From: Robiginitomaculum sp.
GTDB lineage: Bacteria > Pseudomonadota > Alphaproteobacteria > Caulobacterales > Maricaulaceae
Direction of reading: 5' to 3'
Assembly: GCA_015485335.1 (NCBI GenBank)
Contig: WFTT01000102.1
Span: 25,583-89,582, forward strand
Length of the DNA stretch: 64,000 nucleotides
In this document: in pieces, positions 1-64,000 of the stretch
Position numbering within the stretch: position 1 is the stretch's first letter
How the letters are laid out: each line of letters opens with the position of its first letter
Program-made: the position numbers and the translations under genes
The notes under the pieces: generated by a model
What the model was told of the DNA's origin: nothing
Seen by the model: only the letters and a program-made list of their open reading frames with translations
Database searches by the model: none

Positions 1-1802
1 CGCGCCTGGGGGCGTCCACGCTGTTGATCAGTCCTAGCCGTGATAATTTTGGCCAAATGTCGTGCAATCCGGCCATTGGCGGCATTGGTAAGGGCCATTT
101 GGTGCGCGAAGTGGATGCACTGGATGGCCTGATGGGCAAGGCGGCAGATGCTTCGGGCATACAGTTTCGCCTGCTTAATCGCAGCAAGGGTCCGGCGGTG
201 CAGGGTCCGCGCACCCAATCTGACCGCAAGCTTTATCAGGCAGCGATGGCCGGATTGATCGACGAGCAGGAAAATCTGACGACTTGCGAAGACCGGGTCG
301 AAGATATTGAAATCCGAGATAATAAGGTTGAAGCTGTTTTGTGCGCCAGTGGTACGCGCTATGCTTGCGCTGCCCTGGTGCTGACCACCGGTACGTTCTT
401 GAACGGGGTTATTCATCGCGGCGCAGAACAGGAAGCGGCCGGCCGTTTTGGCGAGGCCCCCTCCATAGGGCTGGCCAAAACCCTGGCGGCGCTGAACCTG
501 CCTATGGGCCGGCTTAAAACCGGCACGCCGGCGCGCCTTGAGAAAGACAGCATAGATTGGGACGCGCTGGAAATGCAGGCTGCAGACGAGCACCCGGTGC
601 CACTGTCCTTTTTGACCGAGGCCATTACCGTGCCGCAAATCGCCTGCGGGATTAGCTGGACCAACCCTCGGACCCACAAGATTATTGCTGAAAACCTTGC
701 TCTTTCGGCCATGCATGCGGGCAATATCAGCGGGACGGGGCCACGCTATTGTCCCTCCATTGAGGATAAAATCTCCCGTTTTGCCGACAAGTCTGGCCAC
801 CAGGTGTTTTTAGAACCCGAAGGGCTGGACAGTTCGCTGGTTTACCCCAACGGCATTTCTACCTCTCTGCCAGCTGAAGTACAGGATCAGTTTTTGCGCA
901 CCATGGATGGTATGAAAAACGTCCGGGTACATCGTTATGGCTATGCCATAGAATATGACTATGTGGATCCACGGGCCCTGAAAGCCAGCCTGCAGGTAAA
1001 ATCGGTCACCGGGCTTTATCTGGCCGGTCAAATCAATGGCACCACCGGTTATGAAGAAGCCGCGGCGCAAGGCCTGCTCGCGGGCCTGAACGCAGCGCTT
1101 TATGCCGCCGGGGGGGCATCTGCGTTTGTGCCTGATCGCAGCGAGGCTTATCTGGGCGTGATGGTCGACGATTTGACCAGCCATGGGGTTAGCGAGCCAT
1201 ATCGCATGTACACGTCGCGTGCCGAATATCGTCTCAGCCTGCGGGCCGATAATGCAGATCAGCGCCTGACGCCCATAGGGCTGGCCCTGGGGTGTATTGG
1301 CCGGGAGCGTAAAACCGCCTTTGAGCAAAAAAGCAAAGCCCTTAAGGCGGCACGCGCTTTGGCCCATCAGTGCCAGAAAACCCCGCAGGAGCTGGAAAAG
1401 GTTGGCATCAAGGTCAATCAGGACGGGGCGCGGCGCACGCCTTTGGACATTTTGGCCTATCCAGACAAGGATTGGGATGATGTCATCCGGGCCTGGCCAT
1501 CCATGGGTTCGATAGATCCAAAAATTGCCGAACAATTGGCCATTGATGCCCGTTATGCCGGGTATCTGGAACGCCAGCAACGAGATGTAAAACGTTTTAA
1601 ACGCGAAGAGCACCAGCGCCTTCCCGAAGGCATTGATTATCACCAGATCTCTGGGCTTTCCAACGAAGCCAGGGAAAAGCTGACTCAGGCCCAACCGGAA
1701 ACCCTTGGCCAGGCGGGTCGTCTGGAAGGGGTTTCACCCGGGGCCATTGCGCTGTTGTCGCATTATGTAAAACGCACCAATCAGCAAAAAGCGCGGGCCT
1801 GA
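1..1802 (+). CDS. mnmG: tRNA uridine 5-carboxymethylaminomethyl modification enzyme MnmG (GidA), 5' end cut by window edge
   Basis: The frame is open from base 3 ([42 protein letters not shown]). The translation shows typical MnmG core and C-terminal helices. rsmG-parA-parB follow directly. Confidence 0.95.
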
Positions 1803-1809
1803 GCGGGCC

Positions 1810-2454
1810 ATGTCGGATACCCAAATTCCAAACTCAAAAGGCCGCGATAATTTTGCCCGCCATATGGATGTTTCACGTGAAACACTGGCGCGTTTTTCTT
1901 GCTGGCATGAGCTTTTGTGTAAATGGTCCCAAAAAATCAATTTGGTGGCGCCGGGCACCTTGCCCGCCTTTTGGACCCGCCATGCCCTGGACAGCGCCCA
2001 ATTGGCCGCACTTGTACCCAAAGAGGCCAAAAGGCTGATCGACCTTGGTTCAGGCGCGGGCTTTCCCGGTCTGGCCATCGCGTTGATGCGCATGGAAAAC
2101 CAACCGGTGCAGGTAACCTTGGTGGAATCAAATGCCAAAAAGGCTGCTTTTTTGCGGGTTTGCATCAAAGAAACCGGCGCGCCAGCCGAAGTGATCTGCG
2201 CCCGCTCTGAATCATTGCCCCCACAGGCCTATGATGTCATAACGGCCAGAGCGTTGGCGCCATTACCGCGTTTGCTGGCATTAAGTGCGCCCTTTGTCGG
2301 GCCACAAACCTTGCAATTGTTTCCCAAGGGCGCCGAAGTGAAAACAGAAATAAGCGAAGCGTGCAAAGATTGGGCGCTGGCCTATGAAACCATACCAAGC
2401 ATGACGGAAAAGGCCGCCAGTATTTTGAAAATCAGGAAAGCCCACCGTGTCTAG
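1810..2454 (+). CDS. rsmG: 16S rRNA (guanine527-N7)-methyltransferase RsmG (GidB)
   Basis: 214 aa with the SAM-binding motif IDLGSGAGFPGLAIA. The VSRET segment carries parS. Canonical position after mnmG. Confidence 0.9.
   Translation: MSDTQIPNSKGRDNFARHMDVSRETLARFSCWHELLCKWSQKINLVAPGTLPAFWTRHALDSAQLAALVPKEAKRLIDLGSGAGFPGLAIALMRMENQPVQVTLVESNAKKAAFLRVCIKETGAPAEVICARSESLPPQAYDVITARALAPLPRLLALSAPFVGPQTLQLFPKGAEVKTEISEACKDWALAYETIPSMTEKAASILKIRKAHRV
1869..1884. promoter_or_regulatory. parS centromere site, perfect 16-bp palindrome TGTTTCACGTGAAACA
   Basis: Exact match to the canonical parS consensus, read directly in the sequence. It lies inside rsmG, about 1.4 kb upstream of parB. Confidence 0.85.
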
Positions 2455-3250
2455 TTCGCCAGCAGGTCTTCGTATTATTGCGGTTGCCAACCAAAAGGGC
2501 GGGGTGGGCAAAACCACCACCACGATAAATTTGGCTACGGCCCTGTGCGCCATTGGTAAAAAAACCCTGATATTGGATCTGGACCCCCAGGGCAATGCCT
2601 CCACCGGGTTGGGTGTGGATCATGCATCACGCCATACCACCACCTATGACGTGGTGGTTGGCAAGGTGCCCTTGTTAAAATCCATTATCCACACCAAGGT
2701 GCCGGGGCTTCATATTGCGCCAGCCGAGGCAGATCTGGCTGGGGCAGAGCTGGAGCTAGCCAATGTTTCACGGCGTTCCCACCGGCTTAAAGATGCGCTG
2801 GAAGATTTGAAGAAAAACAGTGATTACGAATATGTGCTGATTGACTGTCCGCCATCGCTAAACGTGCTAACGGTCAATGCCCTGACGGCCGCCGATGCCT
2901 TGCTGGTGCCTTTGCAATGTGAGTTTTTTGCCCTGGAAGGCCTTAGTCAGCTTTTGCGCACCGTAGATCTGGTCAAGGTTAATCTTAACCCTCGTCTGGA
3001 AATTCAGGGTCTGGTACTGACCATGTATGATCCGCGCAATAATTTATCCAAACAGGTATCCGAAGATGTGCGCAAGCATTTTGGTGACAAGGTTTATGAG
3101 ACCGTGATCCCACGCAATGTCCGGGTTTCCGAGGCGCCGTCCTATGGTAAACCGGCCCTGATTTATGACCACATGTGTGCCGGCAGTCAGGCCTATATGA
3201 AACTGGCCAGCGAAGTGATCCGCCGCGAAAATAAAGTGAGAGCATTATGA
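2447..3250 (+). CDS. parA: chromosome partitioning ATPase ParA
   Basis: Deviant Walker A motif NQKGGVGKTTTTINLA. 267 aa. Overlaps the rsmG stop and is followed by parB. Confidence 0.93.
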   Translation: MSSSPAGLRIIAVANQKGGVGKTTTTINLATALCAIGKKTLILDLDPQGNASTGLGVDHASRHTTTYDVVVGKVPLLKSIIHTKVPGLHIAPAEADLAGAELELANVSRRSHRLKDALEDLKKNSDYEYVLIDCPPSLNVLTVNALTAADALLVPLQCEFFALEGLSQLLRTVDLVKVNLNPRLEIQGLVLTMYDPRNNLSKQVSEDVRKHFGDKVYETVIPRNVRVSEAPSYGKPALIYDHMCAGSQAYMKLASEVIRRENKVRAL

Positions 3251-4128
3251 GTGAGCATCCCAAGGGACAACGGTTAGGGCGCGGTTTGTCCGCCTTGCTG
3301 GGTGAGACAGAGCCGGCGGAAAACGTTGCGCCGAACATGAACCAGGACAATCGCGTTCCCATTGAATCTCTCAGCCGCAATCCGGACCAACCCCGGCGGC
3401 GGTTTGATGAAGAGGCTATGGAGGAGCTGACGCGCTCGATTGCGGAAAAAGGGGTGTTGCAACCCATTATTGTTCGTCCCATTCCCGGTGGTGGCGGTTA
3501 TCAGATTGTTGCCGGCGAGCGCCGTTGGCGTGCCGCGCAACGGGCGGGCCTGCACGAAGTGCCCGTGGTTGCGCGAGACCTGTCTGATCGCGAAGTGATG
3601 GAAATTGCGCTGGTGGAAAATATCCAGCGGACGGATCTGGATCCCATCGAAGAGGCCCGCGGATTTTCGGTGCTGTCTGAACAGTTCAATCATACCCAGG
3701 AAGACATTGCCCGGGTGGTTGGAAAAAGCCGTGCCGCCATTGCCAATGCCATTCGCCTTCTTGGTTTGCCTTCATCGGTACAGGAAATGATTTGTGATGG
3801 CCGGTTAAGCGCTGGACATGGGCGGGCGCTGATTAACACGCCAAACCCTGAAGAAATGGCGGCCCGGGTGGCGGCCCAGGGTCTTAATGTCCGCCAGACC
3901 GAAGAATTGGCCCGCCAGGCCAGTGCCGCCCCGGAAACCAAAGGCCGGTCGGGCAAATCCACCCATGGTAAGGACCCCGATACACTAGCATTAGAAGAAG
4001 ACCTGACCCGGCGTCTGGGTCTGGCGGTGTCGATAAGCTCGCGCGCCAATGGTTCTGGTCAGTTACAGATTAATTTCAGCACACTGGAACAGTTGGACGA
4101 CCTGTGCCGTCGCCTGACTCAGGACTGA
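3247..4128 (+). CDS. parB: chromosome partitioning protein ParB
   Basis: ParB box IVAGERRWRAAQRAGL and LVENIQRTDL, plus an HTH region. Its ATG overlaps the parA stop (ATGA). Confidence 0.93.
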   Translation: MSEHPKGQRLGRGLSALLGETEPAENVAPNMNQDNRVPIESLSRNPDQPRRRFDEEAMEELTRSIAEKGVLQPIIVRPIPGGGGYQIVAGERRWRAAQRAGLHEVPVVARDLSDREVMEIALVENIQRTDLDPIEEARGFSVLSEQFNHTQEDIARVVGKSRAAIANAIRLLGLPSSVQEMICDGRLSAGHGRALINTPNPEEMAARVAAQGLNVRQTEELARQASAAPETKGRSGKSTHGKDPDTLALEEDLTRRLGLAVSISSRANGSGQLQINFSTLEQLDDLCRRLTQD

Positions 4129-4144
4129 TCGGGTACAATTTGGT

Positions 4145-5185
4145 TTAGGGTTTACCGGCGCTGATTTTTATAACCAGTCGCGCTAACAGGTTTTGGGGCT
4201 GTGCCCCACTTCTTTTCATTGCCCGCTCGGTCGCCAGACAGTGTTCCAATACGCGTAACAGCGCCGGCGTTGACCACCGGCCAAGTTGACGTGAAAAGCG
4301 CGATTGAAGTGCAAAAAACACCGGTGGGCGCAGGCTTGCCATGGCTGATTTTATATCACGACCGGCTTCAATGGCTGTTTTGGCTTCGGCTAGACGCATA
4401 AAATGACGTTGCAAAGCCCGTAACAGGGCGATGGCAGATTGGCCAGCTTCGGTGGCGCGAACCAGCTGCTGGTCAGCCTTTCTGGTATCGCCATCGGCAA
4501 CAGCATGGGTAAAGGCATCAAGGTTTTGCGCCTGCGTGTCTGTTATAATGGCCATCACATCTTCAATGCGGATCAGGCTGTCTTTGCTCTGGGTGGCATA
4601 AAGGGTGAGTTTGTTCAGCTCGCTATTGGCCAAAGCGCGATCAGACGGCAAGCGGGCCAGCAAATGATCCAGCGCTCCATCGTCATATTGCAGGTTATGG
4701 TGTTGCGCCATTTCCATGGCCTGTTCACGCAAATCAGCCAAGCCCGGGGCGTAACAGGGAATGGCCATGGCCAGGGTTTTATCCTGTTCTATGGATTTGC
4801 GTAAAATCGATCGGGGGCTGAGATCCCCGGCCTCGATCAGCAACAGGGCAGCGGGCGTGATTTCTTTGGCACTTAAGGCGCCTAGCAGGTCTTTAACCGC
4901 TTTGGCTGATTGATCGGCACTGGTTTTAAGGCGAACCACCCGCTTGCCACCGCCCAAAGCCATGGCACAGACGCTGTCCTGTAAAATGGCCGGGTCTGAT
5001 TTTACGTCGGACTGGCTAAGCCCGGTCTGGGCAAATGGTCCCGCATCCTTGCCAAGATAAGAGGTCTCCAGCGTCTGCGCGCGTTCGGAAACCAAGCCAT
5101 GATCAGGCCCGTAAAGAAGGATGATATAAACGGCCGGATCAGGGTTTTTAATAAACCGGTTTATGGCGGAGCCAGAGAGTTTCAA
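4145..5185 (-). CDS. holA: DNA polymerase III delta subunit
   Basis: 346 aa with an N-terminal LLYGPD motif. Conserved leuS-lptE-holA synteny. Confidence 0.8.
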   Translation of the reverse strand: MKLSGSAINRFIKNPDPAVYIILLYGPDHGLVSERAQTLETSYLGKDAGPFAQTGLSQSDVKSDPAILQDSVCAMALGGGKRVVRLKTSADQSAKAVKDLLGALSAKEITPAALLLIEAGDLSPRSILRKSIEQDKTLAMAIPCYAPGLADLREQAMEMAQHHNLQYDDGALDHLLARLPSDRALANSELNKLTLYATQSKDSLIRIEDVMAIITDTQAQNLDAFTHAVADGDTRKADQQLVRATEAGQSAIALLRALQRHFMRLAEAKTAIEAGRDIKSAMASLRPPVFFALQSRFSRQLGRWSTPALLRVLEHCLATERAMKRSGAQPQNLLARLVIKISAGKP

Positions 5186-5682
5186 CGCTCTTCCGGAAGG
5201 TTGGCAAAGAATACCGCCAGATCATTCATGACTTTTTCTGCCAGGACCAGCGCCGCAGTTTCTTCGGCGTGCTGTTCGGCGGCAATGGCGCCATAAGGTT
5301 GATCCGGAACATCAAAGGCAGCTTCGCTAATGGCATTGCCCTTATAGGCAATTTTGCCGTCACGATCGCGAACCGTATAGCGCGCCCGCAGCGTCAGTCG
5401 CGCCCGGGTGGAAACATCATCAATCCGCACACCGACATTGGCTTGGGTTTTTCGTAAATTTGTTTCCAGTACATAGGTGCCGGACTGGCCCGTCTGAATG
5501 CCGCCGCGATCTTGTAGAGCCTGGGCAAACAAAAAGCCGGCACGGCTTTCAACCGGGGCCAGGCTCAGATTTTCAAAGCTGCGCCGTACCGCGGTGTTTT
5601 CCCCATATAAGGGTTGAAAACCGGCACAGGCCGACAGCAAAATCAGCAGGCAGGCAGACAAACTGTATTGAAAAAATCTCAT
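5182..5682 (-). CDS. lptE: LPS-assembly lipoprotein LptE
   Basis: Lipobox LLSAC after the signal peptide. 166 aa. Located between leuS and holA with 4-nt overlaps. Confidence 0.75.
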   Translation of the reverse strand: MRFFQYSLSACLLILLSACAGFQPLYGENTAVRRSFENLSLAPVESRAGFLFAQALQDRGGIQTGQSGTYVLETNLRKTQANVGVRIDDVSTRARLTLRARYTVRDRDGKIAYKGNAISEAAFDVPDQPYGAIAAEQHAEETAALVLAEKVMNDLAVFFANLPEER

Positions 5683-5683
5683 A

Positions 5684-8230
5684 TTAATTGGCCACTATGT
5701 TGACGATGCGGTCAGGCACAACAATGACTTTGCGCACGGTAAGGCCCTTAAGTGCCCGAATTGCCCCCTCATTGGCAAGAGCGCGTTTTTCCGCTTCGTC
5801 CTTGGGCAGGCCGCGCGGGGCCGAATACTCGCCCCGGCGCTTGCCGTTGATTTGTACGGGAATTACGATCTCTTCATCTTCCGACAGTGCCTTGTCATAA
5901 ACCGGCCAGGGGGCCTCGGCGACCAGGCCTTCGCCGCCCAATTTTTTCCAGCAGCTTTCTGCCAGATGAGGGGCAAAAGGCGCCAGCAATTGTGCAAAGG
6001 TACGCATGACCGAATTCACATTGGTGTTTTCCGGGGCCTTGCGAATGGCGTTCAGGAAGTCATAAAGCCGCGCAATGGCCCGGTTAAAGCGAAAGCCCTC
6101 AATATCTTCGCCCACGGCACGGATGGTTTTGTGGCGCAGGCGTTCCATGGTCTCATCGGGGGCGTCTGTACCGGTTTTGGCGGCCGCAGCACAGGTGCTG
6201 GTCCATACCCTTTGTACAAAGCGGTTGGCCCCTTCAACACCGGCATTGGTCCACTCCACATCGCGCTCTGGCGGGGAATCGGATAGCACAAACCAGCGGG
6301 CAACATCCGCCCCGTATTTGGCAATAATGTCTTTGGGATCAACGGTATTGAGCCGGGACTTGGACATTTTCTCAATGGCGCCGGCGATGACGGGTTTGCC
6401 GGTGCTGCGTTCGATCCATTTTTCGCCTTGGCGCTCCACCGCCGTGGGCGGCAGCCATTCGCCCTGATCATTTTTATAGGTCTGGTGGGTCACCATGCCT
6501 TGGGTGAACAGGCCGGCAAATGGCTCGTTACCTTCAATGTCCAACAAGCCGCAATCTTTCATGGCGCGGGTAAAAAAGCGCGCATAGAGCAAATGCAAAA
6601 CCGCGTGTTCAACGCCGCCAATATACTGGTCCACTGGCAGATAGTATTTTGAAGATTCCAGATCAACCGGCTCTTCCGCATGGGGCGAGCAAAACCGTGC
6701 AAAATACCAGGACGAGTCTACAAATGTATCCAATGTATCGGTTTCACGAACCGCTTTGCCGCCACAGGTCGGGCACTGGGTTTGCTTCCATTCCTCGGCC
6801 CGTTCAAGCGGGTTGCCGGGCTGATCAAAGCTGACATACTCGGGCAGAGTAACCGGCAGGCTTTCCTCGGCCACGGGCACAACGCCACATTTTTCACAGT
6901 GTACCGCCGGGATTGGGCATCCCCAATAACGCTGGCGGGAAACCCCCCAGTCGCGCAGACGATAATTAATGGTCCGGGTGCCCTGACCGGCGGCCTCGAT
7001 CGCATCACAGGCCTTGGTTATGGCTTCTTCAACCGGCAAGCCGTTCAGAAAACCAGAATTCATCAAGGTGCCGCTGCCGGTATAGGCGGTATCGCCAATT
7101 TCGGCCTCTTCAGGCGTTTTGCCTTCTGGGCAGACCACGGCCAATACGGGCAGATCATATTTGCGGGCAAAGTCCAGGTCGCGCTGATCCCCGGCCGGAC
7201 AGGCAAAAATCGCCCCGGTGCCATAGTTCATCAAAACGAAATTGGCTGTCCAGACCGGTAGGGTTTTTCCCTCGATAAAGGGGTGTTTGACCCGAAGGCC
7301 GGTGTCAATGCCTTCTTTCTCAGCACGCTCGACCGCTTCTTCAGTGGTGCCCAGGCGGGCGCATTTTTCGGCAAAGGCTTTCAGTTCGGGCCTGGATTGT
7401 GCCAGACGCTGGATTACCGGGTGGTCCGGGGCCAGGGCCAGAAAGCTGGCTCCATAGAGCGTGTCCGGGCGCGTGGTATAAACTTCAATGCCATCGATGC
7501 CTTCACAGGGTGTGCTTTCATCCAGGGCAAAGCTGAATTGCAGCCCTTCGGATCGGCCAATCCAGTTGGCCTGCATCATCTTGACCTTGTTTGGCCAGCG
7601 GTCCAGCTCGTCCAGGCCGCGCAACAGGTCTTCGGCATAGTCAGTAATTTTGAAAAACCACTGGGTCAGCTCACGGGTTTCCACCAGCGCACCCGAGCGC
7701 CAGCCACGACCATCAATAACCTGTTCATTGGCCAAAACCGTTTGATCCACCGGGTCCCAATTGACCTTTGAGGATTTTCGATACACCAGCCCGGCTTTCC
7801 AGAAGGCCAGAAATATTTTTTGCTGTTGGCCATAATATTCTGGATCACAGGTGGCAAATTCCCGGCTCCAGTCCAGGGCAAAACCAAGGCGCTGCATCTG
7901 CTCGCGCATGGCATCAATATTTTCATAGGTCCAGGACTTGGGATGGGTTTTGCGCGCCATGGCGGCGTTTTCCGCCGGCATGCCAAAGGCATCCCAGCCC
8001 ATGGGGTGTAATACGGAAAAGCCGTTCGCCAGACGATAGCGGGCGATGACATCACCCATGGAATAATTGCGCACATGGCCCATATGAATCCGCCCCGAAG
8101 GGTAGGGAAACATTTCCAGCACATAGGCCTTTTTCTGGTGGCTATTGTCCGAAGCCGCCTTAAAGGTTTCGGCGTCGTCCCAGGCTTTTTGCCACTTTTT
8201 CTCGCTGGTTGAATGATCGTAAGACATCAT
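5684..8230 (-). CDS. leuS: leucine--tRNA ligase
   Basis: 848 aa with a HIGH-class motif ([11 protein letters not shown]), a KMSKS motif (EKMSKSRLN) and the CP1 editing insertion. Confidence 0.97.
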
Positions 8231-8231
8231 A

Positions 8232-8264
8232 ATAAACCATAACTTTCAAATTTTTATGGTTTAT
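8232..8264 (-). other. perfect 11-bp AT-rich hairpin between the DUF3576 stop and the leuS start
   Basis: ATAAACCATAA (8232..8242) pairs with TTATGGTTTAT (8254..8264) around an 11-nt loop. The hairpin ends 1 nt upstream of the leuS ATG. Confidence 0.6.
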
Positions 8265-8725
8265 CCCAGGGTGGAAATTTTTAATTCCCTGGCACGGGTA
8301 AGAATGGCATTTTCAATCTGGATTTCCGTATCAGGATCCACATCGGCATCTACCCAATGACCATCATCGCTCAGTTTTTGCTTGAACACGGAAACCTTGA
8401 TGGCGTCGGCCCGCAAACGTGTGTCCAGAATATAAACCGTCGCCTTGAAGCGTTCCTTGGGGGCGGTGGCTTCGCTGTGCCAACCGGTAATGATTACGCC
8501 CCCATAAGGGTCCGCAGAGTTAAGGGGCATAAACTCGATCGTTTCCAGCGCGGCCCGCCATAAAAAGCTGTTTACACCAATGCCGGATACAGATTTGGAC
8601 TTGCTAAACAAACCGCCAGAGCGTTTGGCGCCGGTATCTGACCGGCCTTTGCTGCCAATGGTAGAGCATGAGGCAATGGCAGTGGTCGCCAAAATGATAA
8701 TGGCGATGCGAACATTTGCACGCAT
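8261..8725 (-). CDS. DUF3576-like lipoprotein
   Basis: Signal peptide with lipobox AIASCS. 154 aa. As I recall, this family commonly sits upstream of leuS in alphaproteobacteria. Confidence 0.6.
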   Translation of the reverse strand: MRANVRIAIIILATTAIASCSTIGSKGRSDTGAKRSGGLFSKSKSVSGIGVNSFLWRAALETIEFMPLNSADPYGGVIITGWHSEATAPKERFKATVYILDTRLRADAIKVSVFKQKLSDDGHWVDADVDPDTEIQIENAILTRARELKISTLG

Positions 8726-9173
8726 AGATTTTCTCCGTATGAAACGGCAGGTTTGCCGTGAACATAATTCGACCGCGTGTATACCATGCTGATCCGTCTA
8801 GGCCAGTCTTGCTTTACAGGCCGGACGCGTATTTTCGCGGACTTCTCCAAAAACATTTGTTGCTCTTGGGCCACAATATCAAAGAAGCACAAGATCAGGG
8901 TCTATTTTTTCTTGACCCTGATTGTCCCATCGTCCATGGAAAATGCTGGCGTCCGGGGGATGGGGCTGCTCGCGGCCGGTCACAGTCAGTTCGTAATCAG
9001 AGGATTACGGCGCTGTGACCGGATCGCAGCTCACCTCTAGGCATCTATGTGAGCAGGTACTAAATTAAGTAGGGTTCTTTCAGGCATTAATATAATCTTG
9101 ATGGAATCCAGTTAGAATGCACCAGTATTGATTATGGTGGTGCCCAAGGGACGAGCAGGGATCTGATCAAAGC

Positions 9174-9608
9174 ATGAAGCGCATGCAGTCCATATTGGCC
9201 GTTTTGGCCTTTTCGGTTTTCGCCGGGCCCGTTATGTCCGACGAAGTTACTGGTGTGCGCGCTGCGGATTCATCTTTACCCTGGAACCGCGCCTTTACCG
9301 TTCGGGATGAAAGCCGCGATGACAGTCGCTCGGTTGTGCCAATTCGCACACCGGGGGTTGCTATTCCCGCCAGCAGCAAATGGGGCGTGACGGTAAACTT
9401 TGATATCAAAGACAGCGCCTATGAAAATATGGACCGCATGAGCGCCGGTGCCTATTTTGATCTCAGTCCCCGCATTCGCCTTGGCGGCAGCCTCAGCTTT
9501 GGGGCACCGGGGGATCTGCGTATCTCCACACCCAACGATCGGGTGCTGCCCTCGCTTTCCAGCGAAAAAGATTCGGCGATCCGGATCGAATCCTCCATTA
9601 AATTCTGA
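9174..9608 (+). CDS. hypothetical secreted protein
   Basis: 144-aa ORF with an N-terminal signal peptide (MKRMQSILAVLAFSVFAGPVMS). I do not recognise a family. Confidence 0.5.
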   Translation: MKRMQSILAVLAFSVFAGPVMSDEVTGVRAADSSLPWNRAFTVRDESRDDSRSVVPIRTPGVAIPASSKWGVTVNFDIKDSAYENMDRMSAGAYFDLSPRIRLGGSLSFGAPGDLRISTPNDRVLPSLSSEKDSAIRIESSIKF

Positions 9609-9629
9609 TTTAAGCCCCGTATTCAGGCG

Positions 9630-10598
9630 CTATGGGCTGTTCGCAGCGCGTAATAGCGGTGCCTCTGTCGCAGGACTATGGTTATCAAACGGGTTTGCCG
9701 GCAGATCATCTTTTGGTAACTGAATGTCTTTTGTGTCCTGGGAAAGGGGCTGTGCGATCTGGCTTTTACAGATTGACGAAAGCCTGGCCCCCATGCGCCA
9801 CCGATCCCGGTAACGGTTTATCAGCCCGGTAAACACCAACAATACCAAAACGGGCGCATACCAGCACAAGACTGCGCCGTGGGCGCTGCCAAATCCAAAC
9901 AGGCGGGTTTTCAGGATAAACAGCAACAGGGCAAAAACCGGTACAGTCAGGAACCGCAAGGACCGGGACCATAAAATCAGGACCAGAATGAAGGCGGCCA
10001 CATATAAAATAGCACCATGATCCTGCAGGGATCCAAAAGAGGCAGACGTCTGGACTGTCCAGGCTGGCATGGGCAGCCAGCCAAATGCCGCATTCAAAGC
10101 CGGAGAGACCGTATCCCACAGGGGACGCAGGGGCGAAAACAGGCGTGCCTCTGTATCGGATATGAAACTGGCGATCTGGCGGGCAAAATAACCGCGTTCG
10201 GTAATAATGGCGGCGATGCTGAGAAAAACAAAGCTGATCCACCAATATAAAGAGCGGCAAATCCCGGCTTTTTTCAGCAAGGTCTGTAAAGGTTCCACAC
10301 GCTGGCGCTCTCGCTGGGTGCGGTTGATCACGGCGGCCAGGATTTCAGGCTTGTTTTTGCCTCGGCTGAGTAAAACCTGCGTAATGACATCGCCGGGCTG
10401 GCAATGAATGTTCCATTGTGCCGCATCGGCGACACAAACAGAGCCATCCTTAAACCTCAGTTCCAGCTTTTTGGTTTCGCCGGCCTGGTCCTGTGCATCC
10501 GTAGTCGGCACCGCCACAACCCCATCGCGCAAAGCATAGTGTACTTTGCGGCGACCATATTTTTGTTTGCTTAGATGTTGTGATAGCCCGCTCATCAT
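9630..10598 (-). CDS. hypothetical membrane protein (soluble N-terminal domain plus about 5 TM segments)
   Basis: 322-aa ORF with several hydrophobic helices after residue ~105. I do not recognise a family. Confidence 0.55.
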   Translation of the reverse strand: MMSGLSQHLSKQKYGRRKVHYALRDGVVAVPTTDAQDQAGETKKLELRFKDGSVCVADAAQWNIHCQPGDVITQVLLSRGKNKPEILAAVINRTQRERQRVEPLQTLLKKAGICRSLYWWISFVFLSIAAIITERGYFARQIASFISDTEARLFSPLRPLWDTVSPALNAAFGWLPMPAWTVQTSASFGSLQDHGAILYVAAFILVLILWSRSLRFLTVPVFALLLFILKTRLFGFGSAHGAVLCWYAPVLVLLVFTGLINRYRDRWRMGARLSSICKSQIAQPLSQDTKDIQLPKDDLPANPFDNHSPATEAPLLRAANSP

Positions 10599-10756
10599 AT
10601 CTCCAAGGAAAAGATATACAGCGTTGAACGCGTTTATAAAACGAAGGTCTCCTTAGAGGGGAATCTGTTGAGAGATTAGATCCGCCCTAAACCCCATTTA
10701 TATTTGTAAAAAAACACCAGGGTCGTCGCGCTGGCCCCACTCCAGGGTGTGTTAAC

Positions 10757-10778
10757 GATATAAAGATATCTTTATATC
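10757..10778. promoter_or_regulatory. 22-bp perfect palindrome GATATAAAGATATCTTTATATC (candidate operator)
   Basis: Self-complementary sequence read directly. It is AT-rich in a GC-rich intergenic region, between the divergent 9630..10598 gene and ahcY. Confidence 0.4.
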
Positions 10779-10912
10779 ATCTTGTCAGGGCCTGTTGCCG
10801 TTGATATAGGCAGCACACAACCGGGCAATTCCATGTCCCTGCCCGCGTGCCAGGATGACGGCTTTCCTGACCGCAATTGCTTTTATGCCGAAAGAATTAG
10901 GACGCAAAACCA

Positions 10913-12208
10913 ATGACTGCGCAAAACGATTATAAAGTCAAAGATATCAGTCTGGCCGATTGGGGCCGCAAGGAAATCGACATTGCCGAAATAGAAATGC
11001 CGGGCCTTATGTCGACCCGTGAGGAATTTGCCGAGGAACAGCCCTTGAAGGGCGCGCGCATTACCGGCTGTTTGCACATGACCATTCAAACGGCGGTGCT
11101 GATCGAAACCCTGACGGCGCTGGGCGCCGAAGTGCGCTGGTCATCATGCAATATTTTCTCAACCCAGGACCAGGCCGCCGCCGCCATTGCCGCCACTGGC
11201 GTACCGGTCTTTGCCTGGAAAGGGGAGACCGAAGAGGAATATGAATGGTGCATTGAACAAACCATCAAGGGCCCTGACGGCTGGACGCCGAATATCTTGT
11301 TGGATGATGGCGGCGACCTGACCTTGCTCATGCATGAAAAATACCCCGAATTGCTGGATGATGTTGTTGGCGTATCCGAGGAGACCACTACCGGCGTGCA
11401 CCGTCTTTATGAAATGGCCAAGGCCGGCACATTGAAAATTCCCGCCATTAACGTCAATGACAGCGTTACCAAATCCAAGTTTGATAACAAATACGGGTGC
11501 CGGGAAAGCCTGGTGGACGCGATTCGCCGTGGCACCGACGTGATGATGGCCGGCAAAGTTGCCGTGGTTTGTGGTTATGGTGATGTGGGCAAGGGCTCGG
11601 CCCAAAGTCTGGCCGGGGCAGGTGCCCGGGTGATCGTTACCGAAATTGATCCCATTTGCGCCTTGCAGGCTGCTATGGATGGTTTCGAAGTGCGTCGTCT
11701 GGATGATGTGGTTTCCAATGTCGATATCATTGTCACCACCACAGGCAATAAAGATATTGTCACCGCCGATCACATGCGGGCGCTCAAGGACATGGCGATT
11801 GTCTGTAATATTGGCCATTTCGATAACGAAATTGCTGTGGCTGATATGAAAAACTATAAATGGACCAATATTAAGCCTCAGGTGGATATGATTGATCTGC
11901 CATCTGGCAATCGCATGATCCTGTTATCCGAAGGTCGCCTGGTCAATCTGGGCAATGCCACGGGCCATCCCAGCTTTGTCATGTCTGCCAGCTTTACCAA
12001 CCAGACCCTGGCCCAGATCGAGCTGTGGAAAAACGGCAGCAAATATGAAAACAAGGTCTATACCTTGCCCAAGCACCTGGACGAAAAGGTGGCGCGTTTG
12101 CACCTGGCCAAACTGAATGCAGATCTGACGGAATTAAGACCTGATCAGGCCGACTATATTGGCGTGCCGGTCAATGGACCGTTCAAATCGGACGCATACA
12201 GGTACTAA
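10913..12208 (+). CDS. ahcY: adenosylhomocysteinase
   Basis: 431 aa with the NAD-binding motif [12 protein letters not shown] and highly conserved SAHH blocks (HLDEKVA, YRY C-terminus). Confidence 0.97.
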
Positions 12209-12237
12209 AGCCGGTTAGTTATAGTGAGCCGTTCAAA

Positions 12238-12270
12238 GGGCGGGGTCAGGGTGCTGGCCCCGCCTGTTTT
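12238..12270 (+). terminator. intrinsic terminator of ahcY
   Basis: GC-rich hairpin GGGCGGGGTC...GGCCCCGCC followed by TGTTTT. It overlaps the 3' end of the convergent amidohydrolase gene. Confidence 0.5.
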
Positions 12271-14030
12271 GGGGCGTTATACCATTTTCCCTCAAAAACC
12301 ACGCCATCTACATGAATGTCCCTTAAGCGCATGGGCTCTACGGTATAGGGGTTTTCATCCAGCACGGCAAAATCGGCGGTTTTGCCTTGGGCCAGCGAGC
12401 CTATATGATCCTCCAGACCAATCATTCGCGCCGCCTCAATGGTAATGGCGCGCATGGCGGTATCCACAGAAATGCGCTCTTCCGGGGCCATAACCTGCCC
12501 ATCCATATTAATACGATTGACTGCAATCCAGGCCAGGAAAAGCGGGTCTGCCGGGGCCATGGTCATATCGGAATGCAGCGCCATAGGCACGCCGGCGCGC
12601 TCTATCTCGCCCAGCCGCACCATGTGTTCTGCCTGATCCTTTTCCAGCAATTTGCCAGCATATTTGCCGCTGAGAACATAAAGATAATTGGGCTGGGCCG
12701 ATACCATCAGGCCAAGATCGGCGATACGGGCGATCTGGTCCTGTCGGGAAACGCCCAAATGCTCAAGGACGATGCGCTGATCCGCATGTTCGCCATCGCG
12801 CGGCAAGGCGGCGAGGGCGTCCAGCACCACATCCAGCCCGCCATCGCCATTTACATGTATGTGCAGGTTAAACCCTGCATCCCAAAAGGTTTGTGCCTGT
12901 TGGCGCAATAGATCCGGCTTGGTAATCCATTTGCCTTTGCGACCATCCAGATAAGCGGGGGTCTTCAGCTTCATCGCCGGCACAAAAAATGCACCATCGG
13001 CCAGCAATTTAACGCGGTTATTCATAAATATGCGGCTGCTCTGATAAGCCGCTTCGTCCTTATTGATCAAGGCCGGGGCGGCGCTCAACGAGCCTGCCCG
13101 CTGGCTCACCTCGCTTGCATAAGGCATCAGCATGACCCGTAAAGGAATGTCTGAACCGGCATAGGTTTTTTGGATTAGGCTAGCCTCCATGGGAAAGGAG
13201 CCAAAAATGCCAGTGGCCATGTCCGAAACGGTGGTAACGCCGTTTTGCAGCAACAAGGCATTCATTTCCCCCAGACCCAGACCCAGCCATTTGGGCGCCA
13301 TTACCGCCGGGGCCAGGCGGCGAAAGGCCGCGGCCAGCGCAGTTTCGGAAAAATACCCCTGTTCAAAATCGGCATGCGCCGGGTCAATCCCCGGTTGGTC
13401 AATCAGGGCCTCAAAACTTGCCCTTTGTCCAACGCCCAGATATTCCATACCTTTTGTGTTGGTCACAATTTCATGAAAAGAGCGCTGCCAGATAAATACT
13501 GGCCTGGCATTATCCAGCGCGTCCAGATCGGCGCGGCTGATGGGGCCGTGCCATAATTCATGCCAGCCCCAGGTGATAAAGGGCTGATCCGGGGGTGCGG
13601 CGGCCAGCTCTTTTTTCAGCTTGTCCAGATAAGCTTGGCGGGTTTTTACCCCGGCCTCAAACCCGCGGGGCAGGTTCCAATCCTCAGGGGTAATAAAATG
13701 GGTGGGCAGCAAAACCGCCGCGATCATCGGGTGTAAATGCGGATCAATAAACCCCGGCATTAAAACCTTGTCCGCAAAACGTTTCTCTATCTGAGTGTGA
13801 CGATTATCTAGGGTTTTAGGCGGGGCCCCATCTCCCAACGCCACAATTTTACCATCTGCCACGGCCACCCATTGTGCCTTGGGCTGGTCTGGTTCCATGG
13901 TGATAATGGTTTTGGCAACATAAACGGTGATCGGTGCCCCGGCGGGCTTATCCGGTGTGGATGGGCCGCACGAGGCGACAAATACGATAATGGCAAGGGT
14001 CGTTAAAACGCGGAAAAAAATGGAGGTCAT
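12246..14030 (-). CDS. amidohydrolase-family (Amidohydro_3-like) metallohydrolase, lipoprotein
   Basis: Start trimmed to MTSIFFRVLTTLAIIVFVASCG (lipobox). HxH metal motif in GFIDPHLHP. 594 aa. Confidence 0.8.
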   Translation of the reverse strand: MTSIFFRVLTTLAIIVFVASCGPSTPDKPAGAPITVYVAKTIITMEPDQPKAQWVAVADGKIVALGDGAPPKTLDNRHTQIEKRFADKVLMPGFIDPHLHPMIAAVLLPTHFITPEDWNLPRGFEAGVKTRQAYLDKLKKELAAAPPDQPFITWGWHELWHGPISRADLDALDNARPVFIWQRSFHEIVTNTKGMEYLGVGQRASFEALIDQPGIDPAHADFEQGYFSETALAAAFRRLAPAVMAPKWLGLGLGEMNALLLQNGVTTVSDMATGIFGSFPMEASLIQKTYAGSDIPLRVMLMPYASEVSQRAGSLSAAPALINKDEAAYQSSRIFMNNRVKLLADGAFFVPAMKLKTPAYLDGRKGKWITKPDLLRQQAQTFWDAGFNLHIHVNGDGGLDVVLDALAALPRDGEHADQRIVLEHLGVSRQDQIARIADLGLMVSAQPNYLYVLSGKYAGKLLEKDQAEHMVRLGEIERAGVPMALHSDMTMAPADPLFLAWIAVNRINMDGQVMAPEERISVDTAMRAITIEAARMIGLEDHIGSLAQGKTADFAVLDENPYTVEPMRLRDIHVDGVVFEGKWYNAPKQAGPAP

Positions 14031-14341
14031 GATATTTTCTTTGCATTTAGTTTTTTGCGAAACGGGCTCCGGATCACATTGGTAAGGGTAATACTTGCCA
14101 GTACAAAATAGAACGTGGTCTTGCTCATGGCCTAAACGGCCAACCCGAACAACCAGATTATCAAAACCCAAGTGCTACTCGCAAGGCGAGCAGCATTAAT
14201 AAGGTAAAATTTCTCCGAGATAACAAGCGTGCCCGTTCACCTCTCTCTGGTAAAGGGAGGCCCTTACTACCTCGGTATGGCATAAACGCTAATGCAACCA
14301 ACCCCTGCGACAACCTGACCGAAGGATCTTTTGTTCGCCCC

Positions 14342-14369
14342 CTTGTGCGGCAAAAAAGCAACACTATGT
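14342..14369 (+). promoter_or_regulatory. possible RpoH (sigma32)-type promoter of clpB
   Basis: CTTG, an 18-nt spacer, then CTATGT, about 75 nt upstream of the clpB ATG. Only an approximate match to the alphaproteobacterial heat-shock consensus. Confidence 0.3.
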
Positions 14370-14444
14370 GTAAGGCAAAGGCGGGTTCCTTGCGCCATAA
14401 CGGGCAAGGCGGCCCCCATCTCGCTGAAAGGACAGGGGATTATT

Positions 14445-17045
14445 ATGGACATAGAAAAATTTTCCGATCGTGCCAAAGGCATGATACAGGCCGCGCAGAC
14501 CCTGGCGCTGGCGGCTGGACACCAACAATTTACGCCAGAGCACGTACTAAAAGCGCTGCTGGATGACCGCGAAGGCATGGTTGCCAATTTGATGCGGGCC
14601 GCGGGGGCACAGCCCGAGCTGGCCTTGCAGGAAGTGACCGAAGCCCTGGACAAGCTGCCTAAAATCGAGGGCGGTGACGGTAAGATTTACATGACCGCGG
14701 AAACGGCCAAGGTCTTACAGGCCGCCGAAGAGGTTGCCCAAAAGGCCGGAGACAGCTTTGTCACGGTTGAACGCATCTTGCTGGCCCTGTGCCTGACCAA
14801 GGATGTCAAAACGGCAGATATTCTGAAACGCTCTGGTTTGACGGCACAAAAACTGAACGCCGCGATCAATGATATTCGCAAAGGGCGCACCGCCGACAGC
14901 GCATCTGCTGAGGAATCTTATGACGCCCTGAAAAAATATACCCGGGATCTGACCGAGGCCGCCCGTGACGGCAAGCTGGACCCGATTATCGGGCGTGATG
15001 ATGAAATTCGCAGAACCATTCAGGTTCTCTCCCGGCGCACCAAAAACAATCCGGTGCTGATTGGTGAGCCTGGTGTGGGTAAAACTGCCATTGCCGAAGG
15101 GTTGGCGCTGCGTATCGTTAATGGGGATGTGCCCGAAGGTCTTAAAAACAAAAAGCTTTTGTCGTTGGACATGGGCGCGCTGATCGCCGGCGCGAAATAT
15201 CGCGGTGAATTTGAGGAACGCCTCAAAGCGGTGATCAATGAGGTCCAGGCCGCCGAGGGTGAAATCATTCTCTTTATTGATGAAATGCACACTCTGGTGG
15301 GCGCGGGCAAATCCGATGGGGCCATGGATGCCTCCAATTTGCTCAAACCCGCTTTGGCGCGCGGTGAACTGCACGCCATCGGGGCCACCACGCTGGATGA
15401 ATATCGCAAGCATGTGGAAAAAGATGCGGCGCTGGCCCGGCGCTTTCAACCGGTCATGGTGGATGAGCCCAGCGAAGAGGATACCATCTCCATTTTGCGC
15501 GGCCTGAAGGAAAAATATGAAGTGCACCACGGGGTGCGCATTGCCGACAGCGCCATCATTGCGGCGGTGACATTGTCCACGCGCTATATCACCGACCGGT
15601 TTTTGCCAGACAAGGCCATTGATCTGATGGACGAGGCGGCGTCGCGCCTGCGTATGCAGATTGATTCAAAGCCCGAAGCGCTGGACGAGGTGGATCGTCG
15701 CCTGATGCAGGCCCACATCGAGGCCGAGGCCTTGCGCAAGGAAAAGGATGAAGCCTCCAAAGAGCGTTTGCAAAAACTGGAAGCGGAAATCGCCGAACTG
15801 GAAGCCCAGTCGGCCGAGCTGAGCGGTGCCTGGCGGGCGGAAAAAGAACGCCTGTCCGAAGCCACCAAAGCTAAGGAAGCGCTGGAGATTTTGCGCAACG
15901 AACTAGCCGAGGCCGAACGGGCAGGCGACTGGGCACGGGCCTCGGAAATCAAATATGGCCGCATTCCGCAACTGGAAGAAGCCTTGGCCAAAGAACAGGA
16001 ACAAAGCGAAAGCGAATCCAGCATGGAGGTGGTGGACGCCGAACAGGTGGCCGCCATTGTCTCGCGCTGGACCGGTATCCCTGTGGATAAAATGCTGCAG
16101 GGCGAACGCGAAAAGCTCTTGCACATGGAAGACAAACTGCGCGCTCGCGTGGTGGGACAGGACGACGCCTTGCGGGCGGTCTCCGATGCGGTGCGCCGTG
16201 CCCGTGCGGGGCTGTCTGATCCCTCCAAACCCATTGGCTCCTTCATGTTTTTGGGGCCGACGGGGGTTGGTAAAACCGAACTGACCAAGGCTCTGGCCGA
16301 ATTTCTGTTTGATGATGAGCACGCCATCACCCGGCTTGATATGTCTGAATATATGGAAAAACATTCGGTTAGCCGCATGATTGGCGCCCCGCCGGGCTAT
16401 GTTGGCTATGAAGAAGGGGGCGCTCTGACCGAGGCGGTTCGGAGGCGGCCTTATCAGGTGATCCTGCTCGATGAGATCGAAAAGGCGCACCCGGATGTGT
16501 TCAATGTGCTATTGCAGGTGCTGGATGATGGTCGTCTGACCGATGGTCAGGGTCGCACGGTCGACTTTCGCCATGCCCTGATCATCATGACGTCTAATCT
16601 GGGCTCAGAACACCTTGCGGCGGCCTCGGCGGAATCCTCCGAAGAAAGCCACGAAGCGGTGATGAATGTGGTGCGGGCACATTTCCGGCCAGAGTTCCTG
16701 AACCGTGTGGACGAGATCATTCTCTTCCACCGCCTGAAACCGGAGCACATGGCCAGCATTGTTGATATTCAGATGAAACGCCTGCTGGCGCTCTTGTCTG
16801 ATCGTCATATCAACCTGGAACTGGATGATGCCGCCCGTACCTGGATTGGCAATCAGGGCTATGATCCGGTCTATGGGGCGCGACCCCTGAAACGGGTCAT
16901 CCAGAAACAGCTGCAAGATCCGCTAGCCAAGCTCATTCTGGAAGGCGTGATCAAAGACGGCGATACGGTCAAGATCAGCGTGGAAGACGGGTCTTTGGTC
17001 TTTAATGGAAAGACCCTGGAAGCCCTTCTTGGCTCAAGCCTATGA
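14445..17045 (+). CDS. clpB: ATP-dependent chaperone ClpB
   Basis: Start set at [12 protein letters not shown], preceded by AAAGGA. Two Walker A motifs ([16 protein letters not shown]) and a long middle coiled coil. 866 aa. Confidence 0.97.
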
Positions 17046-19148
17046 TGCATTTCGTTGCTGTTGGGGCCGAGTCTCTTTTGGCTTGGCCCCTTTGGCGGCT
17101 TTGCGCAAGGCACCGACCAATTGCGGTACATCAATGGGTTTGGGAATGAAATCATCCATGCCCGCCTTCATATAACGCTCGCGATCCGTCGCCATGGCAT
17201 TGGCCGTAACCGCAATGATGGTGGTGGCGGTATTGGGGCCATCAGAGGCCCGGATGGCCCGGGTGGCGTCGACACCGTCCATATTAGGCATCTGAATATC
17301 CATCAAAATCACATCAAAGACCTGTGCGGCGGCGGCCTCAACGGCTTCCACTCCGTCATGGGCAAAGGTCAGATCCACCGGCATTTTAGCCAAAATGGCC
17401 TGCAGAACCTTTCGATTAATGGCGCTGTCTTCAACGGCCAGTACGTTCAGGCGTCGCGCCGGTTTTTTGCTTTTCTTTGTCTTGGGTGCCGCGGTGTTTT
17501 CAGAGGCCGAGGGTTTGGCATTTTCCAGTTCTAACGAAAACAGAAAACAGGCTCCGTCTTCATAGCCGCTGTCATATTTCAAGGACCCGCCCATCAGGCC
17601 TGCCAGTTTGTGACTGATCGGCAGTCCTATACCCGTCCCCCCATGATGGCGAACCATGGATTGATCGCCCTGGGTAAAGGTTTTGAAAATATGACCCACC
17701 ATAAAGCTTTTAATGCCTGGACCGGTATCTTCTATCCGAAAAACAAATGACGTTGTTTTAGAGGACTTCTTGGCCGTAACGATCAGTTTTACATGGCCCG
17801 TCGGTGTAAATTTGATCGCATTGGAAAGAAGGTTGCCCAGCACCTGGGTGATGCGGGCCTCATCCCCCACTATTTCGGTATCCAGATCGCCTTTGATCTC
17901 AGAAATCAGGTTCAGGCCCTTTTCTTCTGCTGCATTGCGCCACATATTCAGGGTGTTTTCAACCAGGCCCTTAAGGTGGAATGGTGCACTGGATACTGTC
18001 ATTTCCCCGGCTTCGATTTTTGAGAAATCCAGAATATCGTTCAGAATCACCATCAGGGATTTTGCAGAAAAATTGATAACGTCGATTTTTTCGCGTTGTT
18101 CTGGTGGCAAATCGGCTTCCAGAACCGCTTCGGCCATGCCGATCACCCCATTCATGGGGGTGCGCAGTTCGTGACTCATGGTGGCCAGAAAATCAGATTT
18201 GGCCTGATTGGCCTCTTCTGCTTCACGCAAGGCCTTGTCCAGCTGTTTTGTACGTTCCTGAACATGCTCTTCCAGTTGTGCATTTGCTTTTTTAAGCTCC
18301 TGCGCCCGGGCGCTTTGCACGGCCAGTTTCTGGTTTTCCGACATGGTATTTTGGAAAATTTGTAAAGTCTTGGACAATTTCCCAATGACATCCTGACGGT
18401 TGTACACCTTCAAGGATGAGTGGCGCCGCCCTTTGACAATGTCCATGGTGGCATGCGCCATTTCAGAGATGGGCTGGATAACATTCTTGAACAATAATGC
18501 CTGTATCAGTGCCAGTGTGGAGAGGACAAAAAAGATTCCAACGGAAGCCTGGATAAGGGCTTTCTCCTTCCAGGCAGCAAGGGGACCGGCAATGTCCACA
18601 AAGGCACTATAGGCCCCGATCACTTCGCCATCCTGTATGCCCATAAGGGCGCTATGGCATTCAACACAACGCTCATGGGCGGCATTGCCCTGACCTAGGA
18701 TCACCGGGCGCGTCACTCGCACGGTTTTATCCGTTTTGCTGTGGCGGGTTTGTCTGACACCCTCTTTCAGGGCGGCTTCATCGACGGCATCGCGGGGCGC
18801 CTCTATCTCTTTATGGCCGGAGGCTTTTTGATATGCGACTACCTTATCGCTCATGACCAGCCAGACCTTCACGTCATTTTCGTGCGTGGAATATAAATCC
18901 AGCGTGCCGTTTAAGGTTTGAATGGCGGGGTCGTTGTCACTCCTTTTTTGCCGGTTCAGCATGGCATTGGTGTGTACGGCCTCCAGCATATCCAGTGTTG
19001 CAACGGCCTGTTCTTCTGCCTTTTCGTTTATTTCTTCGCCTTCGGAGAGAATGTCCCAACTGGCAAGCGGGACCAGCAGGACCAACATGGCAAACCCGGT
19101 GGCCAGCATAATTTTCGCAGAAAGGGAAAGCTTGTTCCAAAAAGACAC
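17040..19148 (-). CDS. hybrid sensor histidine kinase/response regulator with periplasmic CXXCH (c-type heme, DUF3365-like) sensor domain
   Basis: TM1, a ~165-aa periplasmic domain containing CVECH, TM2, then HAMP and a coiled coil. H-box [10 protein letters not shown] and an HATPase domain. C-terminal receiver ([14 protein letters not shown]). Confidence 0.9.
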
Positions 19149-19259
19149 CGGTTCCTCCGACGGGCTGATCGTCGAGGCACCTTACGGCTCTAATGGTAAT
19201 ATATGGTTACTGTATTTGCGAAAGAGCCCCATAATGTTGTTCAGGTATAGCGCCGGGAA

Positions 19260-19871
19260 TTACTCTTGGTCGTTAGGTGGGCTATCGGCCTTTTGGGCTT
19301 TAGGCTCTGTTTCTTTATGGTCCTGGTCACCGTCAGCATTTTTGGCTTCGGGTTCAGGTGCGGGGCTGGATTTGGCCTCCTTTTCAGTTTCTGCCACCGC
19401 TTCTTCTTCAGTGTCGCGATCGGCCTGGCTCTCTGTTGCCGGGCTGGCTTCCGGCTCTTGCGGTTGCGGTTCTGGCGCCGTTTGCACTTCTGCTTCAGGA
19501 GTTACCGTGGGTGGTGTGGCGGCCATCGGTTCAGCGACTTTGGGGGTATCTAGAATGGCTAAAACATCGCTCAGCCGATTGGAAATGGTAAATAGCGCAA
19601 TCAGCAATTCACAAAAAAACCGTAAGAGCAAAATGGATATAAGGGCAAAAACCGCCGCACCTGCATAAAGGCCGGCACTGCCTGCGGCGCCAAGGCCGGA
19701 TTGCACAAGCTGGTCATAAACCGGGCCAGACCCCATGAGGGCATATGCCGTACCTGCCAGAATGCCGATCAGGCCAAGATAATAAAAAAGTGTGATAAAG
19801 GCCGGCGACACCATTCTTCGAAAGCCAAAAAAGGCCGCCAGAAACCCTGGTTGTTTTGTGTTCTTACTCAT
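19260..19871 (-). CDS. DUF4282-like membrane protein with acidic Pro/Glu-rich C-terminal tail
   Basis: N-terminus FFGFRRMVSPAFITLFYYLG plus TM helices. The C-terminal ~90 aa are low-complexity (PEPQPQEPEAS...). Confidence 0.6.
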   Translation of the reverse strand: MSKNTKQPGFLAAFFGFRRMVSPAFITLFYYLGLIGILAGTAYALMGSGPVYDQLVQSGLGAAGSAGLYAGAAVFALISILLLRFFCELLIALFTISNRLSDVLAILDTPKVAEPMAATPPTVTPEAEVQTAPEPQPQEPEASPATESQADRDTEEEAVAETEKEAKSSPAPEPEAKNADGDQDHKETEPKAQKADSPPNDQE

Positions 19872-20022
19872 AACAATCCCCTACGCAACAAACGGTACTC
19901 TACTTCAGGATGGCGGGACTATAACGGGCTTTTGTAATGGTTTCACGAAAAAAGTATGGCGCGCCTTCATTTCGGTGAGGGTCGTTCTTTCGATGTCCAG
20001 GAGGTTTGTTCCGGGGTAAGGC

Positions 20023-20214
20023 CTAGCCGATTTTTCTGGCTTCTTCGGCAAGCATGATCGGCACCCCTTCGCGAATGGGATAGGCCAGTTTGGCCTTTTT
20101 GGAAATCAGCTCACTTTTTTCCCGATCATAGACCAATGGGCCATGGGTAAGGGGGCAAACCAGCAGTTCCAGCATTTTGGGATCTGGTTCGCGTTGATCT
20201 TGTTTTTTGCTCAT
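20023..20214 (-). CDS. Trm112-family small protein
   Basis: 63 aa with [13 protein letters not shown] ... [11 protein letters not shown], typical of Trm112/DUF343. Confidence 0.75.
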
Positions 20215-20223
20215 ATTTTCGGC

Positions 20224-21147
20224 CTAACTAAACAATAGGGTAGATAGCCGTTTACGGCCCTTAATGGCAAATTTTGATGTTGCTCCGGAGGCCTCAAACA
20301 GGGTCAGCAGCAATTTGCGGGCGGCGCTGTCGTTCCAGTCCTTGTCCCGTTCAATGCTGTAAAAAAGGTGTTTGGCGGCTCCTTCCATATCTCCGGCGGC
20401 ACTCAAGGCCTCGGCCAGGGCATAGCGGGCCTCCAGATCATCTGGGTTGTTTTTTACCTTTTCTTCCAGGGCGGCATTATCAGCCTTGTTTTCCTCGCCC
20501 TTTTTGGCCAGCGCAATGGCGGCCAGCACGCTTTTTACATCGGCATCATTTTTGGCCTTGTCATCCAGACCGGCTAACAGGCCTTCTGCGCCTTCAACAT
20601 CATCATTCAGCAGATAACAGCGGGCCATGCCGGCCAGGGCGCCAATATTTTGTGGGTCAATCTGCAAGGCCCCGGCAAAATCCTGTGCCGCGCCGCCGGT
20701 ATCACCTATGTTCAGTGCATCCTTGCCACGGGCCACCATGGCGTCGGCCTCCTTGCCAGCGTCGGTTTCCCCGCTAAGGCGGTCCACAAAGGCCTTGATC
20801 TGGCTTTCCGGCTGCGCCCCCATAAAGCCATCCACTGGTTGACCATCCTTGAAGGCAAAAACCGCGGGAATGGATTGCACCCGTAATTGTCCGGCAATGG
20901 CGGGGTTTTCGTCAATATTGATCTTGACCAGCTTGACCGCGCCTTTGGCATCCTTGACCACGCGCTCGATGGTGGGACCAAGCTGGCGGCAGGGGCCGCA
21001 CCAGGGGGCCCAGAAATCGACGATGACCGGTGTGGTTTTCGAGGTTTCCACCACATCCGCAACAAAATCGGCATCGGTGCTGTCCTTGATCAGGTCGCCA
21101 CCATTTGCGGTTTCTGATGAGGCACCGCCGTTTCCAAACAAGCTCAT
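20224..21147 (-). CDS. thioredoxin-domain plus TPR co-chaperone (YbbN/CnoX-like)
   Basis: Start trimmed to MSLFGNGG, preceded by AGGAG. WAPWCGPC active site, followed by a TPR-like helical C-terminal half. Confidence 0.85.
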   Translation of the reverse strand: MSLFGNGGASSETANGGDLIKDSTDADFVADVVETSKTTPVIVDFWAPWCGPCRQLGPTIERVVKDAKGAVKLVKINIDENPAIAGQLRVQSIPAVFAFKDGQPVDGFMGAQPESQIKAFVDRLSGETDAGKEADAMVARGKDALNIGDTGGAAQDFAGALQIDPQNIGALAGMARCYLLNDDVEGAEGLLAGLDDKAKNDADVKSVLAAIALAKKGEENKADNAALEEKVKNNPDDLEARYALAEALSAAGDMEGAAKHLFYSIERDKDWNDSAARKLLLTLFEASGATSKFAIKGRKRLSTLLFS

Positions 21148-21268
21148 TAATCTGCTCCTGTGATCACGGGCAAAAGATGGGCTGTCGGATCGCGCCGCGC
21201 AAGGCCTGTTAGACATTATGGCGCAGGCTTTTTACAAACGCTTTTGGAGCTAAAGGGTGGCGCTGTGA

Positions 21269-22750
21269 TCAGGCAAGGGCGGCAGAGGCCTGGCGCACCT
21301 TTTGCGTGGCGGCATCCACTTGTTCGGTGGCCCCGGCAATTTCGCTAATGCCCTGGGTGATATTGTCCACACCGCTGGCGGCGGTTTGCATGTTTGATGA
21401 CATTTCCCCGGTGACGGCGGTCTGTTCCTCCATGGCGGCCGAAATGGCGGCGGAAAATTCATTTATGTCGCCAATGGTTTTGGAAATCCCCTCAATGGCC
21501 TTGACGGCATCCTGGGTCGTTGTCTGCATGTCATTGATTTGTTTGCTGATTTCTTCGGTGGCTTTGGCGGTCTGGCTGGCCAGGGATTTTACCTCCGAGG
21601 CCACAACGGCAAAGCCTTTGCCGGCATCGCCGGCGCGGGCCGATTCGATGGTGGCATTCAGGGCCAGCAAATTGGTCTGTTCGGCAATGTCGGAAATCAT
21701 GCCAACCACTTCGCCAATGTTTTGTGCCGAATCCGCCAGACCTGAAACAACGCCATTGGTACTTTGCGCCTGGTCTACCGCTTCGGTAGATACATCCAGC
21801 GCGGAAGAAACCTGGCGGTTGATCTCACCGACCGAGGCCACCAGCTCTTCAATTCCGGCCGCTAGGGATTGAACGTTTGAGGATGTCTCATCCGCGGCTC
21901 CGGAAACATGGGTTGCCTGGTTTTTGGTGTTGGCCACAGCATTGGTGATTTCTTCCAGGTCGTGGTCAATGTTTTTTTGAATTTCCGTGCGCCGCATCCG
22001 TTCTTCGACCTGCGCACTGATATCGGTGGCAAATTTAACCACCTTAACCGCGACCCCGTCATCATTAATGATCGGGTTGTACGAGGCCTGAATCCAGACC
22101 GCTTTGCCGCCTTTACCAATGCGTTTGTACTCGGCGGCCTGATATTCTCCGCGTCTGAGAGCTTCCCAAAAGGCTTTGTACTTGCTGGAATTTTGCTCTG
22201 CCGGCTCCACAAACATACTGTGGTGTTGTCCTTTGATCTCTTCCAGTCGATAGCCAAGAGTGTTCAGAAAGTTTTCATTGGCCTCCAGAACTGTACCATC
22301 CAGATCAAATTCAATCACCGCCTGTGATTTATTGATTGCCTCTATTTTTCCCCGATAGTCCATATTGCGGACTTTTTGTTCAGTTATGTCGGTGGCAAAC
22401 TTGATCACTTTGACGGGCTCGCCATGGCGGTTGAGAATAGGATTATAGGATGCCTGTATCCAGACTTCCCGGCCCTCTTTACCGATGCGTTTATATTCCG
22501 CGGCCTGATACTCTCCCCGGCGTAAAGCTTCCCAAAAAGCCTTATATTCAGGAGAGTTTCGATAATTTCCATCCACAAACATGCTGTGGTTTTTCCCCTT
22601 AATCTCGGGCAGCTCATAACCAAGGGCGGTAAGGAAGTTCTGATTGGCATTCAGGATGGTGCCATCCATTTCAAACTCAATGACCGCCTGAGATTTGTTG
22701 ATCGCATCAATTTGTGCGCTCGTGTCATTTGTTGATCTGGAAAAGAGCAT
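21269..22750 (-). CDS. soluble methyl-accepting chemotaxis protein with two tandem PAS domains
   Basis: No TM segments. Two ~110-aa PAS repeats. MCP signalling hairpin [38 protein letters not shown] at 22750 preferred over TTG at 22771. Confidence 0.9.
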
Positions 22751-22983
22751 GGGCCAAGCCCCCTGTGCCAATACATTTATAACTGCACAGGCAATATCGC
22801 CCTATCCGTAAACAAATAATTACTTTTAAAATAAAATAATTATAAATTTACAATCGTAACACGCTATATTATTATAATACACGCAAGGCGGATTTTAGTT
22901 ATACATAATATATGGCGGTTGAACCTGAACAAAATAATAATAAAGCCAATAATAAGGTATTGATTCTAAAGGCTCTGTTCTTG

Positions 22984-23481
22984 CTATATCTGGGAAAAGT
23001 CAATTATTTCTGGCTCATGGCCTGTGGCTTTGGCAAAGCGCAACAGATCCTGGCTGGTAATAGTGGTGGTCGCATCGTTTTTTAGCGGGTGAAAATTCAC
23101 CAGATCATGGGCTAGCAAGGCAGCATCCAGCACAAAGCGCACCTGTGGCGGCTGATCATTGATCAGGGCAAAAGCGGTAACCGAGCCGGGGGTAACCCCA
23201 AGCGTGCGCTCCATCAGATCGGCCCGGCCAAAGGAAAGCCGTGCCCCACCCAGGGTTTTATGCAGATGGTTAAGGCGTATTTGCGTGCTGCCAAGGGCGC
23301 TGATCAGGGTCAATGCGCCTTTCTTGTCTTTGAGAAACAGGTTTTTAGAATGCCCACCCGGCAGCTTTGCCTTGATGTCCGCTCCCTCCTCCACAGTAAA
23401 GACGGGGCGGTGTTCCATGGTGGTGTGCGCAATGCCAAGATCGTCCAAAAAAGCAAAAAGTTCGGCCCTTGTCGCTGTCAT
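22984..23481 (-). CDS. YbaK/ProX-family aminoacyl-tRNA editing domain protein
   Basis: Start trimmed to [36 protein letters not shown] and [12 protein letters not shown] blocks typical of the prolyl-tRNA synthetase-associated domain. Confidence 0.8.
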
Positions 23482-23588
23482 CTTTTGTCCCCACTGAGAA
23501 TAACCCTGAATACTCTCTTGCATTCATGGCGCGATTACGCAATAACGCCCGCCTGTTCAGCGCTGCTGAATGGATTGCCTTATTGGAT

Positions 23589-23663
<75 letters not shown>

Positions 23664-23727
23664 GATAACGGTATTTCTTTCATTCATTGCACACACAACC
23701 TGAGCTGGCTTGTTACGGCGCCAGACA

Positions 23728-24702
23728 TTACTGGCTTCGTAAATTCTTCTCGTGCTTTAATAGCCAGTCTACCATCAGCGCGCTTAGTTCTTCTGGTTTT
23801 TCCCATTGAGTCCAATGGCCGCAATCCCTGATCACATGTTTTTGCAGATCCGGCACTCGCTCTTCCATGCCGTCCATAAAGACCGGTGGTAAAAACGGGT
23901 CCAGCTCGGCGCCGATCATCAAAGATGGCTGGTGCACGGTCATGTCCACGCCTTCCATGCGCTCCCAATTGGCGGTGACATTGCGATAATAGTTCACCCC
24001 GCCATGAAAACCTGATTTTGCATAGGCCCGGGCATAATGGGTACGCTCTGCCGCCGGTACGACAATATTGCGCTCGGCCCGATCCGTAAAATCAGCAAAC
24101 CGGTTCAGCAAATGGGTGGCGCTGGGCGGCAGAGTTTTGGGAATATGTTTGGGCGGACGGGCAAAAACGAATTTGAAAAAATCTTCTTCACGGCCCTCCA
24201 GGGCGGCTTCGGGCGCACCCAATTCCTGAAAGCGAACAAAATAATGATCATCACCATAGCGCTGGCGTAACATTTCCATGGGGCAGACCGGCGGGCGGGG
24301 TAAATGCGGCGTATTAACGCCTATGACACCGGCCACATGGTCTGGTACCAGCAAGGCCGCCGGCCAGATGATCAAGCCGCCCCAGTCATGCCCCACCCAG
24401 ACGGCCTTCTTGATACCCAATGCATCCAACAGACCGGTCATATCGGCCAGCAGGGTATCAATACCATAAAGGGATGGATCCTTGGGGGCATCCGAGGCGC
24501 CAAAGCCGCGCATGTCTGGCGCAATGACCCGAAACCCGGCTTTTGCCAGCGGGCCGATCTGGTTTAACCAGCTGCGTGCCAGTTCCGGCCAGCCATGTAA
24601 CAGCAAAACCGGCAGCCCATCTTTGGGGCCGGCCTGGTGAACGCTTAAGGTGATGCCATTGGTTTGGATTCGTGTCGGCGTAGGGAAATCGATCATGACC
24701 AT
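23728..24702 (-). CDS. alpha/beta hydrolase, epoxide hydrolase-like
   Basis: HGWPE oxyanion motif and GHDWGG nucleophile elbow. 324 aa. Confidence 0.85.
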   Translation of the reverse strand: MVMIDFPTPTRIQTNGITLSVHQAGPKDGLPVLLLHGWPELARSWLNQIGPLAKAGFRVIAPDMRGFGASDAPKDPSLYGIDTLLADMTGLLDALGIKKAVWVGHDWGGLIIWPAALLVPDHVAGVIGVNTPHLPRPPVCPMEMLRQRYGDDHYFVRFQELGAPEAALEGREEDFFKFVFARPPKHIPKTLPPSATHLLNRFADFTDRAERNIVVPAAERTHYARAYAKSGFHGGVNYYRNVTANWERMEGVDMTVHQPSLMIGAELDPFLPPVFMDGMEERVPDLQKHVIRDCGHWTQWEKPEELSALMVDWLLKHEKNLRSQ

Positions 24703-24769
24703 AGCCTAGAGCGAAAAAAGTAATGGTGCAATATTGCACATATGTAATATCTGTGACAATGTGCGAATC

Positions 24770-25207
24770 ATGGCCATCGCAAGACCCATAGACCGACGTT
24801 TGTTTTTGCTGCTTGATCGTGCGCGCAATCGTTTGTTCAAACGCGCCAATCGTGAATTATTACACAACGCAAATATCACCGTGGCCCAAGGGGCGGCGCT
24901 GTTTTATCTTAGCCGCCATGATGGTTGTCTGCTGTCGGATCTGGCCGAAGGGCTGGACCTGAACAATTCGGCCATAACCGGTCTGGCCACACGCATGGAA
25001 AAGGCCGGTCTTCTTGAGCGCAAGCCCTGTCCCGAAGATGGCCGCGCCATGCGCGCGCATCTGACCGAAAAGGGCCGGGCCAGTCATGAGGCCGTCAAAC
25101 ACGCCCTGCGGGATTTTAATGCCCAGATTGAAAACGGGTTTACGCCAGAAGAAATGGACGTGGTGTATCGCTTTTTGGCGCGGACCGCTAATGTACCTTT
25201 ACTATAA
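24770..25207 (+). CDS. MarR-family transcriptional regulator
   Basis: Winged-HTH region (ITVAQGAALFYLSRHDGCLLSDLAEGLDLNNSAITGLATRMEKAGLLER). The start is uncertain: an alternative ATG lies at 24734. Confidence 0.85.
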   Translation: MAIARPIDRRLFLLLDRARNRLFKRANRELLHNANITVAQGAALFYLSRHDGCLLSDLAEGLDLNNSAITGLATRMEKAGLLERKPCPEDGRAMRAHLTEKGRASHEAVKHALRDFNAQIENGFTPEEMDVVYRFLARTANVPLL

Positions 25208-25228
25208 ACCCTATGGGGGGAGAAAAAA

Positions 25229-26002
25229 TTGAGCACTGAAAACATCATCGTTGCGGATACGAATGGCGTGCGCCTGATCACCATGAACCGGGCAGAAAAG
25301 AAAAATGCCATTACCGAAGATATGTATGCGGCCATGGCGGATGCCATTTATGATGCCCAGGATGACGCCGCCTTGCGGGTGGTGATGATCACCGGCAGCG
25401 ATGATGTATTTACTGCCGGAAATGACATGGCGGCCTTTTTAAACCCCAAGGCGCGCATGGGCGATGCGGACCTGCCGGTCGAGCGATTTCTGAATGCCAT
25501 TCTGACGGCCAAAAAACCTTTGCTTGCCGCGGTTAACGGTCTGGCTATCGGCATTGGCACCACCATGTTGCTGCACTGTGATATGATCTATGCCGCCGAT
25601 ACGGCACGTTTTTCGGTGCCGTTTATCAATCTGGGCCTGATGCCCGAGGCCGGATCATCCTTGCTATTGCCCCGGGCCGTGGGCACCAAAAAGGCTGCTG
25701 AAATGCTGATGTTCGGGGATTTTCACGACGCCGAGGCGGCTCTTTCCATGGGATTGGTCAATGAGGTGTTTGCCGCCGATGCCCTGATGGATGAGGCAAT
25801 GAAGCGCGCACAAATACTGGCGGCCAAGCCACCGGCGGCGCTGTTGCTGATCAAGGAATTGCTGAAACGCGAGGCAGAAACCCCGGGCGAGCGCATGGCC
25901 CGCGAAAGCGCGCTCTTTGGCGAACGCTTGCAAAGTGCCGAATGCAAGGAGGCCGCCACCGCATTTTTTGAAAAGCGGGCGCCCGACTTTTCAAAATGCT
26001 GA
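25229..26002 (+). CDS. enoyl-CoA hydratase/isomerase family protein
   Basis: Crotonase-fold blocks (ITLNRAEKKNAI-like, FTAGNDM, AAVNGLAIGIG). TTG start after a GGGGGGAG Shine-Dalgarno sequence. Confidence 0.9.
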   Translation: MSTENIIVADTNGVRLITMNRAEKKNAITEDMYAAMADAIYDAQDDAALRVVMITGSDDVFTAGNDMAAFLNPKARMGDADLPVERFLNAILTAKKPLLAAVNGLAIGIGTTMLLHCDMIYAADTARFSVPFINLGLMPEAGSSLLLPRAVGTKKAAEMLMFGDFHDAEAALSMGLVNEVFAADALMDEAMKRAQILAAKPPAALLLIKELLKREAETPGERMARESALFGERLQSAECKEAATAFFEKRAPDFSKC

Positions 26003-26020
26003 TCATGAAGAGGGCTGACC

Positions 26021-26365
26021 ATGAGTACCCATAACCATATCGATTATATCGAATTGCCGGCCATGGACCTGGAAACCATGAAGGCATTTTATGGGGCGGC
26101 CTTTGGCTGGACGTTTGAAGATTATGGCAGCGACTATGTGGCTTTTTCTGGCGCCGGCCTGGAGGGAGGCTTTGCCCCCACCTTGAACCGTCCACCCTGT
26201 GGCGGAGCGATGGTGATCCTATATTCTGATGATCTGGACCGCAGTGAAAAGGCGGTACGGGAAGCCGGCGGCGAAGTGCTGGAACGGATCAGCTTTCCCG
26301 GTGGCAGCCGGTTTGGTTTTATTGATCCATCAGGCAATGAACTGGCAATCTGGACCAAAGCCTAG
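26021..26365 (+). CDS. VOC (glyoxalase/bleomycin-resistance) family protein
   Basis: 114 aa with IDYIELPAMDLETMKAFY and GGSRFGFIDPSGNELAIW, typical of the VOC fold. Confidence 0.8.
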   Translation: MSTHNHIDYIELPAMDLETMKAFYGAAFGWTFEDYGSDYVAFSGAGLEGGFAPTLNRPPCGGAMVILYSDDLDRSEKAVREAGGEVLERISFPGGSRFGFIDPSGNELAIWTKA

Positions 26366-26418
26366 GCGAAAGTGACGCAAAGGCGTGACAGGGCGAAAGG
26401 CACGCGCTAGCAAGGGCT

Positions 26419-27921
26419 ATGACCTATTCTTCCTTAAGAGATTATCTGGCCTCCCTAGAGCCGGACGGGCTGTATCAACGCGTGACCGAGCCGGTTTCCA
26501 CCGATTTGGAACTTACTGAAATTGGTTGTCGGCTGATCCGCAAAGGTGGCCCGGCGGTGCTGTTCGAGAACGTACAGACCGAGACGGGCGCCGCGGCCGA
26601 TATGCCGGTGCTGATCAATCTTTTTGGCACGGTTGAACGTGTGGCTCGCGGCGTCACTATGGGCAATAAAGAGCGTCGCACCGCCGCCGATCTGCGCGAA
26701 GTGGGCGAATTGCTGGCCTTTATGCGACAGCCAGAGCCGCCGCGCGGTGTTGGCGAGGCCCTTAAACTGGCCCCTCTTATCAAGACGGTAATGGCCATGC
26801 GGCCAAAAATTGTGCGCAAGGCCCCCTGTCAGGAAGTGGTATTAAAAGGCAAGGACGCCTCGCTGGACCGCCTGCCGATCCAGACCTGTTGGCCGGGCGA
26901 GCCGGCGCCCCTGATTACCTGGCCGCTGGTGGTGACCAAAGGGCCGGGCAAGGCCGCCGAGGACAATACCAATCTTGGTATTTATCGCATGCAAAAACTG
27001 GGGCCCCATAAAACGATTATGCGCTGGTTGGCCCATCGCGGCGGGGCGCAGCAATTTGCACGCTTTAAAGCGGCCAATCCCGGCAAGCCCATGCCACTGG
27101 CCGCGGTCATCGGTGCCGACCCCGGCACCATTTTGGCAGCCGTAACCCCGGTGCCCGATACCTTGTCCGAGTATCAGTTTGCTGGTCTGTTGCGCGGTAA
27201 AAAGGCCGAACTGGTAAAGTGCAAAACCATTGATCTGCATGTGCCCGCCGAGGCCGAAATCGTTATCGAGGGCCATGTTTTGCCTGACGAGACCGCACTT
27301 GAGGGCCCGTATGGCGACCATACCGGCTATTATAACTCGGTCGAAGAGTTTCCGGTCTTTGAGATCAGCGCCATCACCATGCGCGAAGATCCAATGTATC
27401 TTTCAACCTATACCGGCCGTCCGCCGGACGAGCCCAGTGTTTTGGGCGAGGCATTGAACGAGGTGTTTATCCCGCTGCTGCAACAGCAATTTCCCGAAAT
27501 TATTGATTTTTGGCTGCCACCCGAGGCGTGCTCCTATCGCATTGCGGTGATCTCCATGAAAAAGGCCTATGCGGGCCATGCCAAGCGGGTGATGATGGGG
27601 GCGTGGTCATATTTACGCCAATTCACCTATACCAAATGGCTGATCATTGTTGATGACGACATCAATGCTCGGGACTGGAAAGACGTGATGTGGGCCATCT
27701 CCACCCGCATGGATCCGGCGCGCGATTGCGTCACCGTGGAAAACACGCCCATTGATTATCTGGACTTTGCTTCGCCGGTTTCCGGGCTTGGCTCGAAAAT
27801 GGGCTTGGATGCCACCAATAAATGGCCGGGCGAAACCGTGCGCGAATGGGGCCGCAAGATTGAAATGGACGAGGCCGTTATCGTCGCGGTGACAGAAAAA
27901 TGGGACCGACTAGGCCTGTGA
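26419..27921 (+). CDS. ubiD: UbiD-family decarboxylase (4-hydroxy-3-polyprenylbenzoate decarboxylase-like)
   Basis: 500 aa. N-terminus LRDYLASLE...; blocks [16 protein letters not shown] and [11 protein letters not shown]. Confidence 0.92.
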
Positions 27922-28544
27922 GTGAGCCGGCAGATCATTTGCGCTATGCCAGAGCTTCAAAAGCAAAGCAAACCCGCGAGTTCATCAGATTAGCCCACGC
28001 CAATCCGATCAATGTAGAGATTATAAAACGCATTCCCGATCTGCCTTTGCCCCAGGGCATGCTGGTTTCAGGTTGTCTTTATCAAAGTGTGTGGAACGGC
28101 CTTTTGGGGTACGATCCGACCCGCGGTATTCGTGATTATGATCTGGTTTATTTTGATGATACCGATCTGTCTTACGAAGCCGAGGACAAGGTGATCCAGG
28201 AATGCGCCGCCGCCTTTGCCGATTTGGGTGTAGAGGTGGAGGTGCGCAATCAGGCGCGGGTACATCTTTGGTTCAAGGACCGGTTTGGCTTTGATTATGC
28301 GCCCTTAAAAAGCGCGGCGGAGTCCCTTGCCCGCTATATGTGCCCCTGCCATGCTGTGGCCATAGAGCCAGACGGTGCAGAGACCTTAACGCTGCATGCT
28401 CCCTATGGGCTGGATGATGTGTTTGGCTTTTTGGTGCGCCCGCGCCCCAGGCAGGATGGCATTTCGGCATCGTCATACGTCAAAAAAGCTACACGCATGA
28501 AACAATTATGGCCCGAATTGACCATTCAGCCTCTATCAAGCTGA
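27900..28544 (+). CDS. nucleotidyltransferase-family protein (DUF925/NTP_transf_6-like)
   Basis: [27 protein letters not shown] block. Overlaps the ubiD 3' end by 22 nt. An alternative GTG start at 27918 is possible. Confidence 0.6.
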
Positions 28545-28634
28545 TATTGTTTCTTCTTTTGTGTCACACCCAAGGCGTTCACCGGTTGAATTCATGTCTG
28601 AACCGCCTATGTTTTTATTGAGGGGCGCAGATTC

Positions 28635-29042
28635 ATGGAGATAATCATGAAGACGTTTAAACCCGCATTGGCTGCTATGCTCGGTGGCCTGATCCTTAGC
28701 ACCGGCATGGCCGCTTATGGGGCCGATGATGGTGACAAAGACACCAAGTCATCCAGCCGCCGCGTTGTTATACCCTTTGTGGCGACCACTGGTTTGTATA
28801 GCTGGCGCGCGGGCGAGGATAATTCGCTGCTTTTAGAGGCTCGCCACAATGACTGGTACAAAGCCACGTTCAAGGGCTATTGCCCGCCGCTAAGGTTCGA
28901 AACCCAGATCGGTGTGATTGCCGGCCCCATAGGCAGTTTTGATGAGTTCAGCAAAGTGCTGGTGGATGACCGCATCTGCTATGTGGACACGCTGGAACAT
29001 ATTGCTGATCCCGATAAGGCCGCCAAGGATAAAAAGAGCTAA
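28635..29042 (+). CDS. hypothetical periplasmic protein
   Basis: Signal peptide (MKTFKPALAAMLGGLILSTGMAAYG). 131-135 aa depending on the start. Two conserved-looking Cys residues. Confidence 0.5.
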   Translation: MEIIMKTFKPALAAMLGGLILSTGMAAYGADDGDKDTKSSSRRVVIPFVATTGLYSWRAGEDNSLLLEARHNDWYKATFKGYCPPLRFETQIGVIAGPIGSFDEFSKVLVDDRICYVDTLEHIADPDKAAKDKKS

Positions 29043-29611
29043 AACGGCAGAAGTTTACGCTTGCGGCTGTATTTCAGATAGCCGACATTGGCGCCCAGGC
29101 GCAGGCCCCCGCCAGAGCGCATGGGCACCAGAGTCATGCCATGGCCGATCTGATAATTAATGCCCATGCCGGCTATCAGATAAGCGGATCCGTCCACGCC
29201 GGGAAAGCGTTGGTAAATCTGTTCGTAATTACGCAAGCCATAAATCAGGGTGAATACTTTTGAGCCATTACCCCCCAGATCAAAGCCGATCGAGGGGCCT
29301 TGCCAGTATACGGTTTCCCGGGTGCCATCTTTGAGCACCATGGTGCCTTTGCCATAGCGCAGGCCAACGCCTACGGCCGCGGCGGCCTCTCCGCCGTAAA
29401 TATATCCGACGGGGCGACCCTGTTCGGCGAAAATGCTTTCCACGGCAGAGCCGGCAGCTTCTGAGGTGACGCCAAAAAAGTCGGCTACCGCGTGGGTGAC
29501 TTCGGCATTGTTATAGGTGACATCTTCCTCGGGCTGGGCGTTTTGTGCGTGCGCTGCCCCCAGACTTAGGATGCCGGAAAACAGGGCCAGTGCGATCAGA
29601 TTACGAAACAT
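29039..29611 (-). CDS. DUF1134 (EipA-like) periplasmic protein
   Basis: Start trimmed to MFRNLIALALFSGILSLGAAHA, preceded by GGAGA. Gly-rich beta blocks (GYIYGGEAAAAVGVGLRYGKG). The 306-aa track ORF is an over-extension. Confidence 0.7.
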   Translation of the reverse strand: MFRNLIALALFSGILSLGAAHAQNAQPEEDVTYNNAEVTHAVADFFGVTSEAAGSAVESIFAEQGRPVGYIYGGEAAAAVGVGLRYGKGTMVLKDGTRETVYWQGPSIGFDLGGNGSKVFTLIYGLRNYEQIYQRFPGVDGSAYLIAGMGINYQIGHGMTLVPMRSGGGLRLGANVGYLKYSRKRKLLPF

Positions 29612-29704
29612 AATGGTCTCCGTATACCTTTGCACCATGGCGCACTTTGGTTCTGATGGGAAGAGCGCTTGGCGCAGGACAGTGTTGCTGCTAAGTCCCC
29701 GTTT

Positions 29705-31513
29705 ATGACTATAGACCCTAAACAAATTCGCAATTTTGCCATTGTCGCGCATATCGACCACGGCAAGTCCACGCTGGCCGATCGCCTGATCCAGGAAACC
29801 GGCGGGCTCACGGCGCGCGAAATGAAGGCGCAAGTGCTCGACAGTATGGATATTGAGCGCGAACGCGGCATTACCATCAAGGCGCAAACGGTACGTCTTG
29901 AATATAAAGCCCAGGACGGCCAGGACTATGTGCTGAACCTGATGGATACGCCGGGGCATGTGGACTTTGCTTATGAGGTTTCGCGCTCGCTATCGGCCTG
30001 CGAAGGCTCCCTTCTGGTGGTGGATGCCAGTCAGGGGGTCGAGGCGCAAACCCTGGCCAATGTGTATCAGGCGCTGGATCATGACCACGAAATTATTTCG
30101 GTCCTGAACAAGATAGATCTGCCGGCGGCCGAGCCAGACCGTATTCGCCAACAGATCGAGGATGTGATCGGGCTGGATGCCAGTGATGCCATCGAGGTTT
30201 CGGCCAAAACCGGCCAGGGAATCCCGGAAGTTCTGGAAGCCATTGTCACGCAATTGCCCGCCCCAAAGCCCGGCGATCCGGCGGCACCTCTAAAGGCCCT
30301 GCTGGTGGATGCCTGGTATGACACCTATCTGGGGGTGGTGGTTCTTTTTCGCATGCTGGAAGGTACAGCGAAAAAGGGCATGCGCATCAAGATGATGTCC
30401 AATGGTTCGTCCTATACGCTGGATCGGGTTGGGGTGTTTCGCCCCAAGGCCGAAGAGGTGGCAAATCTGGGGCCGGGCGAAATTGGCTTTTTTACCGCCT
30501 CTATCAAGGAAGTGGCCGATGCGGCGGTTGGTGATACCATCACCGAGGAAAAACGCCCTACATCTAAGGCGTTGACTGGCTTTCGCCCGGTACAGCCGGT
30601 GGTGTTTTGCGGTATTTTCCCCGTCGATGCCGCCGATTTTGAAGACCTGCGCGCCGCCGTGGGTAAATTGCGCCTTAATGACGCCAGCTTTTCCTTTGAA
30701 ATGGAAACCTCGGCGGCGCTGGGCTTTGGCTTTCGCTGTGGCTTTTTGGGCCTTTTGCATCTGGAAATCATTCAGGAACGCCTCGAGCGAGAATTTAACC
30801 TCGACCTGATCGCCACCGCCCCCAGCGTGGTTTATCAAATCGCCATGACAGATGGCAGCCAGTTGGAACTGCACAACCCCGCCGATATGCCGGACCCCGT
30901 GCGCATTGAAAGCATTGCCGAGCCCTGGATAAAAGCCACCATTTTAACGCCGGACGAATATGTCGGCGCGGTGCTGAAGCTTTGTCAGGATCGGCGCGGG
31001 GTGCAAACGGCGCTGACCTATGTGGGCAGCCGGGCGATGATTGAATATGAATTGCCACTAAACGAGGTGGTGTTTGATTTTTATGATCGTCTGAAATCCC
31101 TGACCAAGGGCTATGCCAGTTTTGATTATTCCATGATCGGCTATCGCGAGGGAGATCTGGTGAAAATGTCGATCCTGGTCAATGCCGAACCGGTGGATGC
31201 GCTATCCATGCTGGTGCACCGCTCCCGCGCCGAGGCGCGCGGCCGCCTTATGTGTGAAAAACTAAAAGACCTGATCCCGCGCCATATGTTCAAAATCCCG
31301 ATCCAGGCGGCCATTGGCGGGCGGGTCATTGCCCGCGAGACCATTGCGGCCCTGCGCAAGGATGTGACCGCCAAATGTTATGGCGGTGATGCCACCCGCA
31401 AACGTAAATTGCTGGACAAGCAAAAGGCCGGCAAGAAAAAAATGCGCCAGTTCGGCAAGGTTGAAATTCCCCAAACCGCCTTCATTGCGGCCCTGAAAAT
31501 GGATGATGGCTGA
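29705..31513 (+). CDS. lepA: elongation factor 4 (LepA)
   Basis: Start at [25 protein letters not shown]-domain motifs [14 protein letters not shown] and NKID. Conserved LepA C-terminal domain. Confidence 0.97.
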
Positions 31514-31570
31514 TTTTTCTTTCAGTTTCTTCCGGGAAACGTTCTGACTCATAGCCCAGTGACAAAAAAT

Positions 31571-31665
31571 AGATCCCGGATAAGGCAAAGGCCTTTCCGG
31601 GATGACACCTGTGAATTTCGTAATCTACCCTAAACGTGTCACCCCGGACTTGATCCGGGGTCCAT
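31571..31665. repeat. short palindromic interspersed repeats (units Z and Y), locus A
   Basis: The two units are AGATCCCGGATAAGGCAAAGGCCTTTCCGGGATGACAC and GTGTCACCCCGGACTTGATCCGGGGTCCAT. Near-identical copies occur at 52037..52136, 52407..52440 and 55307..55331. Confidence 0.75.
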
Positions 31666-33225
31666 TTACCCCCGTATGGCCATTTCCAGGCCGTTGGCAT
31701 CGCGCGCCGGGTCTTTGGGCAAGGTTTCGGCGGCTCCGAACAGTATGCGTTGCGCCGTCCAGGCACAGGCACAGGCATCCAGAAAATCATTGCGCACGGC
31801 ACTTAGGGGGGTGAACGTCTCTTTAGCTAAAAATTCAGCCTCAAAGCCGATTTTCTGCAAAGCCTCGACGCGTTCTTTTTCGCCTTCAATGGTTTTTTTG
31901 GCGTGCTCACAGGGCTCGCCCTCGCGGATCAGGGTAAAGCACAGCTCGGGATGGGTTTCGAAGATGCGCGATTGCAGATCCGGGGTGATGCGTGCATCGA
32001 TCTCGCGCATTTTATCAAACAGCGCAAAGGTTTGCTGGGAGAGCTTGGGGGCATGCTCGGCGGATTTGGCATTGGCGGCACAGGCCGCTTCATAACTAGT
32101 GGTATAAAGCGCCCGCCGGCTGGGTGATGAAAATACCGAGGATTTACGTGGCCCCAGGCGTTCGCGCACGGCCCGTTCACACCCCCGGCCACCGCGCACC
32201 GCCTTTTCCAGAAAACCAATGGGCATATCCACTGCCACAATTTCGGGCCGTTCCGGCGTTAGCAAGACATCCCAAAAACCGCGCAAGGGGCGCATAATGG
32301 GTGAGTGCTGGCCGGTAACGTCCAGCATCACCGCGATCCAGCCACCGGGACAGCCATCCATGCCAGCTACCCAGCGGGCATGGCGCCGCGCCTGTAATGG
32401 CGGACGGGCAGAAACCCCAGTACGGGGGCTGACCAGACGCTCCTGGGTCGCCACCAGGGGTAACTCCTTGGATTCCAGACGCTGGGCTTCGCTAAGCACC
32501 ATATCAATGGAGGAAACCGAGGTCTCCAGCGCCGCCCGTATGGTGCTGCCATTAAGCAGGTGGGCGGTGAAGAGCGCGGTCAACAGATCGCCGGTACCGC
32601 GGGGCACATTTTTGTAACACGAGGTGGTGACGCACCAGGCCTCGTCCTTGCTGACCGCCAGGGTGGCACATAGCGCGGTACTGGGGGTCGAGCTGGCAAT
32701 CACCTGGGGGCATTTTGTGGCCCGCGCCGCCTCTACTGCCGAGCCTTCGTCAAACACCGGCCGATCAGAAATATGGGCCAGCTCCCAGGCATTAGGGGTA
32801 ATAATGTCGGCCCGGGGCACCAGATCGCGTTTAATGGCCTCGGCCACCGCATCGGGTACATAAAGGCCATCAGGCTCATCGCCCATCACCGGGTCGACCA
32901 CCACCATCACATCGGGCTTGGCGGCGCGTACATAATCGATCATGGCCGCCGCGGCGGTGATTTGTCGCGAAGAGCGAAAATAACCGGTAATGACCGCATC
33001 AATTTTATCCAGAACGCCTTGGGCCTGCACCGCCAGAAACATGCGCGACAGACCATCGGCATCAATTTCCACCAGCCCCGGATCCCCCCAGCCGGGGTGC
33101 CGACCCATCAGAACGGTAGGCAGGGTAATGACCTCAACGCCCATGCGTTGCAGGGCAAATGTCGAAACAGAGGCCCCAACGCGGCTGGATGCCGCCTGTG
33201 AAGAGATTAAAAGTACGGTTTTCAT
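31666..33225 (-). CDS. fusion protein: pyridoxal/pyridoxamine kinase (N-terminal ~275 aa) + DUF429 domain (C-terminal ~235 aa)
   Basis: Start trimmed to MKTVLLISSQAASSRVG. The PdxK/PdxY-like ribokinase fold includes VPRGTGDLLTALF. The C-terminal half carries DUF429-like motifs (GMDGCPGGW, VDMPIGF, HPELCF, FLDACACAW). Confidence 0.8.
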   Translation of the reverse strand: MKTVLLISSQAASSRVGASVSTFALQRMGVEVITLPTVLMGRHPGWGDPGLVEIDADGLSRMFLAVQAQGVLDKIDAVITGYFRSSRQITAAAAMIDYVRAAKPDVMVVVDPVMGDEPDGLYVPDAVAEAIKRDLVPRADIITPNAWELAHISDRPVFDEGSAVEAARATKCPQVIASSTPSTALCATLAVSKDEAWCVTTSCYKNVPRGTGDLLTALFTAHLLNGSTIRAALETSVSSIDMVLSEAQRLESKELPLVATQERLVSPRTGVSARPPLQARRHARWVAGMDGCPGGWIAVMLDVTGQHSPIMRPLRGFWDVLLTPERPEIVAVDMPIGFLEKAVRGGRGCERAVRERLGPRKSSVFSSPSRRALYTTSYEAACAANAKSAEHAPKLSQQTFALFDKMREIDARITPDLQSRIFETHPELCFTLIREGEPCEHAKKTIEGEKERVEALQKIGFEAEFLAKETFTPLSAVRNDFLDACACAWTAQRILFGAAETLPKDPARDANGLEMAIRG

Positions 33226-33285
33226 GGGGGCACTATTGCGCAAAGATGTTAAAAAAATATCGCGCGCTCTCATCAAGGATTAATT

Positions 33286-34200
33286 ATGCCAAACTCTTTG
33301 CGTTCCGTATTGTTTGTCCCCGCCGCCAATACCAAGGCCTTGGCCAAGGCCCCGGCCTTGCAGGCGGATGCAATTATTCTGGATCTGGAAGATGCCGTCG
33401 CGGTCGGGGAAAAGGATGACGCCCGGACGGCGGCCCTGCGGGCCCTGTCTGTGGAGGGGTGGAAACCTCCAATAAAGGCGGTGCGGATCAATGCATTCAA
33501 TACCGGTTGGGCCGAGGCAGACCTGCTGGCGATGACCCCGGCGGGGGTGGATGTGCTGGTCATTCCCAAGGTAGAAAGTGCAGCCATATTGCACCGGGTG
33601 CGTGCCGTTATGGCCCGTGCCGCTCAGGTACCGGGGCGACCCCTGCCCGCCCTTTGGGCCATGGTGGAAACGCCGCGCGGGGTTTTAAATGCCCGGGAAA
33701 TTGCCGCCAGCGCCGCCGGAACCGGGTTGGGGGCCCTGATCGCGGGGACCAATGATCTGGCCAAGGAACTGGGTTGTGATGGATTGGCCAATGACCGCGA
33801 GGCCTTGCGTTCTCATCTGGCAATGATTGTTCTGGCGGCGCGGGGTTATGGCTTGAAAGCGCTGGATGGGGTGTATAATGCCTTTGCTGACGAGGACGGC
33901 TTTGTCCAAGAAGCCAAACAGGGAAAACGCTTTGGTTTTGATGGCAAAACCCTGATCCACCCGGCGCAGATCGGGCCGGCCAACACGATTTTTGGACCGT
34001 CCGAAGAGGCCGTTAAACGGGCCAGGGCCATTGTACGGGCCTTTAAGCTGAAAAAGAATGCTGGCAAGGGCGTGATTAACCTGAACGGGGAAATGATCGA
34101 ACGCCTGCACCTGCAAGACGCACAGGCTTTGCTTGACTCTCTACCTGTCCTGTCGGCAAAACCATCCTCTGGTTCGCGTAAAGGAAAGAAACCATCATGA
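33286..34200 (+). CDS. HpcH/HpaI aldolase / citrate lyase beta (CitE)-like acyl-CoA lyase
   Basis: N-terminus RSVLFVPA...; motifs DLEDAV and ETP at MVETPRG. 304 aa. Confidence 0.85.
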   Translation: MPNSLRSVLFVPAANTKALAKAPALQADAIILDLEDAVAVGEKDDARTAALRALSVEGWKPPIKAVRINAFNTGWAEADLLAMTPAGVDVLVIPKVESAAILHRVRAVMARAAQVPGRPLPALWAMVETPRGVLNAREIAASAAGTGLGALIAGTNDLAKELGCDGLANDREALRSHLAMIVLAARGYGLKALDGVYNAFADEDGFVQEAKQGKRFGFDGKTLIHPAQIGPANTIFGPSEEAVKRARAIVRAFKLKKNAGKGVINLNGEMIERLHLQDAQALLDSLPVLSAKPSSGSRKGKKPS

Positions 34201-34784
34201 AGACATTTGTAATCGGCCTTGGCCTTGGCATTACCATGATGATGGCTTCCTCTGCCTATGCTCAGGAAGATGCCCCGACTTGTAGTGTCAGCGGCAGTGA
34301 CATGACCGCCTTTGCCGCCCTGGATTATGATGCGTTTAATTATGGTCCCGATGGCTGGCGTTCCCTGTCCTCCAGAAAGTGCTTTTTTGATGCCGGGGCC
34401 AGCATTGTCTCGTGGCTGGTGGACCATGAAGGGGATCTGGATGGCCCCCAATTGCGTACCCAGCATTATCAGGCCGCGCGCAATTTTGCTCTGGCGGATC
34501 GCAAACAGATCGCCTTGTTGCAATTACGACTGGCACAGGACAACACCCCGGCAAAGTTGGGAGAAATGGACTGGAACGCCTATCTGGCCGCCTTTAATGC
34601 CTGGCTTTCCAAAGATAAAGCCGCCCTGGACCAAGCCATTGAACGCCTGAAAAAACAGGCCACCGGCAGCGATGGTCGCAAACCCAATCTGGATGCGGCC
34701 TTGCGTTTTAAACGCTGTTTTACCAAACCCTATATCATGATCGAACAGGATCCTTCCTGCATTGCCACCCCGCCGTCGGAGTAA
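34197..34784 (+). CDS. hypothetical secreted protein
   Basis: Signal peptide (MKTFVIGLGLGITMMMASSAYA). ATGA overlap with the upstream gene. I do not recognise a family. Confidence 0.5.
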   Translation: MKTFVIGLGLGITMMMASSAYAQEDAPTCSVSGSDMTAFAALDYDAFNYGPDGWRSLSSRKCFFDAGASIVSWLVDHEGDLDGPQLRTQHYQAARNFALADRKQIALLQLRLAQDNTPAKLGEMDWNAYLAAFNAWLSKDKAALDQAIERLKKQATGSDGRKPNLDAALRFKRCFTKPYIMIEQDPSCIATPPSE

Positions 34785-34787
34785 ACC

Positions 34788-35138
34788 ATGACCATGAAGC
34801 TTTATCATAATCCACGTTGTTCCAAATCCCGGGCCACCAAGGCCTTGCTGGACGAGCGCGGGTTGGACTATGAAACGGTGCTGTATCTGGAAACGCCGCC
34901 TGATACGGACGAGCTGTTATCCTTGGTCAACAAGCTGGGCCTGCAATCGGCACGCGATATGATGCGCAAGGGCGAAGACGCCTATAAGGATTTAGGGCTT
35001 TCCTCGGTCAGTGATGAAGATGCCCTGATCGTGGCCATGAGCGAGCACCCAAAGCTGATCGAACGGCCCATTGTGGTCAATGGCGATCAGGCCGCGATCG
35101 GCCGTCCCATCGAAGCCGTGATCAAAATTATTGAATAA
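34788..35138 (+). CDS. ArsC/Spx-family protein (glutaredoxin-type arsenate reductase-like)
   Basis: 116 aa with YHNPRCSKSR, including the catalytic Cys, and ERPIV near the C-terminus. Confidence 0.85.
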   Translation: MTMKLYHNPRCSKSRATKALLDERGLDYETVLYLETPPDTDELLSLVNKLGLQSARDMMRKGEDAYKDLGLSSVSDEDALIVAMSEHPKLIERPIVVNGDQAAIGRPIEAVIKIIE

Positions 35139-35184
35139 AGGAATGCGGGGGTCTGGACCGTCTGCATATAAGGGCTAGCGCGAA

Positions 35185-36516
35185 ATGACCCGGACTTTAA
35201 CCCGCCGGCGCGTAATGGCGCTGACCTGGCCGATGATTTTCGCCAATGCGCTGATCCCGCTGGTCGGGGTGATCGATACGGCGGTAATTGGTCTGGCCGG
35301 CGATGCCACTGACATTGGCGGTGTGGCCCTGGGGGCCATGGTGTTCGCGGTTTTTTACTGGAGCACCTATTTTCTGCGCATGGGGGTCACCGGCTTTACT
35401 GCCCAGGCTCTGGGCGCGGGGGATATGGCCGAAAGCCAGCGTACAGTGGCGCGGGCATTATTGATCGGCCTGGTGTTGGGATTATCTTTTCTGGCCTTGA
35501 AAACACCGATCAGCGTGCTGGCCTTCAATATTCTGCAAGGCAGCGACACGGTCGAGGCCAAGGGGGCGGCCTATGTGTCGGCGCGCTTTTGGGGCGCCCC
35601 GGCGGCACTGGGGCTCTTTGCCGTTACGGGCTGGTTGATCGGGGCTGGCAAAACCCGTCTGGCACTGATGGTGCAGGCGGTCCTGGCGGTCACCAATGGG
35701 GCGCTGGATGCATGGTTTGTCTTGCGCCTGGGCTGGGGGCCAACCGGGGTGGCCGCAGGCACCGCCATTGCCGAATGGCTGGCGTTTCTTCTGGGCTTGC
35801 TCCTGGTTTTGCGGGCCTTTAAAACGGACCGGGCCACCCTTATTGCTACACTGTCGCTGTCTCAATTGCTGGACACAGGCGCGCTGAAAAAACTGTTCGG
35901 TTTGAATTTCAATCTGTTTTTACGCTCCATATTCCTGACCTTTGGCTTTAGCTGGTTTATCAATGCCGGGGCCCGTCAGGGGGATGTCTTGCTGGCCGCC
36001 AATCAGGTGTTGTTACAGTTCATCATGGTGTGGGCCTTTGTGCTGGATGCCTTTGCCTATACTGCCGAGGCGGAAACAGGCCGGGCCTTTGGCCGGGGTT
36101 CGGTTGTGGATTTGCGTCGTGCGGTGCGCCTGACCAGTGAATTCGCCTTTGCCTGTGCCTTTGGGTTTGCGGTACTGACCCTTTTTGGCGGCGACTGGGT
36201 AATCAATCAACTGATTGCCGACCAGGCGGTACGCGAGGCCGCCATCGGGTTTCTGCCCTGGTGCGCCGCGGTGCCCATTTTGGGGATTGGTTCCTGGCAA
36301 TTGGATGGCATTTTTACCGGCGCCACACGCAGTGCCGCCATGCGCAATTCTTCGCTGGCTTCCTTGCTGATCTATCTTATCTTTGATGCGCTTTTTGCCC
36401 CCAGTGGCAATGCCGGGGTCTGGACGGCATTTCTGATTTATTTTGTGGCCCGGGGGCTTACCCTGTTGGTGGCATATCCGGCACTGGAACGCGGCCTTGC
36501 GCCAAAGCAGGCCTAA
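35185..36516 (+). CDS. MATE-family efflux transporter (DinF-like)
   Basis: 443 aa with about 12 TM helices and a MATE N-terminal pattern (PMIFANALIPLVGVIDTAVIG). Confidence 0.88.
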   Translation: MTRTLTRRRVMALTWPMIFANALIPLVGVIDTAVIGLAGDATDIGGVALGAMVFAVFYWSTYFLRMGVTGFTAQALGAGDMAESQRTVARALLIGLVLGLSFLALKTPISVLAFNILQGSDTVEAKGAAYVSARFWGAPAALGLFAVTGWLIGAGKTRLALMVQAVLAVTNGALDAWFVLRLGWGPTGVAAGTAIAEWLAFLLGLLLVLRAFKTDRATLIATLSLSQLLDTGALKKLFGLNFNLFLRSIFLTFGFSWFINAGARQGDVLLAANQVLLQFIMVWAFVLDAFAYTAEAETGRAFGRGSVVDLRRAVRLTSEFAFACAFGFAVLTLFGGDWVINQLIADQAVREAAIGFLPWCAAVPILGIGSWQLDGIFTGATRSAAMRNSSLASLLIYLIFDALFAPSGNAGVWTAFLIYFVARGLTLLVAYPALERGLAPKQA

Positions 36517-37568
36517 TTGCGGCCGACGGCTTCACCGACATTGGCAAAGCCGTTGGCACGCAATATCTCAGCTAATTCAGCCTTGATGGAGCCAACCAGA
36601 GATGGTCCGTACAGCGCCAAGGCGGTGTATAATTGTACGGCGCTGGCCCCGGCGCGGATCTTGGCATAGGCATCCGCGCCCGAGGCAATGCCGCCCACCC
36701 CGATCAGCGGCACCCGCCCTTTGGTGGCGTGTCTGAAGCTGCGCAACACCTCGGTAGAGCGGGTAAATAATGGCTTGCCCGACAAACCGCCCGCCTCGCC
36801 CCGTGCTGCGCTTTGCAGGCCGTCCGGGCGGCTGATGGTGGTGTTGCTGATGATCAGGCCGTCCAGCGCATAATGACGGGCCGCCTCGCTGATCTGGCTG
36901 ATCTGGGTATCATCCAGATCCGGCGAAACTTTCAGGAAAAAAGGGGGTGATGGTTGATCTGCGCTAAGATCCGCGCGGGCCTCCATAATTCGTCCCAACA
37001 GCTCCTGCAGGGCGTCCTTGCCCTGCAGCTCGCGCAGGCCTGGCGTGTTGGGCGATGAAATATTGATGGTGAACCAGCCCGGCAGGCCCCACAGGGTTTT
37101 CAGGCCCGTAACATAGTCGCCAATACGGTCCTTGGAGGTTTTATTGGCGCCAATATTGGCCCCAATCATGGGGGCGCGGCGTCTTTGGGCCGCAAGATTG
37201 CGGGCAAAATGATCCAGCCCGTCATTGTTAAAACCCATACGGTTGATCACCGCCCCATCCTGGGGCAGGCGAAAGAGGCGCGGCCGTGGATTGCCCGCCT
37301 GTGGCAAAGGCGTAACCGTGCCACATTCCACCCAGCCAAAGCCGGCCCGGATCATGGCGGCCCCGGCGCGGGCATTTTTGTCAAAGCCGGCGGCCAGGCC
37401 AATGGGATTGGTCATCTCCAGGGGCCCTAGATGTGTGCGCAAAACCGGATCGTCCGGGGTGTGTTGCACCGGGCCAAGACCGGCTCGTAAGGCCTGAATA
37501 GTCAGTCCATGGGCGGTTTCGGCGGGCAGGCGGCGCATGACCGCCCCGGCAAGATCATAAAGGCTCAT
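36513..37568 (-). CDS. pyrD: dihydroorotate dehydrogenase (quinone), class 2
   Basis: 351 aa with blocks NPIGLAAGFDKN, GANIGANK, INISSPNTPGLR and GVGGI. Confidence 0.95.
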   Translation of the reverse strand: MSLYDLAGAVMRRLPAETAHGLTIQALRAGLGPVQHTPDDPVLRTHLGPLEMTNPIGLAAGFDKNARAGAAMIRAGFGWVECGTVTPLPQAGNPRPRLFRLPQDGAVINRMGFNNDGLDHFARNLAAQRRRAPMIGANIGANKTSKDRIGDYVTGLKTLWGLPGWFTINISSPNTPGLRELQGKDALQELLGRIMEARADLSADQPSPPFFLKVSPDLDDTQISQISEAARHYALDGLIISNTTISRPDGLQSAARGEAGGLSGKPLFTRSTEVLRSFRHATKGRVPLIGVGGIASGADAYAKIRAGASAVQLYTALALYGPSLVGSIKAELAEILRANGFANVGEAVGRN

Positions 37569-37909
37569 GGAATGTATGATCCAAAATCATGGCCGCTTTC
37601 ATCGCGGTCCAGCAATTGTGCCGTCTGAACGGCACGCACGGCCAAGGGGGCATAAAGGTGTGGAAACAAAAGACCGCCGCGCGAAGGCTCCCATTTCAAA
37701 TCTGCCTCAACGTCTTTTACCGCAACACTGATCAGCATCAGATCCGGTATATCCGCATAATAGCGCCGCGCCGTTTCGCGCACGGTGGCGGCGGTGGAAA
37801 AATGGATAAAGCCATCGCGTTTGTCATCTGCGCTGCCCAAAAAAACGCCTGTCCGCTTGGCCTCAAGCCAGCTTTGTTGGTCCATCAGGCGGTAAATTAT
37901 GTCATCCAT
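37565..37909 (-). CDS. DUF952 family protein
   Basis: 114 aa with DGFIHFSTA and LFPHLY motifs. Overlaps the pyrD start by 4 nt. Confidence 0.75.
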   Translation of the reverse strand: MDDIIYRLMDQQSWLEAKRTGVFLGSADDKRDGFIHFSTAATVRETARRYYADIPDLMLISVAVKDVEADLKWEPSRGGLLFPHLYAPLAVRAVQTAQLLDRDESGHDFGSYIP

Positions 37910-38002
37910 GGTGCGCCAATAACGCAGAACGGATTAAATTAATAGGGCCCAGGGTATAGGTTTACATTCCTAATTGCGGGTGTATATTCTTCTGATTCTG
38001 CA

Positions 38003-38647
38003 ATGGTGTCGAAAAACATGCTGACCCATAAACAAATCTGGCGAGGATTGGACCTTCTCGCCACTCGGGCGGGCCTCAGCCCTTCGGGTCTGGCGCGCAA
38101 GGCCGGGCTGGACGCCACCGCGTTCAACCCGTCCAAACGCTATGCCGCCAATGGAACCCGTTTGCGTTGGCCCTCCACCGAAAGCATTGCCAAGGTGCTG
38201 GACGCGGTTGGGGTAAATTTTGAAGATTTTGCCGCCATGGCCAGTGGCGGACCGGCGTCCGGCCGTCCGGTCCCGCTGATCGGTCTGGCCCAGGCTGGTT
38301 CTGGTGGTTTTTTTGATGATGCGGGCTATCCCATTGGTGCCGGCTGGGACGAGGTACGCTTTCCTGGCTTTGATGGCAGCCGCGCCTATGCACTGGAAAT
38401 TTCCGGAGATTCCATGGTGCCGGTCTTTCGCGATGGGGACCGCATTGTGGTCGCCCCCGAAGAAAGCGTGCGCCGGGGCGACCGGGTCGTGGTGCGCACC
38501 CGTGATGGCGAGGTGATGGCCAAGGAATTGCGACGCATGACCCAGACCCGGATCGAACTGGCCTCGCTTAACCCTGAATATCCGGACCGGGTTCTGGACC
38601 GCAAGGATGTGGACTGGATTGCCCGCATCGTCTGGGCCAGCCAATAG
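38003..38647 (+). CDS. HTH + S24 peptidase (LexA/CI-like self-cleaving repressor family)
   Basis: N-terminal HTH region. C-terminal SGDSM (Ser nucleophile) and a downstream Lys (MAKEL). 214 aa. It is not LexA itself, judged by its N-terminus. Confidence 0.8.
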   Translation: MVSKNMLTHKQIWRGLDLLATRAGLSPSGLARKAGLDATAFNPSKRYAANGTRLRWPSTESIAKVLDAVGVNFEDFAAMASGGPASGRPVPLIGLAQAGSGGFFDDAGYPIGAGWDEVRFPGFDGSRAYALEISGDSMVPVFRDGDRIVVAPEESVRRGDRVVVRTRDGEVMAKELRRMTQTRIELASLNPEYPDRVLDRKDVDWIARIVWASQ

Positions 38648-38650
38648 GGC

Positions 38651-39811
38651 TTAATGGCACAAATGCCTGGGCAGTTTCTTTAAGGTTTTCAGGCACAGGT
38701 CCAGCTGGCTTATGGCCACATATTCGTCCGGCTTGTGGGCCTGTTCGATCGATCCGGGACCACAGATCACGGCGGGCAGGCCGGCCTGTTGAAAATGTCC
38801 GGCCTCGGTGGTGTAGGATACCACGCGGCTGTCATTATCCCCGGTCAGCAGACGGGCGATCTGTTCGGCGGCACTCTGTGGATCTGCATCCAGTGGGGGG
38901 GCGCTGGTTTTGCGCTCAAAAATAATCCTTGCCTCGGGCGCGCTTTGGCGCATCTGCGCCTCGACCTCTTTTGCCTTTTGCGCAAAGCGCGCTTCGATGG
39001 CGGCGCAATCATCGCTGGGCAATAGGCGTAAATCCCATGAAAACGTGCATTCCTTGGCAATGATATTGACCGCGGTGCCGCCTTTGACCAGTCCGATGGT
39101 CAAGGTGCCATAGGGTGGATCAAACGGATTATGGGGATCGGCCTGGGTGCGTAAATCATCGGCAATGGCACAAAGCTCCGCCATTAACAGCCCGGCCGCC
39201 ATCACCGCCGAGGCTCCTTGGTGCGGCAGGCTGGAATGGGCCTCTTTGCCCAAAACCTGCACATGATATGAATTTTGCCCCTTATGGGCGCTGACCACAT
39301 GCATATCGCTGGGCTCGCCCACCAATACCGCGGCCGGGGTGGGCAGGTCGCGGCGCAAGGCCTCGATCAGTGAAGGTGCGCCGATACAACCAACTTCTTC
39401 GTCATAGGAAAAGGCAAAATGCACCGGACGGGCCAGTTTAGCACGGGCAAAATCCGGTGCGGCGGCCAGGGCGCAGGCAATAAAGCCCTTCATATCGCAG
39501 GTGCCGCGGCCATAATAACGCCCATCCTGTTCGTGCAAAACAAACGGGTCACCGGACCAATTCTGACCATCCACCGGCACCACATCGGTATGACCCGAAA
39601 GCACCAGACCACCCGGGTTCATCGGACCAAGGGTGGCGTAAAAATTGGCCTTTCTGCCATCCTCGCTCAACACACGGGCGCACTGGGCGCCCAGATTTTG
39701 CAAATAGTCTTCTACCCAGTTGATCAGAGCCAGGTTGGAATTACGCGATACCGTATCAAACCCCACAAGGGTGGTCAGAATGTCCCGAACCTGGGCGCGT
39801 GTGCCCCCCAT
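38651..39811 (-). CDS. argE: acetylornithine deacetylase (M20 family)
   Basis: M20 blocks LSGHTDVVP, GRGTCDMKG and EEVG. The start at MGGTRAQV overlaps the upstream FKBP stop (TGATG). Confidence 0.82.
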   Translation of the reverse strand: MGGTRAQVRDILTTLVGFDTVSRNSNLALINWVEDYLQNLGAQCARVLSEDGRKANFYATLGPMNPGGLVLSGHTDVVPVDGQNWSGDPFVLHEQDGRYYGRGTCDMKGFIACALAAAPDFARAKLARPVHFAFSYDEEVGCIGAPSLIEALRRDLPTPAAVLVGEPSDMHVVSAHKGQNSYHVQVLGKEAHSSLPHQGASAVMAAGLLMAELCAIADDLRTQADPHNPFDPPYGTLTIGLVKGGTAVNIIAKECTFSWDLRLLPSDDCAAIEARFAQKAKEVEAQMRQSAPEARIIFERKTSAPPLDADPQSAAEQIARLLTGDNDSRVVSYTTEAGHFQQAGLPAVICGPGSIEQAHKPDEYVAISQLDLCLKTLKKLPRHLCH

Positions 39812-40416
39812 CAGGACGCCTTGGAACAATCAAGGGTCTGGTCAACACCATAGGTCCGGCGGTACTCATCCACACTCAGATCCATCAGTTTGATGAGGTT
39901 GATTTTAAACACCAGGGTTTCATTTGGTCCGATGGGGCCACCCATGGTGCCGCTGGCGCCATAGGCCAGTTCCGGCGCAATATAGAGCATCCATTCATCG
40001 CCGGGGCGCATCATGGCCAAGGCCTCGACCCAGCCCTTGATCAGGCGATTAGAAGGAAACACCGCCGGCACGCCACGGGTATAGGAGCTATCAAACTCTT
40101 TGCCATCAATGCTCCTGCCCTCATAGTTCACACAGACAAACTGGCCGGGATAGGGATGTTTGCCATCTTTGGGGCCGGCTTTAATGACCTTGTATTGCAG
40201 GCCGGACCGGGTGGTTTTGACCCCTTTGACATTTTTGTTTTCATCCAGAAAGGCCTTGCCCCGGATCAGGTTTTTCTGCGCCGGGCTCATATCTTCGCTG
40301 AATTCCGGTTGGTCCACAGTCGCGGCGGGTTGATCGTCTTTGTCACCTTTTTTGGCGGGGTTGCAGGCGACAAGTAATACGGCAAGGCCAAGGCTGGCCA
40401 ACACAATCGGTTTCAT
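39811..40416 (-). CDS. FKBP-type peptidyl-prolyl cis-trans isomerase lipoprotein
   Basis: Start trimmed to MKPIVLASLGLAVLLVACN (lipobox), preceded by AGGAAG. FKBP C-terminal domain (GWVEALAMMRPGDEWMLYIAPELAYG). Confidence 0.9.
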   Translation of the reverse strand: MKPIVLASLGLAVLLVACNPAKKGDKDDQPAATVDQPEFSEDMSPAQKNLIRGKAFLDENKNVKGVKTTRSGLQYKVIKAGPKDGKHPYPGQFVCVNYEGRSIDGKEFDSSYTRGVPAVFPSNRLIKGWVEALAMMRPGDEWMLYIAPELAYGASGTMGGPIGPNETLVFKINLIKLMDLSVDEYRRTYGVDQTLDCSKAS

Positions 40417-40572
40417 GGTTTTTCTTCCTGTAAAAAGTCTGTTTTTCATGTAAACGAGCCGGCTGGCTTTGGCGAGTAAAAATATGTTCACCCGGGCGCG
40501 GTGTGTGCATAATTGCTTGCCAGCTTTCTTCCCCAGAGGTATGCCGGGCCATACGCATAAAGGACGCTTCCC

Positions 40573-41298
40573 ATGACTGCACTTGCGCTTGTTCGCCACG
40601 GCCAGAGCCAGTGGAATCTGGAAAACCGCTTCACCGGCTGGGTCGATGTCCCCCTGACCCCAAAGGGCGAGGACGAGGCCCGCAAGGCCGGACAATTACT
40701 GGCGGCATGCGGCCATGAATTTGATCAGGCCTATACCTCATTGCAAACCCGGGCGATCCGCACCTTATGGCTGGCCTTGGCCGAAATGAACGAGGTCTGG
40801 TTGCCGGTGGCCAAGGATTACAGGCTGAACGAGCGTCATTACGGCGCGCTGACCGGGTTGAACAAGGCCGAAACCGCCAAAAAGCATGGTGATGAGCAGG
40901 TGCATATCTGGCGCCGGTCCTATGATATTCCGCCGCCGCCCATGGAATGGGATAATCCGCTGAACCCGTGCCTTGACCGGCGTTATGCGCATGTTTCACG
41001 TGAAGCACTGCCGGTTGCCGAATCCCTGAAAATGACCCTGGAACGGGTGCTGCCTTATTGGGAAAGCACCATAGAGCCCAACCTGGCCAATGGGCGCAAC
41101 ACACTGATTTCTGCCCATGGCAATTCATTGCGCGCCCTGGTCAAGCGATTGTTTAACGTGCCGGACGCAGACATTGTCAATGTGGAAATCCCCACAGGAA
41201 ATCCGTTATTGATCACGCTGGCTCCGAACAGTCTGGATATTCAAAGCGCCCGTTATCTGGATGAAAACCGCGCCAGCGCACTGCCCGTCATTCAATAG
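40573..41298 (+). CDS. gpmA: 2,3-bisphosphoglycerate-dependent phosphoglycerate mutase
   Basis: RHGQSQWNLENRFTGW catalytic His motif, ERHYGAL, and SAHGNSLRAL. Confidence 0.95.
   Translation: MTALALVRHGQSQWNLENRFTGWVDVPLTPKGEDEARKAGQLLAACGHEFDQAYTSLQTRAIRTLWLALAEMNEVWLPVAKDYRLNERHYGALTGLNKAETAKKHGDEQVHIWRRSYDIPPPPMEWDNPLNPCLDRRYAHVSREALPVAESLKMTLERVLPYWESTIEPNLANGRNTLISAHGNSLRALVKRLFNVPDADIVNVEIPTGNPLLITLAPNSLDIQSARYLDENRASALPVIQ
40992..41007. promoter_or_regulatory. parS-like site TGTTTCACGTGAAGCA (15/16 match)
   Basis: One mismatch to the palindromic parS consensus. Located inside gpmA, about 37 kb from parB. Confidence 0.5.
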
Positions 41299-41447
41299 GT
41301 CACCTAGATCGGTCCAAACGCGCCGGTTTGTGCGGATGTTATAAAGATTTGTGTAACCATACGGGAAATATATTTGCCCAAAGCCGCGCAATTATAACTC
41401 TTTTAACATTCAGAGAGCACCATTTGCGTCCATAGGGATGTAAGGCC

Positions 41448-41876
41448 ATGTTCGAAGACGACGATTTTGAGCTTCCAGATGATCTCGCGGCGATGGCAGA
41501 TGCGGCCGGGGCGGCCCTTGCCGGCATGGGCGAGGAATTTGCGGCAGGTGCCGAAGGTGATGCGAACACCTTGAAAGAGTTCATAGGAAAAGCCGCGCAA
41601 TCTGCGGATGAAGAAGATTTTCAGCAAAATATGGCCCGTGCCTTTGGCATTGCCCATGACCTGAAAGGCCAAGGGGCCACATTTGGCTATAATCTGGTGA
41701 CGGAAATTGCGGGCCAATTGTGCACGCTAACCCGCCCCCAAAACAACCCAAAACGCGAATCTCTGCCGCAAATGCAGGCCTGTGCACAGGCACTTTATGA
41801 TGTGCTGGCCGGTCGGATTGAAGGGGATGGCGGCACCATTGGCGCCCGACTTCGTCTGGACCTTGGGATCAGCTAA
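41448..41876 (+). CDS. Hpt (histidine phosphotransfer) domain protein
   Basis: 142 aa with AHDLKGQGATFGY, matching the H-x-x-K-G Hpt phospho-His motif. Acidic N-terminus. Confidence 0.6.
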   Translation: MFEDDDFELPDDLAAMADAAGAALAGMGEEFAAGAEGDANTLKEFIGKAAQSADEEDFQQNMARAFGIAHDLKGQGATFGYNLVTEIAGQLCTLTRPQNNPKRESLPQMQACAQALYDVLAGRIEGDGGTIGARLRLDLGIS

Positions 41877-41900
41877 GCCACCGGTATACGGATTTAAACC

Positions 41901-41935
41901 AAAAAAGGCGGTGCCATCGGCACCGCCTTTTCTTT
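41901..41935. terminator. bidirectional intrinsic terminator between Hpt gene and hsp20
   Basis: AAGGCGGTGCC-ATC-GGCACCGCCTT is a perfect 11-bp stem flanked by an A-run and a T-rich run. It lies between convergent genes. Confidence 0.65.
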
Positions 41936-41949
41936 AATCAAGCATGGAT

Positions 41950-42417
41950 TTAATGGGTTTTCTTACCCGTTACCAGCTTGCGACCACGATTGGTAACCTG
42001 ATCGATCTTGATCGTGCGCGGTTTCATGGCCTCTGGCAATTCGCGTTTCAGGTCGATCCGCAACAGGCCGTTTTCCAGCGCTGCGCCTTGCACAACGACA
42101 TAGTCGGCCAGTTGGAAGCGGCGCTCAAAAGCGCGCTCGGCAATACCGCGATGCAGGAACTGACGTTCTTCATCGGTATTGGTCTTGCTGCCGGTGATAA
42201 CCAGCACGCCTTCACGTACTTCGATATTGAGATCGTCTTCGCCAAAACCGGCTACGGCCAGTTCAATACGATAGGCATCGTCGGCGAACTGTTCGATATT
42301 ATAAGGGGGGTAGCCTTGGGAGGCCGGGTCAATCTTGGCGGCCTCGTCGATCATGTCCGCAACCCGGTCAAAACCAACCAGTGTGCGATAGAGCGGTGTA
42401 AAATCAAAAGTTTGCAT
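41950..42417 (-). CDS. small heat-shock protein (Hsp20/IbpA family)
   Basis: Start trimmed to MQTFDFTPLYRTLVGFDR, preceded by AAGGAGA. Alpha-crystallin domain (YPPYNIEQ..., AVAGFGEDDLNIEV, GLLRIDL). Confidence 0.92.
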   Translation of the reverse strand: MQTFDFTPLYRTLVGFDRVADMIDEAAKIDPASQGYPPYNIEQFADDAYRIELAVAGFGEDDLNIEVREGVLVITGSKTNTDEERQFLHRGIAERAFERRFQLADYVVVQGAALENGLLRIDLKRELPEAMKPRTIKIDQVTNRGRKLVTGKKTH

Positions 42418-42530
42418 GTCCTTATCTCCTTCTTCAAGCAACATGTTGACCCGGCGCAAAACGGCCCGGATCAGCCGATCGTGACGCTGCTCCGGTTGGC
42501 AGCAGCGTATGAAGACCCAAATGGCGTCTT
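42418..42530 (-). ncRNA. hsp20 5' leader, ROSE-like RNA thermometer candidate
   Basis: The ~110-nt leader has hairpins GAAGAC..GTCTTC and ACGCTGCTGCC..GGAGCAGCGT. A final hairpin pairs UUGCUU (42436..42441) with the SD AAGGAG (42425..42431) and contains a G-G mismatch. Confidence 0.4.
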
Positions 42531-42536
42531 CGGAAT

Positions 42537-42566
42537 ATATTTGGTATTGATGACAAGTTTTTCAAG
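42537..42566 (-). promoter_or_regulatory. sigma32 (RpoH)-type promoter of hsp20
   Basis: Minus strand reads CTTGAAA, a 15-nt spacer, then CCAAATAT. This matches the heat-shock consensus CTTGAAA-N13-17-CCCCATNT closely. Confidence 0.5.
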
Positions 42567-42641
42567 AACCCTTGCGTCAAAGATGCGGACATGCCTATGA
42601 CTGCATATTCCTGTGTCTTTACGCGTATCGGAGATCAATCC

Positions 42642-43577
42642 ATGACCTTGTGCCCGCCCTTTGGCCTGCGTACCGTTTTAACGTCTGGCATGCTTGTTTT
42701 GGCACTGGTTGGCTGTAAAGACCCAAAACCCAAAAACGTGGCCCAGGTGCCCATTCCCGAAGCCGCACCCATACCCCCGGGGCCTCCCGTGGGAACACTG
42801 GAATGGGCGGTCAATGGCGAATGGCGATCCGAAAAAGACAAGGCCCGCAATAAATGGCGTCACCCGATTAAAACCCTGGAATTTTGTGGATTGGCTCCGG
42901 GGCAAAAGGTGCTGGAAATCTGGCCGGGCGGGGGCTGGTACACCCAGATACTGGCGCCCTGGATCAAGGAAAATGGGGGCCAGTACCGCGCCGCTCTTCT
43001 GGACCCGGCCACGTCGGATCAGGCCCGCATGCTCAGCCAGTCGTTCAAGCGGGCCTTTGGGGATGAAGATCGTTATGGCCCCATAAAAACCAGTGTTTTC
43101 AGTGCCACTTCGGAAAAGCTGACTCCTGATAACAGTATGGATCTGGTGCTCACCTTCCGTAATGTACATTCTTGGATGGCCCAGGGCATGGCCACCAAGG
43201 CCTTTGCCGATTTCTATGCGGCCCTGAAACCCGGCGGGGTTTTATGTGTGGTAGAACACCGTTTGCCCGATGCCCGCGAACAGGATCCGCTGGCCAGTTC
43301 TGGCTATGTGCAACGATCTCTGGTCAAGGCTCTGGCCAAGGATGCAGGCTTTGTTTTTGAAGCACAAAGCGATATTAACGCCAATCCCAAAGATACGGCG
43401 GATCACCCCTTTGGGGTGTGGACCCTGCCACCGGTGCGGCGCAGCGCCCCGCCGGGCGAAACCCCGGACCCGGCCTTTAATCGCCAGCATTTTGATGACA
43501 TTGGCGAAAGTGATCGTATGACCTTGCGGTTTCGCAAGCCCAAGCCCGCCAAAAAGGAGAGCCCAGATGCCCCTTGA
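42642..43577 (+). CDS. periplasmic/lipoprotein class I SAM-dependent methyltransferase-like protein (COG4798-like)
   Basis: Start set at MTLCPPFGLRTVLTSGMLVLALVGCK (lipobox). SAM-binding-like block VLEIWPGGGWYT. An alternative upstream ATG lies at 42591. Confidence 0.7.
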   Translation: MTLCPPFGLRTVLTSGMLVLALVGCKDPKPKNVAQVPIPEAAPIPPGPPVGTLEWAVNGEWRSEKDKARNKWRHPIKTLEFCGLAPGQKVLEIWPGGGWYTQILAPWIKENGGQYRAALLDPATSDQARMLSQSFKRAFGDEDRYGPIKTSVFSATSEKLTPDNSMDLVLTFRNVHSWMAQGMATKAFADFYAALKPGGVLCVVEHRLPDAREQDPLASSGYVQRSLVKALAKDAGFVFEAQSDINANPKDTADHPFGVWTLPPVRRSAPPGETPDPAFNRQHFDDIGESDRMTLRFRKPKPAKKESPDAP

Positions 43578-44508
43578 ACCGGCCCCCCTGATTGCCCTTG
43601 AAGACGATCCGGCCCCCAAAGGAACCGAGGTGTTCTGGTTTGCCGGCAAGGATAACGTACGCCTGCGCGCGGCATTTTGCCCGGCGCAAGGCCGCGCCAA
43701 AGGCTCGGTCTTGTTTTCCCCCGGGCGTTCGGAATATCTGGAAAAATTTCTGGAGCTGGCCCGGGATTTAACGGTGCGCGGTTACAATTTTGCGGTGATC
43801 GACCATCGTGGCCAGGGCCTGTCGGACCGCTTGCTCAAAGATCCATTAAAAGGTCATGTCAAAAACTTTACCGACTATGCTATTGATCTGGAAACGCTGG
43901 CGGGCCATTTGCAAGACCAACTAAGCGGACCGCTGGTGCTGGGGGCCCATTCCATGGGCGGCCTGATTGCCGCCGATGTGGCGCATCGGGGTAATCTTGA
44001 TCTTGCGGGCATGGCGCTCAGCGCGCCCATGTTTGGTTTCAAGGCCGGCGGGGCTGGCATGGAAATGATGATCAGCATTGCCAATGCCCTGGGCTTTGGT
44101 GCCAAAAGCCCACCCGGTGTTGATGGTGGCGGCGCGCAAAGTGAAAATGCCGCCCAAACGCTGACCTCGGACAAGGAACGCTTTGATCGTGATCAGCAGC
44201 GCAATGCCATGAATGAAGACATTCACCTTGGCCCGCCAACCTTTGGCTGGCTAAAGGCGGCCCTGAAAAAGCAAAAACGTATGTTTAAAAAGGATGGTTT
44301 TGCCACTCTTTCCCTGCCGGTATATCTGGCCAGTGCAGGCAAAGAAGCCCTGGTCAGCAATGAAGCGATCCAGGCCGCCCATGCGCTAATGCCCGATGCG
44401 GTCTATGAAAACATTCCGGGTGCCCTGCACGAATTGATCGAAGAGCAGGATCAATACCGCAACCGGTTTATGGAAGGGTTTTTTGCACTTTTGGAACGGG
44501 CCAAATAA
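43567..44508 (+). CDS. alpha/beta hydrolase (lysophospholipase-like)
   Basis: GAHSMGG nucleophile elbow and HELIEE near the C-terminus. 313 aa. Overlaps the upstream gene by 11 nt. Confidence 0.8.
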   Translation: MPLEPAPLIALEDDPAPKGTEVFWFAGKDNVRLRAAFCPAQGRAKGSVLFSPGRSEYLEKFLELARDLTVRGYNFAVIDHRGQGLSDRLLKDPLKGHVKNFTDYAIDLETLAGHLQDQLSGPLVLGAHSMGGLIAADVAHRGNLDLAGMALSAPMFGFKAGGAGMEMMISIANALGFGAKSPPGVDGGGAQSENAAQTLTSDKERFDRDQQRNAMNEDIHLGPPTFGWLKAALKKQKRMFKKDGFATLSLPVYLASAGKEALVSNEAIQAAHALMPDAVYENIPGALHELIEEQDQYRNRFMEGFFALLERAK

Positions 44509-44520
44509 GGCATAGACCGT

Positions 44521-44937
44521 TTAACCACCGGTGATTTTTTCATAAAACCCCAATAGCGGCAGGGACAGATAGGCGGCGGTAAAGCCAACCACCCATAAAC
44601 CAGCCGCAATAATGAACAACCGCCGGTTCCACCTGTCTGCACTTTCACATTGTGCCACCAATACTGGATCAGTAGGACAGGCGCGCCCGGGTCGGTAAAG
44701 GGCCCAGGCGGCCAAGGCAAGCAAAAGGGCGCTACCGGAAAACAGCCAGAGTTTGTGATGCGCCAGCGTCACCAGAAACGGAAAATTTGAAAACATGGCG
44801 GCGGAAACCGCACCAAAGCCCAGCGCCACCAGCATAATTGGCAAGGCACAGCAAAGAAGCGTGGTGGTTGAGGTAAACAACAACAACCAACCCCACTTTT
44901 TTTGTTGTACTGCTATGGCTTTTTCCGATGTCGTCAC
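44521..44937 (-). CDS. MerT-like heavy-metal transport membrane protein
   Basis: 138 aa with 3-4 TM segments. Vicinal Cys pair in TM1 (TTLLCCALPIMLVALGFG) and a second Cys pair (CPTDPVLVAQC). ATGA overlap with the upstream HMA gene. Confidence 0.6.
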   Translation of the reverse strand: MTTSEKAIAVQQKKWGWLLLFTSTTTLLCCALPIMLVALGFGAVSAAMFSNFPFLVTLAHHKLWLFSGSALLLALAAWALYRPGRACPTDPVLVAQCESADRWNRRLFIIAAGLWVVGFTAAYLSLPLLGFYEKITGG

Positions 44938-45272
44938 CCTGTCGTATCCTCATTCTTTTTTGTAAAATCACTGGCTGAACAGGTTTCGGTTTTTGTCATG
45001 GAGCGATAGGTAAAGCCTTTATCCAGAAACATGGCTTTAAGCTGGTCATCGGTGAAGTTGACGGAACCGTCGGTGCAGACGTTAATCACACCGCTTTCAA
45101 AATTGGCATTGGCCGCCTTAACACCTTTGATCTTTTTTAGGGCTTTTTCAGAGGTGGCCACACAGAACGGACAGGTCATGCCATCAACCTGAAGTTTGTA
45201 TTCTGTTTCAGCGGCCAAAGCAGACCCGGCCAGCATGGCAAGGCCCAAAGATAGAGTAAGCGTTTTGAACAT
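44934..45272 (-). CDS. periplasmic heavy-metal-associated (HMA, MerP/CopZ-like) protein
   Basis: Signal peptide followed by the GMTCPFC metal-binding motif in a ferredoxin-like HMA domain. 112 aa. Confidence 0.85.
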   Translation of the reverse strand: MFKTLTLSLGLAMLAGSALAAETEYKLQVDGMTCPFCVATSEKALKKIKGVKAANANFESGVINVCTDGSVNFTDDQLKAMFLDKGFTYRSMTKTETCSASDFTKKNEDTTG

Positions 45273-45286
45273 TGCGTTCTCCTTTT

Positions 45287-46141
45287 TTAGAAATTAAAAC
45301 GAAGGCTGGTGACCAGGGAATAATCCGGCGCCAGTGCGGTACCGTGAAGATCATTCACCACGGGAATTTTTAAGGCCGTTTCCGCAATCCATCGTTTGGT
45401 GGCATATTGTAAACCCGGCGACAGAAAGGCCTGTGTGCCGCCGGAATTGGGATTAATGACGCCGCTCAGCCTATCTCTTTGCAATTGCGTGACATTGGCT
45501 TCCAGCACCCCATAAAGGAAGGCGTCAGAGTTGGCGGCGATGGTTTTGGGCAACAGCCGGTATTGTAGCGAGGCATCGGCGCTGATCGTATCGCCGCGTT
45601 CAAAACCGTTGGCGCGGGTATTGGCGACATATTTGATCTGGCTGTCAAAATTCCAGTTTGTGCTGGCGGCGGTAAAGATAAGACCGGCAAAGCCATCGGT
45701 TGAACCATCCCCGGTTTTGCCGGTTCTGCCCGTGGGCAAGGTGGCACCGGCAAACGGGGCAATCCGAATGGTTTTCCCGGGGCTATCATTGCGATAAATT
45801 TCATAGCGGGCAAATATGGTGGCATCGCCAAGTCCGGTGAAGTTACTGTTCATCGAGCCAATTTCACGATCAATATTAACCAAGGGCGCAACTCCGAACA
45901 GCGCCAACTTTGGCGTGACGCCATAGCCCAGCACCGAAACCCCGGCGCGCACCGTGACATCGCGCTTCATACCATTCAGACGATCGGACAGATTGGTTAC
46001 AATAAATTGCTGACGTGCCAACAATTCTCCCTTGCTGACCGGCAGCGCCGTATTAAAGGTAATGGGGGCGGCCAACGCCGTTCCTGAAGTCGCCATGAGC
46101 AGACCAAGTATGCAAGCGGTCTGGATACTCATTTTCATCAT
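45287..46141 (-). CDS. outer-membrane beta-barrel channel (MetA-pathway/'transporter' family-like)
   Basis: Signal peptide (..TSGTALA). Alternating beta-strand pattern. C-terminal SLRFNF with a terminal Phe, typical of OMPs. 284 aa. Confidence 0.65.
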   Translation of the reverse strand: MMKMSIQTACILGLLMATSGTALAAPITFNTALPVSKGELLARQQFIVTNLSDRLNGMKRDVTVRAGVSVLGYGVTPKLALFGVAPLVNIDREIGSMNSNFTGLGDATIFARYEIYRNDSPGKTIRIAPFAGATLPTGRTGKTGDGSTDGFAGLIFTAASTNWNFDSQIKYVANTRANGFERGDTISADASLQYRLLPKTIAANSDAFLYGVLEANVTQLQRDRLSGVINPNSGGTQAFLSPGLQYATKRWIAETALKIPVVNDLHGTALAPDYSLVTSLRFNF

Positions 46142-46177
46142 GATTTAACCTTGCCTTGTTTTTGAAACCTGAGCCAG

Positions 46178-46208
46178 TGTATAAGGCCTGTAGTAACTAT
46201 AGGCTCAA
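46178..46208 (-). promoter_or_regulatory. MerR-type promoter/operator: TTGAGC, 19-bp spacer, TATACA, with dyad CCTATAG-TTA-CTACAGG
   Basis: Read on the minus strand. The 19-bp spacer is the hallmark of MerR-activated promoters. The imperfect 7-3-7 dyad sits in the spacer, 37-67 bp upstream of the OM-channel gene and immediately upstream of the divergent merR-family gene. Confidence 0.6.
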
Positions 46209-46218
46209 GGCTTTTATC

Positions 46219-46638
46219 ATGACCTCACACACACGTGATTTTTATATTGGTGAGGTTGCCAAACTGACCGGGGTAAAAATTGAAACCATTCGGTATTATG
46301 AAAAGGCGGGTATTCTGACATCGCCTGACAGAGGGAAAAACGGTTATCGTCTTTATGCAAAGGCGCACATTGAGCGCCTGATGTTCGTTAAGCGGTGTCG
46401 AGCACTGGGATTCAGCCTCTCTCAGACCCTCTCTTTGCTCAATATGGCAAATTCAGAAGGCCGCACCTGTCAGCAAATCAGCCAAAAGGCTGAGAAGCAA
46501 TTAGAGGACGTGCGCGCAAAGATTGAAGACCTGAAGCGAATGGAGGATGTGCTGTCTGCCTATGTTAATGCCTGTCCGCGCGATGCCAGCAAGGATTGCC
46601 CGATTGTTACCGCCTTGTCGGATGTGCCGGCGCTTTAA
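46219..46638 (+). CDS. MerR-family metal-responsive transcriptional regulator (three-Cys, CadR/PbrR/MerR-like)
   Basis: Start trimmed to MTSHTRDFYIGEVAKLTGVKIETIRYYEKAGIL (MerR HTH). Coiled-coil dimerisation helix. Cys84 plus a C119-x7-C127 loop. Confidence 0.9.
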   Translation: MTSHTRDFYIGEVAKLTGVKIETIRYYEKAGILTSPDRGKNGYRLYAKAHIERLMFVKRCRALGFSLSQTLSLLNMANSEGRTCQQISQKAEKQLEDVRAKIEDLKRMEDVLSAYVNACPRDASKDCPIVTALSDVPAL

Positions 46639-47492
46639 AGCGCCGCTTTGGTTAAGAGCCTCAGCGCCTCTTCATGCACCCGGGCATCGCCACTGGCCAG
46701 TACCTGCCCGCCTTGCCAGGCAGGCCTGCCGGACCAATTGGTGACCCTGCCGCCAGCTCCCTCGACAATGGGGATCAGCGCCGCAATATCATAATCCTGA
46801 AGGCCGGATTCAATCACCAGATCAACGCCGCCGCGCGCCAGCGCCGCATAGGCGTAACAATCCAGGCCATAGCGTTGCAGCCGCGTCTTTTTGCGTAACG
46901 TGTCAAATGCCGGGCGTTCTTCTTGGGTGAAAAGGTGGGGGTCGGTAGTGCAAAGGGTTGCCGCATGCAGACCTTCGCAGGGCCGCACGCTTAGGGCCCT
47001 TTGTTGCTGGCCGTTTTTATACAGCCAGGCCGTATCGCCCAGTCCAAAAAACCGCTCGCCGGTTACTGGCTGGTCCATAATGCCCAGAACGGGCCGCGTA
47101 TTACGGGTCAGTGCAATCAATGTGCCCCAGACCGGCAAAGCGCTGATGAAAGCGCGGGTGCCATCAATGGGATCTAGAACCCAGTGAAAATCGCCCTTGG
47201 TGTCTTTAACGCCATATTCTTCGCCGCGAATGCCGTGATCGGGGTAACGGGCATCAAGCAAGTCCCGAATGGCGCGTTCCGCCCCCCGGTCCGCGATGGT
47301 CACCGGGTCATAGCCGCTGGGGTGATCCGGTTTGACCTCAACCCCGATGGGGGTATCAAAATGTGCCAGGGTTACGGCCATGGCGGCATCGGCCAGGGCA
47401 AAGGAAAAGCGGCCAAAGGCGGCGCGCTCTTCCTCGCCAAGAAGGCGTGGCAGGTCAGAAGAGGTATTTTGGCATATCGGTGTTTTTGACAT
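46635..47492 (-). CDS. inositol monophosphatase-family protein (possibly histidinol-phosphatase HisN type)
   Basis: WVLDPIDGTRAF and the downstream WD-like metal motifs of the IMPase fold. 285 aa. Confidence 0.82.
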   Translation of the reverse strand: MSKTPICQNTSSDLPRLLGEEERAAFGRFSFALADAAMAVTLAHFDTPIGVEVKPDHPSGYDPVTIADRGAERAIRDLLDARYPDHGIRGEEYGVKDTKGDFHWVLDPIDGTRAFISALPVWGTLIALTRNTRPVLGIMDQPVTGERFFGLGDTAWLYKNGQQQRALSVRPCEGLHAATLCTTDPHLFTQEERPAFDTLRKKTRLQRYGLDCYAYAALARGGVDLVIESGLQDYDIAALIPIVEGAGGRVTNWSGRPAWQGGQVLASGDARVHEEALRLLTKAAL

Positions 47493-47552
47493 GCGCTCTT
47501 CTATCGCCGGGCCGGGCGTAAGGCCAGTCCGGTAATGTGATCAATCGTATGT

Positions 47553-47930
47553 CTAGGCCGCCGGTGCGGAGCCGCTCATGGCTTTGGCCAGTTCCAGCAG
47601 GCGCCGCCGGGTGCTTTCATCCAGCGTGTAATAGGCCCGGACCAATTCCATGGTTTCACCTTGCGTCAGAATATCGGCTGGCAAGGCATGGGAATCATTG
47701 GCCGCCTCTTCGGAGCTTAGGCCATCATAAAAATACTGCACCGGAACGTGCAACGCCTCGGAAAGATCAAACAGGCGCGACGCGCTGATCCGGTTTGCCG
47801 CACATTCATATTTTTGAATCTGCTGAAACCGGATGCCGACCTGTTCGCCCAAACCCTGTTGGGTCATCCCCAAAAGGCGACGACGACGACGCAGACGACG
47901 CCCCACATGTATATCGATTGAATTGACCAT
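47553..47930 (-). CDS. XRE-family HTH transcriptional regulator
   Basis: IHVGRRLRRRRRLLGMTQQGLGEQVGIRFQQIQKYECAANRISASRLFDLSEAL is a classic Cro/CI HTH. 125 aa. Confidence 0.8.
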   Translation of the reverse strand: MVNSIDIHVGRRLRRRRRLLGMTQQGLGEQVGIRFQQIQKYECAANRISASRLFDLSEALHVPVQYFYDGLSSEEAANDSHALPADILTQGETMELVRAYYTLDESTRRRLLELAKAMSGSAPAA

Positions 47931-47999
47931 AACGCACTCACTTTATTACCTGACACGTTGTTTTGTGCCTGACAGTGTGAGTGCAAAAGCGGTGCCAAA

Positions 48000-49826
48000 C
48001 TAAGGCTGTTTGTTAAGTTTTTGATTTTGCTTGCGTTTGATGGGGTCTAATTCCGTTTTTCGTACACGGATGACGCTTGGGGTTACTTCCACTTGCTCGT
48101 CATCGGCGATCCAGGCGATTGCCTGTTCCAAAGTGAGACGCTTTGGCGTGATCAATGTGACCGCATCATCCTTGCCAGAGGCGCGCATATTGGTCAGCTT
48201 TTTACCCTTGATCGGGTTGACCATCAGATCATCGCCTCTTGTGCATTCGCCGATGACCATGCCGTTATAGACCTGTTCGCCAGCGCCAATGAACAGCGTG
48301 CCGCGCGGCTCAATATTCATCAGGGCAAAGGCAGACGCCTTGCCATCAGCCATGGAGATCAGGGCGCCTCTGGCCCGATCCTCGATCACACCGCGCCATG
48401 GTCCCCAATGGGAAAAGACGCGGTTTAGCACGCCCTTGCCCCGGGTTTCGGTCAAAAAACGGCCCCCATAACCGATCAAGGATCGCGATGGCGCATCAAA
48501 CACCAGCCGCGTATGGCCGGCACCGGCCGGCGACATGTTTTTCAGCTCAGCCTTGCGCCCGGTCAGGCTTTCAATCACCGTACCGGCATGATTTTCGTCC
48601 ACATCACAGACCACTTCTTCATAAGGTTCCAACCGTTCGCCGGTGGCCTCATCGGTGCGGATCAGGACGCGCGGACGCGAAACCGATAGCTCAAAACCTT
48701 CCCGACGCAGGGTTTCAATCAGAACCCCCAATTGCAGCTCGCCGCGCCCGGCCAGTTCCAGCGCATCGGCGCCGGTGGAGGCATCGCGCACCTCGATGGC
48801 GACATTCGAGCGCGCTTCGCGCATCAGGCGGTCCCGAATAATGCGCGATTGCACCTTGTCCCCATCACGGCCGCCAAGGGGGCTGTCATTGATGGAAATG
48901 GTCACCGCCATGGTGGGCGGGTCAATGGCGGTGGCGGCGATGGGTTCTTTTACTTCTGGCGCGGCCAGGGTGTCGGCCACATTGGCGGTACCAAAGCCGG
49001 CAATGGCGGCAATATCGCCGGCATGCACGACCTCGGCGGGAATGCGGTTCATGCCCTCCATGACAAACAGTTTGGACAGGCGCGCCCGCTCGATGGGTTC
49101 GCCGGTACGCGCCAGCGCTTGAACCAGATCGCCGGTGCGGATCGAGCCGCTTTCAATCCGTCCGGTCAGTACCCGGCCCACATAGGGGTCCGCATCCAGC
49201 ATGGAGACCAGCATGGTAAAAGGTTCGTCCTTGCGCTTGGCCGCCTCCGGTGCCGGGGTGTGCTCGACAATGGTTTCAAAAAGCGGGTTCAGGTTTTCCC
49301 CAACCACGCCTTCTTCCTTGCTGGCCCAGCCATCGCGCCCGGCGGCATAAACATAGGGAAAGTCCAGTTGATCGTCGCTGGCCCCCAGGTCTGAAAACAG
49401 ATCAAAGACGGCGTTTAGGGCTTTTTCCGGATCCGCCCCGGTGCGATCCACCTTGTTCAAAACCACCATGGGTTTCAGACCCAGGCTCAGCGCCTTTGAC
49501 AGCACAAAGCGGGTTTGCGGCATTGGCCCTTCGGCGGCATCAATCAGCAACACCGCGCCATCGACCATGGAGAGGATGCGTTCCACCTCGCCGCCAAAGT
49601 CTGCATGGCCCGGGGTATCAATAATATTGATCCGCGTGCCGTTCCAGGTGACGCTGGCGCATTTGGCCATAATGGTAATGCCGCGCTCCTGTTCCTGATC
49701 AATATTGTCCAGCGCCCGTTCGGGGCGATCTTCATGAGCAGCGAAAACCCCGGTCTGGATCAGCATCTGGTCAACCAGTGTGGTTTTCCCATGATCAACG
49801 TGGGCGATGATGGCAATATTACGCAT
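48000..49826 (-). CDS. typA: translational GTPase TypA/BipA
   Basis: Start trimmed to [19 protein letters not shown]. Motifs DTPGH and NKVD. 608 aa with an EF-G-like domain order. Confidence 0.96.
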
Positions 49827-49957
49827 TGAAAAAAGTCTCTTTGATGGTCCGTCCGTAACGGCAAAGGCGTCAGCTAGAGCAAACATAGCCTAAAAGATAG
49901 CCATCGCCTGAGATTTGTGCATTGCACACTTGATTTTTGTGCACCGCAATATAATGT

Positions 49958-50043
49958 CACTTCAGCGACATCGCATGTCGCCACCCTTTTGGGTGTTTCC
50001 TCCCTACACATACTCTACGCGCCCTTTGGGGCGCGTTTTTTTT
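49958..50043 (+). ncRNA. candidate small RNA (about 85 nt) with CCUCCC anti-SD tract
   Basis: TATAAT box at 49950..49955. Hairpin GCGACAT-CGC-ATGTCGC (49965..49981) and hairpin CACCC-TTTT-GGGTG (49982..49995). Unpaired UUUCCUCCCUAC. Terminator at 50017..50043. There is no plus-strand CDS upstream. Confidence 0.4.
50017..50043 (+). terminator. strong plus-strand intrinsic terminator
   Basis: ACGCGCCC-TTTG-GGGCGCGT followed by a run of 8 T. Confidence 0.7.
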
Positions 50044-50047
50044 GTGT

Positions 50048-50953
50048 TTAGTGCAAACCGGCCCGGGCGTACTCGCAAATGGCCTTGCCCAACCGCTGCA
50101 TATCCCGGCGAAGCGGCGTGAACCGGCTGGTTTTTTGCAAGGAGGTTTCGTCCATATACAGATCCCGGTTTATTTCAATCTGCAGGGCCTCGAAACCTTC
50201 TGCCGGTTGACCATAGCGCAAGGTGGTATAGCCCCCCGAATAGGGTGTGTTGCGCATGACCCGATATCCCATGGCGGTCAGAACATGCTCGACCCGGGCA
50301 ATCAGGCCGGGCCGACAGGTGCGTCCGTGGCCATCGCCCAGTATAAAATCCGCACTGCCCCCGGGGCAGGTCTGCGCACAACTTGACGGCATGGAATGGC
50401 AATCAATCAATATCGCCGATCCCAGGGTTTTAACCTTGTGGTTCAACAGGGCCGCCAGGGTTTCATGATAGGGCGTATGCAGATGATGCAAGCGCTCGAC
50501 CGCTTCGCTGTACGATAATTTTTGTACATAAATCGGGCGGCCCGCCGCCACCATGCGCGGGATCACCCCCAGACCCGCCATCACCCGGGCGCTTTTGCGC
50601 CGGGGCGGGGCGGGGCAATGGTCGTAATACATGTCCGTATCCAGCTCGTCCGGTGCGCGGTTCACATCCACCATGGCCCGGGGAAAATGGGCGCACAGTT
50701 GTGAGGCGCCATAGCAGGTAACCCCGGCAAACAATTCATCCACCCAGGCATCTTCGGACATGCGCAGGGTCTGGGCATCCAGCGCACTTAGCGCTTTGAA
50801 GGCTTTTGGATAGCACCGCCCGGAATGGGGCGAGGCAAACAATACCGGCGTTTCTGCAGACGGGGTAACTGTTGTAAAGGCGCGTTCCAGCTCTGGCCAT
50901 GGCATATGCCGGCTGGGTTTGATAACCGCGTCAAGCGTTCTCCAGACATTCAT
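50048..50953 (-). CDS. N-formylglutamate amidohydrolase family protein
   Basis: 301 aa with FASPHSGR, VDVNR and IDCHSMP, blocks characteristic of the FGase family. Confidence 0.85.
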   Translation of the reverse strand: MNVWRTLDAVIKPSRHMPWPELERAFTTVTPSAETPVLFASPHSGRCYPKAFKALSALDAQTLRMSEDAWVDELFAGVTCYGASQLCAHFPRAMVDVNRAPDELDTDMYYDHCPAPPRRKSARVMAGLGVIPRMVAAGRPIYVQKLSYSEAVERLHHLHTPYHETLAALLNHKVKTLGSAILIDCHSMPSSCAQTCPGGSADFILGDGHGRTCRPGLIARVEHVLTAMGYRVMRNTPYSGGYTTLRYGQPAEGFEALQIEINRDLYMDETSLQKTSRFTPLRRDMQRLGKAICEYARAGLH

Positions 50954-51106
50954 AAACAGGATTTACGCGTGGCGTTTGCCCGTCGTCAAGGGCACTGTAA
51001 AATCTCGGCTCCTTCACCACCCCTTTACCCTCTTGGGCTATGGTATTGCACAGCGACCATAAAAAAGCCTCAAAATGAGGGCGTAAACGGGTATCAGGAG
51101 TGGGAA

Positions 51107-51472
51107 ATGGCACGGATTTTATTGGCCGAGGATGATGATTCGATGAGAGGCTTTCTGGCAGGTGCGCTGGAACGCGCCGGTCATGAAGTGGTCTCTTGCG
51201 CCGATGGGGACGAAGGTCTGGATGCCCTGCGCTCCACACCGACGGACTTTGATCTGTTATTGACCGATATTGTCATGCCCGGTGTGGATGGCATCGAACT
51301 GGCCCGCAAAGCCGCTGAAAACGATAAAAACCTGAAGATCATGTTTATCACCGGCTTTGCCGCCGTGGCACTAAACCCGGGTCATCAGGCCCCCAAGGAT
51401 GCCAAAGTGCTGTCCAAACCGTTTCACCTGCGCGAACTGGTTGCCGAGGTTGAACGGGTGATGGCGGCCTGA
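51107..51472 (+). CDS. cpdR: single-domain response regulator, CpdR-like
   Basis: Start trimmed to MARILLAEDDDSMRGFL, preceded by AGGAG. Blocks LLLTDIVMPGVDGIELAR, IMFITGFAAVAL and LSKPFHLRELV closely resemble alphaproteobacterial CpdR as I recall it. Confidence 0.8.
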   Translation: MARILLAEDDDSMRGFLAGALERAGHEVVSCADGDEGLDALRSTPTDFDLLLTDIVMPGVDGIELARKAAENDKNLKIMFITGFAAVALNPGHQAPKDAKVLSKPFHLRELVAEVERVMAA

Positions 51473-51509
51473 AGGCCTCATACTGCCCACCTCAAACTGA
51501 CGCCGCCTC

Positions 51510-51538
51510 TTGCAAGGGGTCCGGCGCTTGGCTATAGA
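51510..51538 (+). promoter_or_regulatory. sigma70-like promoter for tRNA-Val
   Basis: TTGCAA, a 17-nt spacer, then TATAGA, about 33 nt upstream of the tRNA 5' end. Confidence 0.4.
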
Positions 51539-51571
51539 CGCCTCTCTTATGACAGGGACAACCTGATTATA

Positions 51572-51646
51572 GGGCGATTAGCTCAGCGGGAGAGCACTAC
51601 ATTGACATTGTAGGGGTCACTGGTTCAATCCCAGTATCGCCCACCA
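51572..51646 (+). tRNA. tRNA-Val (anticodon GAC)
   Basis: Hand-folded cloverleaf: acceptor GGGCGAT/ATCGCCC, D-stem GCTC/GAGC, anticodon stem CTACA/TGTAG, loop TTGACAT, T-loop TTCAATC. CCA is encoded. Confidence 0.95.
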
Positions 51647-51718
51647 TTTTCTATTTTCTTGTGATTTTCATCCTGAGGTGCCGCAAAGCGACCTCGAAGG
51701 ATGCGATGCTTGCGCTCG

Positions 51719-51814
51719 CTATATGAGCACGTTGTTTTTGTGCTATCGGCCTTTGGCCTATATGAGCACATTATATCTGTGCTACCGCGACGCTAAAGCT
51801 CGCTATATGAGCAC
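51719..51814 (+). repeat. three direct copies of CTATATGAGCAC (spacing 39 and 45 bp)
   Basis: Copies lie at 51719..51730, 51758..51769 and 51803..51814. The first two are followed by GAGCAC-N9-GTGCTA hairpins. Confidence 0.75.
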
Positions 51815-51892
51815 ATGGCCTTCTTTTCAAATGGTTCGATTTTACCCCTGTTAAACGCGATGGGGATAAACCCGTTTTATCCCCGCCACTTT

Positions 51893-52007
51893 AGGGGCAG
51901 TGAGGGGTAAATGAGGGACGTTTCAGGGTCTGTTTTCTTCTCTTCAGGGGTATTTAAGGGGTAAGTGATGGATGACCTAGGGGTAAGCCTTACCCCTCAT
52001 TGCCCCT
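51893..52007. repeat. 115-bp unit bounded by 18-bp inverted repeats (17/18), rich in AGGGGTAA motifs
   Basis: AGGGGCAGTGAGGGGTAA (51893..51910) matches the reverse complement of TTACCCCTCATTGCCCCT (51990..52007). The interior has further AGGGGTAA copies and the hairpin AGGGGTAA-GCC-TTACCCCT. Confidence 0.6.
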
Positions 52008-52544
52008 CAAACGTGTTATGCGGGGGATAATTCCTCCGTGTCATCCCGGACTTGATCCGGGATCCATACTGAATCCATACGCAAATGGACCGGCACAATG
52101 GATCCCGGATAACCTGACGGCTTCCGGGATGACACGTTTGGTTTTGAGAATGGTGGATAGAAAAACCTTATCCCACATCGGCGCAGGTAGGGTATGATGT
52201 TTCCATACTTCGAGGTCCTTCGTCGGTACTGCGCACCGCCTCAGGACACCTCAGTATGAGGTCAGCATTTTATTCTCCGCCTCATCCCCGGATCCAGTCC
52301 GGGGCAGGCACTGAGGTGCGAACGAAGAGAGCCTCGAAGGATGGAGAACCCAAACCTTGGTCTCCGGGCGAAGACCCGGGGCCCATCATAGAATGAAATG
52401 CAGTCTGGATCCCGGATAAGGCCGACGCCTTTCCGGGAACCCTGAGGAGAAAAGAATACACCTCATCCTGAGCCTGTCGAAGGATGAAGGGAAAAAACCC
52501 AGGGTCTGAGAACCTAAAAAAATGGAAAAAGAACAACCAGCCCA

Positions 52545-52982
52545 TCAACGAGAGGTACCAAGCGCGGCCTTTACGGCATCCACCACCGCCTCAAAGGGCA
52601 AAAGCGCCGATTGATGGCGTTGCGGATAATCCTTGACCGCGGCCAGGGTGCTTAGGTCGGCAAAGCGTCCCTTGGGCGGCGGTGCGCCTTCCTTGACCAT
52701 GGCGCGAAAACCATCACGGGCAGCAGTTAGCTCATCCAGATCGGCACCAATGACATTTTGGCCCAATATAGCCGAGGCCGCCTGACCCAATGCACAGGCC
52801 TTGACCTCCTGGGCAAAATCGCTGACCCGGCCCTGATCGTCCAGGTGCACCTGTACGCCAACTTTTGAGCCGCACAGCCGGGCCGATTTTTCGGCCACCC
52901 CATCCGGATTGTTCAGCGTCCCCAGATGGGGAATGCCCGCGGCCAGGGTCAAAATGGCGGTGTTATAAAGGTCGTGATCCAT
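52545..52982 (-). CDS. NifU/IscU-like Fe-S cluster scaffold family protein
   Basis: Start trimmed to MDHDLYNTAILTLAAG. Conserved Cys residues in ARLCGSKV and VKACALGQAAS. 145 aa. Lies 19 bp downstream of cysS. Confidence 0.7.
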   Translation of the reverse strand: MDHDLYNTAILTLAAGIPHLGTLNNPDGVAEKSARLCGSKVGVQVHLDDQGRVSDFAQEVKACALGQAASAILGQNVIGADLDELTAARDGFRAMVKEGAPPPKGRFADLSTLAAVKDYPQRHQSALLPFEAVVDAVKAALGTSR

Positions 52983-53001
52983 CACCAAGATATAGGCGCA
53001 A

Positions 53002-54390
53002 TTATTGGCGGCGCCAGATGCTGTGCCCGTCCTTGTCCTCAATCACGATCTTCATTTCGGAAAGAACATCGCGGATACGATCGGCCTCGCCCCAATCCTT
53101 GTCCTTGCGGGCCTGCACCCGGGCGGCGACCAGCTTGTCGATGGCTGCGGCATCCAGATCTTTGTCGCCAAGGCCTTTATCGCTTTTGAACCAGACCTCT
53201 GGCTCGACCTCAAAAAGGCCGAGCAAAGCTCCAACGGCCATCATTTCGCCTTTGAGCTGAGCTTTTTCACTTTCTTTTTCGGCCTTATTGGCCAATGTTG
53301 CCAGGGTGGACAGTTTGGCCAGCGCCTGGGGCGTGTTCAGGTCATCATAAAGGGCGGCCATAAAACGGGCCGGTGCCGGTACCTTGGCGGCTTTGACATC
53401 GCCAAGGCGGCGCAAGGTGCCATAATAACGATCCAGCGTGGTTTTGGCCTGTTCCAGCAAACTGCCGGTCCAATCCAGTGGTGCCCGGTAATGGGCCGAA
53501 AGCAGCGCAAAGCGCAGCACTTCGCCATGCCAGTCCCGGAGCAGTTCGTGAATGAGCTTCACATTGCCAAGGCTTTTGGACATTTTCTCACTGTCCATAT
53601 CCAAAAAGCCATTATGCAGCCAATAGTTCGCCAGCCGTTTGCCATCATGAGAGCACATGGATTGCGCCCGCTCATTTTCATGGTGCGGGAATATCAGGTC
53701 TTGCCCACCGGCGTGAATGTCGATGCGCGTGCCCAGCACCGCCTCGATCATTGCCGAACATTCCAGATGCCAACCCGGACGGCCGCGTCCCCAGGGACTT
53801 TTCCAGCCCGGATCATTGTCGTCCGCCGGTTTCCACAACACAAAGTCCGCCGGGTTGCGTTTATAGGCGGCCACTTCGACCCGTGCCCCGGCGACCATGT
53901 CTTTTAATTTGCGACGCGACAATGCGCCATAACTGTCAAAGCTGGTTACATCAAACAGCACATGACCTTCTGCCTCATAGGCATTGCCGGCCTCGATCAG
54001 GCGCTGTACCAGCGCGATCATTTCTTTCATATGGCCGGTGGCGGTGGGCTCGAAATCAGGTTTTAGGACATTCAGCGCTGCCGTATCTTCACGGTAAATG
54101 CGGGTAAACTTGTCGGTGATGACATCAATGGTCACGCCCTCAGCCTTGGCGGCGGCGTTAATCTTGTCATCCACATCGGTAATATTGCGGGCATAGACCA
54201 CGTGGTCCTTGCCATATTCGGCACGCAGCAAACGATACAGCACATCATAAACCACTGCCGGGCGGGCATTGCCGATATGGGCATAAGAATACACCGTCGG
54301 CCCACACAGATACATGGTCACGCGCGTTTTGTCGGCGGGATGGAATTCGCGTTTCTGGCGCGAATATGTATCATAAAGTTGAATGGTCAT
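53002..54390 (-). CDS. cysS: cysteine--tRNA ligase
   Basis: Start trimmed to MTIQLYDTYSRQKREF. HIGN motif (YAHIGNARP) and KMSKS motif (EKMSKSLGN). 462 aa. Confidence 0.96.
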   Translation of the reverse strand: MTIQLYDTYSRQKREFHPADKTRVTMYLCGPTVYSYAHIGNARPAVVYDVLYRLLRAEYGKDHVVYARNITDVDDKINAAAKAEGVTIDVITDKFTRIYREDTAALNVLKPDFEPTATGHMKEMIALVQRLIEAGNAYEAEGHVLFDVTSFDSYGALSRRKLKDMVAGARVEVAAYKRNPADFVLWKPADDNDPGWKSPWGRGRPGWHLECSAMIEAVLGTRIDIHAGGQDLIFPHHENERAQSMCSHDGKRLANYWLHNGFLDMDSEKMSKSLGNVKLIHELLRDWHGEVLRFALLSAHYRAPLDWTGSLLEQAKTTLDRYYGTLRRLGDVKAAKVPAPARFMAALYDDLNTPQALAKLSTLATLANKAEKESEKAQLKGEMMAVGALLGLFEVEPEVWFKSDKGLGDKDLDAAAIDKLVAARVQARKDKDWGEADRIRDVLSEMKIVIEDKDGHSIWRRQ

Positions 54391-54567
54391 AACCTTGGTA
54401 TTTCTCAATTTTGTATCTGGAACTGGCTTCAATACGCATTTGCGCCAATTGTGCAATGGGGCTCTACAGGCTTTGCCCTCACGAGGTGTTCACGAAACCC
54501 TGAAACATATGGGGTTGAAGGTACATAAATTCAGCCCTAACTTGAAAAGGTCAAACATGACTTCACA

Positions 54568-54631
54568 GGGTGGGCGTTAAGCCCGGATGAACCGGCTCGA
54601 CCCCCTCCCCCGCAATCTTCGGGGATTTTCC
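54568..54631 (+). promoter_or_regulatory. structured folE leader with SD-sequestering hairpin (riboswitch candidate)
   Basis: GGGUGGG can pair with the CCCUCCC tract. A CGUUAAG segment is present. The hairpin CCCCG-CAAUCUU-CGGGG (54608..54624) occludes the GGGGA SD located 7 nt upstream of the ATG at 54632. Confidence 0.3.
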
Positions 54632-55255
54632 ATGGATGCTTATACCAACAAGGCCGCTACTTTGCGCGCCATAAATGAAACACCGGCCAAGCCAAGTCAG
54701 GCCGAGGCCGAGGCCGCCGTGCGCACATTGCTGGCCTGGGCCGGCGATGATCCGACCCGCGAAGGCCTTTTGGATACGCCCAGGCGGGTGACCAAGGCCT
54801 TTGGCGAATGGTTTGCCGGCTATCAGGGCGATGCCGAAGAGATTTTATCGCGCACGTTCGAGGAAGTTTCGGGCTATGACGATATTGTCATGCTGCGCAA
54901 TATCGAAGTGCAAAGCCATTGCGAACACCACATGGCTCCGTTTATGGGGGTTGCCCATGTGGCCTATCTGCCCGTGGACCGGGTGGTGGGTCTTTCCAAA
55001 ATTGCCCGTCTGGTAGAAATGTATGCCAAGCGCTTGCAGACCCAGGAAAACCTGACCGCACAGATCACCAAAGCCATGATGGATGCGTTGCGCCCACGGG
55101 GGGTGGCAGTGATGATCACTGCCGAGCACCAGTGCATGTCCACCCGCGGCGTGCATCATGGCGGGGTGGATACGGTGACCACTCGTTTTGACGGTGTATT
55201 CAAGGATTGCGCCGAAATGCGCGAGCGTTTCCTGCGTCTGGCGGAAAAGGCCTGA
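54632..55255 (+). CDS. folE: GTP cyclohydrolase I (FolE, type 1)
   Basis: Blocks [19 protein letters not shown] and HQCMSTRGV. The start at MDAYTNK is preferred over the ATG at 54587 because of the SD. Confidence 0.92.
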
Positions 55256-55263
55256 GGGTTCAG

Positions 55264-55331
55264 GGTTCCCGGGCGAAGACCCGGAAACAACATACAGGAT
55301 TGGCTGGACCCCGGATCAAGTCCGGGGATCC
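55264..55331. repeat. short palindromic interspersed repeats (units W and Y reversed), locus C
   Basis: The two units are CCCGGGCGAAGACCCGG (55268..55284) and GGACCCCGGATCAAGTCCGGGGATCC (55307..55331). They lie between the convergent folE and rluD. Confidence 0.75.
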
Positions 55332-55347
55332 TGCGCTATTTCCCTTC

Positions 55348-56367
55348 CTAAAGCCCTTCCAGAAAACCGATCAGCCTTTGCATGTCTTCGGGTGGCGGGG
55401 TTTCAAAGCGCAAGGTTTCTTTGCTGACCGGATGGGTGAAGCCCAAAATGGTGGCGTGCAGGGCCTGGCGGCTGAAATCCTTTAGGGTTTCGCCTTGTGC
55501 ATTGGTGATTTTGCGAAAGGTACGGGCCTTACCATAAACCGGATCACCCAATAGCGGACAGCCAATATGGGCCATATGCACGCGGATCTGGTGGGTGCGC
55601 CCGGTCAGCAGACGGCATTCCACCATGCTGGCCGCCGGACTGCCCACGGGTTGGCCCGGTTCGCGGCCATAGCTGTGTAAAACCTTGTAATTGGTGATGG
55701 CGTGGCGGCCATGTTCGGATCGTGGATCACGCACCACCGCCTGTTTTTTGCGATCATGTTGCGATCGTGCCAGACGGGTTTCAATGCGCCCCTCTTTTGG
55801 TTTGGGGCCGCCGCGCACCAGCGCCAGATAGGCACGCTCGACCGAGTGGGCGGCAAATTGCTTGCTTAGCCCCTGATGCGCCCGGTCGGTCTTGGCCACC
55901 ACCATAACGCCCGAGGTATCCTTGTCTATGCGGTGCACAATACCCGGGCGCTCCACCCCGCCAATACCGCTCAGCTGGCCGGCGCAATGATGCAGCAGCG
56001 CATTGACCAATGTGCCGGTCCAATTGCCCGCCGCCGGGTGAACGGTCATGCCGATTTCTTTTTCCAGCACGATCAAATGCTCATCCTCGTAAAGAATGTT
56101 CAAAGGAATGTCTTCGGCCTCAGGCGTGGCGGCACGTGGTGCCGGCAGGTCCAGCACATAACGCGCCCCGGGGCGCAGCTTGGCCGATGGATCTGTGATG
56201 ACCATTTCATCCAGACGCAGACGGCCCTCTTCGATCAGGGCTTTGAGGCGCGAACGGGACAGATCCTCCAGCGCACCGGCCAGGTATTTGTCCAGCCGCC
56301 CGGGCGGCTGGTCTTCGGGCACATCGATATACTGTGCGCCGGGCGTTGTTTTGGGGTCATGGGTCAT
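55348..56367 (-). CDS. rluD: 23S rRNA pseudouridine synthase, RluD family
   Basis: N-terminal S4 domain (GRLDKYLA..SRSRLK). Catalytic HRIDKDTSG motif. 339 aa. Confidence 0.88.
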   Translation of the reverse strand: MTHDPKTTPGAQYIDVPEDQPPGRLDKYLAGALEDLSRSRLKALIEEGRLRLDEMVITDPSAKLRPGARYVLDLPAPRAATPEAEDIPLNILYEDEHLIVLEKEIGMTVHPAAGNWTGTLVNALLHHCAGQLSGIGGVERPGIVHRIDKDTSGVMVVAKTDRAHQGLSKQFAAHSVERAYLALVRGGPKPKEGRIETRLARSQHDRKKQAVVRDPRSEHGRHAITNYKVLHSYGREPGQPVGSPAASMVECRLLTGRTHQIRVHMAHIGCPLLGDPVYGKARTFRKITNAQGETLKDFSRQALHATILGFTHPVSKETLRFETPPPEDMQRLIGFLEGL

Positions 56368-56411
56368 GGCTATGGATTAGAGGCGCAAGAACCGCTAAGC
56401 AAGGGCAGGTT

Positions 56412-58166
56412 ATGAGTGAGGCAATTGTGCAAAAAGAAAACAATCCCAAATCCGGTGCCGGCAAAATCACCCGGCGCAGCGCCCTGGCCCTGACCGGCGT
56501 AGGCGGGGCGCTGGCAGCCTGTGGACAACAAAAACCCACGGCGCGCCAGGATGATCGCAAAAATGGATTTTTCCGCCATGGGGTGGCCAGTGGTGATCCC
56601 CTGCAGACCCGTGTAATTTTATGGACCGCCATCGTAGCGGACGGTATGCCGGCCACGATCACGGCAGAGGTCAGCACAGATCCGGACTTTGCCAATATTG
56701 TCTGGTCTGCCCCGGTACCGGTTCGCTCGGCATTAATGGTGAACGGCATTGTTCCTTTGAAAACCGAGGCCGTGGGCCTTAATCCCGGCACGGATTATTT
56801 TTACCGCTTTCGCGAAAAGGGCGGCGAAGTTTCGCCCCTTGGGCGCACCAAAACACTTAGCGATGGTCCGATGGATGAACTGACCATGGTGCTGGTATCG
56901 TGCTCGAACCATCCGGCGGGGTATTTCCATTCCTATCGCCATATTGCCCAAAGCGATCCGGTGGATGTGGTGGTGCATCTGGGCGATTATATTTATGAAT
57001 ACGGCCCGGGCGGCTTTGCCACCCAGGATGCCGAGGCGCTTGGCCGGGTGCCCGAACCACCCCATGAATGTATCAGCCTGGATGATTATCGCCGCCGTTA
57101 TGCGCAATATCACCGCGATCCGGACCTACAGGCGGCCCATGCCGCCGCGCCCTGGATCATCACTTGGGATGATCATGAAAGCGCCAATGACAGCTGGACC
57201 GGCGGGGCGCAAAACCATCAGCGTGAAGACGGTGACTGGGCAACCCGTGAAGCGGCATCTTTGAGCGCGTTTTATGAATGGACCCCCACCCGCGAACCGG
57301 CCCCGGGTCAACCCCGGTCGGCGTTTTGGCGCGAATTTGTCTTTGGCGATCTGGCCACCTTGACCATGCTGGAAACCCGCCTGACGGCACGCTCTGAACA
57401 GGTAGATTGGAAATTGTTCCCGGTAGCTGCCGATGCCGACCCCGAGGATCCTGCGGTCAAGGCCAAGGTCGCCGGCTTCGTCAACAATCTGGTTGGCGAT
57501 CCGAACCGGCGCATGCTTGGCGATCAACAGGGCGATTTTGTCGAGGCCAGTTTCAAACGCTCGGTCGAGGCTGGCCAACCCTGGCAATTGCTGGGCAATC
57601 AGGTCTTGCTCGCCAAAATCAACTCTCCCAATTATATTGATGTTCTGCCGGGCTGGCTGAAATGGCTGGCCAAAAAGAAACAGCCCTTATTGTTTGAATA
57701 CTTCCTGCGCTCGCGCTTTCGCCCGCCGCTGAACATTGATGCCTGGGACGGTTATCCGGCGGCCCGCGAACGACTTTACAATCGTGCCCGGCGCGCCGGG
57801 GCCAGCTTTATCTCCTTGGCCGGGGACACCCATGATTTCAATGCTTCCCGGTTGCGCGCCGCAGATGGCCAGATTGTTGGCGCAGAGCTGGGTACCACCG
57901 GAGTTTCCAGCCCCGGTAATTTTGCCGATGTGGTGGCCCCGGGGGTGGATTTTGGCCGCCTGACCGAAGCGGCCAACCCGGATACCATTTTGCATGATGT
58001 GCACCATACGGGCTATATCCGCCTGACCCTGCGCCCCGATGAAGCGGTGGCGGATTATGTCTCGACCTCCAGCGTTAAACAGCCAGACTTCACCACTAAA
58101 ATTCATGATCGTTTTCGCCTGAAACCAGCCCAAAAAGGTGGTGCCGTTACCTTGGAGAAAATATAA
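56412..58166 (+). CDS. phoD: PhoD-family alkaline phosphatase/phosphodiesterase, Tat-exported
   Basis: Start trimmed to MSEAIVQ.. with the twin-arginine signal ITRRSALALTG. PhoD metallophosphatase blocks (HLGDYIYEY, WDDHE, GDTHD). Confidence 0.9.
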   Translation: MSEAIVQKENNPKSGAGKITRRSALALTGVGGALAACGQQKPTARQDDRKNGFFRHGVASGDPLQTRVILWTAIVADGMPATITAEVSTDPDFANIVWSAPVPVRSALMVNGIVPLKTEAVGLNPGTDYFYRFREKGGEVSPLGRTKTLSDGPMDELTMVLVSCSNHPAGYFHSYRHIAQSDPVDVVVHLGDYIYEYGPGGFATQDAEALGRVPEPPHECISLDDYRRRYAQYHRDPDLQAAHAAAPWIITWDDHESANDSWTGGAQNHQREDGDWATREAASLSAFYEWTPTREPAPGQPRSAFWREFVFGDLATLTMLETRLTARSEQVDWKLFPVAADADPEDPAVKAKVAGFVNNLVGDPNRRMLGDQQGDFVEASFKRSVEAGQPWQLLGNQVLLAKINSPNYIDVLPGWLKWLAKKKQPLLFEYFLRSRFRPPLNIDAWDGYPAARERLYNRARRAGASFISLAGDTHDFNASRLRAADGQIVGAELGTTGVSSPGNFADVVAPGVDFGRLTEAANPDTILHDVHHTGYIRLTLRPDEAVADYVSTSSVKQPDFTTKIHDRFRLKPAQKGGAVTLEKI

Positions 58167-58245
58167 TAGGACCGGCCCCCTAATCTCTTTGGTGCTTTCT
58201 TAAAGTTTAGCATGTCCCATGGGGGTTTAACCTCAGGGGATTGCC

Positions 58246-59082
58246 ATGCCGGATCGGGACAAGAGCCAACATCTTTTTCGCACTGCCGAGGAAGATCGCG
58301 AAATTTTGCGCAAAGTACCGCAAACCCCGCAAACCTGTTCCAGTGCCTATTGTCTGGCCTTTGATGATGCCGCATTTTTGCTGCGCGACGAGCTGCGCCC
58401 GGTGCGTCTGCAACTGGAACTGATGAAGGCGCAAATGGTCTTCGAAGAGCAAAATGTAAACTCTACGGTAGTGATTTTTGGCGGGGCGCGTATCCCGGCG
58501 CCAGGTACCCAGCCGGTGCGCACCGATAATCCGGATCTGATCAAAAGCCTTCAGGACAAGGCCCATTATTATGAAGAGGCCCGCCGCTTTGCCCAGATGG
58601 TGTCGCAATACTCGCTGGATACCGGCGGGCGCGACTGGATGATTTGTTCTGGCGGTGGCCCGGGCGTGATGGAGGCAGCCAATCGCGGTGCCGATGATGT
58701 GGGGGCCAAAAGTATCGGCCTGAACATCGTTCTACCTCATGAACAGGCCCCCAACCCCTATGTGACGCCCGAGTTGAGCCTGCAATTTCATTATTTCGCC
58801 ATTCGTAAAATGCAGTTTCTCATGCGGGCCAAGGCCCTGGCGGTGTTTCCCGGCGGATTTGGTACGCTGGACGAAACGTTTGAAACCCTTACCCTGATCC
58901 AGACCGGCCGCGTGGCCCCCATGCCGGTGTTGCTCTTTGGGGAGAGTTTCTGGCGACGCATTATTGATTTTGAGGCTCTGGCCGCCGAGGGCACTATTTC
59001 GCCGGACGATCTGAAACTGTTTTCGTTTGTGGAAACCGGCGAACAGGGCTGGGGAAAAATCAAACAGTTTTACGGGCTTTGA
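58246..59082 (+). CDS. LOG/TIGR00730-family Rossmann-fold nucleotide-binding protein
   Basis: Blocks GGGPGVMEAANRGA and PGGFGTLDETFE, characteristic of the LOG family. 278 aa. Confidence 0.85.
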   Translation: MPDRDKSQHLFRTAEEDREILRKVPQTPQTCSSAYCLAFDDAAFLLRDELRPVRLQLELMKAQMVFEEQNVNSTVVIFGGARIPAPGTQPVRTDNPDLIKSLQDKAHYYEEARRFAQMVSQYSLDTGGRDWMICSGGGPGVMEAANRGADDVGAKSIGLNIVLPHEQAPNPYVTPELSLQFHYFAIRKMQFLMRAKALAVFPGGFGTLDETFETLTLIQTGRVAPMPVLLFGESFWRRIIDFEALAAEGTISPDDLKLFSFVETGEQGWGKIKQFYGL

Positions 59083-60163
59083 AAAAGGTTTTCAGGCTAT
59101 CTGCCAGCGGCGTTTTATAGCCCAAAGCCGGTTTTTCAATACCATACCAGGATAGCGCCGCAATCAGCGCGCTTAGGGGCAGGGCCATGGCCATCATCAC
59201 ATAGGCGTTTTGCGCATATCCCAGATGATAAAGGCTCTGCATGATCGGCCATTGCCAGATATAAATGCCATAGGACAGATCGGGAATACGCGCCAGCGAA
59301 GCCCAGGAGGTCGGCAAGCCAAAGCCGATCAGCAAGACCCCGCCGGCCAGTGCAAAATTGAGCATGATTTCATAAGACGCTGTGGGGCCAAAAAGAAATG
59401 CCAGCATGACCATGCCCAGGGCCAGTTTTGGGCTGATCCGTATTGAATGCCGCCAGGCATAAAGTGTGGCCCCCAACAGATAGGCACTGGACAGGCGTGT
59501 CAGGTCCATAAAGGGTTTGGGAAACACTTCCGGTATGGTGCGCACCACCATAAAGGCCAGCACCGACAGCACAAACAGCCCCAACACCCGCCCGCGGGAA
59601 CGGGCCAGGCCGATCATGCCGATCAGGATGCTGCCGCCATAGGCGAACACTTCATAACGCAGGGTCCACAAAGAGGCGGAAAACTCGCCAGGATAGGGAT
59701 TGTTCGGGAAAATAAGAGCCGGCCCACCAGATGTATTGCCAAAGGTCAGCACATCACAAAGATATCGCCAGGTTTGCGTATCTGTTAGATAGGCCATGGG
59801 GCTGAGCGGGGTAAAGGCCGGGCCAAACACCAATATCGCCATCAGGGTTAATACAATCAGGGCCGGAAACAGGCGCAAGGCCCGCGCCACCACAAAGCGC
59901 AGAATATCCGGGCGGCGATCAAAAGAGCGGGTGATCAACAGGCCGGACAAGATAAAAAACCCGTTCACCGCCGCATAGGAAATGGTGATGTTAAACAGGA
60001 TCAGCGGTTCCGGTCCTTCGGCCCGACCCAGAAACACCACAAAACTGTGTCCCAATAATACTCCCAGCGCCATCAGAAGGCGCACCGGCGTCAACAGATT
60101 GGCTGGCCGGTCCAGTGCCTGTGCAAGGGTTGGGCGGATCGGGTGTGTCGCTTTGGTGCTCAT
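59060..60163 (-). CDS. acyltransferase family 3 integral membrane protein
   Basis: About 10 TM helices with an Acyl_transf_3-like N-terminus (LMALGVLLGHSF). The start at MSTKATH is preferred because the upstream ATG at 60208 falls inside the infC terminator hairpin. Confidence 0.78.
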   Translation of the reverse strand: MSTKATHPIRPTLAQALDRPANLLTPVRLLMALGVLLGHSFVVFLGRAEGPEPLILFNITISYAAVNGFFILSGLLITRSFDRRPDILRFVVARALRLFPALIVLTLMAILVFGPAFTPLSPMAYLTDTQTWRYLCDVLTFGNTSGGPALIFPNNPYPGEFSASLWTLRYEVFAYGGSILIGMIGLARSRGRVLGLFVLSVLAFMVVRTIPEVFPKPFMDLTRLSSAYLLGATLYAWRHSIRISPKLALGMVMLAFLFGPTASYEIMLNFALAGGVLLIGFGLPTSWASLARIPDLSYGIYIWQWPIMQSLYHLGYAQNAYVMMAMALPLSALIAALSWYGIEKPALGYKTPLADSLKTFFKARKTV

Positions 60164-60192
60164 ACGGGCTTTGCCCGCAAAAGCTATGCCAG

Positions 60193-60220
60193 AAAAAAGG
60201 CAGGCCATCGCCTGCCTTTT
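60193..60220 (-). terminator. intrinsic terminator of infC
   Basis: GGCAGGC-GATG-GCCTGCC on the minus strand, followed by 6 T. It lies 31 nt downstream of the infC stop. Confidence 0.65.
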
Positions 60221-60250
60221 CCCGTCAATGATAAGAAACCGATTAATGGT

Positions 60251-60790
60251 CTAGCGTGGGGCCAGCACCATCATCATCAGGCGGCCTTCAACCTTTGGTT
60301 CAAATTCCACCTTGGCGGTTTCGGCAAAGTCTTCACGAACTCGTTCCAGCAGGGCGCGGCCCCGGTCCTGGTGCGCCATTTCCCGGCCACGAAAGCGGAT
60401 GGTCACTTTCACTTTGTCGCCCTGATCAAAAAACCGCTGCATGGCACGGGCTTTGACCTGATAGTCATGGACATCAATATTGGGGCGCATTTTAATTTCT
60501 TTGAGATCCGCCGACTTCTGCTTTTTCTTGGCTTCGGAACGTTTTTTCTGTTCCTGAAAGCGCAGTTTGCCGTAATCGAGGATTTTACAGACCGGCGCGG
60601 TGGGGCTGGGGGCCACTTCGACCAGATCAAGGCCGGCTTCGCTGGCAGCATCCAGCGCGGCATGCAAGGGCATCATGCCCTGCTTTTCGCCATTCTGGTC
60701 AATGAGGAGAACCTGTTCGGCCTCAATATCTTTGTTTACACGGGGCCCCTTTTTTTTGGTGGGGGCGGATACGACTGGACGGCGGGCTAT
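60251..60790 (-). CDS. infC: translation initiation factor IF-3, non-AUG (ATA) start
   Basis: [38 protein letters not shown] is a typical IF-3 N-terminus. AAGGAG lies 6 nt upstream of the ATA at 60788..60790. The track ORF to 60916 is an over-extension. Confidence 0.88.
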
Positions 60791-60933
60791 GGTAATCTCC
60801 TTTGTGACCGCTAAACTCAATAGATTACAGGCCAAACATGCCAAATGCCGGCGTGCGCAACCTGTGGAACCGGCTTTATGAAGAAAGGAATGCGGCGGAT
60901 CAAGCGCGCAGATCACTTTTTGGCCAGCTTAAG

Positions 60934-61896
60934 TCACGACCTGGACCGTGTAAAAGCCTTAAACATACCCAAAATATCATATACCGAGCGGGCCGACAGG
61001 GCCTCCAGCGAGGGGGTGACCAGTGCCACTTCGCCGGCACCACGTGGTGCATGGGCGCGGGCATCCTCATGACCCTGATGCAACGTGATGGTGCGCGCCC
61101 CGGCTGCACAGGCCAGCCGGGCTGCCCCATCGGCATGGCCAACCACGGCGCGGGCATGAGTGCCCAGGGCCGCCAGTTGATAATAATCGGCCCGGGCGCA
61201 CAGGTCTTTGATGCGCACATCGATCTGCGCCACTTCACGGGCATAAACCCGATCCGCAATGGTGCCGACCAGGGCACATCCCATGCCGGTTTCCACAATG
61301 GCGCGGGCCAGGCCGGCAAAATGCGCATTTGGCCAGCGTGGCCCGTTATCATCACGGGTTAAATTCAACAAAATAAAATCCCGCTCCAGGCCGAAAAAGG
61401 CGGGTTCCAGCGACGGGGCGCCGGCACGGCGGCGCAACAGCCAGCGCCCATCCGGTCCGGGAACGGGCGGCGAAATATGACCACCAACCTCCACCACATC
61501 CAACAGGGCGGCATCGGCATCAATGGGGTGTGGCGGTTCCTGGTTCAGTTTCCATTTGGATCGTCTGGCGGCGCCGGCAAAGGGGGGGCCAAACATGCCA
61601 AAGGCGTTTTGCAGCTGGCGGGTGCGGCTTGATCGTTCCAGATCATATATTTGGCCAAAGCGTCGTTTCTTCAGGGCCTGGACCAGGGTGCGCAGGGCCG
61701 CAGGGTTTTGCCAAAGCTCCACTGTGCTGACATCGTCAAACAATGAAGAGGCCTTGGCCAGCCCGGCCAGTTTGGGCACGGTTAGCAAAGTCAGACGCTC
61801 GTGGGTGTTTTGCTGACGCAGGCGCTGTACCGCCGCCATGGCATCGACCAGCCTTCCCAGCGGCCCAAAACAGATAATGAGAGCGCCGGCACTCAT
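60934..61896 (-). CDS. glycosyltransferase family 9 (heptosyltransferase-like) protein
   Basis: 320 aa. N-terminal pattern ILIICFGPLG-like and overall GT9 layout. Adjacent to a GT1-fold glycosyltransferase. Confidence 0.7.
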   Translation of the reverse strand: MSAGALIICFGPLGRLVDAMAAVQRLRQQNTHERLTLLTVPKLAGLAKASSLFDDVSTVELWQNPAALRTLVQALKKRRFGQIYDLERSSRTRQLQNAFGMFGPPFAGAARRSKWKLNQEPPHPIDADAALLDVVEVGGHISPPVPGPDGRWLLRRRAGAPSLEPAFFGLERDFILLNLTRDDNGPRWPNAHFAGLARAIVETGMGCALVGTIADRVYAREVAQIDVRIKDLCARADYYQLAALGTHARAVVGHADGAARLACAAGARTITLHQGHEDARAHAPRGAGEVALVTPSLEALSARSVYDILGMFKAFTRSRS

Positions 61897-61899
61897 TGG

Positions 61900-63057
61900 C
61901 TAATTTCCTTTACGCATACAAATCAGGTGACGATATAGCCCGAGGGTTTTTGCACACATTGCCTTGCGAGAATAGTGTGCAAGGGTGTGTTTGCGAGCTG
62001 TCGTGCGGATGTGTTGGTGCGTATCTGTATCCAGCCTCAAAGCGTTTTTCAATACGTCCGCCAGGTGTTCGGCATTGGCGGGCTGGAAATGAAAGCCGGT
62101 TTGTCCGTCCAGAACCGTTTCCAGCGCCCCCCCATGGGCCGCGGCAACGGTAAGGCGGGCGCTGGCCTGGCCTTCTACGGCAACGCGGCCAAAGGCCTCG
62201 GGCTCGATGGAGGCAGAAAGCACAATATCGGCTCCGCCATACAGCGCCGCCATATCCTCTACATGTCCGCAAAAATGTACATAGCCTTCAAGAGCGGCCC
62301 GGGCGACCTGGTGGTGTAAGGCCTCTACATAATGGTCCCGCCCTTGCGCATCCCCGGCCAGCACCAGATGGGCTTTGTGGCCTTCTTGATGTAATCGGGT
62401 CACTGCATCGATGGCGCTTTCCTGTCCTTTCCAGCGGGTCAACCGGCCTGGCAGAACAATCATCGGCTCGTTTGGGGCGCGGTTTATCTTCAATGTGGTG
62501 CCGGGAATGGTTGATCCGGCGGTATCCATGGTCATGGGTATATCAAAATATAACGGTGCAACCCCCCGGGGGATCACCGTAAGGCGGCTTTCCTCTATGG
62601 CGTGCTCGTCAAGAATGCGCCGGGCAATAAAGCCCGAATTGGCAATCACCGCATCCCCGGCGGCCATAATGCTGTTATAATAGCGCTTTGGGGCGGAGCG
62701 GGCATTATAGGTACCGTGATAGGTGGTTACAAAAGGCAGGCTCAGGCGTTGGCACGCCGCCTTGGCGCTCCAGGCCGGGGCACGGGAGCGCGCGTGCAGC
62801 AAATCGGCATCAAAACCCTTGGCGATTTTAGCAATCCGGCCAACATTGCGCCACATCACATACGGATTTTTGGAATGCACCGGCAGATGGGCAATGGAGC
62901 CACCAACGGCGATCACTTCGTCTTCCAGCCGCCCTCCGGCGGTAATGCACAAGGCCTGACCGCCGGCTTTGATTACGGCACGGGTGATCTCTACCACGGT
63001 GCGTTCGGCACCTCCGGCATCCAAAGCGGGTATGATTTGCACGATTTTTAGAGACAC
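61900..63057 (-). CDS. glycosyltransferase, GT-B fold (family 1/4)
   Basis: N-terminus IPALDAGGAERTV. C-terminal EPEAFGRVAVEGQA (E-x7-E region). 385 aa. Confidence 0.85.
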   Translation of the reverse strand: MSLKIVQIIPALDAGGAERTVVEITRAVIKAGGQALCITAGGRLEDEVIAVGGSIAHLPVHSKNPYVMWRNVGRIAKIAKGFDADLLHARSRAPAWSAKAACQRLSLPFVTTYHGTYNARSAPKRYYNSIMAAGDAVIANSGFIARRILDEHAIEESRLTVIPRGVAPLYFDIPMTMDTAGSTIPGTTLKINRAPNEPMIVLPGRLTRWKGQESAIDAVTRLHQEGHKAHLVLAGDAQGRDHYVEALHHQVARAALEGYVHFCGHVEDMAALYGGADIVLSASIEPEAFGRVAVEGQASARLTVAAAHGGALETVLDGQTGFHFQPANAEHLADVLKNALRLDTDTHQHIRTTARKHTLAHYSRKAMCAKTLGLYRHLICMRKGN

Positions 63058-63123
63058 AACTCGACTTTCCTGTTTTCTTCGTGCACGTCACAATGGTGTT
63101 CAATGTGCATTCCGGCATAGCAT

Positions 63124-63900
63124 ATGGCAAATGATCTTACCTTTATAAAACGCGAAGGCGGTGAAAAACTGGCCTGTCGGGTTCGTCCGGGCAAAGGGCC
63201 AACGGTCCTGTGGTTGGGCGGTTTTCGTTCTGACATGGATGGCACCAAGGCCGAGGCCGTGGATGCCTGGGCCAAAGAGAGCGGCCGCGCCTTTGTGCGC
63301 TTTGATTATTCAGGCCATGGCCAATCATCGGGCAAATTTGAAGAGGGCACTATTTCGCGCTGGCGCGATGATGCCCTGTGTGTTCTGGATGAATACTGCC
63401 CGGGTGATGTCATTGCCCTGGGTTCATCCATGGGGGCGTGGATTGCCTTGTTGCTGGCCAAGGCCCGGCCTGCACAGATTAAGGCGTTGGCCCTGATTGC
63501 CCCGGCCCCGGATTTTACTGAAAAACTGATGTGGCAGGGCTTTGATCAGGACACCCGCCGTCTGATCGTGGAACAGGGCGTGTATTATGAACCCTCTGAT
63601 TACAGCGATGAGCCGACCCCCATTACCCGCGCCCTGATCGAGGATGGACGGCAAAATCTGGTCATGGATGCCCCCATCGCCTTTGCCGGGCCAGTGCGCA
63701 TTTTACAAGGCGTGCAGGATGAGAGTGTGCCCTGGTCCTATGCGCTGGAACTGATGGGATGTCTGCAAAGCAAGGATATTGTCTTCACCCTGTCCAAAAG
63801 CGGCGATCACCGCCTGTCTACACCACCAGATATTGTACGGCTGACCACGACGCTGGATTTGCTTTGTCAGGCGCTGGAAGTATCTAAACAGACTGAATAA
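63124..63900 (+). CDS. alpha/beta hydrolase
   Basis: GSSMGAW nucleophile elbow and C-terminal GDHRL (His of the triad). 258 aa. Confidence 0.8.
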   Translation: MANDLTFIKREGGEKLACRVRPGKGPTVLWLGGFRSDMDGTKAEAVDAWAKESGRAFVRFDYSGHGQSSGKFEEGTISRWRDDALCVLDEYCPGDVIALGSSMGAWIALLLAKARPAQIKALALIAPAPDFTEKLMWQGFDQDTRRLIVEQGVYYEPSDYSDEPTPITRALIEDGRQNLVMDAPIAFAGPVRILQGVQDESVPWSYALELMGCLQSKDIVFTLSKSGDHRLSTPPDIVRLTTTLDLLCQALEVSKQTE

Positions 63901-64000
63901 GGCGAGACTGTTTTGTAACACTGCCAAGTTATTTCAGTTTTAAAGCGGGTTTGTGGCTTGTTTTGCTCTCTTTCACCCCTCACAAAGGAAGGGTGGACAA

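Follow-up and report, generated by a model that had tools for sequence, protein, structure and literature searches.

What function could be served by a putative metal-induced import system that has no detoxifying enzyme beside it? This question is raised by a cluster of four genes in a 64-kb window (the whole stretch of Robiginitomaculum sp. DNA that was analyzed), in which a MerR-family regulator gene is divergent from three tightly packed genes for an outer-membrane barrel protein (OMP), an HMA protein, and a MerT-like membrane protein.

Gene organization of the locus

The features of the locus are as follows.

44521–44937, minus strand: MerT-like gene, 138 aa
44934–45272, minus strand: HMA gene, 112 aa, GMTCPFC motif
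45287–46141, minus strand: OMP gene, 284 aa, ends RFNF
46178–46208, minus strand: predicted promoter/operator of the three-gene operon; -35 TTGAGC at 46203–46208, 19-nt spacer, -10 TATACA at 46178–46183
46186–46204, within the promoter: 19-bp dyad GCCTATAGT-T-ACTACAGGC, from the alignment of orthologous promoters
46219–46638, plus strand: MerR-family regulator gene, 139 aa counted from ATG

A sequence-only reading of this DNA had described four ORFs with their Cys motifs, signal peptides, and divergent layout, all of which were borne out by the ORF list and the HMM searches. One detail needed correction: the third gene had been said to overlap the second by ATGA, but the letters are GTGA, the GTG start of the MerT-like gene lying over the TGA stop of the HMA gene. 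The OMP and HMA genes are separated by 14 nt, and the 77-bp gap between the regulator and OMP genes contains the predicted MerR-type promoter. The mechanical ORF of the regulator begins at TTG 46156, and its length of 139 aa assumes the ATG start.

The cluster is flanked on one side by a lysophospholipase-L2-like hydrolase gene and on the other by the gene of HisN, a histidinol-phosphatase of the IMPase fold (TIGR02067, 293 bits, above the cutoff), in agreement with the lysophospholipase-like and IMPase-family flanks named previously. The large ORFs of the window are of the housekeeping kind (MnmG, LeuRS, ClpB, LepA, UbiD, PhoD, and TypA). Motifs of P-type ATPases (DKTGT), MerA, and multicopper oxidases were absent from all frames of the window. 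As to MerA, neither GGTCVNVGC, nor the C-terminal CC motif, nor a pyridine-nucleotide disulfide reductase ORF was found in the 64 kb, and the window also lacks MerB and efflux genes. The earlier statement that no reductase or efflux pump lies nearby thus holds for the whole window by motif search and ORF survey. Because MerA, MerB, and efflux genes are all missing from the 64 kb, the locus would encode an induced importer without a visible sink.

The GC content of 44521–46638 is 0.508, as against 0.553 for the whole window, and a lower value is seen in only 19 of 619 windows of equal size; the GC3 z-scores of the HMA and regulator genes are -3.1 and -2.7, respectively. The cluster had been judged AT-richer by eye, and the calculation agrees, but the effect is modest. 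The suggestion of horizontal acquisition drawn from it keeps the lower GC in its favor and is nevertheless weak, because in three other genomes of Robiginitomaculum (L001–L003) the cluster has the same two housekeeping genes as its neighbors. Recent acquisition was accordingly downgraded as an explanation.

A conserved MerR-type promoter between the regulator and the operon

The promoter and its dyad are conserved in five related loci (L001, L002, L003, L006, and L012), though the regulators share no more than about 58% identity. L002 and L006 have a perfect dyad, and changes in the half-sites are symmetric and compensatory (GCC..GGC versus GTC..GAC). The operator core CTRTAG-N3-CTAYAG has a single match in the 64-kb window, which is the operon promoter itself. 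A standard promoter scan, which allows spacers of 16–18 nt and is blind to 19 nt, returned nothing in the 77-bp gap, and an inverted-repeat search with exact seeds did not pick up the imperfect dyad; it was revealed by the alignment of orthologous promoters. The conserved promoter with its 19-bp spacer and dyad, placed between the regulator and OMP genes, suggests that the divergent sensor controls the trio, as had been proposed. The same operator core is also found upstream of merC–merA (L004) and of merT–merP–merA (L009).

The regulator scored above the cutoff for all three Pfam families (MerR_1, MerR, and MerR-DNA-bind). It has four Cys residues (C60, C84, C119, and C127), and direct reading and alignment confirmed the previously noted layout of C84 followed by C119-x7-C127. 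C84, C119, and C127 align with the cysteines of Tn501 and Bacillus MerR, the loop of the regulator being one residue shorter, and these three residues together with P128 are invariant in the orthologues and in the paralogues adjoining merB or merA. The contrast with CueR drawn in the earlier reading also stands, since C84, which aligns with the MerR Cys, occupies the position of CueR Ser77. A Cys at this position is a mark of sensors for +2 ions (PMC3431237). The three next-nearest paralogues that were looked up (44–50% identity) are all divergent from merB or from a merA–merT–HMA operon. Based on these relationships, the regulator is probably a MerR-family metal-sensing activator that is Hg-type by its nearest relatives.

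Several features of the regulator would also fit another metal. The cassette in the window may handle Cu(I), Ag(I), Au(I), or divalent Cd, Pb, or Zn and not Hg(II), in which case the sensor would be CueR-like or CadR/PbrR-like and its third Cys incidental. The best PDB matches were CueR (1q05) and MerR (4ua1 and 5crl), with CueR at the top, and the score of the regulator against the CueR profile (TIGR02044, 125.2 bits; cutoff, 147.4) is nearly the same as that against MerR (TIGR02051, 126 bits; equivalog cutoff, 150.85), both below the cutoffs. The metal loop, C-x7-C with the sequence NACPRDASKDCPIV, is CueR-like in length and sequence and is as close to the loop of CueR as to that of MerR. 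Moreover, the half-site of the PbrR operator, CTAGAG (from primer sequences, PMC3431237), resembles that of the window. Against this reading, the equivalent of CueR Ser77 is an invariant Cys throughout the orthologue group, and the promoter has no CCTTCC-N7-GGAAGG box, the only matches in the window being at 26450 and 35522 with two mismatches each. Hence, of the features that define CueR (Ser77, a two-Cys loop, and this operator), the regulator shares a CueR-like loop and neither of the other two. CadR and PbrR gave 84 and 76 bits, below MerR and CueR (96–100 bits); the looked-up paralogues regulate merB/merA loci rather than copA, cadA, or pbr; and the operator core is common to true merA promoters. 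We regard a metal other than Hg(II) as an unlikely cargo of the cassette in this window.

The three proteins encoded by the operon

The OMP belongs to the Phenol_MetA_deg family by its profile score (PF13557, 45.8 bits; gathering cutoff, 22), and an AlphaFold2 model (pLDDT 85.5) predicts a 12-stranded barrel, so that the description as a 284-aa signal-peptide β-barrel protein ending in RFNF is well founded. A Foldseek search with this model retrieved Pput2725 (4rl8; TM 0.72–0.76) and FapF (E = 5e-10), whereas the PDB sequence search gave no meaningful match, the identity to 4rl8 being about 15%. The protein has a signal peptide, and its invariant residues concentrate in the N-terminal segment and the C-terminus; residues 24–39 form the most conserved stretch. 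By direct reading, Cys is missing from the mature barrel, and Met and His are scarce. The OMP is thus predicted to be a 12-stranded outer-membrane barrel of the COG4313/Phenol_MetA_deg family. The known channels of this family (Pput2725, TcpY, and SphA) share with it the Pfam match and a predicted 12-strand barrel of the same size. In Pput2725, an N-terminal segment occludes the lumen, and the cargo of the characterized channels is hydrophobic organics, not ions (PMC4493636); the window OMP likewise has a conserved N-terminal segment before strand 1. The known members are implicated in the uptake of hydrophobic organics such as trichlorophenol and sphingosine, whereas the OMP subfamily described here is fixed beside metal-thiolate proteins under metal sensors.

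The HMA protein scored above the cutoff of PF00403 (33.7 bits), and its N-terminal signal-like sequence ends ALA-AE; both results support its earlier description as a 112-aa signal-peptide GMTCPFC protein. Four Cys residues, those of GMTCPFC together with C66 and C98, are conserved across 30 orthologues. Its score against the MerP profile (TIGR02052) is 37.8 bits, as compared with an equivalog cutoff of 92.55 and with 101 bits for the true MerP of L067. It is probably a periplasmic HMA metallochaperone, a relative of MerP rather than a MerP member.

The assignment of the third protein as a MerT-like permease holds in part. It missed the thresholds of both MerT profiles (PF02411, 20.1 bits versus 32.9; NF010314, 21.1 bits versus 150), but 23 of the 27 family members match PF02411 at E ≤ 0.01 (best, 7e-6). 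A profile–profile alignment with canonical MerT by hhalign (probability 93.8%, E = 1.7e-7) extends over 66 columns, from TM1 into the beginning of the loop, and lines up the CC motif and the leading Cys of the loop with those of canonical MerT. Among the 27 sequences, C29, C30, P33, C87, P88, and C97 are invariant, and the CC motif reads LLCCALPI. The second pair, C87-x9-C97 (x5 in canonical MerT), lies in an Arg-rich TM2–TM3 loop (RPGRxCP...C), which the positive-inside rule would place in the cytoplasm. The AlphaFold2 model (pLDDT 74.7) has helices at 5–38, 62–81, and 91–136, with three predicted TM helices, and a Foldseek search with it gave no match with E < 1. In the profile searches as a whole, the HMA, Phenol_MetA_deg, and MerR families were above their cutoffs, but the MerT Pfam and the curated MerP, MerR, and CueR profiles were below. 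Given their scores below the curated thresholds, the MerT-like and HMA proteins are relatives, not members, of MerT and MerP. A thiol–disulfide electron conduit of the DsbD/CcdA type was also considered for the MerT-like protein and dropped for want of any homology signal.

Distribution and neighborhoods of the cassette

In a set of 185,579 species (one genome per species), the MerT-like gene was found at 321 loci, almost all in uncultured marine Alpha- and Gammaproteobacteria. The OMP, HMA, and MerT-like genes lie side by side in 71 of the 80 loci fetched, as counted by ORF clusters plus tblastn; ORF clusters alone gave 53 of 80, which is too low because antisense ORFs were chosen over some HMA and MerT-like genes. 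The trio is a self-contained, widespread, uncharacterized cassette and not a one-off. We found no published description of it in the literature on COG4313/Phenol_MetA_deg, MerT/MerP, or Robiginitomaculum mercury. In ocean metagenomes, its genes currently carry the labels hypothetical protein, "transporter," or "phenol degradation." In a plasmid collection, only two distant relatives were found, MerT–HMA fusions on Vibrio plasmids that lie in a copper island and are 50% identical to the window MerT-like protein.

If the trio were the residue of a canonical mer operon, homologous clusters should always include merA or an ATPase. This is not so: merA, a multicopper oxidase, a P1B-ATPase, or an RND pump accompanies the cassette in just 20 of the 80 loci, and 60 have none of these in the flanking DNA that was retrieved (up to 6 kb). 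A functionless remnant that has lost merA could still be envisaged from two loci. In a congeneric metagenome-assembled genome (L004), which shares 79% identity with the window in the OMP and 72% in the MerT-like protein, merC and merA (ending LSCCAG) are divergent from merR, and the trio comes next, preceded by a further copy of the operator; and in L009, all that is left of the OMP gene next to canonical merTPA is 63 codons. The regulator of the window is, in turn, just 41% identical to that of L004 and is differently arranged, so that the window cluster is no simple deletion derivative. Its four ORFs are intact, its promoter dyad has been kept with compensatory changes, and dN/dS values of 0.08–0.18 against three syntenic merA-less relatives (dS 0.5–1.5) indicate purifying selection. 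Together with the small number of detoxifier-linked loci, this selection argues against a decayed operon, which we consider very improbable.

The cassette coexists with canonical MerT and MerP in three loci (L009, L062, and L067), which argues that its HMA and MerT-like proteins are not simple functional equivalents of them. The sensors also differ among lineages. In lineages other than that of the window, CueR boxes, checked against E. coli PcopA, precede the cassette together with Ser77-type regulators in six loci (L013, L022, L030, L046, L048, and L058), and ZntR-like boxes are found before it in four or five loci, so that the cassette in itself is not specific to Hg. A CopA multicopper oxidase is a neighbor in seven loci, a Cu-type P1B-ATPase in six, and CusA-like RND genes in five; these associations, the CueR boxes, and the Vibrio copper island are further points in favor of a metal other than Hg(II). 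Nine loci, mostly gammaproteobacterial, contain within the cluster a small cytoplasmic thioredoxin-fold CxxC protein, which is a plausible cytoplasmic acceptor. In L037, L062, L063, and L071, two OMP–HMA pairs surround a single MerT-like gene; the two genes travel paired, which suggests a specific hand-off from chaperone to barrel.

Proposed mechanism

Here, we propose that the trio and its regulator constitute a thiol relay across three compartments, induced by metal and carrying a soft (thiophilic) ion, in the window most likely Hg(II), a reading that we favor on balance. When the three-Cys regulator, sitting on the dyad in the promoter with the 19-bp spacer, binds the metal, the OMP–HMA–MerT-like operon would be switched on. 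The COG4313-type barrel would pass a metal species over the outer membrane, and the periplasmic HMA protein would take the metal on its CxxC motif and deliver it to the MerT-like protein, first to the CC pair of TM1 and from there to the cytoplasmic Cys pair. The cytoplasmic acceptor may be MerA where it is present, as in the congeneric genome, and otherwise thiol buffers or an unlinked reductase. We infer the identity of the metal, its conduction by the barrel, and its cytoplasmic fate, and the inward direction is assigned by analogy with MerP and MerT. The metal specificity, given as unknown in the sequence-only reading, can be narrowed: Hg(II) is favored as the presumed substrate because the nearest paralogues of the regulator control mer operons and because the operator core precedes merC–merA and merT–merP–merA. 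The absence of a detoxifier may hold only locally, the detoxifier being either unlinked or absent. The points that count against an Hg relay are the missing sink in the window, the wide margins by which the MerP and MerT thresholds are missed, the coexistence with canonical MerT and MerP, the CueR and ZntR-like boxes of other lineages, the CueR-like loop, the organic cargo of COG4313 channels, and the Cys-less barrel.

The same parts could work in the opposite direction or with a periplasmic endpoint, so that the cassette clears the envelope of soft metal. Hg(II) or Cu(I) would be captured in the periplasm by the HMA protein, maybe after leaving the cytoplasm through the Cys relay of the MerT-like protein, and handed to the barrel for discharge to the exterior, which would amount to a resistance route independent of both reductases and pumps. 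Induction by three kinds of MerR-family activator follows the logic of resistance genes rather than that of nutrient uptake, a cytoplasmic detoxifier is absent from the vicinity of most loci, and the hand-off suggested by the paired OMP and HMA genes recalls CusF and CusCBA. The conserved trio, however, has no energy-coupling part (an ATPase, an RND, or another PMF-driven pump). Cytoplasmic thiols bind Hg(II) and Cu(I) very tightly, which makes passive outward flow thermodynamically unattractive, and MerT, the sole homology-based precedent for the inner-membrane part, is an importer. The outer-membrane channel PcoB provides a precedent on each side, with a role in copper efflux reported in Caulobacter (PMC12509749) and a role in uptake reported in E. 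coli (PMC9210255). Overall, removal from the envelope does not seem likely.

A further variant, which we consider quite doubtful, is a soft-metal defense independent of reductases and pumps, in which a passive Cys relay from the MerT-like protein through the HMA protein to the dedicated barrel expels the metal or routes it to nonenzymatic sequestration. Its cargo might be Hg(II) or, because COG4313 barrels prefer hydrophobic substrates, organomercury or neutral Hg-chloride species.

Comparison with mer and Pco systems

The proposed inward Hg(II) relay resembles the canonical mer operon (Tn501/Tn21: merR divergent from merT–merP–(merC)–merA) in its divergent three-Cys activator and dyad promoter with a 19-bp spacer, in its signal-peptide HMA protein with GMTCxxC, and in its three-helix membrane protein with a TM1 CC pair, a TM2–TM3 loop Cys pair, and profile–profile homology to MerT. 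It differs in lacking merA and in having an outer-membrane barrel gene as the first of the operon; to our knowledge, no mer operon with such a gene has been described. Further differences are the x9 spacing of the loop Cys pair in place of x5, two extra conserved Cys in the HMA protein, a regulator loop of C-x7-C in place of C-x8-C, and the low scores for MerT (21 versus 150 bits) and MerP (38 versus 92.55 bits). The MerTP fusions and NF045683 ("MerT/CopZ fusion-like heavy metal transport selenoprotein") are similar in coupling a MerT-type membrane part to an HMA domain, but the window MerT-like protein gives no match to NF045683, its HMA protein is separate and secreted, an OMP gene is present, and there is no selenocysteine.

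The Pco/Cop systems (PcoB/CopB) also have a metal-induced outer-membrane barrel within a resistance locus that might transport in either direction, and the trio stands beside the CopA oxidase in seven loci, at least one of which (L009) also has CopB. The barrel families are, however, unrelated, the core of the cassette has no multicopper oxidase, and the partners of its barrel are Cys-based (HMA and MerT-like) and not Met/His-based.

Gram-negative handling of Hg and Cu is usually depicted without a dedicated outer-membrane step, the crossing being ascribed to unspecified porins. A cassette that joins a COG4313 barrel to MerP- and MerT-like proteins would fill this outer-membrane gap and would give the COG4313 channels their first link to metals. 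The cassette is mostly merA-less and has come under three classes of MerR-family sensor, so that which way it transports, and to what end, becomes a directly testable question. If the passive-relay defense proved true, the cassette would be the first mercury-handling system that has an outer-membrane component of its own but lacks MerA, with control by Hg-, Cu-, or Zn-type sensors depending on the marine lineage. The cassette would also serve as a marker by which the cycling of Hg and Cu could be traced in ocean metagenomes.

Gene organization and surroundings

All four ORFs of the cluster were found where the sequence-only reading had placed them:

44521–44937, (−), MerT-like gene, 138 aa
44934–45272, (−), HMA gene, 112 aa, carrying GMTCPFC
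45287–46141, (−), barrel (OMP) gene, 284 aa, C-terminal RFNF
46219–46638, (+), MerR-family regulator gene, 139 aa counted from ATG

The overlap of the HMA and MerT-like genes, previously given as ATGA, reads GTGA, and the MerT-like start is GTG. Pfam backs three of the four assignments, accepting the HMA (33.7 bits), Phenol_MetA_deg (45.8 bits), and MerR domains; for MerT, the score of 20.1 bits is under the cutoff of 32.9. The flanking genes encode a lysophospholipase-L2-like hydrolase and HisN. The impression that the cluster is AT-richer was borne out by calculation (GC 0.508 versus 0.553 for the window; bottom 3% among windows of equal size). The long ORFs of the window are housekeeping genes (MnmG, LeuRS, ClpB, LepA, UbiD, PhoD, and TypA). 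Across all frames of the 64 kb, no motif of a P-type ATPase, MerA, or multicopper oxidase was detected, in agreement with the claim that no reductase or efflux gene is near. The missing detoxifier is real within the window, and an unlinked merA may account for it.

A GC-rich hairpin (CGGCGCTTTAAAGCGCCG) at 46628–46645 coincides with the convergent junction of the regulator (stop 46638) and HisN (stop 46635) and is a possible bidirectional terminator. MnmG (GidA, Pfam-confirmed) is located at 24–1802, and the three co-directional ORFs after it, within 24–4128, fit RsmG, ParA, and ParB by size and position. If this reading is right, the window begins near the chromosomal replication origin, and the metal cluster would lie ~45 kb from it.

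Distribution and conservation of the cassette

A pattern and tblastn scan with one genome per species gave 321 loci of the MerT-like gene. The best 80 of these, fetched with flanks and numbered from L001, are nearly all from MAGs of marine Alpha- and Gammaproteobacteria. At distances of up to 1.8 kb from the MerT-like gene, tblastn and ORF clustering combined detected the barrel gene in 72 of the 80 loci, the HMA gene in 76, and both in 71; three of the nine loci without the full trio end at a contig edge. The commonest gene order is OMP–HMA–MerT-like, and some gammaproteobacterial loci have HMA–OMP–MerT-like or MerT-like–HMA–OMP. The window arrangement, in which HisN and the hydrolase bracket the cluster, was found again in L001–L003, and comparison of the four genes with these loci gave dN/dS of 0.08–0.18 at dS of 0.5–1.5. 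Together, these findings all but rule out both a decaying remnant and a very recent insertion. Loci of the window type are present on the source contig and in NVVV01, JAJFFT01, and JAUZSF01. The cassette has a wide distribution and evolves under selection.

In the fetched flanks (up to 6 kb), true MerA with C-terminal LSCCAG was found in 6 of the 80 loci, CopA-type multicopper oxidase in 7, Cu-type P1B-ATPase in 6, and CusA-like RND pump in 5. At least one of them is present in 20/80 loci, or 13/38 where both flanks are at least 4 kb; the relatives thus do not always carry merA or an ATPase. Had they always done so, this would, according to the sequence-only reading, have counted against its own view.

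In L037/L039, L062, L063, and L071, one MerT-like gene lies between two different OMP–HMA pairs, one barrel being ~42–46% identical to that of the window and the other ~26–30%. Such loci point to two routes of entry (or exit) with one common inner-membrane component.

Promoter and operator

The 77-bp gap between the regulator and the trio contains, on the operon strand, TTGAGC and TATACA separated by 19 nt, and a 19-bp dyad, GCCTATAGT-T-ACTACAGGC, overlaps the −35 hexamer at its end and extends over most of the spacer. Promoters of metal-sensing MerR-family regulators characteristically combine a 19-bp spacer and an internal dyad (PMC3431237). Consistent with this type, a promoter scan of the gap found no ordinary promoter with a 16–18-nt spacer. 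The gap was aligned with its equivalents at five loci (three Robiginitomaculum, one Hyphococcus, and one Parvularculaceae), whose regulators are 58–88% identical to that of the window. The −35, spacing, −10, and dyad are kept in all five. The dyad is free of mismatches in two of the fetched loci (L002 and L006), and the outer two half-site positions covary among the aligned promoters (GCC..GGC versus GTC..GAC). With the 19-bp spacer and the conserved dyad, there is good support for the view that the divergent regulator probably controls the three-gene operon.

Barrel, HMA, and MerT-like proteins

The AlphaFold2 model of the barrel, built with 35 homologues, has a pLDDT of 85.5. The best solved match by TM-score (0.72–0.76) is the COG4313 channel Pput2725 (4rl8), and that by E-value is FapF, which is related and 12-stranded; the barrel is a bona fide member of COG4313. 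Residues 24–39, directly after the signal peptide, are its most conserved stretch and match in position the N-terminal segment that occludes the lumen of Pput2725 (PMC4493636). The mature barrel lacks Cys and is poor in Met and His.

The HMA protein has a signal peptide and scores far under the NCBIfam cutoff for MerP (37.8 bits; cutoff 92.55). Four Cys are conserved in 30 orthologues (the CxxC pair C34/C37, C66, and C98), and this pattern sets the protein apart from MerP and CopZ.

Three long helices are predicted in the MerT-like protein. LLCCALPI in the first helix and RPGRxCP...C in the Arg-rich loop ahead of the third are invariant in the family. The family profile matches canonical MerT with 93.8% probability (E = 1.7e-7), and the CC pair and first loop Cys stand in register. 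The two Cys pairs are C29/C30 and C87/C97. Among 1.84 billion representatives, a profile search gave only 726 clusters at E ≤ 0.001, which marks the family, as judged by sequence, as small and separate, outside mainstream MerT.

Regulator and its likely metal

The cysteines of the regulator are C60, C84, C119, and C127. In NCBIfam it is equidistant from MerR (126 bits) and CueR (125 bits), each score being under the equivalog cutoff. Its orthologue group is tight, with 27 clusters at ≥60% identity and 44–54% identity beyond them. The three next-nearest paralogues looked up are all divergent from mer genes: the first has merB, merF, and an HMA gene as neighbors, the second a merA–merT–HMA operon with merB nearby, and the third merB alone. 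C84, which aligns with Ser77 of CueR, is invariant among the orthologues and these paralogues, as are C119, C127, and P128. Cys in place of that Ser is a mark of +2-ion sensors (PMC3431237). The operator core CTRTAG-N3-CTAYAG has a single match in the window, within the trio promoter, and also precedes merC–merA in L004 and merT–merP–merA in L009. L004, a Robiginitomaculum MAG locus (79% identity to the window in the barrel and 72% in the MerT-like protein), is the most telling on the metal question. In this locus, a three-Cys merR is divergent from merA and merC, and the trio follows behind a second operator copy with its own 19-nt-spacer promoter. Taken together, the mer-linked paralogues, the invariant Cys, the operator on merA promoters, and L004 favor Hg(II) over other metals as the probable signal of the window sensor. 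However, the metal loop is equally CueR-like and MerR-like, the top PDB match is CueR, and the PbrR operator half-site resembles that of the window. The module anatomy and the lack of a local detoxifier described from sequence alone stand, and the interpretation given with them is supported in part and sharpened; the metal specificity, taken there as wholly open, now leans to Hg(II).

Sensor classes and variants

The cassette as such is bound to no single metal. Six loci have a CCTTCC-N7-GGAAGG box ahead of the barrel gene and a CueR-type regulator, in which position 77 is Ser in five and Asn in one; four or five loci have a CTGGAG-N4-CTCCAG box. The E. coli promoters PcopA and PzntA, both read directly, match the former and latter box, respectively. 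Two MAGs carry two loci each (L017 with L037, and L040 with L068), whose cassettes are clearly unlike in identity to the window proteins. The trio occurs together with canonical MerT and MerP in L009, L062, and L067, which argues that it is no mere replacement for them.

Several accessory genes and variants were observed.

Cys/Met/Asp-rich proteins: small signal-peptide proteins, encoded immediately ahead of the cassette in loci from Gammaproteobacteria (L042 4219–4605; L076 131–502; L073 4188–4682; also L034, L047, L049, L054, L055, and L065), forming three related clusters without a family match. A possible role is that of a fourth cassette component in this subtype, one that binds metal in the periplasm.
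C-x5-RRC-x4-HC protein: a conserved membrane protein of ~130–148 aa (e.g. GFACTLNARRCRRRHCYYSGP; L009 2255–2692; L031 2072–2461; L061 5712–6158) without an NCBIfam match, whose gene adjoins a true merA in both L009 and L061. Possibly, this is a mer-associated membrane protein that has not been described before.
L009 5322–5671 (Marinicaulis MAG): barrel gene reduced to a 63-codon fragment between merR and the HMA gene (tblastn 5456–5644, 42% identity); the OMP seems to have been lost naturally here. Canonical merT–merP–merA lies across merR, and downstream there is a copper island with genes for ECF sigma, CopA oxidase, CopB, and P1B-ATPase.
L081 (Vibrio alginolyticus plasmid NZ_CP119336.1, region 8763–9695): tblastn match to the MerT-like protein at 9001–9360, beginning 164 bp upstream of a "heavy metal-associated domain-containing protein" CDS (9165–9695) and preceded by a "GDCCVxC domain-containing (seleno)protein." The region belongs to a copper island in which copA/copB, P-type ATPase, and cusRS-like genes are also found. 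The match looks like a MerT–HMA fusion with an unannotated 5′ part, possibly resulting from an in-frame TGA (selenocysteine).

Proposed mechanism

Here, we propose a metal-induced, inward Cys relay across the envelope as the best-supported model. The metal would enter through the barrel, be taken by the periplasmic HMA protein on its CxxC, and pass to the CC pair in TM1 of the MerT-like protein, then to its cytoplasmic Cys pair, and finally to a cytoplasmic acceptor, which would be MerA in L004-type loci. The inward direction is based on the analogy with MerP/MerT, and a cytoplasmic thioredoxin-fold CxxC protein in nine clusters is a suggested hint of it. This protein (90–96 aa; MJ0307-family-like, 56 bits, under the cutoff) is encoded between cassette and regulator in L061, L062, L066, L067, L068, L070, L071, L077, and L079, most of which are gammaproteobacterial. 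Five of the nine have a two-Cys regulator class (NLCxGxxxGCPII) in which the CueR-77 position is neither Cys nor Ser; ZntR-like operators are present as well in three of these five (L062, L067, and L068). The main rival keeps the parts and reverses or truncates the path, so that metal would leave the envelope through the barrel. Its appeal is that all regulators found are activators of resistance-type genes and that the OMP and HMA genes move as a pair, but the conserved core of the cassette contains no energy source. The direction of PcoB is uncertain in the same manner, as both uptake (PMC9210255) and efflux (PMC12509749) have been reported.

Comparison with known systems

The cassette resembles the transport half of the mer operon in its working, but differs in having its own outer-membrane channel, mostly no reductase, and several sensor types. 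By curated thresholds, its proteins and the regulator fall outside MerT, MerP, TIGR MerR, and CueR. Database labels of the cassette genes are "hypothetical," "transporter," "mercuric ion transport protein," and "MetA-pathway of phenol degradation." In the literature, neither a description of the cassette nor a paper tying COG4313 or Phenol_MetA_deg barrels to metals was found. The cassette amounts to a mer-like transport module with a dedicated outer-membrane channel, usually reductase-free and rewired to several sensors.
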